Assembly: GCA_964016885.1 (NCBI GenBank)
Contig: OZ024745.1
Location: 53,196,001 to 53,260,000, forward strand
DNA length: 64,000 bases
Direction: 5' to 3'
Source of the DNA: Eledone cirrhosa
Lineage: Eukaryota
Of the stretch, positions 1 through 64,000 are shown piece after piece. The translations under genes were made by a program, and so were the position numbers. The number at the start of each line of letters is the position of its first letter. Positions within the stretch are counted from its first letter, which is position 1. The notes under the pieces were generated by a model. The model worked only from the letters and a program-made list of their open reading frames with translations, did no database searches and was not told the origin of the DNA.

Positions 1-959
1 TTCCTCATTGGCATGACTTTATGTCATAATTTTATTTTATTTTGATGGAATCTTCAAATTTTAAAAAATGTTGAGACTCCTAGAAATACCACATTATATA
101 AATGGTGTTATATTTTGTTTTGATGTATCAATATTTACCATTTTATATCACTGTCAAATGAAAAAATATCGTTAATAACGTTAATATCCATATAGATTAT
201 GATTTTCAATATGAATTCAAATCATAGTTTAGAGTAAAGAGTAATTTGCGAATATATTTGAAGATGTTAAAAGGATTAGCTTATGTCTTCGATTTCATTA
301 TAGATTTAAATTTGATTAAATTGTGATACACGAAATTGTATAATTATCCTACATCTTTTTATGATGTTTACCAAGTAGTTCCGAAGTTAAGCGTGTTTAA
401 TGCGTAACACTCGCAATCAGAATAATATGATAGCTTTTATCAATTATTGTATTATTTCTTTGCGTATATTTTAGAATAAATTTTCGTGTGATGTTTCCTG
501 GTGTATTGTAAATAGTTCATAGTGTTGAGCTTTTCATATGTTTATATCAAGTTTGTCTTCTGTTAATATCGTTTTAGAATACATTGTGCTGTAGTGAATT
601 ATGGATTATATTGTTGATGTATTCTACTCTGTCGAGGCCATGTGTTGTGATTTGTTATAAGATGGATTGTTACATTTTATTATTCAATTGACCTAATATC
701 TTTGTTTCTATATATCTTCATAAATTCTTCTGTCCATATAGGTCAACTGTTTTCTTAAAATATCCCTTCCTACAGTTCATATTATTGTTACTTTATATTT
801 ATGAAATAAAAATATCCCTTGCTTTCAACAGTTAGCAATGAGACAAGAGCCACATATTGTTACATAACCCTTGTATCGATCGTCTTCGTTATATTAGGAT
901 TTTAGAATTGTCTCACACCCCTCCAATCATATAGCACAATGTGCCATTAGGAGCTGTAG

Positions 960-1200
960 AAAAAATAAAATACTGAAAAGCAATATCAGTAGTAGGAACA
1001 TATTCCTCATGAATCCTGGAAGTGAAAAAGATCAATACGTATGCAGGCCCCGCAGGCGCTATTAGAACTGAGCATCATATAGTCTTGGGATCAAAACTGA
1101 GCATCAAAAGTCTTGGGATCCCTGATTTCATAGGCAGCGCTCAAATTTCTACCATCACTAGGACTAGCAGAATCCTGCGTAATATATTGAGCCTTTGACA
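960..1200 (+). pseudogene. Decayed extreme C-terminus of a restriction-like-endonuclease (R4/NeSL-type) non-LTR element
   Basis: The segment near 1142-1198 reads QISTITRTSRILRNILSL*, resembling the '...GTARILRKVL*' ending of REL-type LINE ORFs. It is heavily degraded. Confidence 0.35.
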
Positions 1201-1299
1201 TCAGGGACTGATCTGAGGCCAATTATTACTCTTCACATAGCAACCTATTGCTGGAGAACCATTAGAAAGAAATTATTGTTGTTGTTATTATTTTTATTG

Positions 1300-2500
1300 T
1301 GATTTTTTCAAAATGTGTGTGACTTTTTATTGCATTCCCATGTATACCTTAGAATTACTTAGGTGCATGCATCATTGTCGCTTTTGGATGGAGATTTCAG
1401 TTTCGGTTGCCTTTTTGCTTGTTGTTTTGTGTGCAATATTAATATTTCTGCTGTTGCGTATTCTATATGCAATTTGGTTTTCTTTATTTTGTTGGACTAT
1501 GAATGTGTTTCCGATGGGTTGTATAATTGATATTATGTATCTCAGTGACAGATGCTGATTCGGTATATTATGTGATGTTTTGTTTGTGAAGCATTATGTT
1601 TGCAACTCTATAGGATGCGTGTTATGTAGTTTATTGTTATAATAGAACGTAATTCATTCGTATTGCAGCTACTTCAGAATCTAGGATTGAGCAATATTAT
1701 TAAATACCTTCAGACAGTTTTGATGTAAGGGCTTTATTTGCTGCTAGGTAACACGATATAGGCCTATAGTTTTGAGTACTTGTATTTTTTGTATTTTGGC
1801 TCCTTCAGTAAAAACCAAGTATTGATTTTCGTCTGCTTATCACTCCATTAAATGCTTCTTCTATATGCCCATGAATACTGGTCAGATGCTTTCCAATTAC
1901 ATGCAATTCCCAATGCTTTAGTGAATTTCTTGTCGGTTTGAGGAACGATGTTGGCAATGCTATTATGCCTTTTTTTTCTTTCCTTCTGATCCTATGTGAA
2001 TTTTTATAGTGTTGATTGTATTTGCTCCACACTGCCCTCCAGTATGTGGGAAATTCCATTGGTTCAAGTATGTATTCTACCGTTTGATTTTATTATTTGT
2101 TTTTTGTTAATGTCCCTATAGAATCAATTGTTATTTTAATTAAATTCTTTATTTTCTGGAGAACGTTCACTTTTTTCAAAAGGCTTTATTCTGCATGTGC
2201 TTACTGATATAATATGGTTGAGTTTTTGTTTGTTTTCAGAATGCCTTCCTTTATATTGGACGTGTTATTCTGGTTCTTTATCCATTTTCATTATGGAATC
2301 CTGCATTTTCTATTTTACAATCTGGGAATAAATCTTTCCATTTGTTTTCAATTTAAAGTGTATTTTCTTTCCATTTTGGGGTTGAGTGAGAATTTATTTC
2401 TATTACGATCAAACCTGCTTTCCTTCGATAGAGCCACAACAATATTTCAGCAGTTTATTGCCATAGAATTAGTTTATTACAAGAACCTTATTTGTTTATA
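1300..2500 (-). pseudogene. Highly decayed non-LTR reverse transcriptase fragment
   Basis: The minus strand near 1745-1775 reads NYRPISCY (the NYRPI RT motif), within an A-rich minus strand typical of such ORFs. Boundaries are approximate. Confidence 0.35.
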
Positions 2501-2619
2501 CTTTAAAAGAAGCTTGTTTTTTTGTTTATTTACTTATTCAATTATCTCTTATTTAGTTAGTTTTATCACACTAATTTTAGATGTGATAACCATTACCAAA
2601 ATCAGGATTTCCGAGATGC

Positions 2620-2712
2620 CAGCATTCACTTCATGCTTTATGGGGTCGATAAAATGAAGTCCCAGTAATACACTGGGTAATTGCTGGCCTTGTGCCAAAA
2701 GTAGAAACAATT
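2620..2712 (+). mobile_element. 3' part of tRNA-derived SINE family A
   Basis: GGGGTCGATAAAATGAAGTCCCAGT...GCTGGCCTTGTGCCAAAAGTAGAAAC matches the copies at 11.2, 17.5 and 24.2 kb. Confidence 0.8.
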
Positions 2713-3975
2713 TTTTTTTTTTTTTTTTTTTTTTTTGCTCCTTCTTGAAATAGAGATAACCCTCCTTGACCAAGCTATTAAATCTCTGGTCCTAAATATG
2801 AACAGTAGCGACAGTTAAGTCTTGAAATCATTGTGTATTTTTTTAGGTCTTTTTTTGTTTTTGTTTTTTTGCAACATATTCCCTGGAAAGAAACAATGCA
2901 GGTATTAATATGAAGAGTTACAATTAATGTATACAAGATTTCACAGCGCTAGGATCACTCCTTCAAATTCAGCCTATGAACATTTCAGTCGACCCTCGTA
3001 GGGCGAACCCGGCACTCAGACGAGTCACTCGTATGATACAGTAGTCCAAATGTCCTCAGGAATTGTATTTGGGAAAGGTAAAGATAAAGTACTCTATGTG
3101 TTTACTCTCCGTCTAATTTTGTATTGACGTTTTACGTCATCACAGATATGTACATACCGCGTGTTCTTTTTAAATATTTCGCCTAACAATGTTTTGTATG
3201 TATACATGAGTCACCTTGTATTCACCGTTAAAAAGTTGACATGCTAGGATTGGGGTCCCTATCTTAAAAAATCCACGCCAATTTCTCTGGGTTTCCCCCT
3301 CGTGGAAGGTCAGAGAAACCACCGACATGCCAGCCGAATCAAGAAACACAATAACCTGTAGCCTATGAAGAATGCATTAGTATTGTAGTTGTTACTATTG
3401 GTGTCTTTGTCGTTGTGATTGATAATACTATATATATTTTTTTAATCGGTTTTCGGTCTCTAAATCTCACTTATCAAACGTGTATTATTTTTCCTGATTC
3501 CGCTGCAATGATAACCTCATTTTTTTCTTTCTGATATCTTGTAGGATTTTATTCGTTTATTGAACCCATATAACATATTACTTGACTTTTCATGAATGCA
3601 ATTTACAATCCTTCATACATATGACATGTTTTATAGGCTCTCAGTAGAATTTGTTATCCAAGAAAGATTTGGTTCAGGAGATTTCGTTAAGACAGCTAGA
3701 GTTTAGTTGAAGTATATATTCTGAAGGAGACTAACAAATGAAATTCTTCTTTATACGATTATGATTATCTGTTATTGTTATTTGTTTTTCTCTTCCTGGC
3801 AGTATATAATGTTTCTTTCTCTCTTTTGCTTTGTTGACATTCTGTCTTAACATTAGGTCGTTGTGTGATATCCTGTCCAAACCATATTTAATAGCCAGCG
3901 CTTGACATGCATACGTGTCGTTACGGACCAACGATTTCATCATTTTTTTCCTGTTTCTAATCTTCTTTCCTATAA

Positions 3976-4076
<101 letters not shown>

Positions 4077-4685
4077 AACAGACACATATACACGCTTGTG
4101 CATATATATATATATACACACAAAATGTATGTTGTTCAGTAACTTTCTTCATCACTAGAGGCTGCATTATTATGCGCATTCGGTGCAATAGCAGAGCGTG
4201 TATATTATATATGAGAGAAATATGTTTCACTATAAAATGGTTTTATTGCATACTGAACGTTACATATGTATCATAGGTGATGGGCTCTAGGACGTTATCG
4301 ATATCATAAACCTGAATTCAATATCCATCAGACGTGTGTAGTCAATCTAAATAAAAATGTCAAATATGTTTTGATTGAGTACACCCGTCTTATGAGCAAA
4401 TCCATATTTCTTCCTCTGTCGTATGATATCGATAATTTAATCATGTTTATCATATCTATCATATCGATAATGTTCTAGAGCCAATCAACTGTGAAACATA
4501 TATAACTTTTGATATGGTATTCAAACATTTTAAAGTATAACTTAGTCCTCTCATCCTCTCATCACATATATTCGTATATATATATATATATATATTATAT
4601 ATACACACGGACACACGCACACACACACACGTACAAACAAACACACTCATATATATATATATTTATATATATACGCACACACGCT

Positions 4686-4731
<46 letters not shown>

Positions 4732-4978
4732 ATTTTTTATAATCTCATATATGAAAAAACGTTCAGTCATCTTGGTGTGCTAGAAGATAACTAAACGAGC
4801 AGATATAAAATTCTCCTGTCCTACGCTGATTGAACTTTTAAACCTCACGTAGCAAGCATTTGTGTTCCAATCTGATTCATATGATATATCTTAGCTCTGT
4901 AAATTACATACAGCGCTTTCTTTCCTTCATCTATTCGTCGGAAACAGTTGACACTAAACACACACGCACGCACGCGCG

Positions 4979-5071
<93 letters not shown>

Positions 5072-5962
5072 TTCCTATAAATTCTGATTGATTTTACAAA
5101 CTTCAGTAAGCTTTGTGTTGTTCCTTCTTTAATGAATAATAAGATGTAAGCAACATAAAATAAAACTGTCACCCTTACGAATTGAAACATGATTATATAA
5201 TTCCGTCTCTTCTAAAACTACAACTAATCTATTGTTATAGTTACAGTGTCCATATCAAAAAAACCATGGTATATTTTCTATGCGAATGTAAATTTGTGTG
5301 TGACTATATATATGTTTATGTGTGTATATGTGTCTGTGTGTCTGCCCACTGTTTACAAAAGTTAATCTTAAGTAGGCTGGGAAGTGAATGTTATTTTCAA
5401 ACGGCAATATTGGTTCGAAAAGAGAGCAAGGGAGAAGAATTACAGAAAAAAGCAAATAGATCGAGTGACTGTTGAAAAGGTCCCCCCCCCCCCTTGTTCG
5501 TTTGACCTGAATGACATCAAAGATAAAATAGATGGTGGGCTTATGAACATGTGCCAGACGTTGCTACTGTGGTATTTTGTGACATTCTGGTCTTCCTATA
5601 ACTGCTGTAAAATATGTAAAATATGCTGGGGCTTCCTTTGTATTAACGACACAATATACTGTGATAATATTTCTATATAACTGCAATTTTCCAGTGGAAT
5701 GAATAAAGTAAATGGAAGTCATTTTATTGTATTTCTAAACACATTTTCACAGACAAAGTGACAGACAATGTTTGCATAGAGACGCCAGAGCTAAGACATT
5801 TCAGGTATACAGTAAATAACATCTAAAGCTTTCTGGGACATCATAGCTTTCATTACTATAAAACAATATATTACATGAGACGGAATCTAATTTTAGGAAG
5901 ATAACAAACCCACATATGTATAACAAACCCACATATATATAAGATATATAAATAAATGATTA

Positions 5963-6016
<54 letters not shown>

Positions 6017-7377
6017 AATGTGAGTGTGTGTGTGAGTCTCAATAGATAATCGCTGCAATGTTTCTGGAAAAAATGGGCATTTACATCACCACTGCATGTC
6101 AAGCAGAGTATACAACATAACAGTAAAAGTGCATCCGTTTACCAACCTTATTGATTAACAAATATGTATGTAGAAACCCTGTAGAAACCCAAATAAGTCA
6201 TCTCCGAAAGGCAGCATCTAAATATTGCCGTCGCCAGTTCCTTAAACTATCAACTAAAAACACCATACATAGTGAGCGTTTGTGTGTGTCTGTTTGAGCC
6301 TGTGTGTACGAGTATTTCAGTGTGTGCATGTATAATGTATGTATGTACTTATTTGTTTATGAACATACGATGAATAAATACCTTAGATCATTTTAAAATA
6401 TTTTTTCTACTTATCGTATATAATGGAAGTAAAGGCAGAAAAGATTTTGTTACAGTAGAATAATATAACGAGCCATGGATCTATTTCATTACAATATGCA
6501 TGAAACCATGTCTCTTAATGTAAAGAATGTCTTCAGCTTGTGAAACGAAAACAGAAATTGCATTGAAATGTGACCAGCTTATTTATTTGGCCATAAATAT
6601 AATTTTTCGATGACATACCATGGAAATCATTTCATTTAATTTTATTAACCTAGTATCAATTTCTCTTCGCTACGTACCCACGGCTTTTTTCTTTATCTGC
6701 AGAGAATACATATTCTTCTACTTTTCAATTTCAGTTACGCAGCATATCAGGTGTTGGTATCAAGATATCAGTAGTTTTTATCTTTCCCATCTACCTTTCT
6801 CCATTTCTGAAAGAAACTGGCGCTATGAAGAGAATTCTCCATTCTTCCGCAGTTGCAATTTTGGAGATTCCAAGATGAGAGATGGAGACATAGAATTAAT
6901 AGATTCCAAGATGAGAGATGGAGACATACAGACATAGAATTAATGATCGAAATCTACCAAAGTATATATATTTTACTTCATTTGTCGACCGCAGATGGAT
7001 TACAAAGTTAACAGTACTGGATTTGAACTGGTAACGCTAAAAGCAATGTATTTTATACAAGGTTTTTATAGACTTTGACAATTACAGATAAATTTCGTAC
7101 GTTACCAGGCGAAACCTATAAGATAATTAGTAGTAGATATTTAATCCATTTCTTTGTTCCCTTCCTCTCTATCGCTCTCATATAGCAAACATAGTACTGC
7201 TCTTCACTCTTTCTCATCCCAATTCGACGAAATAACTAGCGATCATACACTCTGTTCGAATATAGCACTATATTCAAACCAATTACAATAATCTCCTTCT
7301 GACATAGTTTTATTGAATAATGCACGTCTGAATATATATTGCACGATGTTGAATGCTCATTAAACATTACAGCAAAC

Positions 7378-7435
<58 letters not shown>

Positions 7436-7739
7436 GGGGAGAGAAAGAGAGAGAAAGATGTGTGTGTGTGTGTATGCGTGTATATATGAGTGTATGTGGG
7501 TGTGGCACGTGTTCTGTGGGTGTACACAGTTATGTATTGTGTTTTACGTAGAGCACATTACCTTAGATTTTCTTTTCTTATTCGAAATATTTATTATATG
7601 CACAATGTCCACAGACGCATACACTGACTTACAGACGCACGTACACAAACAAGGGCACGTACGCACGCCCACACACATATGTGTGTATATACATATATGT
7701 GGTTACATGCGAGCTATACACAATTAATACACTTATACA

Positions 7740-8508
<769 letters not shown>

Positions 8509-9474
8509 TTCTATGTGTATTGCATACAATTAATATTGATATATTGATCTTTGAATATTATATATTTTCCTAACATGATTTGCGACTGGATGCAGACAGT
8601 ATATATTAGTCTTGCATTTAACGTAAAATTTCAAAAGAAATAGAATAAATATAATTGTAAGTAAAGTTAAATGGAAGTGATAATGGAAGATGCAAATTCC
8701 AATATTTATTTATTTATTGGAAATGGGGGGAAAAAAAAACATAACGTGAAATATAAAGTGTTATATAATATTTTTCAACAAATCCCATGTGTGTATGTGT
8801 GTGTGATTGTCGGAATCAGCACTATGGAGGGTTCTTGTAATGTTTACACATTTTAGTGCCTTCTTGTGTATCAAACTGAAACGACTTTGATGCCAGTGTC
8901 CGTATCTGGGATGACGCCACCAGACCTTTTGTTTATCTTTCAAAGCAAAGAAAATATTTGTGATTGAAAGATCATTCATTATGCAGAACTATCAGAATCC
9001 CTGTCCATTCTCGTTCAACCTCCCAATTCCCTGATGTTTATGACTCATCAACCAGCAAGAGTGATTAGTTCCTATCCCACATAATATAAAGAGTTTCCTT
9101 TCTATTCATGGCACGAAATGCCGCTGCTAGTGCGTCGGAGAATATATTCTTATCTGGGTATATGCATCAGTTATGGAGTAATATGTACTGATGAAATTAA
9201 TAATATATTGGATTATTCGGAGACAGAGCCTCATAATACGCTCTGAAATGTCCGTTGCTGAGGTGACTGAGTGGATTAGCGAGGATCAATAGAGTTGATC
9301 TTAATCAGAGTTTAGGTCTTTCAACACGAAGGTTAAACTTTTCTCCTTACGAGTGCCAATGTCTGGAATTCGAGCCTCCTGTTGAGTAACAATACGGAAA
9401 TTCAGTGTTAATTATTCCTTTACTATATATAATTGCCGTTTTTCTCATCTGCTCCCCAAGCATGTATATATATT

Positions 9475-9696
<222 letters not shown>

Positions 9697-9707
9697 TGCG
9701 TGCGTGT

Positions 9708-10215
9708 ATTCTTCTTCTACACATCCATTACCGTTACCATGACGGAGTTCCTCCTCCAGCTCATGTTGCCCAGCATTGTCATCTGAAGTTCCTTTACCTC
9801 TAGCCCATTCTCATCTTCAAAAACATTCTTCAGTGTGATGTTTTGTCTCCCAATTTCTCTTTATAGATTTGGTTTCCAGAGAAGAACTTAGCCCGCAGCT
9901 TCATTATGACGTTTCACATGCCCTGCAATCGTCCGTCGCCTGTGATCTCAGAAAGGCAAGGTTGTGAAACGTTGAGCTATCTTATTGCTACGATTGTTTT
10001 CCAGGAGATGTTCTGTACCTTTCTCAGAATTCGCGCGTATGTGCCATTTCTTTCAGTGAGTGCTTTTGTTAAAGTCCATGATTAGAATGGTCGCAATCGT
10101 TGCTTTGAATATCCTCATTTCCGTTGTTTTCTTGGACGGAGAGAACCACATCTTCAGTAGGGAGTTGATAGACCAGCATGCCTTGCCTATTCTGGTGTCC
10201 ACAGCTTGTTCTATG
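9708..10215 (-). mobile_element. Decayed 3' end of an RTE-type LINE
   Basis: The minus strand carries remnants resembling the RTE C-terminal 'NISW...AGH' region and ends in a short (GAA)n-like tail near 9709-9718. Confidence 0.5.
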
Positions 10216-10244
10216 TTCACGTATATATATATATATATATATAT

Positions 10245-10460
10245 GCTAAAAGTTCTATTTAAAATTGTTGGGATACAATAAGTAAATATTTTTATAACTG
10301 ATATAAAGCACTCGACAAATATTTGGAGTAGATATACGATATTAATAAATGGAAACTATATTTATAAAACCATATTTATTTCATTATACATATTTCAGGG
10401 ATACCAAATTAAATTATGGTATGCCTTCATCAGACAAAGTACAATATATAACAGTTTTAC
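10245..10460 (-). mobile_element. PLE pseudo-LTR fragment with hammerhead motif (same family as 41105-41530)
   Basis: Aligns with 41105-41310. The minus strand reads CTGATGA-aggcatacc...ggtatccct-GAAA-tatgta-TA at about 10378-10440. Confidence 0.75.
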
Positions 10461-10579
10461 AAATAAGCTTTGACGTACCCTTTTAAAATGCGACCATTAA
10501 ATAATGCATATATATATATACACATATATATACTATGGAATGGTGTTCGCTTTTCGCTGCAGTGTTTTCTATACCTTTC

Positions 10580-10644
<65 letters not shown>

Positions 10645-10746
10645 TATATATATACACACATATATATATATGTATGATGTATATATATATATGATATATA
10701 TGTGTGTATGTGTGTGCATGTGTGTGTGTGTCTGTATATATATATA

Positions 10747-10844
<98 letters not shown>

Positions 10845-11197
10845 ATACATAACATTATTTTACTAATTGAGATTATTAAAAGCATTATTTAGTTTGACAC
10901 ACCATATTCTATGAAATGTCTAGTGCAAATATTCTTAGGAGATAGATATCACTTGCGGCAAAGTTAAAAGTATTTCGCCACTGAAATGGTTTAGGCTTGA
11001 CAACAGTGCATATATTATTTATATTATATTACACACACGCACTGTGTCTGTGTGTGTCTGTGCGTGCGCGCGTGATTGTGTATATATCTGTGTGTATATG
11101 TATGTGTAATGGACCAATGTATTTCTTGTTTTCTTTCATGTGCGTGCCTATATTGAAATATTTGAAAGTTTCGTGTGAAAACGAATCATTTAATCAT

Positions 11198-11392
11198 AAT
11201 TGTTTCTACTTTGGGCACAGGGCCAGCAATTATTCCAGTGTATTACTGGTACTTTATTTTATCGAGCCCGTAAGGATGAAAAGCAAAGTTAACCTCGGTG
11301 GGATTTGAACTCAGACCATAAAGGGCCGTAACTCTTTGCTGCAAAGCATGGTGTCAGACCCTCTGCTGATACTGCCAATCCACCACCCTTTG
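11198..11392 (-). mobile_element. tRNA-derived SINE family A, near full length
   Basis: The reverse complement shows an A-box-like head, a B-box GAGTTCAAATCC, the GC(T)TTTCATCCTTACGGG(C)TCGATAAAAATAAAGTACCAGT core and a GCTGGCCCTGTGCC 3' end. Confidence 0.85.
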
Positions 11393-12799
11393 TTATTTAA
11401 TAATAATGATTAAGCAAACCTTACCTCGGCACAACTGTTCAGAGGTTTCTTCAATAATTGCTTTTGAATGAATGTGTGTATTTGTTTGCTGTCGTTGTTC
11501 AGCATATGCTCCTGTCGTGCAGATATATATAATACATGGGGCGGGTTAAATCCTGACCATTCTTTAAATATTTTCCGTGAAGAGGAACTGAAACAGAAGC
11601 TAGCAAGTGAAACGACCCATTCTGTCTCTCTCTGGAGTTAGTTACTGTTACTGTTGCACTCCTAACCAGTATACCTTCAATGTTTCATGCTGATTTAATA
11701 GATTAATAGATTCTCATCTCGTCAACCTTATGAACTGAGGGTTCATTTATTTTCAATTAAGTCATGCAACGAAAAGACAATCCCTAGAACTTCCATCACA
11801 TGAAAATGAGGGTTAAATAATTTGGCTTCTGTATTTTTATATCTTATTTCTTTTCTTTATGTATTTCTTCTCTTTTTTTAACTACTGATCAACGTCTGGG
11901 TTATTTTTATTCATAATTGGTTTTAAGTTTTGATAGTTGAATAATTAGCTTTTCTATCATTTGCTAAATGAGAGTGACACTTAAAATTGCCACGTTAAAC
12001 ACACAAGTAATTTATAATCTAGAAAAAGAAAAGCATTGGTTATTATTAAATCAATATTTTTTCCAGATATTTTTACAACTTTTTTTATGGTTATTGTTTT
12101 TGTTGGCGTTGTTTTAATCTTTATTATTAACACAGTGGTTTTGCTGATACTAGACTGGCGCTGTAGTTTTTGGCGTACAATTTTTCTATTGTTTATTTTT
12201 TTGTGATGGGTTACCATCATTGTTTTTATTATAAAATATGCTAATTTCGTTGTCATCTTCTAGGAAGCGAAACACAGTAAGTTTAGGAAAATTGAAACTC
12301 TCGCCAATCGTTCCTTCAGAATAGTTTAAATTGAAAATCGTTAATAAAATTATTGATATTCTTGCTATATTCATAAGCTGATATAGATTTGATATTAACT
12401 GAAGGGTGGTCTGTTTTTCAAATTGATTTCTTTAATCAACTTCATATGTATTCTTATATATACCAATCACATAAATGTTCTTTTCTCACCATCTTTAATT
12501 TACCTTACCCAAGAACGTTATTCTATAAAATGTATCCAATCTTATAATGCATATAACTGCATAATTCCTGTATTTTATTTCTGATTAATATGTACAACAA
12601 TTATTGAAAGGATGAAAGTAAAATTGTCCTTTTTATATGCATCTATCTCAAGAGTATGTGAGGAGATGGAAAACAGTTAATTATACTCATACTCCTTTCT
12701 CGGATAACAGTATTATTTTAAAGCAGTGTAGAATTAAAACCAAAGCTGTTATTTTCATTTCTGCTGTTGTTGCCGCTGATATTTTCTTTCTATTGTATT

Positions 12800-13860
12800 G
12801 AAAATACTCTACATAATATGTGCGCTAGTAGTGTGTTTTCTCTGTTTATCATGCATGTTCTAAGTATTGAGGTTTTGTTATGTATTTGCTTACAGGTTTT
12901 CCTATTATTCCATAGATTACTATAGGGATTCTATTTGATTCCAACTCTTCACATTCGGTTAATTTCTATTTCCAGATACGTATATTTACAAACTTCTTTC
13001 CATTTTTTACCTTATCGACTGATGGGACTGAGACTTCAATTAATATGCATTCTCGTTCATGTTTCTTCTTAGAACTAATATCTGGTCGGTTAATCGCTTG
13101 GTCTCTCTGTTTGTATTTATCTGTATATGCAGGAATATGATCGCTTTTCACCTTCACAAATACCTTTTGTAATGTATGCTTATAGCACCTATTTTCTATT
13201 TGTATTTCGTAATGTTGGCTTACGTTCCGATATACGCAAGCTCTCTGTGGATGCTGGACAGTAATTGATCCAGAAGTTGTCAATTCAGCAACGGTATGAA
13301 TGATATTTATGTTAAATCATATATGGCCTTCTTTGCGTTTTTATTGCAACAAATGTTACTGGATCCATTTCCGTATTTTCTTTTTATCACAGATCTTGTT
13401 CCAGAACATTTTCACTGTTTTATAACTGGGTGGTTTGTTGATCAGTTCCGGGTAGAATGACTTTGTATTTCCGCTGAAAGTCTCGTTTTTCCTAAATAGT
13501 TTGTTCATCTTTACACATGTTTGCTAGAATCTGGTGCTTTAGTGTTATATTATCTGTTGTCATATAACTCTTCTGTTTGATGTGAAACTTCTATTTCTCT
13601 AATCATTTCCCTTTCTGTCTTTGAACGTGAAAAGGATTGCGACTTCACGAAAATGAAATAATTGTCCTATCGATATCCTGGGGTTCTTCACGATTTGTTT
13701 CCAATGAGATAGATTTGTTTCGTATTTTTTCTCTTGTTTTCTTTGTCTTATAATCTAATATATTCCTTATTGTTGACGTAGCCTCATGCATCAGCAGGTT
13801 ATTTGCTGTTAAATCCATGTTATGGTCGGTTTCGTTCAGCTGTCATATATGTCCTTCGAT
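12800..13860 (-). pseudogene. Decayed C-terminal REL endonuclease region of an R4/NeSL-like non-LTR retrotransposon
   Basis: ORF 12966-13283 contains NRPDI...CILIEVSVPS.D, the PD..(D/E) REL nuclease motif. IPIVI follows downstream. Many stops and frameshifts. Confidence 0.65.
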
Positions 13861-13874
13861 GTTGAGATCTTTCG

Positions 13875-16800
13875 TAATACGAGACCAGGATTTCCGACAC
13901 GCGCGCACTAGCCCCCATTTTCGACGACTATCAGATCTTTGCATCTGTTAGCCGGCCGGGAATGGGAGGCGGGGTGGCAGTGCTGTTTAGGAAAGGCCTG
14001 GATCTCGAGGTAAGGTCGATCTTCCGGGACCCAGGCGGGAAGTTTGTGGTCCTGGACGTGAACAATAACGAAGGTGGTGCCTTTAGACTGGTGGCCGTCT
14101 ATGCTCCTACTGGGGCAGGACGGCCGGACTTCTTTAGACGCCTGGAAGCCTTTCTGGGTACGTCTCGCTCTTTACTGTTAGCAGGGGGGCTGGAACGGCA
14201 TCTTAGACGCATGCTGGGACTGTGTGGGAGTATCCGATAGGAGCGGGGGGTGCAAAAGCCTCAAGAACCTGATCAGCCAGTTCCAACTGTCTGACAGGTA
14301 CCGACTAGATTTCCCTAATGCGCCAGTGTGGACCTAGGCTAACCGCATAGGGTCATCTAGATCGTATTTAGACAGGATATTCATTAGGAAAATAGACAGA
14401 AATAGTGTAAGCTGTCCACGTTTTGAAACGGTTGCCTATTCAGATCACAAGTTTGTGATCTGTATGGTCGACCTGGATAAGACGCGTAGGTTAGGACCTG
14501 GTTACTGGAAGTTAAACATGTCATTTCCGGCACGTAAGGCTTACAGGGACCAGGTCAACAATTTAGTTAAGAAAAAGTTGACAGGGGGAGTCGTCAACAA
14601 TAGATGGTGGGGGGGGGGGCTCTCAAAAGAGAGATTAGAGTAATGTCGATAGAGTTTAGCAAAGAAGTAGCGTTAGAGAAAAATAGAAAGGAGGGGGAGT
14701 TGGTAGATAAGTTAGACGAGGCTATTGGTCGTGGCATTGCAACTGACGTGCTAGCGGCGAGAATGGCATTAGACTATTTCTTCAATGCGAAACACGAAGA
14801 TTGCATTGTCAGAGCTAAGGCGCGTGCTCTGAGAAACGAGGGAACCTAAGCTGTTCGATGGGCCCGCGTGGCAGAAGCGCAGCGTGGTAATAAAACCACG
14901 ATTCGGTCTTTGAGGGGCCGAGACGGGCACGAGCTGAGCGATTCCAAGGGGATGTGTGAGGCCTTTCGCCAACATTTTGCTCGGTTGTTCGGGGGAAGTG
15001 GCGGGTCAGAGATGGTGGCGGACTTCAGTTCCTACCTCGATGGCTTGCCGCAACTCTCGACAGCTGACGCTGGGCGCTGCGAAAGCCCAATTACTTCAGC
15101 CGAGATTCAGGATGCCCTTGTCGGCTGCATGAGGCGCAAGTCACCCGGTTTGGATGGTCTGCCCTACGAGCTTTACGTAAATATGCCAGACTTGTTCTCC
15201 AATCTCCTCGAAGCCCTCTACTGCAACTGGCATCAAAACGGGAGTATTCCCAGTTCTGTGAGCCGGAGCGTAGTGACGCTGATAAGGAAAGACGAGAACA
15301 AGAGGGACACATTAGACAATTTCATAACTCTGCTCAACACAGAGTTTAAGATTTTGGCCAGGGTGTTAGCGAAGAGGTTGGCGCTTGTCGTTGGGTATTT
15401 GGTTGGGGAGGCGCAAACTTGCGCAATACCAACCAGGTCCATACACGACAAGCTCCACCTAATGCGATACATCATCGAGAGGGTAGGGTGTAAGCCTGGC
15501 TTCGGTGGGGCTCTGATCAATTTAGATCAATCGAAAGCATTCGATAGGGTCGACCATCGGTACCTGGAGGCTGTCCTCAAGGCGGCTGGCTTCGGCCCCG
15601 TCTTCAGAAGCTGGATAGCTGCAATGCACAGCGGCACCTGCTCAATGGTCAAAATTAATGGCCACCTCTCGGAACCGTTTCAGGTCTCCCGATCGGTCCG
15701 TCAAGGGTGCCCTCTCTCCTCCCTTCTGTACCTATTGACCCTCGAGCCTTTACTGTGGAAGCTGGAGCTGTTGCAGGGCATCCCGCTCGAACTGGACGCG
15801 GAAAGGCTGTGTCTGCTTATGCGGACGACATCACCGTGATGGTGTCGGACACCTCAGAAATCGAGGTGGTCGGCAACTTATTGGAGGAATATGAAAGGTT
15901 GACGGGAGCAAAACTTAACCCGGAAAAGTCGGTGGGCTTGCAACTCGGCACCTGGAGAGGCAAGTCCATGCCGTCCAACAGCGTCGTTATGCGCTGGACG
16001 GACGGACCGGTAAAGTGGCTAGGGGTTTGGTTTGGGCCAGACCTCCAGGTGGATAAGAATTGGAACGAGGTGACGGGCAGGGTAGCCAGTCTCACCCAGA
16101 AATGGGCTGGGATGAAGCTATCACTGAAAGGTCGGGCGGAGGTGGCGAACGCGTACATCGCGTCCGTCATCTACTACCGTCTGACCGTCGTCCCTTGCCC
16201 CCGTTCGCCCCTCGCCATCTTGGAGCGGCTCCTCTTCAAATTCTTGTGGAGGGGTCAGGTTCCGCTGGTGAGGCGGTCCATCCGCTGCCAGTACCCTCTA
16301 CGTGGAGGGTTGGGCATGCCGTGGCTAATGATGCGCAGGCACGCGCTGAGGCTGCAGCATCTCAAGATATTCTGCCTAAACGGTGAACAAGTGCGGTCGC
16401 CGTTTGTCAGACGGGCCTTTCCTCAGCTCGTTTCTTTGAGTGAGCTGCAGTCCTGGGTGAAGAAGAGACCCAGACTGGGTGACTGGCATCTGGAATGTTG
16501 CCAGGCACTCACTGCCCTCTACCAGGCGGGCAATGCGGTCAGTGGAACTTCCACTCTCGAGTTCTATAGAGGATTAGTGGTGGGAAAGTGCGACTACGCA
16601 CTCGGAGAGGCTCTGGGAGTCAACGAAGTCGAACTAACCAGTCTGTACCGGAGGACTTTTGAGCCGAGGACGATGGATAATTTCCAAAAATCCTTCGCTT
16701 GGCAGTGCTACCGGGGGCACTGCCGGTTCGAGATAAACTCTACAGGCACGGAAGTGCTGTCAGACGGACCTGCCCGAGATGCGCGCAGAGCGACGAAACC

Positions 16801-17465
16801 GTTCTGCACGCACTCGTCCAGTGTCCGTGCATTACTGACTTGTGGAGTTATGTTGAACAGCTGTTGTCGCGTGTAGAACGGATCCGGCTATCGGCCGAGT
16901 CCATAGTGAAAATCAACCCGCCGCCTTCTTTCGGCCAGGAAGGGCAGGAAATTTTCCTCTGTCTGGTGGCAGTAGCGAAAGAGGTTGTATGGTGGACGAG
17001 GTTGAAAGGACTGAAGACAGACACTTTTCTCTTCGGCCAATCCCTCGTCAACTTTTTCAAGTTTCACTTGGAAAGGAAGGTGAGGGTGGAGAGAGAAGTT
17101 CTGCCCCCCAGTACATTTGCTGAAAGGTGGGTGAATGTGGCGAGAATGGCCCGTGTGAGTGGGCCTACTCTGGTCATGCGGCTGTAGGTAGGGAAATTTG
17201 AAGAGGAGAGGGGTGCCCTTCCAGGGTGCTCTCGAAGCGTCGGGTCGTTCAGGACTGGTGGGGTACCTGAGCGAACCCTAGGTGGTCATCTCCCCTATTG
17301 GGGAATTTTTTCTTGTAATTTTATTGTTACTTTATTGTTACTTTGTTATTGTTACGTTGTTATTGTTATTCATATTGTTTACTCGATTTTTCTGTAAAAC
17401 CCCACTGTCCCAGTCTTTTGTATTGTCCCCTATATGTCGGCCCTTGTGGCTAATAAATGAAATCA
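13875..17465 (+). mobile_element. L1/Tx1-clade LINE ORF2 (APE endonuclease, RT, CCHC zinc finger) plus 3' UTR; 5'-truncated and frameshifted
   Basis: Consecutive ORF pieces give GGGVAVL, VAVYAP, GPGYWKLN, KSPGLDGLPYE, LDQSKAFDRVDH, VRQGCPLS, AYADD and CPRC..DETVLHALVQC. AATAAA lies near 17452. The block is GC-rich against an AT-rich background. Confidence 0.93.
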
Positions 17466-17468
17466 TTA

Positions 17469-17700
17469 TTATCGGTAGAGGGTCGGACGCCATGCTTTCC
17501 AGCATAGTTACGTCCCTTTACGATCTGAGTTCAAATCCCGCCGAGGTTGATTTTGCCTTTCATCCTTACGGGGTCGATAAAATAAAGTACCAGTCACGCA
17601 CTGGGGTCGATTTAATCGACTTTACCCTCTCCCAAATTTGCTGGCCTTGTGCCTATATAAGAAATCATTATTATTATTGTTGTTGTTGTTGTTGTTGTTA
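17469..17700 (+). mobile_element. tRNA-derived SINE family A with (ATT)n/(GTT)n tail
   Basis: B-box GAGTTCAAATCC near 17527, core GCCTTTCATCCTTACGGGGTCGATAAAATAAAGTACCAGT, 3' GCTGGCCTTGTGCC. Confidence 0.9.
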
Positions 17701-18830
17701 TGGTTATTAATATTAGCACCCAATTAACCATTATATATATACAATCTTAAAATTAATTTCATTTATTTTTTGCTTTCAGCTTTTGTTTCTGGTTTCTAAG
17801 AACATCATAATACAAAATTACGGATAAAAACATACATAATTACTTATATACACACGTATATAGATATATACATACATACATACATTCATACATACATACA
17901 TGCTTACATATATATGTTTGAGAGTATGTGTAAATATAAAATATATATATGTCCATATGTATGTATATATATTTATGAGTGTGTGTGGGTGTCTGTGTGT
18001 ATCTGTGTATTTGTTGTGTGTGTCTGTGTGATTGTGTGTGTCTGTGTGTGTGTGTGTTTATGCGTACATACATAAGTGCACACATACTTACATATCCATG
18101 CTTTTTCTTCTAATTTGTTCCAATTTGAACACTATTTCCTGATTCTGAATTAATTGAAATGTTCATTCAAGAGGGCAAACTACTAATACGAAACGTCACT
18201 TGGACTAATATTAATTATTTAGTTAAAATATTTAATCAAAATCAAGTTTGGCTTGCTAATTTGGCCAGAAGCACTCTTATGTATAAAATAAAATTAGGTA
18301 TGATAATAAAGTGTTAGAAAAGAAAACGAAACATCCGTTAAAGAGTATTACATTTCGCCTATTATGTATAGAATGATAGTGAAACATTCATTTTTATTTA
18401 TTTGGTCATTGTTTGTTGGCTTCTTTGTTTTCTTATTCTTTCTTGTAATTGTTTTCAAATTTTTATTGATTTTTATACATTTACAGGAAATTTTAAACAT
18501 TTAAAAGTTGATTGTCTTTTGGGGATTTTTTTTTCTCGTGTTTGTTTTTTTCAACAATAAATCTATGCAATTTACTTCATCTATTTTATATCATCTTAAC
18601 ATTTGATTGTTTTCTTTTTGTAAGCACGAAACCATGTTTAAGAGTTATGGGGAAAAAACTCAAGTGTACAGTTTTTAACTGCCGATTAAGATATGATTAC
18701 GTGTTTTTAATCCCTAAAAATATATTAAAATAAAACAAAAACAGTTATGCGAACCGAATAAATCCTATTTTTTTAGTTTGCTTCTTGATTTTAGCACTTT
18801 TCCCCCATTATTGATGTTTATTGTGAAAGA

Positions 18831-18887
<57 letters not shown>

Positions 18888-18889
<2 letters not shown>

Positions 18890-18972
18890 TCAGTCAATGG
18901 CAACATTGAGGACCGAATAAATTAGATTACCGATATAGAAGCGAAAAGCGAAAACCAACCAAACAGTGAGTG

Positions 18973-19012
<40 letters not shown>

Positions 19013-19129
19013 CAGCGATGAATTAGTTTTGCGAGGTTTTTTATATGAAATCGTGTGTCGAAACAAATATTGTTATACTTGGGGAGGGTCATATTTGTGT
19101 AATATTGCCAGAATTAATAACAGAACACA

Positions 19130-19133
<4 letters not shown>
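18888..19133. mobile_element. Split, inverted pieces of a pLTR-like repeat (family also at 49990-50130 and 61240-61399)
   Basis: 18888-18973 is the reverse complement of the distal part of 61300-61399. 19066-19133 matches 61240-61309. A (TA)n tract separates the two. Confidence 0.75.
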
Positions 19134-19164
<31 letters not shown>

Positions 19165-19171
19165 TGTATAT

Positions 19172-19370
19172 AACGAAGGAGGTGTGGTTGGGAACCAGAT
19201 GGACCATAACCCACCAGAGTACACATTACTTACGGTAGTAGAGTGGGTAATAGGAAAATGTTTTACCCCGACGGCAGAGCTCAAGCCTTTCCGACGGCTA
19301 TTTCTGGATGAGTTCAGAAATAGCCTTCGAAACGGCTTGAGATCTGCCGTAGGAGTCAAACATTTTCCTA
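19172..19370. mobile_element. Fold-back insertion, family F1 copy A (arms of about 55 bp plus a tail of about 77 nt)
   Basis: ATAGGAAAATG...GGCTATTTCTG and CAGAAATAGCC...CATTTTCCTAT form inverted arms, flanked by (TA)n. Confidence 0.85.
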
Positions 19371-19396
19371 TATATATATCTATATATGATTATAGA

Positions 19397-19464
<68 letters not shown>

Positions 19465-19465
<1 letters not shown>

Positions 19466-20346
19466 TAGCAGTGGTAACCCGCGTTGCACGGGATAAGGTA
19501 TTTTGGAACGCGGGCCGCCAATAGACCTAAAAACTGCATGCCTTGACAATATGTAAAGAAAATAAACCGAATACTCTGATGGCTGGATAATCTTTAAGAT
19601 TTTCCTCGATGAAGTAGGAAAAATGCAGGTTTTCACCTAATGCGGGCCCTAGGACATCAAGAAGATGAATTTTTTTTATGTGCATAATATGCCTTGACAT
19701 TTCGGGAAAATCGGCTAGACGTAACGCCTCCAAAAAGCCCTAAGAAGCTGAAAAAATGAAGTTTTTCACCGAATGCGGTCCCTAGGCCATAAGAAAGTTG
19801 GATTTTCTTTGCTTACGGTATGAAGAAGAGACTGACTAATACATAGTTACAATTTCAAGGAAATCGGTCTGACGTAACGCCTCAAAAAAAACCCTGAAAA
19901 TGTTAAATAACGCAGTTATTCACCTAATGCGGGCCCTAGGCGACACAAACAGTTGAATTTGTGCATAAGACTCCCTGAAACATAAGTAATACACATGTAA
20001 ATTTTGAAAAAAATTGGTTGGGTACTTCTCGAGTTTTAGGGATTCGAACTCACACACACACTCAAACAGACATCCTCAAGGAAGTGACGTAATGCAGACA
20101 GACAGATATTATAAGGGCGCGACGTTATAAATATGTATCTATCTAAAAAGAGAAAGACTAAGAATTATAGAGCGAGATCACTAAATCCCCTAATGTGGTC
20201 CCTGGGGCTTAGAGTGTTTGAAATTTGTTTTGCTCAGAACACTCCGTGAAACATAAGTATTACATGTGTAAAGTTTGAAAGCAGTCGGTTGGGTGGTTCT
20301 CGAGTTTTAGGGATTCGAACTCACACACACACACACAGAAATCCTC

Positions 20347-20355
<9 letters not shown>
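19465..20355 (-). mobile_element. Non-autonomous Helitron-like element
   Basis: The minus-strand 3' end is the hairpin CCCGTGCAACGCGGG followed by CTAG (19465-19468). Internal subrepeats of about 130-150 bp (TTCACCTAATGCGGGCCCTAGG near 19632, 19765, 19919, 20188). The 5' end is blurred in (TA)n. Confidence 0.75.
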
Positions 20356-20394
<39 letters not shown>

Positions 20395-20749
20395 TTTTAA
20401 TACATAAACAAAGAAAGCTTTAAGCAATACTCCGACCGGCTTCCGTCTCACTCAACAAACATTAGGATATACCTTAGTATAATCCCAATTATACGTTTGG
20501 GGTGCTAACTATACGTATTTTGCGGATAGCCAGTTGTATTATTTTATATGAGACATAATTAAAATACATCTCTCTTTCCAAACGATCGTTTCATTATAAG
20601 TTTTCTACAAATTGGGAAAATAATGTCCAGGTTATGTAGAAGCCTGTAGGAATATATGTAGGTGGTCACTTATAAATCATCAGTGGATGCCCGACAAATA
20701 TCGATAAAAAAAAAACAACCTTACCGATATTAATATTCAGCGATGGTAC

Positions 20750-21081
20750 GAATTAGTATATCTACTAACATATATATACAGATGCATACTTATGCCAGCA
20801 AATACATAGGTTTTGTCTTAGTAACTTTGTGGTTCAATGCATGGGGATGCAGAACAATAATATGAAAGACGTAAAATAAGAAAGTTATAAAAATTAACTT
20901 ACTTACTAAAATTTCACTCCTTGGTTGTTTACTTCTCGAGTTTTAGGGATTCAAACTCACACACACACACACACGCACTCAAACAGACATCCTCAAGGAA
21001 GTGACGTAATGCAGACAGACAGATATTATAAGGGAGTGAAATTTTAGTAAGTTAATTTTTATAATTTTCTTATTTTACGGC

Positions 21082-21090
<9 letters not shown>
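20750..21090. mobile_element. Fold-back insertion, family F2 (same family as 49368-49961), with a captured loop
   Basis: Arms at about 20860-20920 and 21033-21090 are inverted. The tail 20750-20860 matches 49368-49480. The loop 20921-21032 matches 20014-20117. Confidence 0.85.
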
Positions 21091-21180
<90 letters not shown>

Positions 21181-21857
21181 GACAGACATACATTTCTATG
21201 GATAAAGATTGTTATATATATATATATGTATGTGTGTGTGTATGTATTAATATATATTTGCATTCTAATACTTTACATCATTTCGGTTTGAACAAATCTA
21301 TGGAAATCTATGATTTGTAGTTGTCTGATTCAATTCATTGTTGTTTTCTTATATTTTGGTTTTTATTTTGTTTTTCATCCAAGACTTGGATAATCTTGCA
21401 GTATGTCTTAACAACCTATTTTATCTTAACTTACCAATTCCCCTACATGTCTCACAACATCTTTGTATCCCTGTGTAATGAGACTATAAAATCTTTGCTA
21501 ACTTTTACAGACTAATACCTTTGTTTTAATGGCTATCATTTCCATAAATAACGTTTATATATCTCTTGATTCCTCCCCTTTCACCGTGCTGTAATAACTA
21601 CCTTATCATTTGAACCACTTCTATTCGTACATCAGAACCACCATACTAACTGCATATAGATATGGATGGAGGCTCATAAGCAGAGTAGTGCAGAGTAGTG
21701 CACATCATCTGGCTCATTCTGACTAAGATAAATGCCGTACGTTAATGAACTTAAAAAATACATCATGACTGATGTTTCTATGTACCTGAATGATCTCCTA
21801 TATACCTGAAATACATAAGTACACACACACACATGCATACACATACGTACACACACA

Positions 21858-22420
21858 CATGATGCCTGCAAACTCTGCTAAGAGTATTGCAATCGCTGGT
21901 AAGATTCAGATGTGTGACGCTCGGATATGGTTTTTCAAGCCTGCTAGAGACTTGCACTCCTTCGCACACTGACAACTATAGAGGTCCCTGGCCTGAGGGC
22001 TTGCATCAGGTTGCCTGTGAACTTTCACAATACCGTGGAGTTCATTGGTTCTCTCTGAACAGGGCCGCGACTGTGGCTCCTGAGAACAGATTTGCACAAG
22101 CAAATCTTTCCACACTCAAGGTACACCAATTCAATGGAGACACCAATTGTTTCGAGAGATACATCAGAGCAGTACTTATGCACATCCTGCTTGATTTTCT
22201 CGTGCTCTATGCGTCTACCCTCAAAATTATGGACCCCATCATTCACCATTCCACACAAAGTTTCTCTTTCAAGAGCTTCTATCTCCCAGTCAGCCACCGT
22301 CAAACCAGTTTTTTTCAATGAGTTCTTTACACAATCTTAGGATGTTGTTTCAGGATTCGATTGTCTTACATTCTGCAGAGATCCATCGCAAACGAACGTC
22401 GTTGATGGATGACACTTTCA
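21858..22420 (-). mobile_element. 3' end of an RTE (BovB-like) LINE with C2H2-type zinc-finger remnants
   Basis: ORF pieces ...DWEIEALERETL...GVHNFEGRR..., CGKICLCKSVLRSH and CQCAKECKSLAGLKNHIRASH resemble RTE C-termini. Confidence 0.7.
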
Positions 22421-22560
22421 ACATACATACATACATACATACATACATACATACATACATACATACATACATACATACCTACATACATACATACATACAT
22501 ACATACATACATACATACATACATACATACATACATACATACATACATACATACATACAT

Positions 22561-23100
22561 AGAGTGGCAGACTGGGTCTAAAAATATTGGTTACCAGGAG
22601 ATGCATAAGTGGAAACAAAACAAAGAAATCTAATTTTTGCGGAAATATATTTAACCTTCTCCAATAAAAAATATTATGTAATTTGCGAAATCCAGAGACT
22701 TTCAATAATGACCATAAGTCGAGCCTCAATATTACTAATAGAGCTCTAAGAAAGCCATGCACGACACCACATCTTTTTAACTTTGATTTTGAAAGTAGGT
22801 TTATAATTATCAATTTTCATAACACATTTGTAGCTGTCTCGGTGGCCGAGTTGGAAGAGTAATAGATGGTCTGAAGTACGATCCTGGTCGGGAGTAGGGT
22901 CCCCGATAAACCTTTTCAGTTTTTTCCTATTGGTTGTAAAATAAAAACTGAAAAAGCTTACATGCACCTCTTGACCAGGATTGAACCCAAGGTCAAGATC
23001 TCAGACGTCTCTAGTACCTAACGGCCACAGAGACGACTACGAACATATTCTGAAAATTCATACTTATAAACCTACTTTCAAAATTTTCAAAACATAGTAT
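22561..23100 (+). mobile_element. Diverged partial copy of the TIR element at 23579, followed by an internal inverted repeat
   Basis: 22561-22710 aligns with 23579-23793. An inverted pair lies at 22788-22895 and 22965-23082. Confidence 0.6.
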
Positions 23101-23320
23101 AGTGCTGTCCTTCATGTCTTAATTAATGTTATTGCTCCTACTTAAGGTTGACTTCTAAATCATTTGGGAGTTCCATAAACTACATCCTCGTTTTGTTTCA
23201 TATCGTTTTGTTTCATATCGTTTTGTTTCATATCGTTTTGTTTCATATATTTTAACCTGTAATCCATGTTACATTTCTGTAGCACCTCATCCCCCCTCTC
23301 TCGCTTTAGCTCACTCTCTC

Positions 23321-23409
<89 letters not shown>

Positions 23410-23499
23410 GATATTTGAATCTACTATGATTTGGGGTTACCTTATTCCTATATATATATGTTTTTCCATGTCTGTTAGATTCAAACTTACAATGATTGG

Positions 23500-25008
<1,509 letters not shown>

Positions 25009-25121
25009 CATACATACATGCATACATACATACATACATACATACATACATACATACATACATACATACATACATACATACATGTATACATACATACATG
25101 CATGTATACATACATACATAC

Positions 25122-25730
25122 ATGGTGGCTGCCAACTCGTTTTCGAGTACGGCCACTACTTCATATCCATATAGGAGAACCCCTACTGATGCGCTGAACC
25201 AGTGTGACTTTTTAGTCCAGCCAGCGACTTGAAAACTCTGGTACAAACACTACAATTGTGACAATTATTGACACATAGTGCCGGGCCCATGGTACCATGT
25301 GACGACAAGTGCAGAGAGATCTCCAGATATAAAGCAATGCCTGTGCCGTGAAGCTTTTATAGTGAGCAAAGTCACTGCACAAAGCCACTCCCACTCTCTT
25401 AACTAAGATGATATTTACCAAAAAGAAGAACAAGTCAACATCATTGGATACCATCAGGGTTGCAGGTGTTATATCAGAGTGTTCCTTCTCCTATAATTCT
25501 GCCTTGACAAAGGCTAAGGGCTCATCTCTCCCGGTGATTTTGGATGGCCATTGACTCTTAAGAGCTCCTTTGCCTTTTGACAGGTTTTGTTTTTAGTCCT
25601 GCAGGATGTCCAAAGTCACCCTCCTCACCAAGAAACCTTGGTGGGGTTGCCAGTTTAGTCGCCAATGACCCGACCATGAGACAGGTTGTACTGGGATACA
25701 TGTTACCAGTAGCACTAACTGGTGACCTGA
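25122..25730 (-). mobile_element. About 610-bp non-coding retroposon with an RTE-5'UTR-like head and (ATGT)n tail, inside (CATA)n
   Basis: 25122-25530 is highly similar to 54516-54924 with the same left boundary. 25640-25730 resembles 38570-38660. Confidence 0.7.
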
Positions 25731-26707
25731 CATACATACATACATACATACATACATACATACATACATACATACATACATACATACATACATACATACA
25801 TACATACATACATACATGATGATGATGAATGGGAAAATTTGTTCTTTCTCCGCAAATAAATATTGTTTTTTCCCTAACAAAGCAAAGTAACTTTATATAT
25901 GTATTTTTATTTCTAGTAATTATGTTCAATTCTCTTTTTATGTTTTAAAAACTTTAATGCATAAAGCATTCAGCACACCTATTTTTGACTTATAGCTTCG
26001 TTATTATACATGTGTGCATGTATGTATTTAAAGATACATACACATACACACACATACATAAAAATATATAATATAATTTATTTCAATAGGGAATTGTTAT
26101 TACCATGTGGCTACATTAAACGTATTACAAACGTCTTGACTTGCCAATATAATTCAGATAATTTTCTATGAGACGAAGTAAGTATGAGCTATAAAATAAA
26201 GAAGAGGTTTTAAGGTGTTCAGCAAGTGTGATGTGAGTTTACTAGATAATACAAGTGCATGACTCAGAAAGAGCGTATTTCCAATAACAACTTATGTACG
26301 AGTTTATTATATAATGCCACATTTACCAAGAAGTACAGTGAATATCTGACACAAGATATTAACTACAGCATATGGTCGAGAAATATTGTTACTTTATTGC
26401 TTCAGACTGAACTATAGGCCACGATAGAAATAACAGAATATATAGAAAATAAATGTCGAGTTATTTCTATTTTTTTGTGGTGGTTGTTATTTTTTCCCTG
26501 TTATTGTGTACTATATTTTTATATATGCATCGTATATTATAACAATTCGGGAAGAATGTGTGACAGAATCTCACATTTTATGGGGTCGGCTTTTAATGTA
26601 CACCTGAAAAAAATGTATGTCTATATTAACACACAAACTACTCCAGACTCAGACACACTTACACACCCGCAGGCCTCACATACATGCACACACACACATG
26701 TGCATAC

Positions 26708-26764
<57 letters not shown>

Positions 26765-26766
<2 letters not shown>

Positions 26767-26960
26767 TTTATCCGGGGTACAAATGGAGATAACCACAGTA
26801 AGTAAGGTACACAATACTAAGCAGAGTATAAATATTTAATATAGAAAAGGCTTCTACAGGACAAGAACTGTTTCATATATAAATGACATCTACAGGACTA
26901 GAACTGTTTCTTTCGCATGATGATTCCATACAAATGAATCAGTTGTCGTCCCGTAGAAAT
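26765..26960 (-). mobile_element. Possible PLE pLTR with degenerate tandem hammerhead halves
   Basis: Direct repeat CTACAGGAC(A/T)AGAACTGTTTC occurs twice. The minus strand reads GAAAC-agttct(a/t)-GTC-ctgtag each time, but the CTGANGA box is damaged. Confidence 0.4.
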
Positions 26961-27059
26961 CATTTATATATACAATAAAGATGCCTATACTCCACCAACA
27001 TATTGATTACCTTTTTTTACACAGCTCATGAAGCTTCATATTATATATATATACCTTTC

Positions 27060-27100
<41 letters not shown>

Positions 27101-27108
<8 letters not shown>

Positions 27109-27531
27109 TAAACGGAATAGAAAATGCTGACAAATTGTTCACAGTTGAAAAATGGTTTAATTAGGAATAAAAGAGTATTAGTAATTGTATGGGTTAGTAT
27201 TCAGTTGTGGTTTTAAGTTTTTAAGTTTTTACCGGTTGCGCATTTCTAAATGCTTTTCAAAAATAATTTTGAGATAGAGTGTCCGTGTTGTTTGCTCTGA
27301 TCAGAGCAAACAACACGGACACTCTATCTCAAAATTATTTTTGAAAAGCATTTAGAAATGCGCAACCGGTAAAAACTTAAAAACTTAAAACCACAACTGA
27401 ATACTAACCCATACAATTACTAATACTCTTTTATTCCTAATTAAACCATTTTTCAACTGTGAACAATTTGTCAGCATTTTCTATTCCGTTTACCAATATA
27501 TAATAACTTGTGTGTTACACCTCTATTCTTT

Positions 27532-27535
<4 letters not shown>
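27101..27535. mobile_element. Perfect 400-bp spacerless palindrome plus a tail of about 33 nt (fold-back PLE pLTR)
   Basis: 27101-27300 is the reverse complement of 27301-27500 (centre GCTCTGA|TCAGAGC). A tail at 27503-27535 lies on the right only. (TA)n on both sides. Confidence 0.92.
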
Positions 27536-27590
<55 letters not shown>

Positions 27591-27595
<5 letters not shown>

Positions 27596-27760
27596 ATATA
27601 AGCTTTCAGCGTATTTTTGACTAAAGAAATACTCATCTTTTTCCATTTCTCTGAGGGTTCTAAACCCCACTATCAGGCTAAAGATTTCTTTAGTCAAAAA
27701 TACGGTAAAAGCTTATATTTCTAATTTCAAACTCGCTCACTGTTTCAAAACATACTTACA
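27591..27760. mobile_element. Small imperfect fold-back insertion with tail
   Basis: Inverted arms at about 27595-27630 and 27684-27719, a tail of about 40 nt on the right, (TA)n flanks. Confidence 0.65.
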
Positions 27761-27870
27761 TATATATATATATATATATATATAACTCTTAATTTGCGTT
27801 ATGTTTCGCTTTTTCTACCCGCCGAAATGCGATTCTCGCTGAATTTATATATATATATATATATATATAT

Positions 27871-28041
27871 AACGAAGGAAATGTGGTAAGGAACCAGGTG
27901 GACCATAACGCACCAAAGTACTCAATACTTGAGGTAGTAGAGTGGGTAATAGGAACCAGTAAGACCCCGACAGCTGAGCTCAAGCCGTTTCGAATTAGCC
28001 GTCGAAACGGCTTGAGCTCAGCTGTCGGGATCTTACTGGTT

Positions 28042-28045
<4 letters not shown>
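27871..28045. mobile_element. Fold-back insertion, family F1 copy B
   Basis: Tail plus left arm are essentially identical to 40896-41017, but the junction differs (GTTTCGA|ATTAGCCGTCGAAAC). Confidence 0.88.
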
Positions 28046-28077
<32 letters not shown>

Positions 28078-28689
28078 ACGTGGTGGAGCATAAATTGAAG
28101 CCAAATGGTTCGTGATAGATTCGTAGATACCGCTCGAGATATTGCAACAAAGTGTGATATCCATTAATATTAAACCGACTTGATGTTTTTCTATCACTAG
28201 CAAAAGGAATATGAGCCAACCTAAAGCCAGTGGCACCAGACATCCTCCAAAAAGTACCTTTGCCATAACTAGCCTAGTGTATGTGCATAGTAAAAGTCCT
28301 CACCCTTCAACCGACGCAGCATAGGAAACCCTGTAAAATTTCCCAGCATATGATGTACATTTCTGATTTGACCGAAGCCATCCGATCCCCAAAAAGAACT
28401 GTATCAGTTCTCAGCTTATGCTGAACGCTTCAAATCTGTCTCCAACCAACTGTGGGGAATACAAGGGTGATAAACGCATTGACCCTGTGGTGACGTCAAA
28501 TGTTGTACAGACAGGTAACCATCAACTCTGTTTGGACAGATGATGCAGCGCAATCAGCCGCCGAGTTGACTGGAGTGTTTCATTGTATTTTGTAACTATT
28601 GCGTATAACTTATACAGCTTCTCCAAGTTCGTCATTTGTCGTATAAGTGGCTGAGCATTTCAGATACACATGCACGCATAACGCATTTG

Positions 28690-28880
28690 TTCAAGATAAT
28701 ACAACTTGTGAAATGACTTGCAGCCCATTGAATTGCAGCTGCGTTGCAAAATATTTTTGTCAGATGAGTTAACTGGAGCAACGTAAAATAAAGAGTATTT
28801 TCCTCAAAGCACAACGTGCCAGACGATTCAAGAATGGAGCCCAGGACCTTATAATTGTGTGCCAAAACCCTACCCACGAA
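28690..28880 (-). mobile_element. Diverged tRNA-derived SINE family B
   Basis: The reverse complement resembles the TTGAGCAAGACACTTTATTT..CGTTGCTCCAGTT.ACTCA.CTG core of 33025-33360. Confidence 0.65.
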
Positions 28881-29370
28881 AACCGAACATTAAATTATGA
28901 ATGACAATATTGAAATACTCTACTTGTGTATTAGTAAAGTTAGAATTTGAACGCGGATATTCCTACTTGCAGAGACATCTTACTAAAGTAGGTTATAGTC
29001 ATAGACAAATTTGACTTTGAGTATTAGCCATGCACTTGTCCGCTGGTATATATATTTTGGTGATTATTTCACAATGAATGAACAAGATAAAACAATACTT
29101 CAAATTTAAAAATAAACTGTGAGAAATCTACCTCCAACGGCAGCAATCTTTATGATAGTAAGCGTAGAAATTGTCTCACTCACGCACAATCATACACTCA
29201 CCCACGCTTATACAGACATATCATCTTCATTGTCACTATCATATTCCTTATAACCATCACCAGTTTCATAGTCTAATCAGTATAACAATTACCAGTAGCG
29301 TGTTCATCATTATCATCATCGTCTTCACCACAATCACCATCACAGTGATTAATCATTTTACTACTTTCAT

Positions 29371-29483
29371 TTCTTCTTCTTCTTCTTCTTCTTCTTCTTC
29401 TTCTTCTTCTTCTTCTTCTTCTTCTTCTTCTTCTTCTTCTTCTCCTCCCCCTCCTCCCCTCCTCCTCATCATCATCATCATCA
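29371..29483. repeat. (TTC)n-(CCT)n-(CAT)n trinucleotide microsatellite
   Basis: Direct inspection. Confidence 0.95.
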
Positions 29484-29854
29484 TTCTACACAAACAGGAA
29501 AATCACTTCCAGTGCCAGACTGATCGATACTAAATATAATAGTATAAAGGAATTTATACTATAATACAAGTTACTTGCTGGCTTTTTGTATCAATAAAAC
29601 CAACTTCTTTCTACACATACATAAACAAAAACTCAGACATATACATAGACGCAAACATGCACGCTTGTATAATATATATATAAATATATATATATATATA
29701 CATACAGTGAGAGACAGACAGTCAGGGGTTGGGTGTGTGCGTGTCTGTGTTTGCACACAAAGACGGGCATACAAGCAATAGCCGAACAACAAAATACGAT
29801 GCTATATTAACTGTGTCACTATGTATCTATCTATGTATCTATTTATATATCTAT

Positions 29855-32239
29855 ATTTCGGCCGCTGAGATAGAGGACGTGCTGAGCCAATGCGGCAAAC
29901 GCAAATCCCCGGGTCTCGATGGTCTTCCTTACGAATTATATCTAGCTATGCCGGACTTGTTCCCCGATCTCCTCGAGGCGGTCTACTGCAACTGGCAACA
30001 GAACGGGAGAATTCCCTGTACTGTGACCAAGGGCGTAGTCACGCTAGTGAGGAAGGACGAGAACAAGGGGGACGAAATAAGTAACTTCAGGCCCATAACA
30101 CTGCTAAATACAGAGTTACAGATTTTGGCCAAGGTGCTAGCAAAGAGGTTGGCGCTTGTCGTGGGCAACCTGGTGGGAGATGCGCAGACATGCGCTATCC
30201 CGTCCAGGTCCATCCATGACAACCTCCACCTCATGCGATACATCATAGAGAGGGTTGGGAACGAACCCGGCTTTGGTGGGGCTCTGATCAACTTGGATCA
30301 ATCTAAGGCGTTCGATAGGGTCGACCATGGTTACCTGGATGCGGTGCTAGCGGCGGCAGGCTTCGGACCCGTTTTCAGGGGCTGGATCACTGCTATGCAC
30401 AGCAGCCGCATCTGCTCTAGGGTCAAGGTGAACGGCTACCTCTCGGAGCCGTTCAAAATCGCGCGGTCCATCCGACAAGGGTGCCCTCTCTCCTCCCTTC
30501 TGTATGTGTTGACTCTCGAGCCACTACTGCGGAAGTTGGAGTTGTTGCAGGGCATCCCTTTGGAACCGGGATTGCGGAAAGCGGTGTCGGCCTACGCCGA
30601 TGACGTGACAGTAATGGTGTCGACGGCCTCCGAAATCGAGGCGGTCGGCACCTTACTGGAGGAGTACGAAAAGTTCACAGGGGCTAAGCTGAACCGGGAC
30701 AAGTCGATCGGTTTGCAACTCGGCACGTGGAGGGGCAGACCGATGCCCTCCGATGGCGTCGTCGGACGCTGGACGGAGGGCCCGGTGAAGTTGCTCGGGG
30801 TCTGGTTCGGACCGGACCTCCAGGTGGAGAAAAACTGGGCGGAGGTTACGAACAGGGTGTTTGCACTGACCCAGAAGTGGGCCAGTTGCAAACTATCCCT
30901 GAAAGGTCGGGCAGAGGTGGCGAACACCTACATAGCGTCCGTCATCTACTACCGCCTGACCGTAGTGCCCTGCCCAAGGGAAACCCTCACCAAGATGGAG
31001 CGCGCGCTCTTCCAATTCCTTTGGAAGAGGCGGGCTCCTATGGTGAGGAGATCCATCTGCTGTCAACACCCTTCGAAAGGAGGGCTGGGGATGCCATGGC
31101 TAATGATGCGTAAACACGCATTAAGGCTACGGCACCTCTACGTATTCCTCACCGGACAACCGGTGTGGGCCTCGTTTGTGAGACGAACCTTTCCCAGACT
31201 CGTCTCACTCACCGAGCTGCAATCCTGGGTCAAGCAAAGACCGAGAAAACTGGGCGCCTGGCACACTGAGTGTGCCCAGGCGCCCACCGCCCTCTGGCAG
31301 GCGGATCCGGTTATCAGTGGAGACTCCACCGCAACATTCTATAGAGGGCTGGTACGCAGCAGGTGCGACGACGCCCTCGGAGAAGCCCTAGACATGGAGG
31401 AGGACGAACTGGCCAGCCTGTTCGGTAGGACATTCAGCCCGGGACCTATGGACAACTTCCAGAAGTCCCTGGCCTGGCAGTGCTACCGAGGGGCTTTACC
31501 CGTTCGAGAAAGGCTCTACAGACACGGGCGCCCGGGTAGGGACCCCGCCAAAAAGATCTGTCCCAGATGCGTGTGCGACGAGGAAACCGTTGCACACGCA
31601 TTGGTACACTGCTCGGGCGTAGCCGATCTGTGGGGCTATGTCGAACAACTGCTGTCAAGGGTGGGACCGATCCGGTTGACCACCGAGTCTATTGTAATGA
31701 TCAAGCCGCCTCCCCCCTTCAAAGATGAAGCAGAGGCGGTGTTTCTGTGCGTAATAGCCATGGCGAAAGAGGTTGTATGGTGGACGCGTCTGAAAGGACT
31801 GAGGTCGGGCACCTTTCTCTCTGGCCAACAACTGGTCCGTTTCTTCCGATATCATTTCGGAAGAAGGATCAGGATGGAGAGAGAGGTGCTGCACCCCAGC
31901 CGTTTCTATGAAAGATGGGTGAAAGTGGCGAGAATGGCCCGTGTGAATGGGCCTTCACTCTACATCAGACTATAGGTGAGGAAGATGAAAGACCAAGGGA
32001 GCACCCCTTCTCTGTGCTCCTGAGGAGTAGGGTTGCACACTTTTTTCGGGGGTGTGTGCGACCCCCCAAGGCGCCTCCTCTCTATTGAGGATTTTGTTAA
32101 AAATTTTATTTTTTGTTATATCTTATTTTATTTTTATATTTTGTTATTGCCTCCTCCTTATTGAGGACGCCTTTTTGTGTAAACTCCCCCCTTTGTACTT
32201 GTCCCACTTTTGATGCCCTAGTGGCAAATAAAAGAAATA
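29855..32239 (+). mobile_element. 5'-truncated L1/Tx1-clade LINE with 19-bp TSD
   Basis: TATCTATTTATATATCTAT appears at 29836-29854 and 32240-32258. AATAAA lies near 32227. The 3' UTR resembles that of the 13.9-kb copy. Confidence 0.93.
29858..31975 (+). CDS. Uninterrupted RT plus C-terminal CCHC zinc-finger frame of the L1/Tx1 element (no native start; endonuclease lost)
   Basis: KSPGLDG, NFRPITLLN, DQSKAFDRVDH, IRQGCPLS, AYADD, CPRC..EETVAHALVHC; about 705 codons without a stop. Confidence 0.88.
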   Translation, partial: SAAEIEDVLSQCGKRKSPGLDGLPYELYLAMPDLFPDLLEAVYCNWQQNGRIPCTVTKGVVTLVRKDENKGDEISNFRPITLLNTELQILAKVLAKRLALVVGNLVGDAQTCAIPSRSIHDNLHLMRYIIERVGNEPGFGGALINLDQSKAFDRVDHGYLDAVLAAAGFGPVFRGWITAMHSSRICSRVKVNGYLSEPFKIARSIRQGCPLSSLLYVLTLEPLLRKLELLQGIPLEPGLRKAVSAYADDVTVMVSTASEIEAVGTLLEEYEKFTGAKLNRDKSIGLQLGTWRGRPMPSDGVVGRWTEGPVKLLGVWFGPDLQVEKNWAEVTNRVFALTQKWASCKLSLKGRAEVANTYIASVIYYRLTVVPCPRETLTKMERALFQFLWKRRAPMVRRSICCQHPSKGGLGMPWLMMRKHALRLRHLYVFLTGQPVWASFVRRTFPRLVSLTELQSWVKQRPRKLGAWHTECAQAPTALWQADPVISGDSTATFYRGLVRSRCDDALGEALDMEEDELASLFGRTFSPGPMDNFQKSLAWQCYRGALPVRERLYRHGRPGRDPAKKICPRCVCDEETVAHALVHCSGVADLWGYVEQLLSRVGPIRLTTESIVMIKPPPPFKDEAEAVFLCVIAMAKEVVWWTRLKGLRSGTFLSGQQLVRFFRYHFGRRIRMEREVLHPSRFYERWVKVARMARVNGPSLYIRL

Positions 32240-32257
32240 TATCTATTTATATATCTA

Positions 32258-32331
<74 letters not shown>

Positions 32332-32335
32332 GCGA

Positions 32336-32978
<643 letters not shown>

Positions 32979-33024
32979 TCTCTCTTTCTATCTCTCTCTC
33001 TATATATATACACACATATATATT

Positions 33025-33360
33025 GAAGGTGCATGGCTCAGTGGTTAGAGCATTAGGCCTGCAATTGAGAGGTTGTTAGTTCGATTCTCGGACCGAGTGA
33101 TGCGTTGTGTATTTGAGCAAGACACTTTATTTCGCGTTGCTCCAGTTTACTCAGCTGTAGAAATGAGTTGCGACGCCACTGGCGCCAAGCTGTATCGTCC
33201 ATTGCCTTTCCCTTGGACAACATCGGTGGTGTGGGGAGGGGAGTCTGGTATGCATGGGTGACTGCTGGTCTTCCACAAATTAAACCTTGCCCAGGCTTCA
33301 AAACTCCGAGGGAAACTTTCTAGGTGCAAAACCACGGTCATTCGTGAGCGAGTGGGGCCA
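33025..33360 (+). mobile_element. tRNA-derived SINE family B, full length
   Basis: A-box TGGCTCAGTGG (33034), B-box GTTCGATTC (33079), core TTGAGCAAGACACTT...CTCAGCTGTAGAAATGAG. Confidence 0.85.
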
Positions 33361-33424
33361 AAAATATATATATATATAAATAGATAGTTAGATAGTGACA
33401 CAGTATATATATACATATATATAC

Positions 33425-33585
<161 letters not shown>

Positions 33586-33683
33586 TTAGAAAGTGAGGTT
33601 TTTTTTACAAAATGAAAAGTAACCGAGGTGTCCTACACGAGTGAAAGTATAAAGAAAAAGAGATGAAATCGAAAATGCAACTG

Positions 33684-35563
33684 TAATTAAGGAAGCGGAC
33701 AAGGGAAGTACTGTTGTCATTATGGAGGCTGAAAAATATAAAAATTCTATGTTCTCTCTCTTACAAAATACTAATTACTATGAAAGAGTAAAAAACTACC
33801 AGCAATCAAAAATAATGACCAAATTAAACACACTGATTTATCGATACCAGGAAGACCTAACTAAAAAGGAACGCGATTATTTAACACATTTTGAATACAA
33901 AACCAGCAACCTTTCCGGACTTCCGAAGATCCACAAATGTAAAATAATCAACGATGCCTGTAAACAATCCACCTCAGCCTGCGTGAACACACAATACCCC
34001 ACAGACCTTAAATTAAGACCAATTGTAGCGGGCCCACAATGTGAAACACACAGATTGAGCAACTTTATAGACATACTACTGAAACCAATACTGAAACACA
34101 TACCAAGCCTTGTAAGAGACGATCTGGACCTCTTAAACCACCTCCCCAAACATGTCAACAACGACACTATTATTGTGTCTTTCGATGTAGTGAATCTCTA
34201 CACAACGATCCCACACCAATACGGACTAGAAGCAATAGGATTCTGGCTAGAGAAATATCCCAATGAGATACCTGACAGAATAGAAAAAAGCTTCATTACC
34301 GAGGGATTAAAATTCATCCTACAGAACAACTTTTTTGATTTCGATGGCAATACTTACAAGCAAATATCGGGGACTGCGATGGGCACAAAAGCCGCTCCAA
34401 CTTATGCCAACTTAGTCATGGCATACTTAGAAGTCCAGATATATGAACAGTCCAAATCAAATTACGGATTGAACTTCCACAAATATTTATCAGAGAATTG
34501 GAAACACTAATTGGATGATTGCCTCATTCTTTGGTCCCACACACTCGACCAACTGAAGGATTTCAAAAACTTAATAAACGGCATCAATAACCACATCCAA
34601 TTCACAATGGAATACAGCCAAGATCAACTCCCATTTCTGGACATCTTAATCACAAAAAAAGACACAAATATCGAAACTGACATACACTACAAACCAACAG
34701 ATTCCAAACAATATCTGCTATTCACCTCCAACCATCCAAAGCACACGAAGACGAACATTCCTTTTAACCTAGCAAGAAGAATTTGCACAATTATCTCCAA
34801 TTATGAAACGCGAAATAAAAGACTTCAAGAATTAAAGGAAATTCTACTTGAGAGAGAGTACCCACTATTACTAATAAATAATGGAATAGAAAGGGCTAAA
34901 GCAATAGGCATTGATGAATTACGGAAACAGAAACAAATTCAAGGTACGTCCAATATTCTATCATATATCTCAACACACAACCCAAGAAATGCGGAAGCTT
35001 ACAACACTATTCACAATAACATCCCACTACTAAAACAAAACCCAAGAATGAAAAAAGCCCTTGAAACACACAAAATAATCAAAAGCAAAAGACAACCAAA
35101 ATCACTGAAAACATTACTCACCAATGCCAAATTACCTACCACAAACCCACAACCAAGTATCAAAAAATGTGGTCGCTCTAATTGTGGAACCTGCACTCAC
35201 CTCATTGAAGGCAACACGTATACATTTAAATCAGGACAAAATTTGACTGTAAAAAATCACTTCACTTGCTCATCAAAAAATCTAATTTATGCCATTAAAT
35301 GTAAAGGATGCAATGAAGATTATATAGGACAAACTAAACTCACACTCAGAAACAGAATGACAGTTCATCGCCAACAATTACGAGATCCAACCACGAGACA
35401 GATACCACTAAGTGCACATCTAGACATTTGCGCAAGTAATAAGACACCCAAATTCCAAGTCTTCCCATTTTACCTTTGTGCTAACAATACAACAGAACAA
35501 ATGCGAATAAATAAGGAAAATATGTTTATTCAAAAATATAGACCAACATTAAATAAGGTTTAA
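33684..35563 (+). pseudogene. PLE reverse transcriptase plus GIY-YIG endonuclease ORF with one in-frame stop
   Basis: IKEADKG, GLPKIHK, LRPIV, SFDVVNLYT, GTAMGT, KH*LDD (TAA at 34508-34510 in the catalytic YxDD motif), CGRSNCGTC, NLIYAIKC..C..DYIGQT, RMTVH. Confidence 0.93.
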
Positions 35564-36038
35564 TATACATTATGTCAACACCACAATATGACATACACAC
35601 ACATAACACCTTCTACTTTAGAAAATAAAAACCCGAACTAAATAAACCTTAACATACGTTTGCACTGGCAATACAACAGCAAACACGAAAAAGTAAGGAA
35701 AATATGTTCATTCAAAAATATTCCTACTAAAGGAATCACTTTCCTACACACACACATACACACACACACAATATATATATATATATATATATTCTCTTCA
35801 TCTTAACATGCTAACCATACTCCCACACACATAACACCCATACACACACATAACAACCCCCACACCTACAACTCCCTCCTCATTTCTACTAATAGAACCA
35901 CTTTCCTACACACATATATATATACACACACAAAATATATATTCTCTCCATCTTAACATACTCGCACACACACACATAACACCCATATACACACACAACT
36001 CCCTCCCCCATCTCTACTAATAGAATCATCTTCCAATA

Positions 36039-36081
<43 letters not shown>

Positions 36082-36602
36082 ACACACAAGCACACAAATA
36101 AACATACATATCTTCAGTCTCAATAGAAAATCTGAACTCTGACACCCCGGCGAGCTGGCCATATTCACTGAACCAGAACATTTCTCCCAATCCCTTTTCT
36201 CTTGACCACTATCTCTCCATTGTCATAACATTCACTATAAAGACTACAGAATAGTTTTCCAAATAAGGGCGCAAAAATGTAATAAAAACTTGTTCACGTG
36301 ACAGCCAAATTTCATTTATAACCAACCCCAAAAAAGCCTTCGTGAGCCTCCTTTTTTCAAGTAAAAAGAAATTCAAAAACTCATATATAAAAAAACAACC
36401 TGTGACAACCCCCCCCCCCCCCCTCTTATTTGAAGAACTATTGTAACGCGAACTGGCGCGAAATTTATTATAATTATTGACTAACCAATCAAATTACTTC
36501 TCGAAAAACCTGGAATTTCGAGCCACTTTTTCCATATAAAGCAAGTAACATTCAGAGACCAACCAGATGTGAGAAAAACCACAGACCCTCCATCTCAACT
36601 CA

Positions 36603-36640
36603 CCTTTTGAAAAGCAGAAGAACTGCGAAACCGGTAAAGG
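36603..36640 (+). ncRNA. Minimal type-I hammerhead ribozyme motif, U3-A8 variant
   Basis: cctt-TTGAAAA-gcag(aagaa)ctgc-GAAA-ccgg-TA-aagg: stem I cctt/aagg, stem II gcag/ctgc, palindromic stem III. Confidence 0.7.
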
Positions 36641-36709
36641 AACCAAATAAATATATATATTTTTAAAAAAAATAAGACTTCAGTTGCATTTTCGATTTCA
36701 TCTCTTTTT

Positions 36710-36778
<69 letters not shown>

Positions 36779-36780
36779 CA

Positions 36781-36898
<118 letters not shown>

Positions 36899-36899
36899 A

Positions 36900-38150
<1,251 letters not shown>

Positions 38151-38665
38151 TAGTTCAGGTATACAGTGCTGTGACGTTAGGATAGGATTCGAGTAGCAGA
38201 TGTGTAGATTGTTGCCTATATGCTTCTAACCAGTCGAATATGCCTGCGGTGCCATTGCTCCACCGCTGTGGGACTTGTGAAGATGCACATAAAGATGGCA
38301 AGGCTACACACATAGCACCAACTCCACCCCCGCAGTGTTGTGGCCAGTGACAAGCCAAACCAAGAGAACAGGACAAATAAGAGGATCGGTTGTGTTATAG
38401 TCATTGAGTTTAACCTCTCCATGCGGTGTAGCCGTACTCACCACACTTAACCAATTGTAGGTTGGTGATGTCTTTTGTTAAATGTCCTTTGACACTGTGG
38501 AGATCATCTTCCCTTTGACAGCTCTGCATTTTATGCTGCTGGGTTTCCACTTATCCTATTCCCCAGACTAGTTGGAGAGCCAGTTTGGTCGTTGACCACC
38601 TGACCATGGATCAGGTTGTACTGGGGTACATGGTACCAGTAACAGACAGAAACCTGAACTGACAA

Positions 38666-38715
<50 letters not shown>

Positions 38716-39040
38716 CGAAACATAAGTCAATTGCATGAACTCATAATCCTTTATTTACTGCTATATATATCTCGATGATAGCCACCGAATGGCCACGACC
38801 CCATCAGGCAGCCAGTCAGTTCCTAGATATGCCAGCTCTGTGTGCACAGTGTTGATGGTATCAGAGCCTTGGGACATTTGAGCTTGTTAGGAATATTTTG
38901 ATGTTGTCAGCAGGAATAGTCTTGATTCTCATTGGTCAGTTTGTAGATGGTAGTAGGTTGGCATTTGACCCCAAAGAGGCAGGTGGTTCTGCAGGGTTCA
39001 AACCAACAGGCAAGATATATATATATATATATATATATAT

Positions 39041-39235
39041 AGCAAAGGAATTGTGGTAAGGAACCAGATGGACCATAACGCACCAGAGTACTCAATACTT
39101 AGGGTAGTAGAATGGGAAATAGGAAAAAGTATGACCCCGACGGCAGAGCTCAAGCCGTTTCGACGGCTATTTCTCAGTCCATACATAGCCGTCGAAATGG
39201 CTTGAGCTCTGCCGTCGGGGTCATACTTTTTCCTA
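39041..39235. mobile_element. Fold-back insertion, family F1 copy C
   Basis: Inverted arms ATAGGAAAAAGTATGACCCCGACGGCAGAGCTCAAGCC... with a spacer of about 16 nt and a tail on the left. Confidence 0.88.
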
Positions 39236-39284
39236 TATATATATATAAATATATGTTATATATATTATCGATCATCCAACTATG

Positions 39285-39332
<48 letters not shown>

Positions 39333-40741
39333 AAATATGGAGAAAAATACTGCAGGTAGCGCATGGATAACATGTAATAAAATGAGTCCCTCATCAGTGA
39401 TTTGCCGACGATCATAGATATTTCATTGCATTAAAAATCATATACCTCACGTCGGTGCAATAATAACTAAAATAAGTTATTAGGACAATTAAAACGCGTA
39501 AAGCGAGTGAGACAGGAGAACAACAAAGAGTATAGCTAACCGTAGGGGAATGAAACAAGCTTCATAATTATTCTGTTTAGCATAAGCTAGGTGAATATAT
39601 GAGCGCTTTATATATATATATATATATATATAACATAGTTGGATGACCGATAATATATATAACATAGTTGGATGACCGATAATCACACCAAACCGAAGTA
39701 CTGTGATCCTTGTGATTTCGAGATATACAACCACTGACACTGTTACGAAGACCAGAAAACCATACTCCATAATATTGAACCAAGTGATTGATTTGTGCGA
39801 CCAAAATAACACCACACATATATTGAACTAGGAATATTGGATCCTCCGTCAATGTCTGGGTGAGCAAAAATAGATTTCTATCTGCATTGGAATTTACGAA
39901 CTTGTGCATCTGCTGTGGTGTCAAAAACAAACGCACATGACCGCACAGATGAACAATGGACTATGCCACGTGGGTTGAACCTGCAGGTGAATTGAAGGAT
40001 GTGTAACTCTGATATACAGATTATTTATTATTATGATGTATAAACTTGACATAACTATTATCATCTTATATTCTCTCAACTAATCACATTTGATTATATT
40101 TCTCTATCCCGTTTTCTCCCCCCATATTTATAATATTTTTATTTGAAAAAATCGGTTTTTTTTACATTGTGTTTTTCCCTTTCTAATACTTGCTTATATT
40201 CCTTTATATATTCTCTAAATATTTTTTTATTTATATATATATTTTTTTATCTTTATTCTTATTTTCACTTTTATCCTCTTTTATATTTTACCTTACTCTT
40301 ACTTTTATACCTTATTATAGTGTAATCTTCTCCATGCCTTATTATAAATTATTACTTATAGATTATTATTATTACTCTTTTTCATGCACTGGGTAATTGC
40401 TGGCCTTGTGCCTAAAGTAGAAACAATTATTACTCTTTTTCCATTTCTAATTACCTCATGTACTTTCTCCTCCGTTATATATATATTGTATGCCCTTTGT
40501 GTGTGTGGAGCCTCTGCACACCCTCTGCACCCTATTATCGACGCCACCCCATCTATGGCTCAAATAACCACTCGACTCCCGGGAATGAATATGACCACAG
40601 CTAGTAAAAAAGGACCCACACCCACCCTCACGCACCAAAATTAGACTTATCGTCCCCTGCTTTTGCTCTTTACTCACTTTACTCTTTGTTCTTGAATGTT
40701 TGGTTGGTAGAGTCCAGAACACCAATCAAACCCCTTTTATA

Positions 40742-40786
40742 GCTCTGACGAATCCCACGGTTACGTAAGGAAGAAACATTGTAAGC
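40742..40786 (+). ncRNA. Minimal hammerhead ribozyme motif in a probable pLTR (about 40435-40832)
   Basis: gct-CTGACGA-atcc...ggaa-GAAA-cattg-TA-agc, followed about 45 nt later by (TA)n. Confidence 0.55.
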
Positions 40787-40857
40787 CAATAAAAATCTGT
40801 TGATGTTGTAAACGCTCTTGTGTTGTTTATCATATATATATATATATATATATATAA

Positions 40858-40895
<38 letters not shown>

Positions 40896-40897
<2 letters not shown>

Positions 40898-41099
40898 CGA
40901 AGGAAATGTGGTAAGGAACCAGGTGGACCATAACGCACCAAAGTACTCAATACTTGAGGTAGTAGAGTGGGTAATAGGAACCAGTAAGACCCCGACAGCT
41001 GAGCTCAAGCCGTTTCGACGGCTAATTCTGGACTCCAGAGTCCAGAATTAGCCGTCGAAACGGCTTGAGCTCAGCTGTCGGGGTCTTACTGGTTCCTAT
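40896..41099. mobile_element. Fold-back insertion, family F1 copy D (perfect arms of about 62 bp, 2-nt spacer)
   Basis: Centre CTGGACTC-CA-GAGTCCAG near 41036; tail 40896-40973. Confidence 0.9.
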
Positions 41100-41104
41100 A
41101 TATA

Positions 41105-41520
41105 AATAGGGATATTTAATTTGTTGGAAATTCAACAAATATAAATGTTTATAACTGATTCAGAGCACACGTCAGTTTTCTGGAGTAAATATACAATATT
41201 AAATAAATGGAAAATATATTTATAAAACCATATTTATTCTATTATATATATTTCAAGGGTACCAAAAACTCTGGTACGCTTTCATCAGATAAAATACAAA
41301 ATGTATTTTATAAATTTTGACATAGCCAAGGAAACATACCTTATCAGTTGAATTTTCCTTCGATTCAACTGATAAGGTATGTTTCCTTGGCTATGTCAAA
41401 ATATATAAAACACACTTTGTATTTTATCTGATGAAAGCGTACCAAAGTTTTTGGTACCCTTGAAATATATATAATAGAATAAATATGGTTTTATAAATAT
41501 AGTTTCCATGTATTTAGTAT

Positions 41521-41530
<10 letters not shown>
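41105..41530. mobile_element. Fold-back PLE pLTR with a hammerhead in each arm
   Basis: Arms at about 41190-41353 and 41363-41530 with several mismatches, a 9-nt spacer, and a tail 41105-41190 on the left. Confidence 0.88.
41421..41480 (+). ncRNA. Minimal type-I hammerhead ribozyme motif (mirror copy 41236-41295 on minus)
   Basis: attttat-CTGATGA-aagcgtacc...ggtaccctt-GAAA-tatata-TA-atagaat. Confidence 0.8.
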
Positions 41531-41556
<26 letters not shown>

Positions 41557-41797
41557 GGGTATGATTTTACATTCATTTAAATGATTGACGTATTGTTTTA
41601 TTGATATTTTTTATCTGTTTGGCCCGAATCTTCCTTTATCGATTTTAAATCGTATGGTTGATTGTAGACTTGTTCTATATGTGACGGTATTTTAACGATA
41701 GTTATAGCTCTGATTCATCTGAATTATTGAGCCCTCTGCCGCTCATATCGAATTTCGTTTATCGTGAACTCGTGCGCCGATTTTTCGATACTCGATC

Positions 41798-42307
<510 letters not shown>

Positions 42308-42310
<3 letters not shown>

Positions 42311-43184
42311 ATAATAATAAATTTGAAGACTAAAATCCAAAGAGGGCTCGATAAGGATAAATATATATCAAATATATAAGAACCGTAGAGCAAATATTTA
42401 TTAAAATAACAGATTAAAGTTTAAGCAAAGAATCGCTGCTTTCACCCTTAACGGGATCTTCTGAAACTAACAAAGTCAATCTGTGAACGCAGAAGTAAAT
42501 ATTTCAATAAACGTTGCAACCGGAGGAAGACTGGAAGACGATACTTTGGTTCGTGGAAACGTTCCCTGGCAAAGAACGGGAAAAAACGAATATAATACGT
42601 GCGTGTATATGTATACCTATGGCGAGTGTTTCCGCGTATGCTTGTGTATGTACGTATATGGATGCGTGTATGTATTTATTTAATTTCAATTACCTCTAAT
42701 TTATTTACTTTATTCTTAACTCTGAAGCCGTGAATCATTCGGTTTCCTAGTTAGAATTTTAGTCTACGACTTCAGTTATACCATTTACGTGGTTTTGTCT
42801 TTGCGTGCAATTGTTCTCACCGCTCCACATATGACGTATTATCTTTCGTTTTTTTTTCGTTCATTGCCAGAGAACGTCTCTATGAACCACCTAAGAGAAC
42901 ATGAGTCTACGACTTCTTTTATACCATAAACGTGGTTTTGTCTTTGCGTGTAATTGTTTTTCACCGCTCCAAACAATGACGTATTATATTCGTTTTTTCC
43001 CGTTCTCTGCCAGGGAACGTTTCCACGAACCAAAGTATCGTCTTCCTGTTTTCCTCCGGTTGCAACGTTTTTTGAAATATTTACTTCTGCGTTCACAGAT
43101 TGACTTTGTTAGTTTCAGAAGATCCCGTTAAGGGTGAAAGCAGCGATTCTTTGCTTAAACTTTAATCTGTTATTTTAATAAATA
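42308..43184. mobile_element. Fold-back insertion, family F3 (also 60587-61240)
   Basis: 42395-42600 is the reverse complement of 42979-43184. The tail 42308-42394 is on the left. An internal 143-bp tandem duplication starts at 42762 and 42905. Confidence 0.88.
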
Positions 43185-43473
43185 TATATATATATATGTG
43201 TGTGGATGAACTTATATTTCCCCAATTCATGTATTTATCGTGGAAAGAACTATTTTCATGTTATATTCTCACCTCGAAACTCACATACATATGTATCAAC
43301 AAAAATACATTTGAAAAACTCGTCTTAATTTTCCTACGTCTGTCTGACTTTTAAATTTATGTTTTCTCGATGTGCCATTCATACGTCTCTCCCAACGTTG
43401 TGTTGCCTCATCTTGGAAATCATATATAAGAAATGTTTGTGTGTGTGTGTATGTTTCTATCTGTTTGCGTGTA

Positions 43474-43601
<128 letters not shown>

Positions 43602-44399
43602 ATACAAAGAACAATTAAATTTGAATTATAAAAATCCAAAAGGCAATTCTCGGTTACTTCATTGCTCTGTGTATCAACAACTAACTCTTCTAACATACAG
43701 AGAACGGCGTGGTCGAAATTTCTAATTGCTTTTTGCAAGAAAGAACACTTCCATTTAACTTTAGTGTTCACAGCTTTTCTATAACGGTTGCTGATTCGAT
43801 TAGTGAAGTAGCGATAAAATACCTGTTCAATTACAAAGCCGCCGTGTGTATTATGTCTACAATTGGCTGAGTTTGCAGCAGCCAGTTCGAAAGGTGATAT
43901 GAAGTGGTATATGGACAGATTGACATGATGAGATATTTTATAAAAGTTAGCAGATTTCGAAGGTTTACCAAAGAATAACTATTGTCATTTATCACTAACC
44001 TGAAATCTATTGCACATAAGCTGTAAAGTAAAATTTTATAGTTCTTAAACTGTTAACGAAAAAAAGAAATAACCACTGCGTTTTATGCTCCATTTTTCCT
44101 TTTACAGCAATACATGTAAGCGGTTGAATATCTTATATTGCGTTGCTCATGTCATCATCATCATCGTCATTGTCCTTATTGTCGTCGTTGCCGCCGTCTT
44201 TGTCATCATCATACATGTGTCCATCAAAATTAGACAAGTTCTTCCTACGTTAAACACAGTAGTACATATCCTTTTTGAAAGACATTTATTTACCTGCATT
44301 GCTTTGTTTTCATGGAGATTTCTAAACTCTTTCAATCATTATATAATCTAAATTTCTCCCACATCCATTTATTTAATTATATTGCTATGATTTCTTGGA

Positions 44400-45100
44400 G
44401 GTTTCAAAGCTCAATTAAGCAGTAACACAAATCCCCTTTAAAACCATCTTGCTTTCTTCGGCATGCTGCATTTATTTTTATTAGGATTATCGTTAGAACC
44501 GCAGAGAAATACCTTAGCTAACTCTACCACTGAGATAGGCAGCAGCACATACCAGTTTTAGAATCTGACCATCTTGTGTACCTTACATACCTTCAAGGGC
44601 ATTTTCCTCGTAAATATATCAATGTGGCAGGCGGTTTCTCCTTTCATTTCCCATAGTCTACAGGAAAGTGAATCTAGAGTTATAGCTTTTAGGGATTGCT
44701 CTTTTGATGCATATATTAGAGTTTCCGTCCCAATCTTAAGATTTGATCTTTCTATTCGTTCTATTGATACTTGATTATCTCCTTTAGATTCCACTTTTCT
44801 TATCAATGAGTCAGATATCAATTTATCTATACACACTATCTTAGTCTCATCTCCCATTCATTTTATAATTATTCATTTCAGTACAAATTTCAGTCTGCAT
44901 ATTTTTACCTTGTTTTACACTTAATGACCAGAAGTCGATACTCTTTCTTGTGGAACCACCAAAATAATTTACTTCCTATTTTTTGACATTCCTTACTGCT
45001 TATCGAATTACTGGTCTTGGGTAGATACATTGCTGACAAGGAATTACGGCACACAACTGTTATCACGTGTAGGACTGATTCGGCTTTCATCTGACTCGAT
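44400..45100 (-). pseudogene. Possible decayed APE endonuclease region of a LINE
   Basis: Only weak motif remnants (SAMYLP.., KIGTE.., QDGQ..). Confidence 0.25.
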
Positions 45101-46699
45101 TGTAACGATCGCCTCGCCACCTTTCTTTAATAAGAATGGACATGCAGTTTTTATCTATCTGGTGGCTATAGTAATAAATACTGTGTGGTGAACAAGATAG
45201 AATGAAGACAAGCATGTTTCTTTTTAACTAAGGCCTCTGGAACTTTGACAAGGTATACTTGAAAAGGAAATTGAGGTTGGAGAGGGAAGTGCTGCCGTCC
45301 AGCAAATGTCTTGAAATGTAGATGATGATGGTCAACATGACTCGAAGGAGTGGGCCTGCTGTGAATATGCAACTATTTATAGGAATAGGATGACTGGGAA
45401 AAGACACGTGCTTTAATGAATATCCCTCCCCCTTTCCGTTCTATTGGGGAAGTTTCTTTATTTTACATTTATTATCTCTTTTCAACTTGTTTTTGTTATA
45501 CCATACAGTATCCATCATTGTGGAATGTTACAGAAAGCCTTCTGGTAGTCTCGATATTGTTATTATTGTGAGGGTGGTAGATTAGCAAAATCCATAGAGC
45601 GACGTTTTATAACACTGTGGGTTTTGCAGGTTAGCAACAATTTTGAACAAATTTAAGGGTTCTTGTTATTCTAGCATGACACAAGACAATAGAGATAAGA
45701 AATAATCAGTATACAAAAACATGCAAAAGCATTAGTTTATTTAAATATGCATGCTGCCACTGTAATTGCTGTAAACTGTGATTGTAATTTTACATCATTG
45801 AAACGAAATAGCCTGCGGGGAGTCAATAGCGGACTGCATCTGGCATATTTCAATTTTCCCATTGTGATGTTTTTGTAATACACCTTTCAACCCCGACAAA
45901 AAAATAAATCTGCTATCTATATCAGTGAAAATCGAAAGCGGAAAGTAAAGGGTTGTAACTATTCCCCTCTCTCATAGAATTTATGGTTTGACGTCAGTAT
46001 AAGAAATCGATACCATGACGATGGGTTAAATGCTTATATGCTTTATGTTCTAGATTTAAATCTTGCCAATGCATGAGCATCATAATATATTTCGCCATAC
46101 ATAAGGTTATTCTTTTCTTCTGGTAAAAAAAACAACAATATTTCTTTTTATCTTTTTTTCTTTTATTTGTTCTTTCTTTATATTCTGATTCAGTATGTTT
46201 TATAGATGCTCCTTCTGCGTTTGTTTGTTTTTGTTTTTTTATGATAAATGTCGGAGTAACCGAAGGAATTTCATTTCGGTTCTGAAGGTAATTAATTGTT
46301 GTACTTCTGGGTTCTGTTTGACCGAAAAAGAATCATTACAAGATATATGTTCTGGTTTGTCTCCCACGCAATTCTTACATTTGTGTAAGGGGAGTCTAGA
46401 CGAGAATTAAATGCCAAACCATGGAGAATTGACAAGGTTTCGTTCTAATCATTATTTTCGTCACTTAAAACAGAGCCTAACGTGAAAGACAGAGATAGAA
46501 AGAGATTTTTCATTGAAAGAGAGAATACGAACTCTATAAGGTGTAGAAATGAAAAACTAAACCGAGATAATGTAATAAAAAAAATAAACAATAAGGAATA
46601 TTTAAGATTGTGATAAATAGACAAAGTTGGAAAGAGGTAAGACAATGAAAATAAAATAAAAACAACCAATGTTGATAAAGAGAAAGGAAAAGACAGAGT

Positions 46700-47140
<441 letters not shown>

Positions 47141-49250
47141 AATCAAAGGGGGAGGGAGAATAAGAAGGAAGTTTGTCGGTTAATAATGAAAAAATATATA
47201 AAAGCAACAAAAAACGTGAGTAGAGGGATGTTAAATCAGTAAATAGAACGTTAAAAAATAGTTTGTATAGAAGCAGAGAAAGATAGAGTTGTAGGGGGGA
47301 GATTTAATATGATAAAGGGAAAGAGAATTATAAAAGAAGCAAGCCAAAACAGAAAGGATTGAGAGTTGGTGAGAGGAGGAGTGAGAGTGAATAGATGGAA
47401 TAGAGCAAAGCTGCAGTGGAAAGGATATCTAGATAAAACTAGATGAATGGGGGGAGGAAAGGAAAAAAAAACAGAAGAATATAGGAATAGAATATAGGCT
47501 TAATGAGATTGAGAGAGAGAGGTGATATTGTAAATAAATAAATGAATAAATAAATAAGAGAAGGTGAATGGTGAATTCAGTTGTATTTATTTATATTTTT
47601 GTATCGCACGTAAATGGAAATGTAATACTGCCATGCATTTCAGAAGGAAATTAGTGATATATGAAACGGTTCTAACGAAAATCGAAATGGCAAATGGAAA
47701 TTTATCCCTTTAGTTTCTTTTGATGATGGACAAGCATTCAGATGGATTTGGAAAGGAGCATGCATGGTTGTGATTCATGCTCTTTCCTACAAACCAACAG
47801 GTTGTGGGTCATACGATGAATGGTGGTTGTTAGTTAATTGATTCAGCGATGATAAATTAACTTGACTGAAAAAAATTAATTGCAAATAGGATTTGTTTGA
47901 TTTATTTAATGAATAAAGAAAAGTGTTCAACTGGCAGAGATGTTAGACAATCGGTTTGAATCTGTAGTGCTATTCCTTTTGGCTCTCTCTCTGAATTCAG
48001 ATTTTACAAAGGTCAATTTATTCCTCCGGAATCGTTAAATATAATACAAATCAAATATTCTCTTAGATTATTTCTTTCTCACTTTCTCTCCTGAAAAGTG
48101 TCCCGGAAGACTACTCACAGCAAGCTTTTCTCCAAAACCTGGAAACTGATTTAACAAGGGGAAAGCAATATTTTTCAAAGAAAATCTATATACTACTGAA
48201 GCTGCTCAAGGGTGCTGGGATGTATATATAAAATAATTAATGGTAACTACAGGTATGATTTGTTTGATTTCTTTAATGAGTGAAGATAATGTACAGAGTC
48301 GTGCGAGAAAATTCCATGTGGTGTTTGTTCAGGCTCTGCGTTTCGAGTGCATATGATGTGGGTGCCAAATTTAGCTTTCATCTAATCGGGTCCGATATGT
48401 AAAGTACCAGTCTACGGCGGTTTGCTGGAAGTATTCTATCGCTTGAAGTGACAGCTTACAGTTTCGTTTTTTGGTTAGTTGTGTTTGTAGTTCAAATTCT
48501 GCTTCATATCACTAATTTCCTCATAGCTGAGAACACAAATCTTCGGACGTAGATAGAATCTTGATTGACCTCTGGTATGAATCGCTACAACACGTAGATC
48601 GGGGCTGCATTAATTTGATTACACCATTACACCAATGTCAAACACGTGAATGCTACAAGATAAAAGCTGGAACAAAAATATTAATGGATGAATAACGAAA
48701 TATTAGGTCACATTAGGTTTCAATTGATAATATATTCCTCTTTTCAGTATAATATACTCCTACAGCTAATGGAGGATGGCCATGATCAAGGAAATAACAA
48801 AGCATATTCATTCATATTTCTTACATTTATTGAGCCATGACAAATATATTACATACATCTTGAGCTAACATCATATTATTTTGTTAACTATCTTCATTAG
48901 GCCAAAAATATGTGGCTGTTCCATGATATCCACAAAGATGACCTCCCATATTGTAAATTCGATGCAGCTTAAACGTCTGAATAATTAACGTGTTTTATTG
49001 GTGTCTTGTTAGTTTCTATGGTCATGAGGTTTAGGCAATAAAAATATATATTATTCTGTGATATAAATAAGTAAACCAACATATTCTTGTTTCGATAAAA
49101 CTGCAAATGATATATGTATAAAGAACAAATGTTTTGTTAATATGCGTTTCCGTGTTTGTTCTTATCAATTGAATCTGGGAATGAGAGTGGCTTTTACACT
49201 GCTCTATGACTTCAAAACAGCGAGTAAATATATAATTAAATATAGAAACA

Positions 49251-49361
<111 letters not shown>

Positions 49362-49367
49362 ATAAAG

Positions 49368-49957
49368 AATTAGTATATCTACCAACATATATATACAGAT
49401 GTATACCTATGCAAGTAAATATATAGTTTTGTCTTAGTAACTTTGTGGTTCAATGCAAGGGGATGCAGAACAATTATATGAAAAACGTAAAATAAGAAAA
49501 TTATAGTAATTAGCTTACTTACTTGCATTTCACTCCAACTAATTAGTTTCTGAAAGGGAATATACATAGTCTCCAAATGGAGATCATGGAGAAACCTTTT
49601 CTTCATCAGGGAGTCATTCTCAGCTAAGATACCTGGCGATGCGCGGACACAGGGAACTTATACAAAAATAATTCAGTGATTGATTCTTTTGAATTTGCCA
49701 CCGACCAAGAAGGCGGTGATTTTTTCAGTGTCTTGGAATTTAGTCCCCGCTTGCTCTTTTCCATCCACTGAATTATTTTTTGTATAAGTTCCTTGTGTCC
49801 GCGCATCGCCAGGTATCTTAGCGAGAATGACTCCCTGATGAAGAACAGGTTTCTCCATTATCTCCATTTGGAGACTATGTATATTCCCTTTCAAAAACTA
49901 ATTAGTTGGAGTGAAATTTAAGTAAGTAAGCTAATTACTATAATTTTCTTATTTTAC

Positions 49958-49961
<4 letters not shown>
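49368..49961. mobile_element. Fold-back PLE pLTR, family F2, hammerhead in each arm
   Basis: Arms at about 49482-49678 and 49766-49961, spacer of about 87 nt, tail 49368-49481, (TA)n flanks. Confidence 0.9.
49532..49614 (-). ncRNA. Type-I hammerhead motif with a long stem-II insert (mirror 49830-49912 has GAAA changed to AAAA)
   Basis: Minus strand: actcc-CTGATGA-agaa...ttca-GAAA-ctaattag-TT-ggagt. Confidence 0.75.
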
Positions 49962-50233
<272 letters not shown>

Positions 50234-50239
50234 TATATA

Positions 50240-53303
<3,064 letters not shown>

Positions 53304-53324
53304 TTATATATATATATATATAAA

Positions 53325-53363
<39 letters not shown>

Positions 53364-54366
53364 ATATAAATATATATGTACATCAAACTACATACAATAC
53401 TTTCTGCGCATCACGAGCCAAAAACAATATAACATCACCGAGAAAATAAATTTAATAAAAAGAGACGTATATATAAAGATATAGAAGGCATTACTTTACT
53501 AATAAAAAATATATAAATGAAAATTTAGCTGAACACTTCTCAATTTTAATGGAATGAAGTAAGCGTATAATCAATATTCTATGGTGAACTCTATTAAAAA
53601 AAAACAATTTTCTCTTACAATAGCAGTTATAAGACAAACTATATTAGCATTCAAAATGTAACAGCATTTCGTTTTATTGGTATTAGAAGCTATTCAAAAA
53701 TATTTGTCTACTTTTCTTTCTTTTAGTATCTTTAAAGAATTTTATAAGAAATAAGTCTATTTCATTTCAAAAGTCACTTTCTGTAAACAGAGAAAAAATA
53801 AAAGCTATATAACTAATGATATTTCTGGTTTATTTTCTTTCCCTACTAATTTCATTTTTGTCTTCTTTTTTAGTCATCAGCAAAGGACATTATGTAAATA
53901 CACATTAAACTTAATTTGCATTTTTTTCCGGCTGGCTAATTAAAATAATTTTTTCATGACAAAACTAATTAATATAGAATTTCTAAAATCCATTCCCGTG
54001 TGAGTAAGGGAAATATCGCTTAGATATGAAGAAAAATAAACTAATAATAATATTGATCATGTTCCTGGTGATGATAATAATGATTATCATCATCATCATG
54101 GTCATGATGAACAAAATAAATGAAGTTTATAATTAGATAGCAGGGTTTCTTTATTATGTATGAATGTTATTTTCTTCCTCAGCAACCAATTTCTTATTCA
54201 TAAATAATGCAATATTCAATTTAGAATTTCTGAAGCCTTGATCACGTTATTAAGTATGTAGACGAATATAAGGAGGTTCATTTGAAAGTCCATTTCACTG
54301 GTATTTGCATTTTCAAACTACGTGCAAATTATCATTATATTATACATTTATACACCCACGCACACA

Positions 54367-54412
<46 letters not shown>

Positions 54413-54515
54413 CGTACTCCCAAACACACGCACATACATACATACATACACACACACACATTCACGCATACATACATACATACATACATACATACATACA
54501 TACATACATACATAC

Positions 54516-54924
54516 ATGGTGGCTGCCAACTCGTTTTCGTGTACGGCCACCACTTTATATCCATGTAGGAGAACCCCTACCGATGCGCTGAACGAGTGTG
54601 ACTCTTTAGTCCAGCCAGCGACTTGAAAACTCTGGTACAAACACTACACTTGTGACAATTATTGACACATAGTGCTAGGCCCATGGTACCATGTGACGAC
54701 AAGTGCAGAGAGATCTCCAGATATAAAGCAATGCCTGTGCCATGAAGCTTTTATAGTGAACAAAGGCACTGCACAAAGCCAGTCCCACTCCCTTAACCAA
54801 GATGATATTTACCAAAAAGAAGAACAAGTCAACATCATTGGATACCATCAGGGTTGCAGGTGTTATATCAGAGTGTTCCTTCTCCTAGAATTCTGCCTTG
54901 ACATAGGCTAAGGGGTCATCTCTC
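54516..54924 (-). mobile_element. Truncated copy of the 25122-25730 retroposon within (CATA)n
   Basis: High similarity, same left boundary, (CATA)n on both sides. Confidence 0.85.
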
Positions 54925-55247
54925 ATACATACATACATACATACATACATACATACATACATACATACATACATACATACATACATACATACATACATAC
55001 ATACACACACACACATACATACACTGATAGAGAGACTGAAAGTGAAAATTTCTCTTAACTGAATATATTACATGAGTGACTCAGATGTTTACAGTTTCGT
55101 ATCAAAGCACTTTACTAATTATTTGTTAAATGCCTTGGTCCATAGCTCTAGGTTCTAGATTTACCAGTTGTAGCAATCTTTATGATCAAATACAATACGT
55201 TAACACATACATATATACACACGCATCCATATATATATATATATATA

Positions 55248-58947
<3,700 letters not shown>

Positions 58948-60533
58948 AAGAGCAGGGGATAGAGACTACATAACTATTAGTAATTATTTAGGGGGGGGGG
59001 GCGAGTATCGGAGACATTTGTAAGATACTTACTCCATTAATTGTTGATTTTTATTTCTTAAGCAAAAGATCAGCCAATGGATATTGCTAAATCTTCACGC
59101 CATGTAAATGGGAGAAACATTCTATCCCGATTATTTAATAAAACCGTTTATTTTTTTAACTCGGCATCCGAAATTTAACTAATAATATCTACTGATAAAA
59201 GGTCAAATAATGCATTGACACGACATCTTTTTGTATGCTTATTTAATCATTTAGAAAATGTTGGGTTAAAGCAGAATTTGATAAAGTCGACGACTGAATA
59301 AGAGGAAGGCTTCTAATGACGAGCCTCCATGTAATTTCCGTTTACCAATTTTCTTCTACAAAACTTTAATGACAGGAAGATATGTAAAACATCGCTTGCC
59401 TAAGGTGACGTAATTCCTAAGCGATCTTCTCAACAACACAGCAGTGTTTGCAGCTGTTACATAATGCAATAGATAATGATGCAAAAACACGAAATAACTT
59501 TTTTGTGTATGAAAACAAGTATTACACTTTAAGAATATGTTCGTTCACAAGGTGATATTTGAATTATTTGTTTTGCCGAGTGAGAATTGTTTGTGTCATT
59601 TTACGAGGGGAAATATGGTTATTGAATTGCATGACAGGTAATTTCATGCAACAAGCTGAAAGAAGAATGGCCTTGTTTCTCTAAATAATACAATGTTATT
59701 ATATATAATCACATTTAACGTGCCAAAATTATTCCTTCTAAATGTAGTTAAGCTTCACATAATGTCTTTCTTGTCGAAATATGCTGGAGTAATTATAGAG
59801 TGAAAATCAAATGATTTAAGATGAGAATTGGGAGTTCTCATGAAATTTACAATTCCTCCCAATATAGAATAGGGAGATGGAAAAGATCCCTGTATATACG
59901 CCTGTAACAGAATGGGTTTCACTGCAGTCATTCAACTATCAAGTGGTGTTAAACGGAAGGACCGATTAGAATTATTTGAAAACTACGGAAAAATTGTAGT
60001 CTTGTGTATATGGGTAGAATGAACCAAATGTGACTAGTACAATAATTCAAAAACCAAATTTCCGATGACACTTGATTGAACATTCGAACGCTTGATGAGT
60101 TAGTTTGCTCAAACCCAATCTCTCTATATCTTGGAGATCAAATGTCATCTATGTGACATAATGGGAAATAAAATTAAACTTAATTAAACAAATATATATA
60201 GTATATCTGTAAATCAGTTTGGTGGACTTTTACTCGACCACTAGCTGTTAGTGAAAGAGGCCTCGTGCTTTTAAACGAACACGCGCGCGCACACGCACGC
60301 ATGCACGCACGCACACACACACGCACACATACACACACACACACACACATTTATATATATTTATAACAAAATAAATTTACTTTAATGTCCCAAACGGGTA
60401 AAAATGTGACGAAAAGAAATTGAAATTACAACTGGAGTCTTTTAAGAACATTTATTTACTTTACCGGTGTCATAGTTCTTATGATTTTCAAAAGTAGAAT
60501 TGATATAATGGAAGGTTTTCAATTTCTATTCTT

Positions 60534-60586
<53 letters not shown>

Positions 60587-60591
<5 letters not shown>

Positions 60592-61240
60592 AAAATAACA
60601 GATTAAAGTTTAAGCAAAGAATCGCTGCTTTCACCCTTAACGGGATCTTCTGAAACTAACAAAGTCAATCTGTAAACGCAGAACTGGATATTTCAAAAAA
60701 CGTTACAACCGAAGGAAGATAGAAAGACGATACTTTGGTTCGTGGAAACGTTCGCTGGCTAAGAACGGGAAAAAACGAATATAATACGTCATTAATAGGA
60801 GCGGTGAAAAACAATTACGCGCAAAGACAGAACCACGTTTATGGTATAAAAGAGGTAGTAGACTAATGTTCTCTAGGTGGTGCATAGAGACGTTTTCTGG
60901 CAATGAACGAAAAAAACGAAGATAATACGTCATATCTGGAGCGTGGAGAACAATAGCAAGCAAAGACAAAACCACGTAAATGGTATAGCAGAACTCGTAG
61001 ACTAAATTCAAACTAGGAGACCAAATGAATCTCCGCTACGGAGTTAAGAACAAAGTAAATAAATACAATACAGAAGTAATAGAAATAAATAAATACATAC
61101 ACGCAAACAAAAACGTACATACACAAGCATACGCAAAAACTTACCATAGGTAAACAAAACCAGGCACATATAAATATGTGCGTGTGTGTAAGCGTGTATA
61201 CAAATAAATAAATAATTATATAAACGTATATAAATAAATA
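60587..61240 (-). mobile_element. Family F3 repeat, tail-less arm
   Basis: Reverse complement of about 42600-43184; ends at (TA)n at the same terminal position. Confidence 0.85.
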
Positions 61241-61399
61241 AATATTGTTATATTTGGGGAGGGTCATATTTGCGTAATATTGCCAGAATTAATAACAGAA
61301 CACACTCACTGTTTGGTTGGTTTTCGCTTCTCGCTGTCTTTTATATATATATATCTGCGATCTAACTTACTCGGTCCTCAATGTTGCCATTGACTGACC
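61240..61399 (+). mobile_element. pLTR-like 3' end with tail (family of 18888-19133 and 49990-50132)
   Basis: TTGGGGAGGGTCATATTTG...CTCGGTCCTCAATGTTGCCATTGACTGACC. Confidence 0.8.
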
Positions 61400-61435
61400 G
61401 GCGGTCAAAAATAATACAGATACAATATAGACAAA

Positions 61436-61496
61436 CACATATATATATAGTTTACATAAATCTTTCGTTGCACATCTGCAACATCGTCAGTGGTGT
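61436..61496 (-). ncRNA. Hammerhead-like motif in the PLE 3' region
   Basis: Minus strand: acacca-CTGACGA-t-gttgca(gatg)tgcaac-GAAA-gatttatgtaaac-TA, then (TA)n. The stem I partner is disrupted. Confidence 0.55.
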
Positions 61497-61763
61497 TATA
61501 TTCATTGTTCCTCCTGTTGTGTTGTATGTCTACGCCATTTTTTTTTGTTCAGTCTGTCTATATATTTATTTATTTATTTGCTTGTTTGTTTATCTTATTT
61601 TATTTTGTCTTCTTTGCGCATGCGTTTGCGTGTGTGTATAGTGTTATGTGTGATGTGTGACTAGTGTGTATAGTGTTGTGTCTGCTGGGTGACTAGTGTG
61701 TGTTTATGTGCTTGTGTATGTATTTATTTATCTTATTTTATTTAATTTAATTTACTTATTTAT

Positions 61764-63050
61764 TTATACTTCTCTTAGGTCAGTGTTGTTTGTTTGGGTG
61801 TTGTTGTTGTTCCACTCATTCTTTCTGTTTAGCTGTGGTCTTCTAATTTCTATTTCACTGGCCTCTCTGATTTGCCTATCTGCTGGGTCATTCCTATGTT
61901 TAGATATTATTCTAATTTCTATGTTGTCTATGTTACCGTCATGATGTTGTCTAGCATGTTCGTATAGTACTGACCCGTTTTTTCGTCCTTTTAGTTCCCC
62001 CCAGTGTTGGTCTATCCTTTCACCTATGCTACGAGCTGTCTCACCTATGTATGTTGTTGTCGTGTTTCTGCAAGTACCCTCTGTACATCTTATGCTATAG
62101 ACTACGTTTCTAGTTTTACAGTTTATCCGGGGGTTCACCTTACATATGATACATTTCCTATTGGTACAGTGGGTTTTCTTAAAAGGGTAGGTTTTGCTGA
62201 TCAGGGATTTTATGGTGGTTCCTGGCTTTTCTACCACCTTTATTTTTAAGTGGGTCTTTCTCAGGGCCTTTCTACACTGGTTAGCTAATTTCCCTCCAGG
62301 GGTGGCGTCCACAAACATGACACTCTGATATCTCTGGTTGTCGTACCATGATGTGGCCTTCCCTATCTTATGTCTAGCCCTATCTAAGCTATTCCATGAT
62401 TTGCTCCTGTATAGTGGGCAAATTCCTTTCATGTCCAGTTCTATGAGGGTCTTATACTTTTCCATGGCTCCTTCGTATACTCTGACTCTGTCTCTTTGGT
62501 TGTAGCCAGAGAACTGCATGCGGTTGATGAAGTGTTGGATGTGTCCTTCCATTTCTGTTGGGTCGCACATGCTGGACACATTCTTCATCACTCGTACCAA
62601 ATCTGCGATCAGAATATTAAACTTAGCACTACTGGACATTGCTGAGTTTTTGAGTATCAGGTATTTGGAGGCCATGGGTTTAGCATAGTGTGAGTGGAGA
62701 ATTTGGGCTCTCTCGTCTATAGTGTTAATCCAGAGTTCTGTGTCTAATACAGGTAGTCTATTGTTAGGGTGTTTGGAAGGGAAGTCTATAGTTACAGTTA
62801 TACTCTGGTGTATGGAATTAGCTATCTGCTGGATGCTTTCCATCGTGCTACGTTCTAAATCAAACTTGTTAGTGCTCTCTAGTGGGGGTGTTCTTATAAC
62901 TATATTGATATCGTCTACATAACGAGAGTACATGATGAGGTCTATGGAGCTTTCATTAAGGAGATCTTTAAGTCTCCTTTCCCACCATACCATGAAAAGG
63001 TTGGCAACATCGCCAGCTATGCTGACGCCGATGGCTGCTCCCTCATTTTC
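61764..63050 (-). CDS. 5'-truncated PLE RT (from motif B') plus GIY-YIG endonuclease, open frame
   Basis: EGAAIG..VANLFM, YSRYVDD, LPVLD, CTNRKCIIC, NVVYSIRC..C..YIGETARSIGERIDQH, RQIREA. Confidence 0.9.
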   Translation of the reverse strand, partial: ENEGAAIGVSIAGDVANLFMVWWERRLKDLLNESSIDLIMYSRYVDDINIVIRTPPLESTNKFDLERSTMESIQQIANSIHQSITVTIDFPSKHPNNRLPVLDTELWINTIDERAQILHSHYAKPMASKYLILKNSAMSSSAKFNILIADLVRVMKNVSSMCDPTEMEGHIQHFINRMQFSGYNQRDRVRVYEGAMEKYKTLIELDMKGICPLYRSKSWNSLDRARHKIGKATSWYDNQRYQSVMFVDATPGGKLANQCRKALRKTHLKIKVVEKPGTTIKSLISKTYPFKKTHCTNRKCIICKVNPRINCKTRNVVYSIRCTEGTCRNTTTTYIGETARSIGERIDQHWGELKGRKNGSVLYEHARQHHDGNIDNIEIRIISKHRNDPADRQIREASEIEIRRPQLNRKNEWNNNNTQTNNTDLREV

Positions 63051-63060
63051 CTCATTTTGA

Positions 63061-64000
63061 AATGAGGGAGCAGCCATCGGCGTCAGCATAGCTGGCGATG
63101 TTGCCAACCTTTTCATGGTATGGTGGGAAAGGAGACTTAAAGATCTCCTTAATGAAAGCTCCATAGACCTCATCATGTACTCTCGTTATGTAGACGATAT
63201 CAATATAGTTATAAGAACACCCCCACTAGAGAGCACTAACAAGTTTGATTTAGAACGTAGCACGATGGAAAGCATCCAGCAGATAGCTAATTCCATACAC
63301 CAGAGTATAACTGTAACTATAGACTTCCCTTCCAAACACCCTAACAATAGACTACCTGTATTAGACACAGAACTCTGGATTAACACTATAGACGAGAGAG
63401 CCCAAATTCTCCACTCACACTATGCTAAACCCATGGCCTCCAAATACCTGATACTCAAAAACTCAGCAATGTCCAGTAGTGCTAAGTTTAATATTCTGAT
63501 CGCAGATTTGGTACGAGTGATGAAGAATGTGTCCAGCATGTGCGACCCAACAGAAATGGAAGGACACATCCAACACTTCATCAACCGCATGCAGTTCTCT
63601 GGCTACAACCAAAGAGACAGAGTCAGAGTATACGAAGGAGCCATGGAAAAGTATAAGACCCTCATAGAACTGGACATGAAAGGAATTTGCCCACTATACA
63701 GGAGCAAATCATGGAATAGCTTAGATAGGGCTAGACATAAGATAGGGAAGGCCACATCATGGTACGACAACCAGAGATATCAGAGTGTCATGTTTGTGGA
63801 CGCCACCCCTGGAGGGAAATTAGCTAACCAGTGTAGAAAGGCCCTGAGAAAGACCCACTTAAAAATAAAGGTGGTAGAAAAGCCAGGAACCACCATAAAA
63901 TCCCTGATCAGCAAAACCTACCCTTTTAAGAAAACCCACTGTACCAATAGGAAATGTATCATATGTAAGGTGAACCCCCGGATAAACTGTAAAACTAGAA
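63061..64000 (+). CDS. Mirror copy of the same PLE RT/GIY-YIG frame, open at the window edge and absent from the ORF track
   Basis: AAT GAG GGA GCA GCC ATC GGC... translates as NEGAAIG..., continuing as the mirror of the minus-strand ORF. Confidence 0.88.

Follow-up and report, generated by a model that had tools for sequence, protein, structure and literature searches.

In a window of 64,000 nucleotides of Eledone cirrhosa DNA (contig OZ024745.1, positions 53,196,001 to 53,260,000; coordinates below are those of the window), two inverted arms of one repeat face each other across a spacer at 20750-21090, and both inner ends fall at the cleavage site predicted for the hammerhead of that repeat. 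Does such a fold-back record the copying of an RNA that had been cut by its own ribozyme? The initial annotation had proposed so, with RT running off the 5' end of the ribozyme-released RNA twice. In what follows, +1 of the repeat unit is the first G after the predicted hammerhead cut.

The left arm ends at 20920 and the right arm starts at 21033, as annotated, both at the predicted cut (Table 1). The base after 20920 matches neither the element nor any microhomology, so the left inner end is blunt. The GG microhomology noticed at the right junction was also found: the first two G of the right arm fit the spacer donor too, and the true start of this arm may therefore be +1, +2 or +3. The left arm differs from a genomic unit (L086) by 3 mismatches, and the copy matches the one at 49368, which is of a different subfamily, at 90% and other copies at 98-99%. 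The outer end of the long arm lies outside (TA)n, 6 nt short of the usual +177 end; the last 6 nt and the (TA)n were possibly lost at 20749/20750 through a later insertion or deletion. Contigs from three DNA runs neither bridged nor contradicted the junction at 20750-21090.

Table 1. Features of the two copies in the window, and loci of the other hammerhead families
Feature	Position or locus	Strand	Remarks
Long arm	20750..20920	-	unit +1..+171, numbered from predicted cut; blunt inner end (+1)
Spacer	20921..21032	+	112 nt copied from another repeat family; match extends to 21034
Short arm	21033..21089	+	+1 to about +60; one 4-nt repeat missing; last bases blend into TA run
Target tract	21086..21177	.	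(TA)n then (GA)n, usual target of family
Likely spacer donor	20014..20117	+	907 bp upstream, same strand as spacer
Second copy, long arm (subfamily A)	49368..49678	-	runs through cut to about -140
Second copy, short-ended arm	49676..49961	+	begins near -230; cut position 49907/49908
Type I hammerhead (predicted)	49532..49614	-	predicted cut between 49537 and 49536; GUU triplet
Family F2	L063, L132, L152, L183		
Family F3	L213, L042, L080		
Family F4	L132, L075		
Further hammerhead-bearing locus, no family letter	L204		

The spacer is part of another repeat of about 1 kb, for which a first look gave 460 candidates genome-wide. Compared with 20014-20117 of the window, 20921-21034 shows 3 substitutions and a CA run 10 nt longer. 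Two variants are common to the 20014-20117 copy and the spacer and were seen in none of the 10 other best copies of that family, whereas one substitution of the spacer matches the other best copies and not the 20014-20117 copy. Judged from these variants, the local copy 0.9 kb upstream is the likely source. When spacers of 90-120 nt were searched genome-wide, only the 20750 copy among 7 matches had the +1/+1 form; a composite 'arm-loop-arm' family was rejected, the combination being found at 20750-21090 only.

Other repeats lie nearby. The spacer donor is contained in a dispersed repeat of about 1 kb with internal duplications, which follows (TA)n at 19455-20350 and has a 5' end of Helitron-like appearance. 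Another dispersed repeat, 20392-20749, adjoins the long arm and has 77-92% matches in several fetched loci. Further short repeats flanked by (TA)n are found at 49993-50138 and 18890-19130; one is apparently inverted, with an end resembling the short end of family F3 (see below).

The 530-nt family and its predicted hammerhead

The arms belong to a family with a 530-nt tandem unit that bears the hammerhead and occurs as monomers to multimers in a 3.0-Gb genome. The unit is AT-rich and non-coding, without LTR, and the longest stop-free frame in the doubled unit is 64 aa. At least five subfamilies differ in helix I; the 20750 copy belongs to subfamily B, for which 1,269 exact 28-nt anchors were counted genome-wide.

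In the second copy, the hammerhead on the minus strand (49614-49532) has a 5-bp helix I, an intact core, a palindromic helix III and a long helix II whose base carries a 1x1 mismatch, a single base being unpaired on either side of the first G-C pair. The plus-strand arm (49676-49961) has the core GAAA changed to AAAA, the intact GAAA being on the minus-strand arm; the hammerhead quoted in the initial annotation proved to be a composite that merges both arms. The CUGANGA, GAAA and UH core, helices I-III and a helix I variation compatible with pairing, all expected of a type I hammerhead, are present. Among 134 hammerhead motifs, the CTGATGA core is intact in 123 and helix III is unchanged in 122, and the helix I variants among subfamilies are 5-bp, bulged 5-bp and two 6-bp types. 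An Rfam scan of the window returned no match at the gathering score, the hammerhead scoring below it. The GUU triplet and the mismatched base of helix II are features associated with lower activity and speak against efficient cleavage. The helix III palindrome forms 3-4 bp, or 12 bp as a dimer. Since it is kept, the ribozyme does not belong to the minimal type, which lacks helix III and loop 3, and this designation had to be dropped.

Inside the hammerhead, a pyrimidine tract that ends in CAG occupies unit -28..-14 (49550-49564, minus strand), directly before the core AAA, and donor-like GTAAGT repeats lie 3' of the cut at +15..+24 (20897-20906, minus strand). Penelope-like elements (PLEs) carry introns near the ribozyme.

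We mapped 351 arms in the fetched loci: 151 end at +60-64 and 141 at +175-179, and arm ends of the family are usually in (TA)n. An inverted or other unit piece precedes 294 of the 351, in loci partly selected for that. The two 3' ends correspond to start sites (+60 and +177) inside the tandem unit of 530 nt, and some arms extend over 591-714 nt before stopping at a cut. With +177 as a start site inside a longer RNA, the template of about 170 nt assumed initially is not supported. A hairpin is predicted next to each RT start site (unit +4..+58 and about +94..+180), with the start site at its 3' base.

Two 3' ends with a one-sided tail, an inverted 5'-truncated arm, partial tandems and microsatellite targets, as in Penelope-type elements, were all found in the family. 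By its testable features, the element is to be classed as an animal non-LTR retrozyme that would be inserted Penelope-style. No ORF with RT and GIY-YIG domains was continuous with the repeat, 57 arms having no common non-unit upstream sequence, and no autonomous partner was found around family copies in the fetched loci. Broken RT and GIY-YIG fragments of Penelope type adjoin family copies at L014, L017, L025, L040 and L053. They are separate insertions, not continuous with the unit, and some family copies sit in TA tracts within them. The GIY-YIG fragment matched Pfam GIY-YIG with E 0.001, below the cut-off; from a linker motif, we take the fragments to be Neptune-like. At least four more hammerhead-bearing repeat families targeted to (TA)n were found in flanks, with GUA or CUA triplets and differing helix III loops (Table 1).

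Arm ends at the predicted cut

The filters used for listing one-sided ends lose some symmetric fold-backs in a fixed way; we therefore listed tight fold-backs separately, as all loci in the genome with inverted anchors no more than 30 nt apart. After removal of one tandem duplicate (from 38 to 37), both arms lay within -2..+3 of the cut, a range chosen after the data had been seen, in 18 of the 37 fold-backs. By anchor listing these were 13/27, 4/9 (one tandem duplicate of 10 dropped) and 1/1. The two arms stop together at the predicted cut at 20750-21090 and at about twenty other genomic places. Mostly 0-3 nt separate the two arms, with no palindromic microhomology. The flanks differ between loci and the arms are mostly 61+182 nt; at three loci one arm of about 590-714 nt had passed one junction before stopping at the cut. 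The stop tracks the cut in subfamilies with a 5-bp and with a 6-bp helix I.

In the 27-locus listing, 14 centres were 9-13 nt long and none was 0-8 or 14-19 nt, a blunt join at the cut giving a centre of 10 or 12 nt; the scan-corrected p for this clustering was 5e-4. Of the 14 loci of this listing without both arms at the cut, 5 fold at the palindrome of helix III, 5 have a single arm at the site, 3 are asymmetric joints made by microhomology and 1 is at +5/+5. Centres of 31-60 nt were found at 14 loci, mostly asymmetric, with one more exact +1/+1 joint that has a 35-nt templated spacer. At L002:1138-1283, another junction has been filled by copying DNA from the nearby flank, which indicates that templated spacers recur in the 530-nt family.

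Two upstream fold-back controls gave 5 loci, with short palindromes or templated spacers, and 0 loci, from smaller denominators. The downstream control gave 65 loci (50 listed), many with A/T-run centres not fitting the 530-nt unit; noisy as it is, it shows that short palindromes attract fold-backs. Symmetric joints without microhomology were found almost only at the cut, and joints elsewhere were mostly asymmetric.

That two cDNAs stop at one place suggests a feature of the molecule from which they were copied. We give a probability of roughly 65% to the explanation that both reverse transcripts ran to the end of the same cleaved RNA and were then joined head to head, for which R2 junctions are a precedent. 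As the main alternative, RT may have stalled on uncut RNA at the edge of helix III, and the stalled cDNA may have snapped back or met a second stalled cDNA. The 12-nt palindrome at -12..-1 may form an inter-unit duplex starting exactly at the cut (dimer duplex -10.8 kcal/mol, edge at -1), many arms end at -1/-2, and stalling would make catalysis by a mismatched GUU ribozyme unnecessary. We consider stalling unlikely, because independent stalls are too rare for the double stops observed: in subfamily B there are at least 5, compared with less than 1 expected at an estimated rate of about 3% per arm. Moreover, the stronger hairpins (helix II and the +94..+180 stem) showed no symmetric peak in the windows tested, and the mostly asymmetric junctions elsewhere argue that snap-back is not a general rule.

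A common 5' end made otherwise, for instance where transcription starts or a host nuclease cuts at the very position of the hammerhead site, would account equally well for the correlated arm ends. It is improbable, however, since the coincidence with the UH bond would have to hold across subfamilies and some arms run past a first junction to end at the following one. Copying of a capped RNA tends to add a G at the cDNA end, whereas the base before +1 in subfamily-B arms is mostly A or T and no added G is left unexplained.

For one-sided ends, truncated copies were listed by patterns with non-consensus letters upstream, several counts being read by hand. With all subfamilies together, 11 ends fell at -2..+2, 16 at -13..-3, 14 at +3..+6 and many at +7..+11 among the matches listed (100 of 611), about 20 indel false positives having been set aside by hand; there was no clear peak at the cut in this sample. 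A narrower pattern (hand-read; 100 of 148 among the matches listed) gave 42 ends at -2..+2 against 10 at +3..+5 in GG-type copies and 24 at -2..+2 against 14 at +3..+6 in types with a 6-bp helix I.

Subfamily B was counted separately (100 of 129 among the matches listed), with 11 false positives set aside by hand: 15 ends fell at -13..-3, 19 at -2..+2, 3 at +3..+5 and 52 at +6..+9, the last a larger peak than that at the cut. By hand, 19 ends at -2..+2 thus compare with 18 in 14 flanking positions; by script, on 98 of the listed rows, with 18 against 16, p was about 1e-4 and remained so in a microhomology-aware simulation. Without symmetric pairs, the numbers were 15 and 18 (p 0.003). The enrichment of one-sided ends at the cut is about 3.5-fold. 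Further upstream, the 15 positions -28..-14 held 19 true breaks among all 31 rows listed for that stretch in subfamily B, which puts the cut site at 4-5 times the upstream baseline. The peak at the cut spans 4-5 nt rather than a single base, and an extra A or AA at a cDNA end may be untemplated or reflect read-through of -1/-2. About 3% of the 1,269 subfamily-B units stop at the cut, an estimate that takes the filter capture to be about 0.7. Of the first 30 units of this subfamily taken without selection, 26 continue through the cut, 3 stop there and 1 stops at +8. Indels that end-to-end template jumping might leave at the cut were not enriched: there were 8 deletions genome-wide, with 1 single-base loss at the cut and 2 longer ones ending there.

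These ends also bear on a later revision of the insertions, in which fold-back palindromes at helix III would have broken at their AT-rich centre and been trimmed to the GC clamp, with templated repair in the 20750 copy. Helix III palindromes do make up 5 of the 27 fold-backs, and the spacer 20921-21032 resembles templated break repair. This account is nevertheless quite improbable. Of the 19 subfamily-B rows at the site (100 of 129 among the matches listed), 15 are something other than symmetric fold-backs, and at L057 and L067 a lone arm beginning at +1 directly adjoins (TA)n or unrelated DNA, the arm of L067 being 712 nt long; no intermediates with centres of 14-19 nt were found, and one product is again a perfect palindrome. 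Trimming to the GC clamp was rejected, ends at -13..-3 not being depleted relative to -28..-14.

Three of the other hammerhead families were counted too. In F2, 1-2 of 15 fold-backs were at the cut, and one-sided ends numbered 18 against 48 (p 0.28; 100 of 604 among the matches listed, with 29 false positives). In F3, both arms were at or near +1 in 3 of 40 fold-backs, 27 folding in the TA tract, and one-sided ends were 31 against 41 (1.3-fold, p 0.15; 100 of 149 among the matches listed). In F4, both arms lay within -2..+3 in 8 of 38 fold-backs, with AT microhomology at the site; centre lengths showed no excess, 10 of 38 falling within 3 nt of the blunt join compared with 8.6 expected. With no clear peak in F2, F3 and F4, the effect is either family-specific or weak elsewhere. 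In 9 of the 100 F3 rows listed, one extra A stands exactly at the predicted cut (for example, G000:C1:88727001), as a subfamily variant or a ligation or template-jump scar.

Ordinary random 5' truncation with correlated arms would be in keeping with these flat families and with the all-subfamily sample, and breakpoint rates differ tenfold between positions. We regard chance as very improbable: two tests that are partly independent gave p values of 5e-4 (scan-corrected) and about 1e-4, and the microhomology-aware simulation agreed. The truncation peak foreseen by the initial annotation is therefore present in part: it is strong in symmetric fold-backs and appears in the one-sided ends of subfamily B, whereas it is several nucleotides wide, concerns a small share of units, is not evident across all subfamilies and was not clearly replicated in three families.

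Proposed course of insertion

The family anatomy comprises the two fixed 3' ends, (TA)n targets, inverted arms and tandem units. By analogy with the biochemistry of Poseidon, a Penelope-type RT/GIY-YIG protein acting in trans would nick both strands and start one cDNA at each internal site. In a minority of insertions, both arms end at the cut, mostly with 0-3 nt between them; here the template would have had a physical 5' end made by the hammerhead, which, in tandem transcripts, probably folds as a dimer by way of its palindromic helix III. Head-to-head joining of both cDNA 3' ends would follow. At 20750-21090, one cDNA end may first have copied 112 nt of the neighbouring repeat and then annealed by GG/CC. 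Most insertions would derive from uncut or re-ligated RNA by read-through.

Likely, then, the self-cut RNA sometimes serves as the template copied into DNA, and most copies read straight through the cut. Of the original proposal, a common 5' end at the cut remains the best explanation of the double stop, as a minor route taken by about 3% of units. The more specific claim that the joints record Penelope-type machinery copying ribozyme-cleaved RNA in the germ line, with both cDNAs on one RNA molecule, is in our judgement evenly balanced. If it is true, arms that run past a first junction to end at the following one would record multimers or circles cut during copying, and the frequency of joints would measure in vivo cleavage for each family from assemblies alone. 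Countable insertions ending at the cut would provide in vivo-derived evidence that cleaved RNA enters the integration complex by a minor route, and the joints at the cut support a two-cDNA origin of the inverted arms. The junction test is applicable to any assembly.

Comparison with known systems

The comparisons here refer mainly to the open-access main texts of the cited reports. Within that literature, we found no report of PLE or retrozyme copies whose genomic ends lie at the hammerhead cut, and a paper on fungal PLEs likewise contained nothing about ends; Fig. S2 of PMC11167929, which maps genomic ends, may bear on such endings. Like the present family, animal non-LTR retrozymes are described as non-coding tandem units of low GC, each bearing one type I hammerhead; they are dispersed as monomers to multimers and have been proposed to be non-autonomous Penelope derivatives (PMC7229834; 10.64898/2026.07.22.740005). 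The 530-nt unit exceeds the 150-450 nt given by Cervera and de la Pena (2020, PMC7229834) and falls within the 51-972 nt of the preprint of Li et al. (2026, 10.64898/2026.07.22.740005). Both reports favour circular templates, and their main texts, as far as covered, contain no analysis of insertion ends.

EN+ PLEs share with the 530-nt element two internal RT start sites, a one-sided tail, inverted arms, partial tandems, AT-rich or (TA)n targets and a hammerhead upstream of the start sites (PMC8557442; Poseidon PAc, PMC11167929); the inverted 5'-truncated copy with a one-sided tail was described by Craig et al. (2021, PMC8557442). The 530-nt element differs from them in having no ORF and a tail of about 117 nt rather than 30-40 (PMC8557442; PMC11167929). 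According to the main text of Frangieh et al. (2024, PMC11167929), the RNA used by Poseidon PAc in vitro was uncut, and none of the RNA-seq reads ended at the PAc cut, whereas a minority of the 530-nt copies end at theirs.

As in the minimal hammerheads of PLEs, as set out by Cervera and de la Pena (2014, PMC4209133), the predicted ribozyme is of type I, with a short helix I, a long helix II, an extra base after A9 and a dimer-type design. It departs from them in keeping a palindromic helix III, like the Drosophila and shrimp variants of the same report, and in having an extra base also before G12 and a GUU triplet (PMC4209133).

The closest precedent for genomic ends set by a ribozyme is R2 with its 5' HDV-like ribozyme, whose genomic 5' junctions track the cleavage site in the account of Eickbush et al. 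(2013, PMC3774820). Cleavage sets the normal full-length 5' end of R2, whereas in the 530-nt family it would be a predicted side route of about 3%, set by a hammerhead and recorded in head-to-head joints.

Follow-up and report, generated by a model that had tools for sequence, protein, structure and literature searches.

The window analysed here is a 64,000-nucleotide stretch of Eledone cirrhosa DNA (positions 53,196,001 to 53,260,000 of contig OZ024745.1, assembly GCA_964016885.1), with a GC content of 36% and an abundance of microsatellites. Its right edge is occupied by an inverted repeat whose arms (62108-63048 and 63060-64000, 941 nt each) face each other across an 11-nt spacer (63049-63059) and carry 0 mismatches, so that the 95% upper bound on their divergence is 0.32%. 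Among the 5,743 inverted pairs listed in the window, this pair is the longest and the sole long one that is not a microsatellite. The first-pass annotation had described a near-perfect mirror of at least 941 bp; its extent stands, and the arms proved to be perfect. As that annotation also stated, two open frames diverge from the palindrome's centre: the minus-strand frame runs from 63059 to a stop at 61764 and encodes 431 amino acids (P0001), and the plus-strand frame (63061-63999, 313 amino acids) is still open at the window's end.

Table 1. Features of the palindromic insertion and its sibling copy (positions in the window).
Feature	Position	Strand	Remarks
Sibling non-coding fold-back	42308..43185	.	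arms ~205 and ~590 nt, 98% identical
(TA)n microsatellite, likely insertion target, adjoining the left arm	60537..60587	.	1 nt between arm end and TA run
Most likely 3' UTR/pseudo-LTR of the left arm	60588..61763	-	1.18 kb
139-bp tandem repeat within the 3' region	60748..61005	.	1.8 copies; also in the sibling copy, 42761-43032
Segment shared with short copies	61243..61400	-	copies at 49994-50135, 18889-18975 and 19013-19133
Hammerhead-ribozyme-like core	61463..61490	-	CUGACGA, one extra nucleotide, 6-bp stem II closed by G-C, GAAA; stems I/III not resolved
Left-arm ORF remnant	61764..63059	-	431 aa; RT motif B' (GAAIG), C (YVDD), E, thumb, linker, GIY-YIG endonuclease
Linker and GIY-YIG endonuclease	61827..62168	-	CX4CxxC-x7-C linker; CCHH and R/H/E/N residues
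Left-arm part mirrored inside the window	62108..63048	-	inverted-repeat search
Junction	63041..63059	.	tandem 9-mer duplication plus one base
Right arm, identical ORF remnant	63060..64000	+	313 aa; ends at the window edge

At the joint, the 9-mer CCTCATTTT occurs twice in tandem (63041-63049 and 63050-63058), followed by one G; this is the short reiteration that had been noticed in the spacer. With one 9-mer unit removed, the arms meet across a 2-nt gap, and their 5' ends at the joint differ by 1-2 nt. Truncation of both arms in RT motif B' had been read correctly, and the distance of about 10 nt between the two ends shrinks to these 1-2 nt. Because the Gln ahead of motif B' is nearly invariant, the last spacer base is probably the next base of the parental element; on the strength of this one base, all arm ends would therefore fall within 2 nt. 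The left-arm truncation can be placed at 63049, since contig 16 of sequencing run X4 matches 62788-63049 with 1 difference and then carries 559 nt that do not align. Beyond one G-T pair, the joint offers no fold-back stem. Among the joints listed in sequencing-run contigs (15 of 43), no independent contig spans the junction; because the runs probably come from other individuals and contigs drop rare variants, they neither confirm nor refute it.

The 3' region and its outer boundary

Inverted or tandem pseudo-LTRs (pLTRs) with a one-sided tail mark the Penelope-like elements (PLEs) that carry an endonuclease (EN+); here we find the inverted pair, and on the sibling copy the tail. In relatives L002 and L004, direct repeats at the termini extend into the beginning of the ORF, in the manner of PLE pLTRs. 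L002 (1-1248, 5063-6055) also holds a 1,632-codon frame with Thr/Asn/Ser/Ala-rich repeats near the N-terminus, comparable to the Asn-rich inserts of rotifer Penelope elements. Within the 3' region, the hammerhead-like core (61490-61463) combines an extra nucleotide, a G10.1-C11.1 pair and a long stem II, all features typical of PLE motifs, and a similar core lies ~100 nt past the ORF in two of the six relative loci fetched (L004 and L006). An ATG at 61390 (minus strand), with a GTAAGT 20 nt later, stands 100-120 nt after the core. They could serve the pLTR as ORF start and splice donor, respectively; our guess is that they mark a retained 5' intron.

Across the window, we counted 9 hammerhead cores, where 20 shuffles averaged 1.1; four of the nine sit in the paired arms of two fold-backs. 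Rfam returned 0 matches at gathering score over the window, and its 7 weak matches on 60588-61800 at E up to 10, none of them a hammerhead, were treated as noise. The 140-bp tandem repeats were considered as hammerhead dimers and rejected, the core motif being absent there. Minimal type I hammerhead motifs with a palindromic stem III occur in both arms of the fold-backs at 41186-41533 and 50232-50672, with further copies at 10433 (-) and 42177 (+), all below the Rfam threshold.

Three positions are candidates for the outer end of the left arm, namely 61408, 61243 and 60588, with mirror positions at 64700, 64865 and 65520. We consider 60588 the probable end, because it abuts a TA run, as does one arm in 10 of the 11 other hand-delimited fold-backs (there a run of (TA)5 or longer, the other arm lying at least 38 nt from one; the exception, at 40974, abuts only a short TA stretch). 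The same end is favoured by the 88% identity of 60588-61171 to the long arm of the sibling fold-back (compared as 42394-43197), and by X4 and X6 depth that resembles the depth over the ORF, with single X1 contigs joining the region to the ORF side. Against it stand the recurrence of 61243-61400 in three short copies with other ends, an X4 depth of almost nil at 61346-61429, a loose X6 end at 61407, and the presence in the window of nested insertion at TA stretches. The right arm is predicted to end near 65,520, followed by a tail of ~90 nt, and the earlier forecast that it would run to about 64700 most likely falls short. The extra tail that had been foreseen on one arm is to be expected from the one-sided tails of neighbouring fold-backs; the right arm's end lies outside the window. 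At 18889-19133, the segment shared with the element's 3' region appears to be split, its halves opposed around a TA run, and one half carries a 55-nt tail that turns up again in run X1 as a loose end.

The encoded protein and its reverse transcriptase lineage

The arms encode the C-terminal 40% of a Penelope-like RT/GIY-YIG protein. This identity, proposed at first reading, is borne out by the motifs, by homologue matches and by a profile alignment to Neptune PLEs. As in EN+ PLEs, the 431-residue product joins motif B', thumb and EN in a single frame. Its EN residues (C325, C330, H352, H368/H373, R348, E399 and N411) are mostly invariant or 90% conserved in the alignment of relatives, with the exception of the second Cys. 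When it was compared with 56 longer proteins, the best match, at 64%, came from Octopus vulgaris, which together with the low GC content and the many microsatellites of the window points to a cephalopod host. The remnant itself has no Pfam match, and among 17 aligned relatives RVT_1 and GIY-YIG were each recognised in 4. Since full-length relatives mostly measure 1,030-1,100 amino acids, some 600 N-terminal residues, motif A included, are missing. Judged by its sequence, this copy is dead: lacking them, it cannot mobilise itself. The suggestion that the locus links small fold-backs to an autonomous enzyme is therefore unsupported on this count and on another, as the family is shared with only one of the 11 other fold-back regions compared (42394-43197), the rest belonging to other families.

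The relatives have a distinctive architecture. Motifs A and B', where measurable (106 of 204), lie 126-151 residues apart (median 132), a region absent from this copy; DKS (59) dominates in place of DKG; and the linker ahead of the EN has a median of 7 residues (measurable in 129 of 204). In a set of 120 Neptune sequences, the A-to-B' spacing is 60-64 residues (59 measurable), DKG occurs in 51, and the linker has a median of 24 residues (23-27; 100 measurable). In hhalign, the family profile aligned with Neptune over the full RT-thumb length (probability 100, E 2.9e-40, 20% profile identity), leaving ~70 unmatched residues between A and B', at the position of the telomerase IFD. A quick tree was built from the first 28 relatives of 740-1,300 amino acids with measurable motifs, the present remnant and every third Neptune match of ranks 3-60. 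It set the 29 family rows apart from the 20 Neptune rows on a long branch with support 100, within a comparison of these two groups that has no outgroup. The placement of the RT in a PLE phylogeny, which had been called for, thus reaches as far as this split, the tree holding the family and Neptune only.

Comparison with the named clades yields a partial resemblance to several. Neptune shares the C-terminal EN, the TA-run target and a homologous RT-thumb throughout, and membership in it is rejected by the A-to-B' spacing, the DKS motif, the short linker and the separate branch. Nematis shares a C-terminal GIY-YIG domain with CCHH and a short CX2-5CxxC linker, and the 7 residues between CxxC and the next C recur in three Nematis rows of Fig. 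S2. By contrast, the A-to-B' spacing in the C. remanei row is 63 residues by hand count. The absence of an IFD and the DKG-type motif that accompany the short linker in Nematis were not found in the relatives, where these features were measured: the family has DKS, LRKDHK, RPVCGA and GxxIG where Nematis has DKG/DKR, YKTHK, RPII and GLAMG, and its named hosts are not nematodes. Hydra, our first guess from the TA target, likewise occurs in aquatic invertebrates, targets (TA)n and has a C-terminal EN and a KDHK motif. It lacks CCHH and the IFD and has DKT and CxCX5C, whereas the family has CCHH, DKS, CX4CxxC and the long insertion, on which grounds we rejected it. Penelope/Poseidon was rejected because a CX4CxxC zinc-finger linker is present between RT and EN, and Naiad/Chlamys because the family's EN is C-terminal. 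Naiad and Chlamys, with their N-terminal EN and mostly without hammerheads, nevertheless resemble the family in having extra sequence between A and B'. Against ~132 residues in the family, that spacing is, by hand counts, ~118 in human TERT and ~85 in Naiad-Bfor (Fig. S1). In position and length, the insertion fits the TERT IFD and is a candidate counterpart of it; a PDB sequence search returned 3 matches at E up to 1, with no TERT among them.

A profile search retrieved 1,508 representatives at E up to 1e-30. Named hosts of the relatives are Octopus vulgaris and the jellyfish Sanderia malayensis, alongside many unnamed marine contigs; clusters in the ESM Atlas carry only the labels hypothetical, RVT_1 and HTH_animal, and point, with few records, to Ctenophora and Arthropoda. 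Taken together, these data suggest that the RT lineage is widespread and likely fits none of the eight named Penelope groups. The combination of an IFD-sized insertion, a C-terminal EN, DKS and a Nematis-like linker appears to be unmatched in the consulted portions of Craig et al. 2021 (PMC8557442), whose supplement gave 0 matches to the family motifs save one unrelated DKSG, in an alignment whose gaps could hide a motif. A 2026 preprint still lists eight PLE clades (10.64898/2026.07.22.740005). The literature searched, to which Repbase, Dfam, Arkhipova 2006 and subscription papers did not belong, yielded no paper naming such a clade. That the clade is unnamed, set apart by its motifs and by a tree in which Neptune is the sole comparison, is close to a coin toss, and there are about even odds that a name already exists. 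Craig et al. tie the IFD to PLEs with an N-terminal EN (PMC8557442). If our reading is true, a large C-terminal-EN lineage with a TERT-sized insertion would change the PLE tree and bear on the relationship between PLEs and telomerase; it would also explain unannotated repeats, such as the present one with its lack of Pfam matches.

Neighbouring fold-backs and family size

An exhaustive scan for fold-backs with 12 exact pairs at the centre and a spacer of at most 30 nt found 7 in the 64 kb, the 941-nt palindrome included, with spacers of 0-14 nt. Its mirror-repeat control gave 42 matches, more than the 7 true fold-backs and probably microsatellites passing the filter; the control is uninformative and was not used as support. 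The sibling fold-back (42308-43185) has a junction overlap of up to 6 nt and a tail of ~87-92 nt on its short arm. The tail likewise sits on the short arm in the other asymmetric fold-back that can be oriented (33586-36713; n = 2, ends set by hand).

The window holds several further elements. The copy at 33586-36713 is a second PLE, of Neptune type (DKG, long linker), with both ends in long TA runs, a 36-nt inverted 3' end and a 62-nt tail at the 5' side; its ORF remnant (33653-35563) has one in-frame stop ahead of motif C. A small fold-back family is represented by four copies (19250-19371, 27949-28046, 39119-39236 and 40974-41099) whose truncation points all differ and which carry the same 77-87-nt tail on one arm only. 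A perfect, spacer-free palindrome with 202-nt arms and 0 mismatches lies at 27099-27502, flanked by TA runs on both sides and with a 38-nt tail at the right. The fold-backs at 49475-49969 and 20860-21089 belong to another family and have a common left tail, and the middle of the 20860 copy is unlike either arm of the other. Two LINE copies with endonuclease/RT-like frames (13878-17187 and 29711-31975, the second a 754-residue open frame) are, by eye, presumably L1/Tx1-like. No host gene was apparent by eye among ORFs of at least 110 amino acids in 1-60000; the insertion may lie within an intron.

The family to which the palindrome belongs appears to be large. Of the 24 sequencing runs listed, 20 contain the palindrome stretch or part of it, and 9 contain at least half of its words; no RNA run is listed among those that contain it, which carries no information on expression. 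In run X1, 27,752 contigs fall on the stretch, 7,546 of them at 99% identity or more and 10,162 below 95%. Summed contig depth was not taken as copy number, and run X22, which consists of raw reads, was set aside (21 reads only, on AT-rich low-complexity sequence). Going by the coding of the runs, near-identical members probably exist in several organisms. At least half of the sampled words occur in runs coded as six or seven organisms, so that near-identical copies are shared either by close species or by labels. Both arms share a synonymous base (63012/63096) from which most X1 depth, a low-depth X4 contig and both X6 contigs differ, which argues that the two arms came from one source. As to the earlier claim of a very young insertion from an active family, youth is in line with 0/941 mismatches and an uninterrupted 431-residue frame, and the family is large; its retrotransposition activity is suggested indirectly, by the intact frame, the identical arms and the many near-identical contigs.

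Formation of the palindrome

The structure is very probably a real, single PLE insertion. We favour a formation in which each target strand primed a cDNA on one and the same broken RNA and the two products were joined end to end, and give it a rough probability of 0.48, just short of one in two. A full-length source copy elsewhere would supply RT and GIY-YIG nuclease as an RNP, and the nuclease would cleave the TA run on both strands. One of these would prime at an inner start site, yielding the tail-less left arm, and the other at an outer site, yielding the tailed right arm and displacing the first cDNA; both cDNAs would run out at the 5' end of their common RNA template. They would then be linked, with almost no homology and a slip of 9 nt, by template jumping of the RT or by end joining of the host, and host repair would fill in. 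Alternatively, the 9-nt duplication may have arisen later at the unstable centre, since a break at the centre of a palindrome can yield a short duplication. The resulting copy is inactive from the outset.

The identity of the arms, their shared synonymous base and their equal truncation all speak for a single template, and in a family this diverse the lack of any mismatch counts for double priming on one RNA. The two-cDNA model is further favoured because an anole PLE, in vitro, cuts the target on both strands, extends each of them and starts RT at two sites, which match and define the tail (PMC11167929). Strand displacement on one RNA is without PLE precedent in the literature consulted, and the model is limited by resting on two asymmetric cases whose missing tail could have been lost by later deletion. 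An origin of the arms from different RNAs, as two cDNAs or insertions later equalised by gene conversion or cruciform repair, is in line with the extendability of both target strands (PMC11167929) and the abundance of the family in contigs. Independent truncations are nonetheless unlikely given arm ends within 2 nt and 7 fold-backs with 0-14-nt spacers in 64 kb: different RNAs leave unexplained why truncation points coincide to this degree, and do so across fold-backs of several families, and we regard this origin as most improbable.

Two rivals keep a single template. For such junctions, Arkhipova et al. 2013 proposed that an antisense template primes itself (PMC3846280): the antisense transcript would fold at its 3' end, RT would extend it into a hairpin reaching the tail, and the hairpin would integrate. 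This would account for arms that are identical and equally truncated, for retained introns and for a tail carried by the short arm (PMC3846280), and the junction overlap of the sibling copy agrees with it. However, the 941-nt palindrome lacks a fold-back stem beyond its G-T pair, and the anole PLE in vitro uses a template that extends across the pLTR-ORF junction and primes from target DNA (PMC11167929); we consider self-priming unlikely. Snap-back of the first-strand cDNA, in which the RT reaches the end of the broken RNA, slips by 9 nt and copies its own cDNA back to the other target end, is the simplest route to identical arms and short spacers. Yet a copied arm cannot hold what its template arm lacks, and a longer, tail-less first strand could not supply the tail found on the short arm in both oriented asymmetric copies, which makes snap-back quite unlikely. 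If long-read sequencing, amplification or assembly had made an ordinary truncated PLE copy look like a fold-back, this would fit the perfect identity, the symmetry up to the window's end and the lack of a spanning contig among the joints listed. We think such an artefact very unlikely: the centre coincides with the element's 5' truncation, beyond which the X4 contig goes on, the spacer is a templated duplication, the other fold-backs stop at TA runs and have unrelated flanks and one-sided tails, and one of them is itself free of mismatches over 202 nt.

Double priming thus remains our preferred account, and the window invites a direct census: with ~10 such insertions per 64 kb, the arm that bears the tail and the subfamily variants would separate the models. 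If transcribed through, the palindrome would give a hairpin of at least 0.94 kb, probably ~2.4 kb, and a role as dsRNA and ADAR substrate is plausible. Heavy editing of Penelope repeats is described for lizard, and octopus stands out for an exceptionally large proportion of loci that form near-perfect dsRNA and for its hyper-editing (PMC5625713); PLE fold-backs may be one source. At its widest, the proposal is of a ninth PLE clade, with a C-terminal GIY-YIG and a telomerase-sized fingers insertion, whose hosts would include cephalopods, cnidarians, ctenophores and arthropods. In octopus-like genomes, where its amplification would be enormous, double priming on one RNA would place perfect hairpins of kilobase length at TA runs, and these would feed the high A-to-I hyper-editing of such animals. 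As a whole, we hold this to be doubtful.

The palindrome on its own is a clean but ordinary PLE example. Its head-to-head layout is an already known PLE architecture: 5'-truncated copies in inverted orientation, with a tail at one end only, are characteristic of these elements (Craig et al. 2021, PMC8557442, Fig. 2 legend), and the origin of such head-to-head repeats is still treated as an open question (PMC8557442 section 15; PMC3846280 Discussion). With published inverted insertions it shares the head-to-head orientation, a palindromic junction, an expected tail at one end, a microsatellite target and a hammerhead-like motif in the 3' repeat (PMC8557442, PMC3846280). Published tails measure 30-40 bp, in contrast to the ~90 nt of the sibling fold-back (PMC8557442, PMC3846280). 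Unlike in the published cases, the inverted copy here extends deep into the ORF and the two arms share one truncation point; the coding palindrome spans at least 1.9 kb (predicted, ~5 kb).

A second comparison is with L1, whose 5' inversions arise by twin priming, in which both target strands prime and the cDNA ends are joined with microhomology. The two-cDNA model resembles twin priming in that both strands prime and the cDNA ends are joined; in L1 inversions, however, a non-overlapping upstream piece is reversed, whereas here the same 3' sequence is duplicated.
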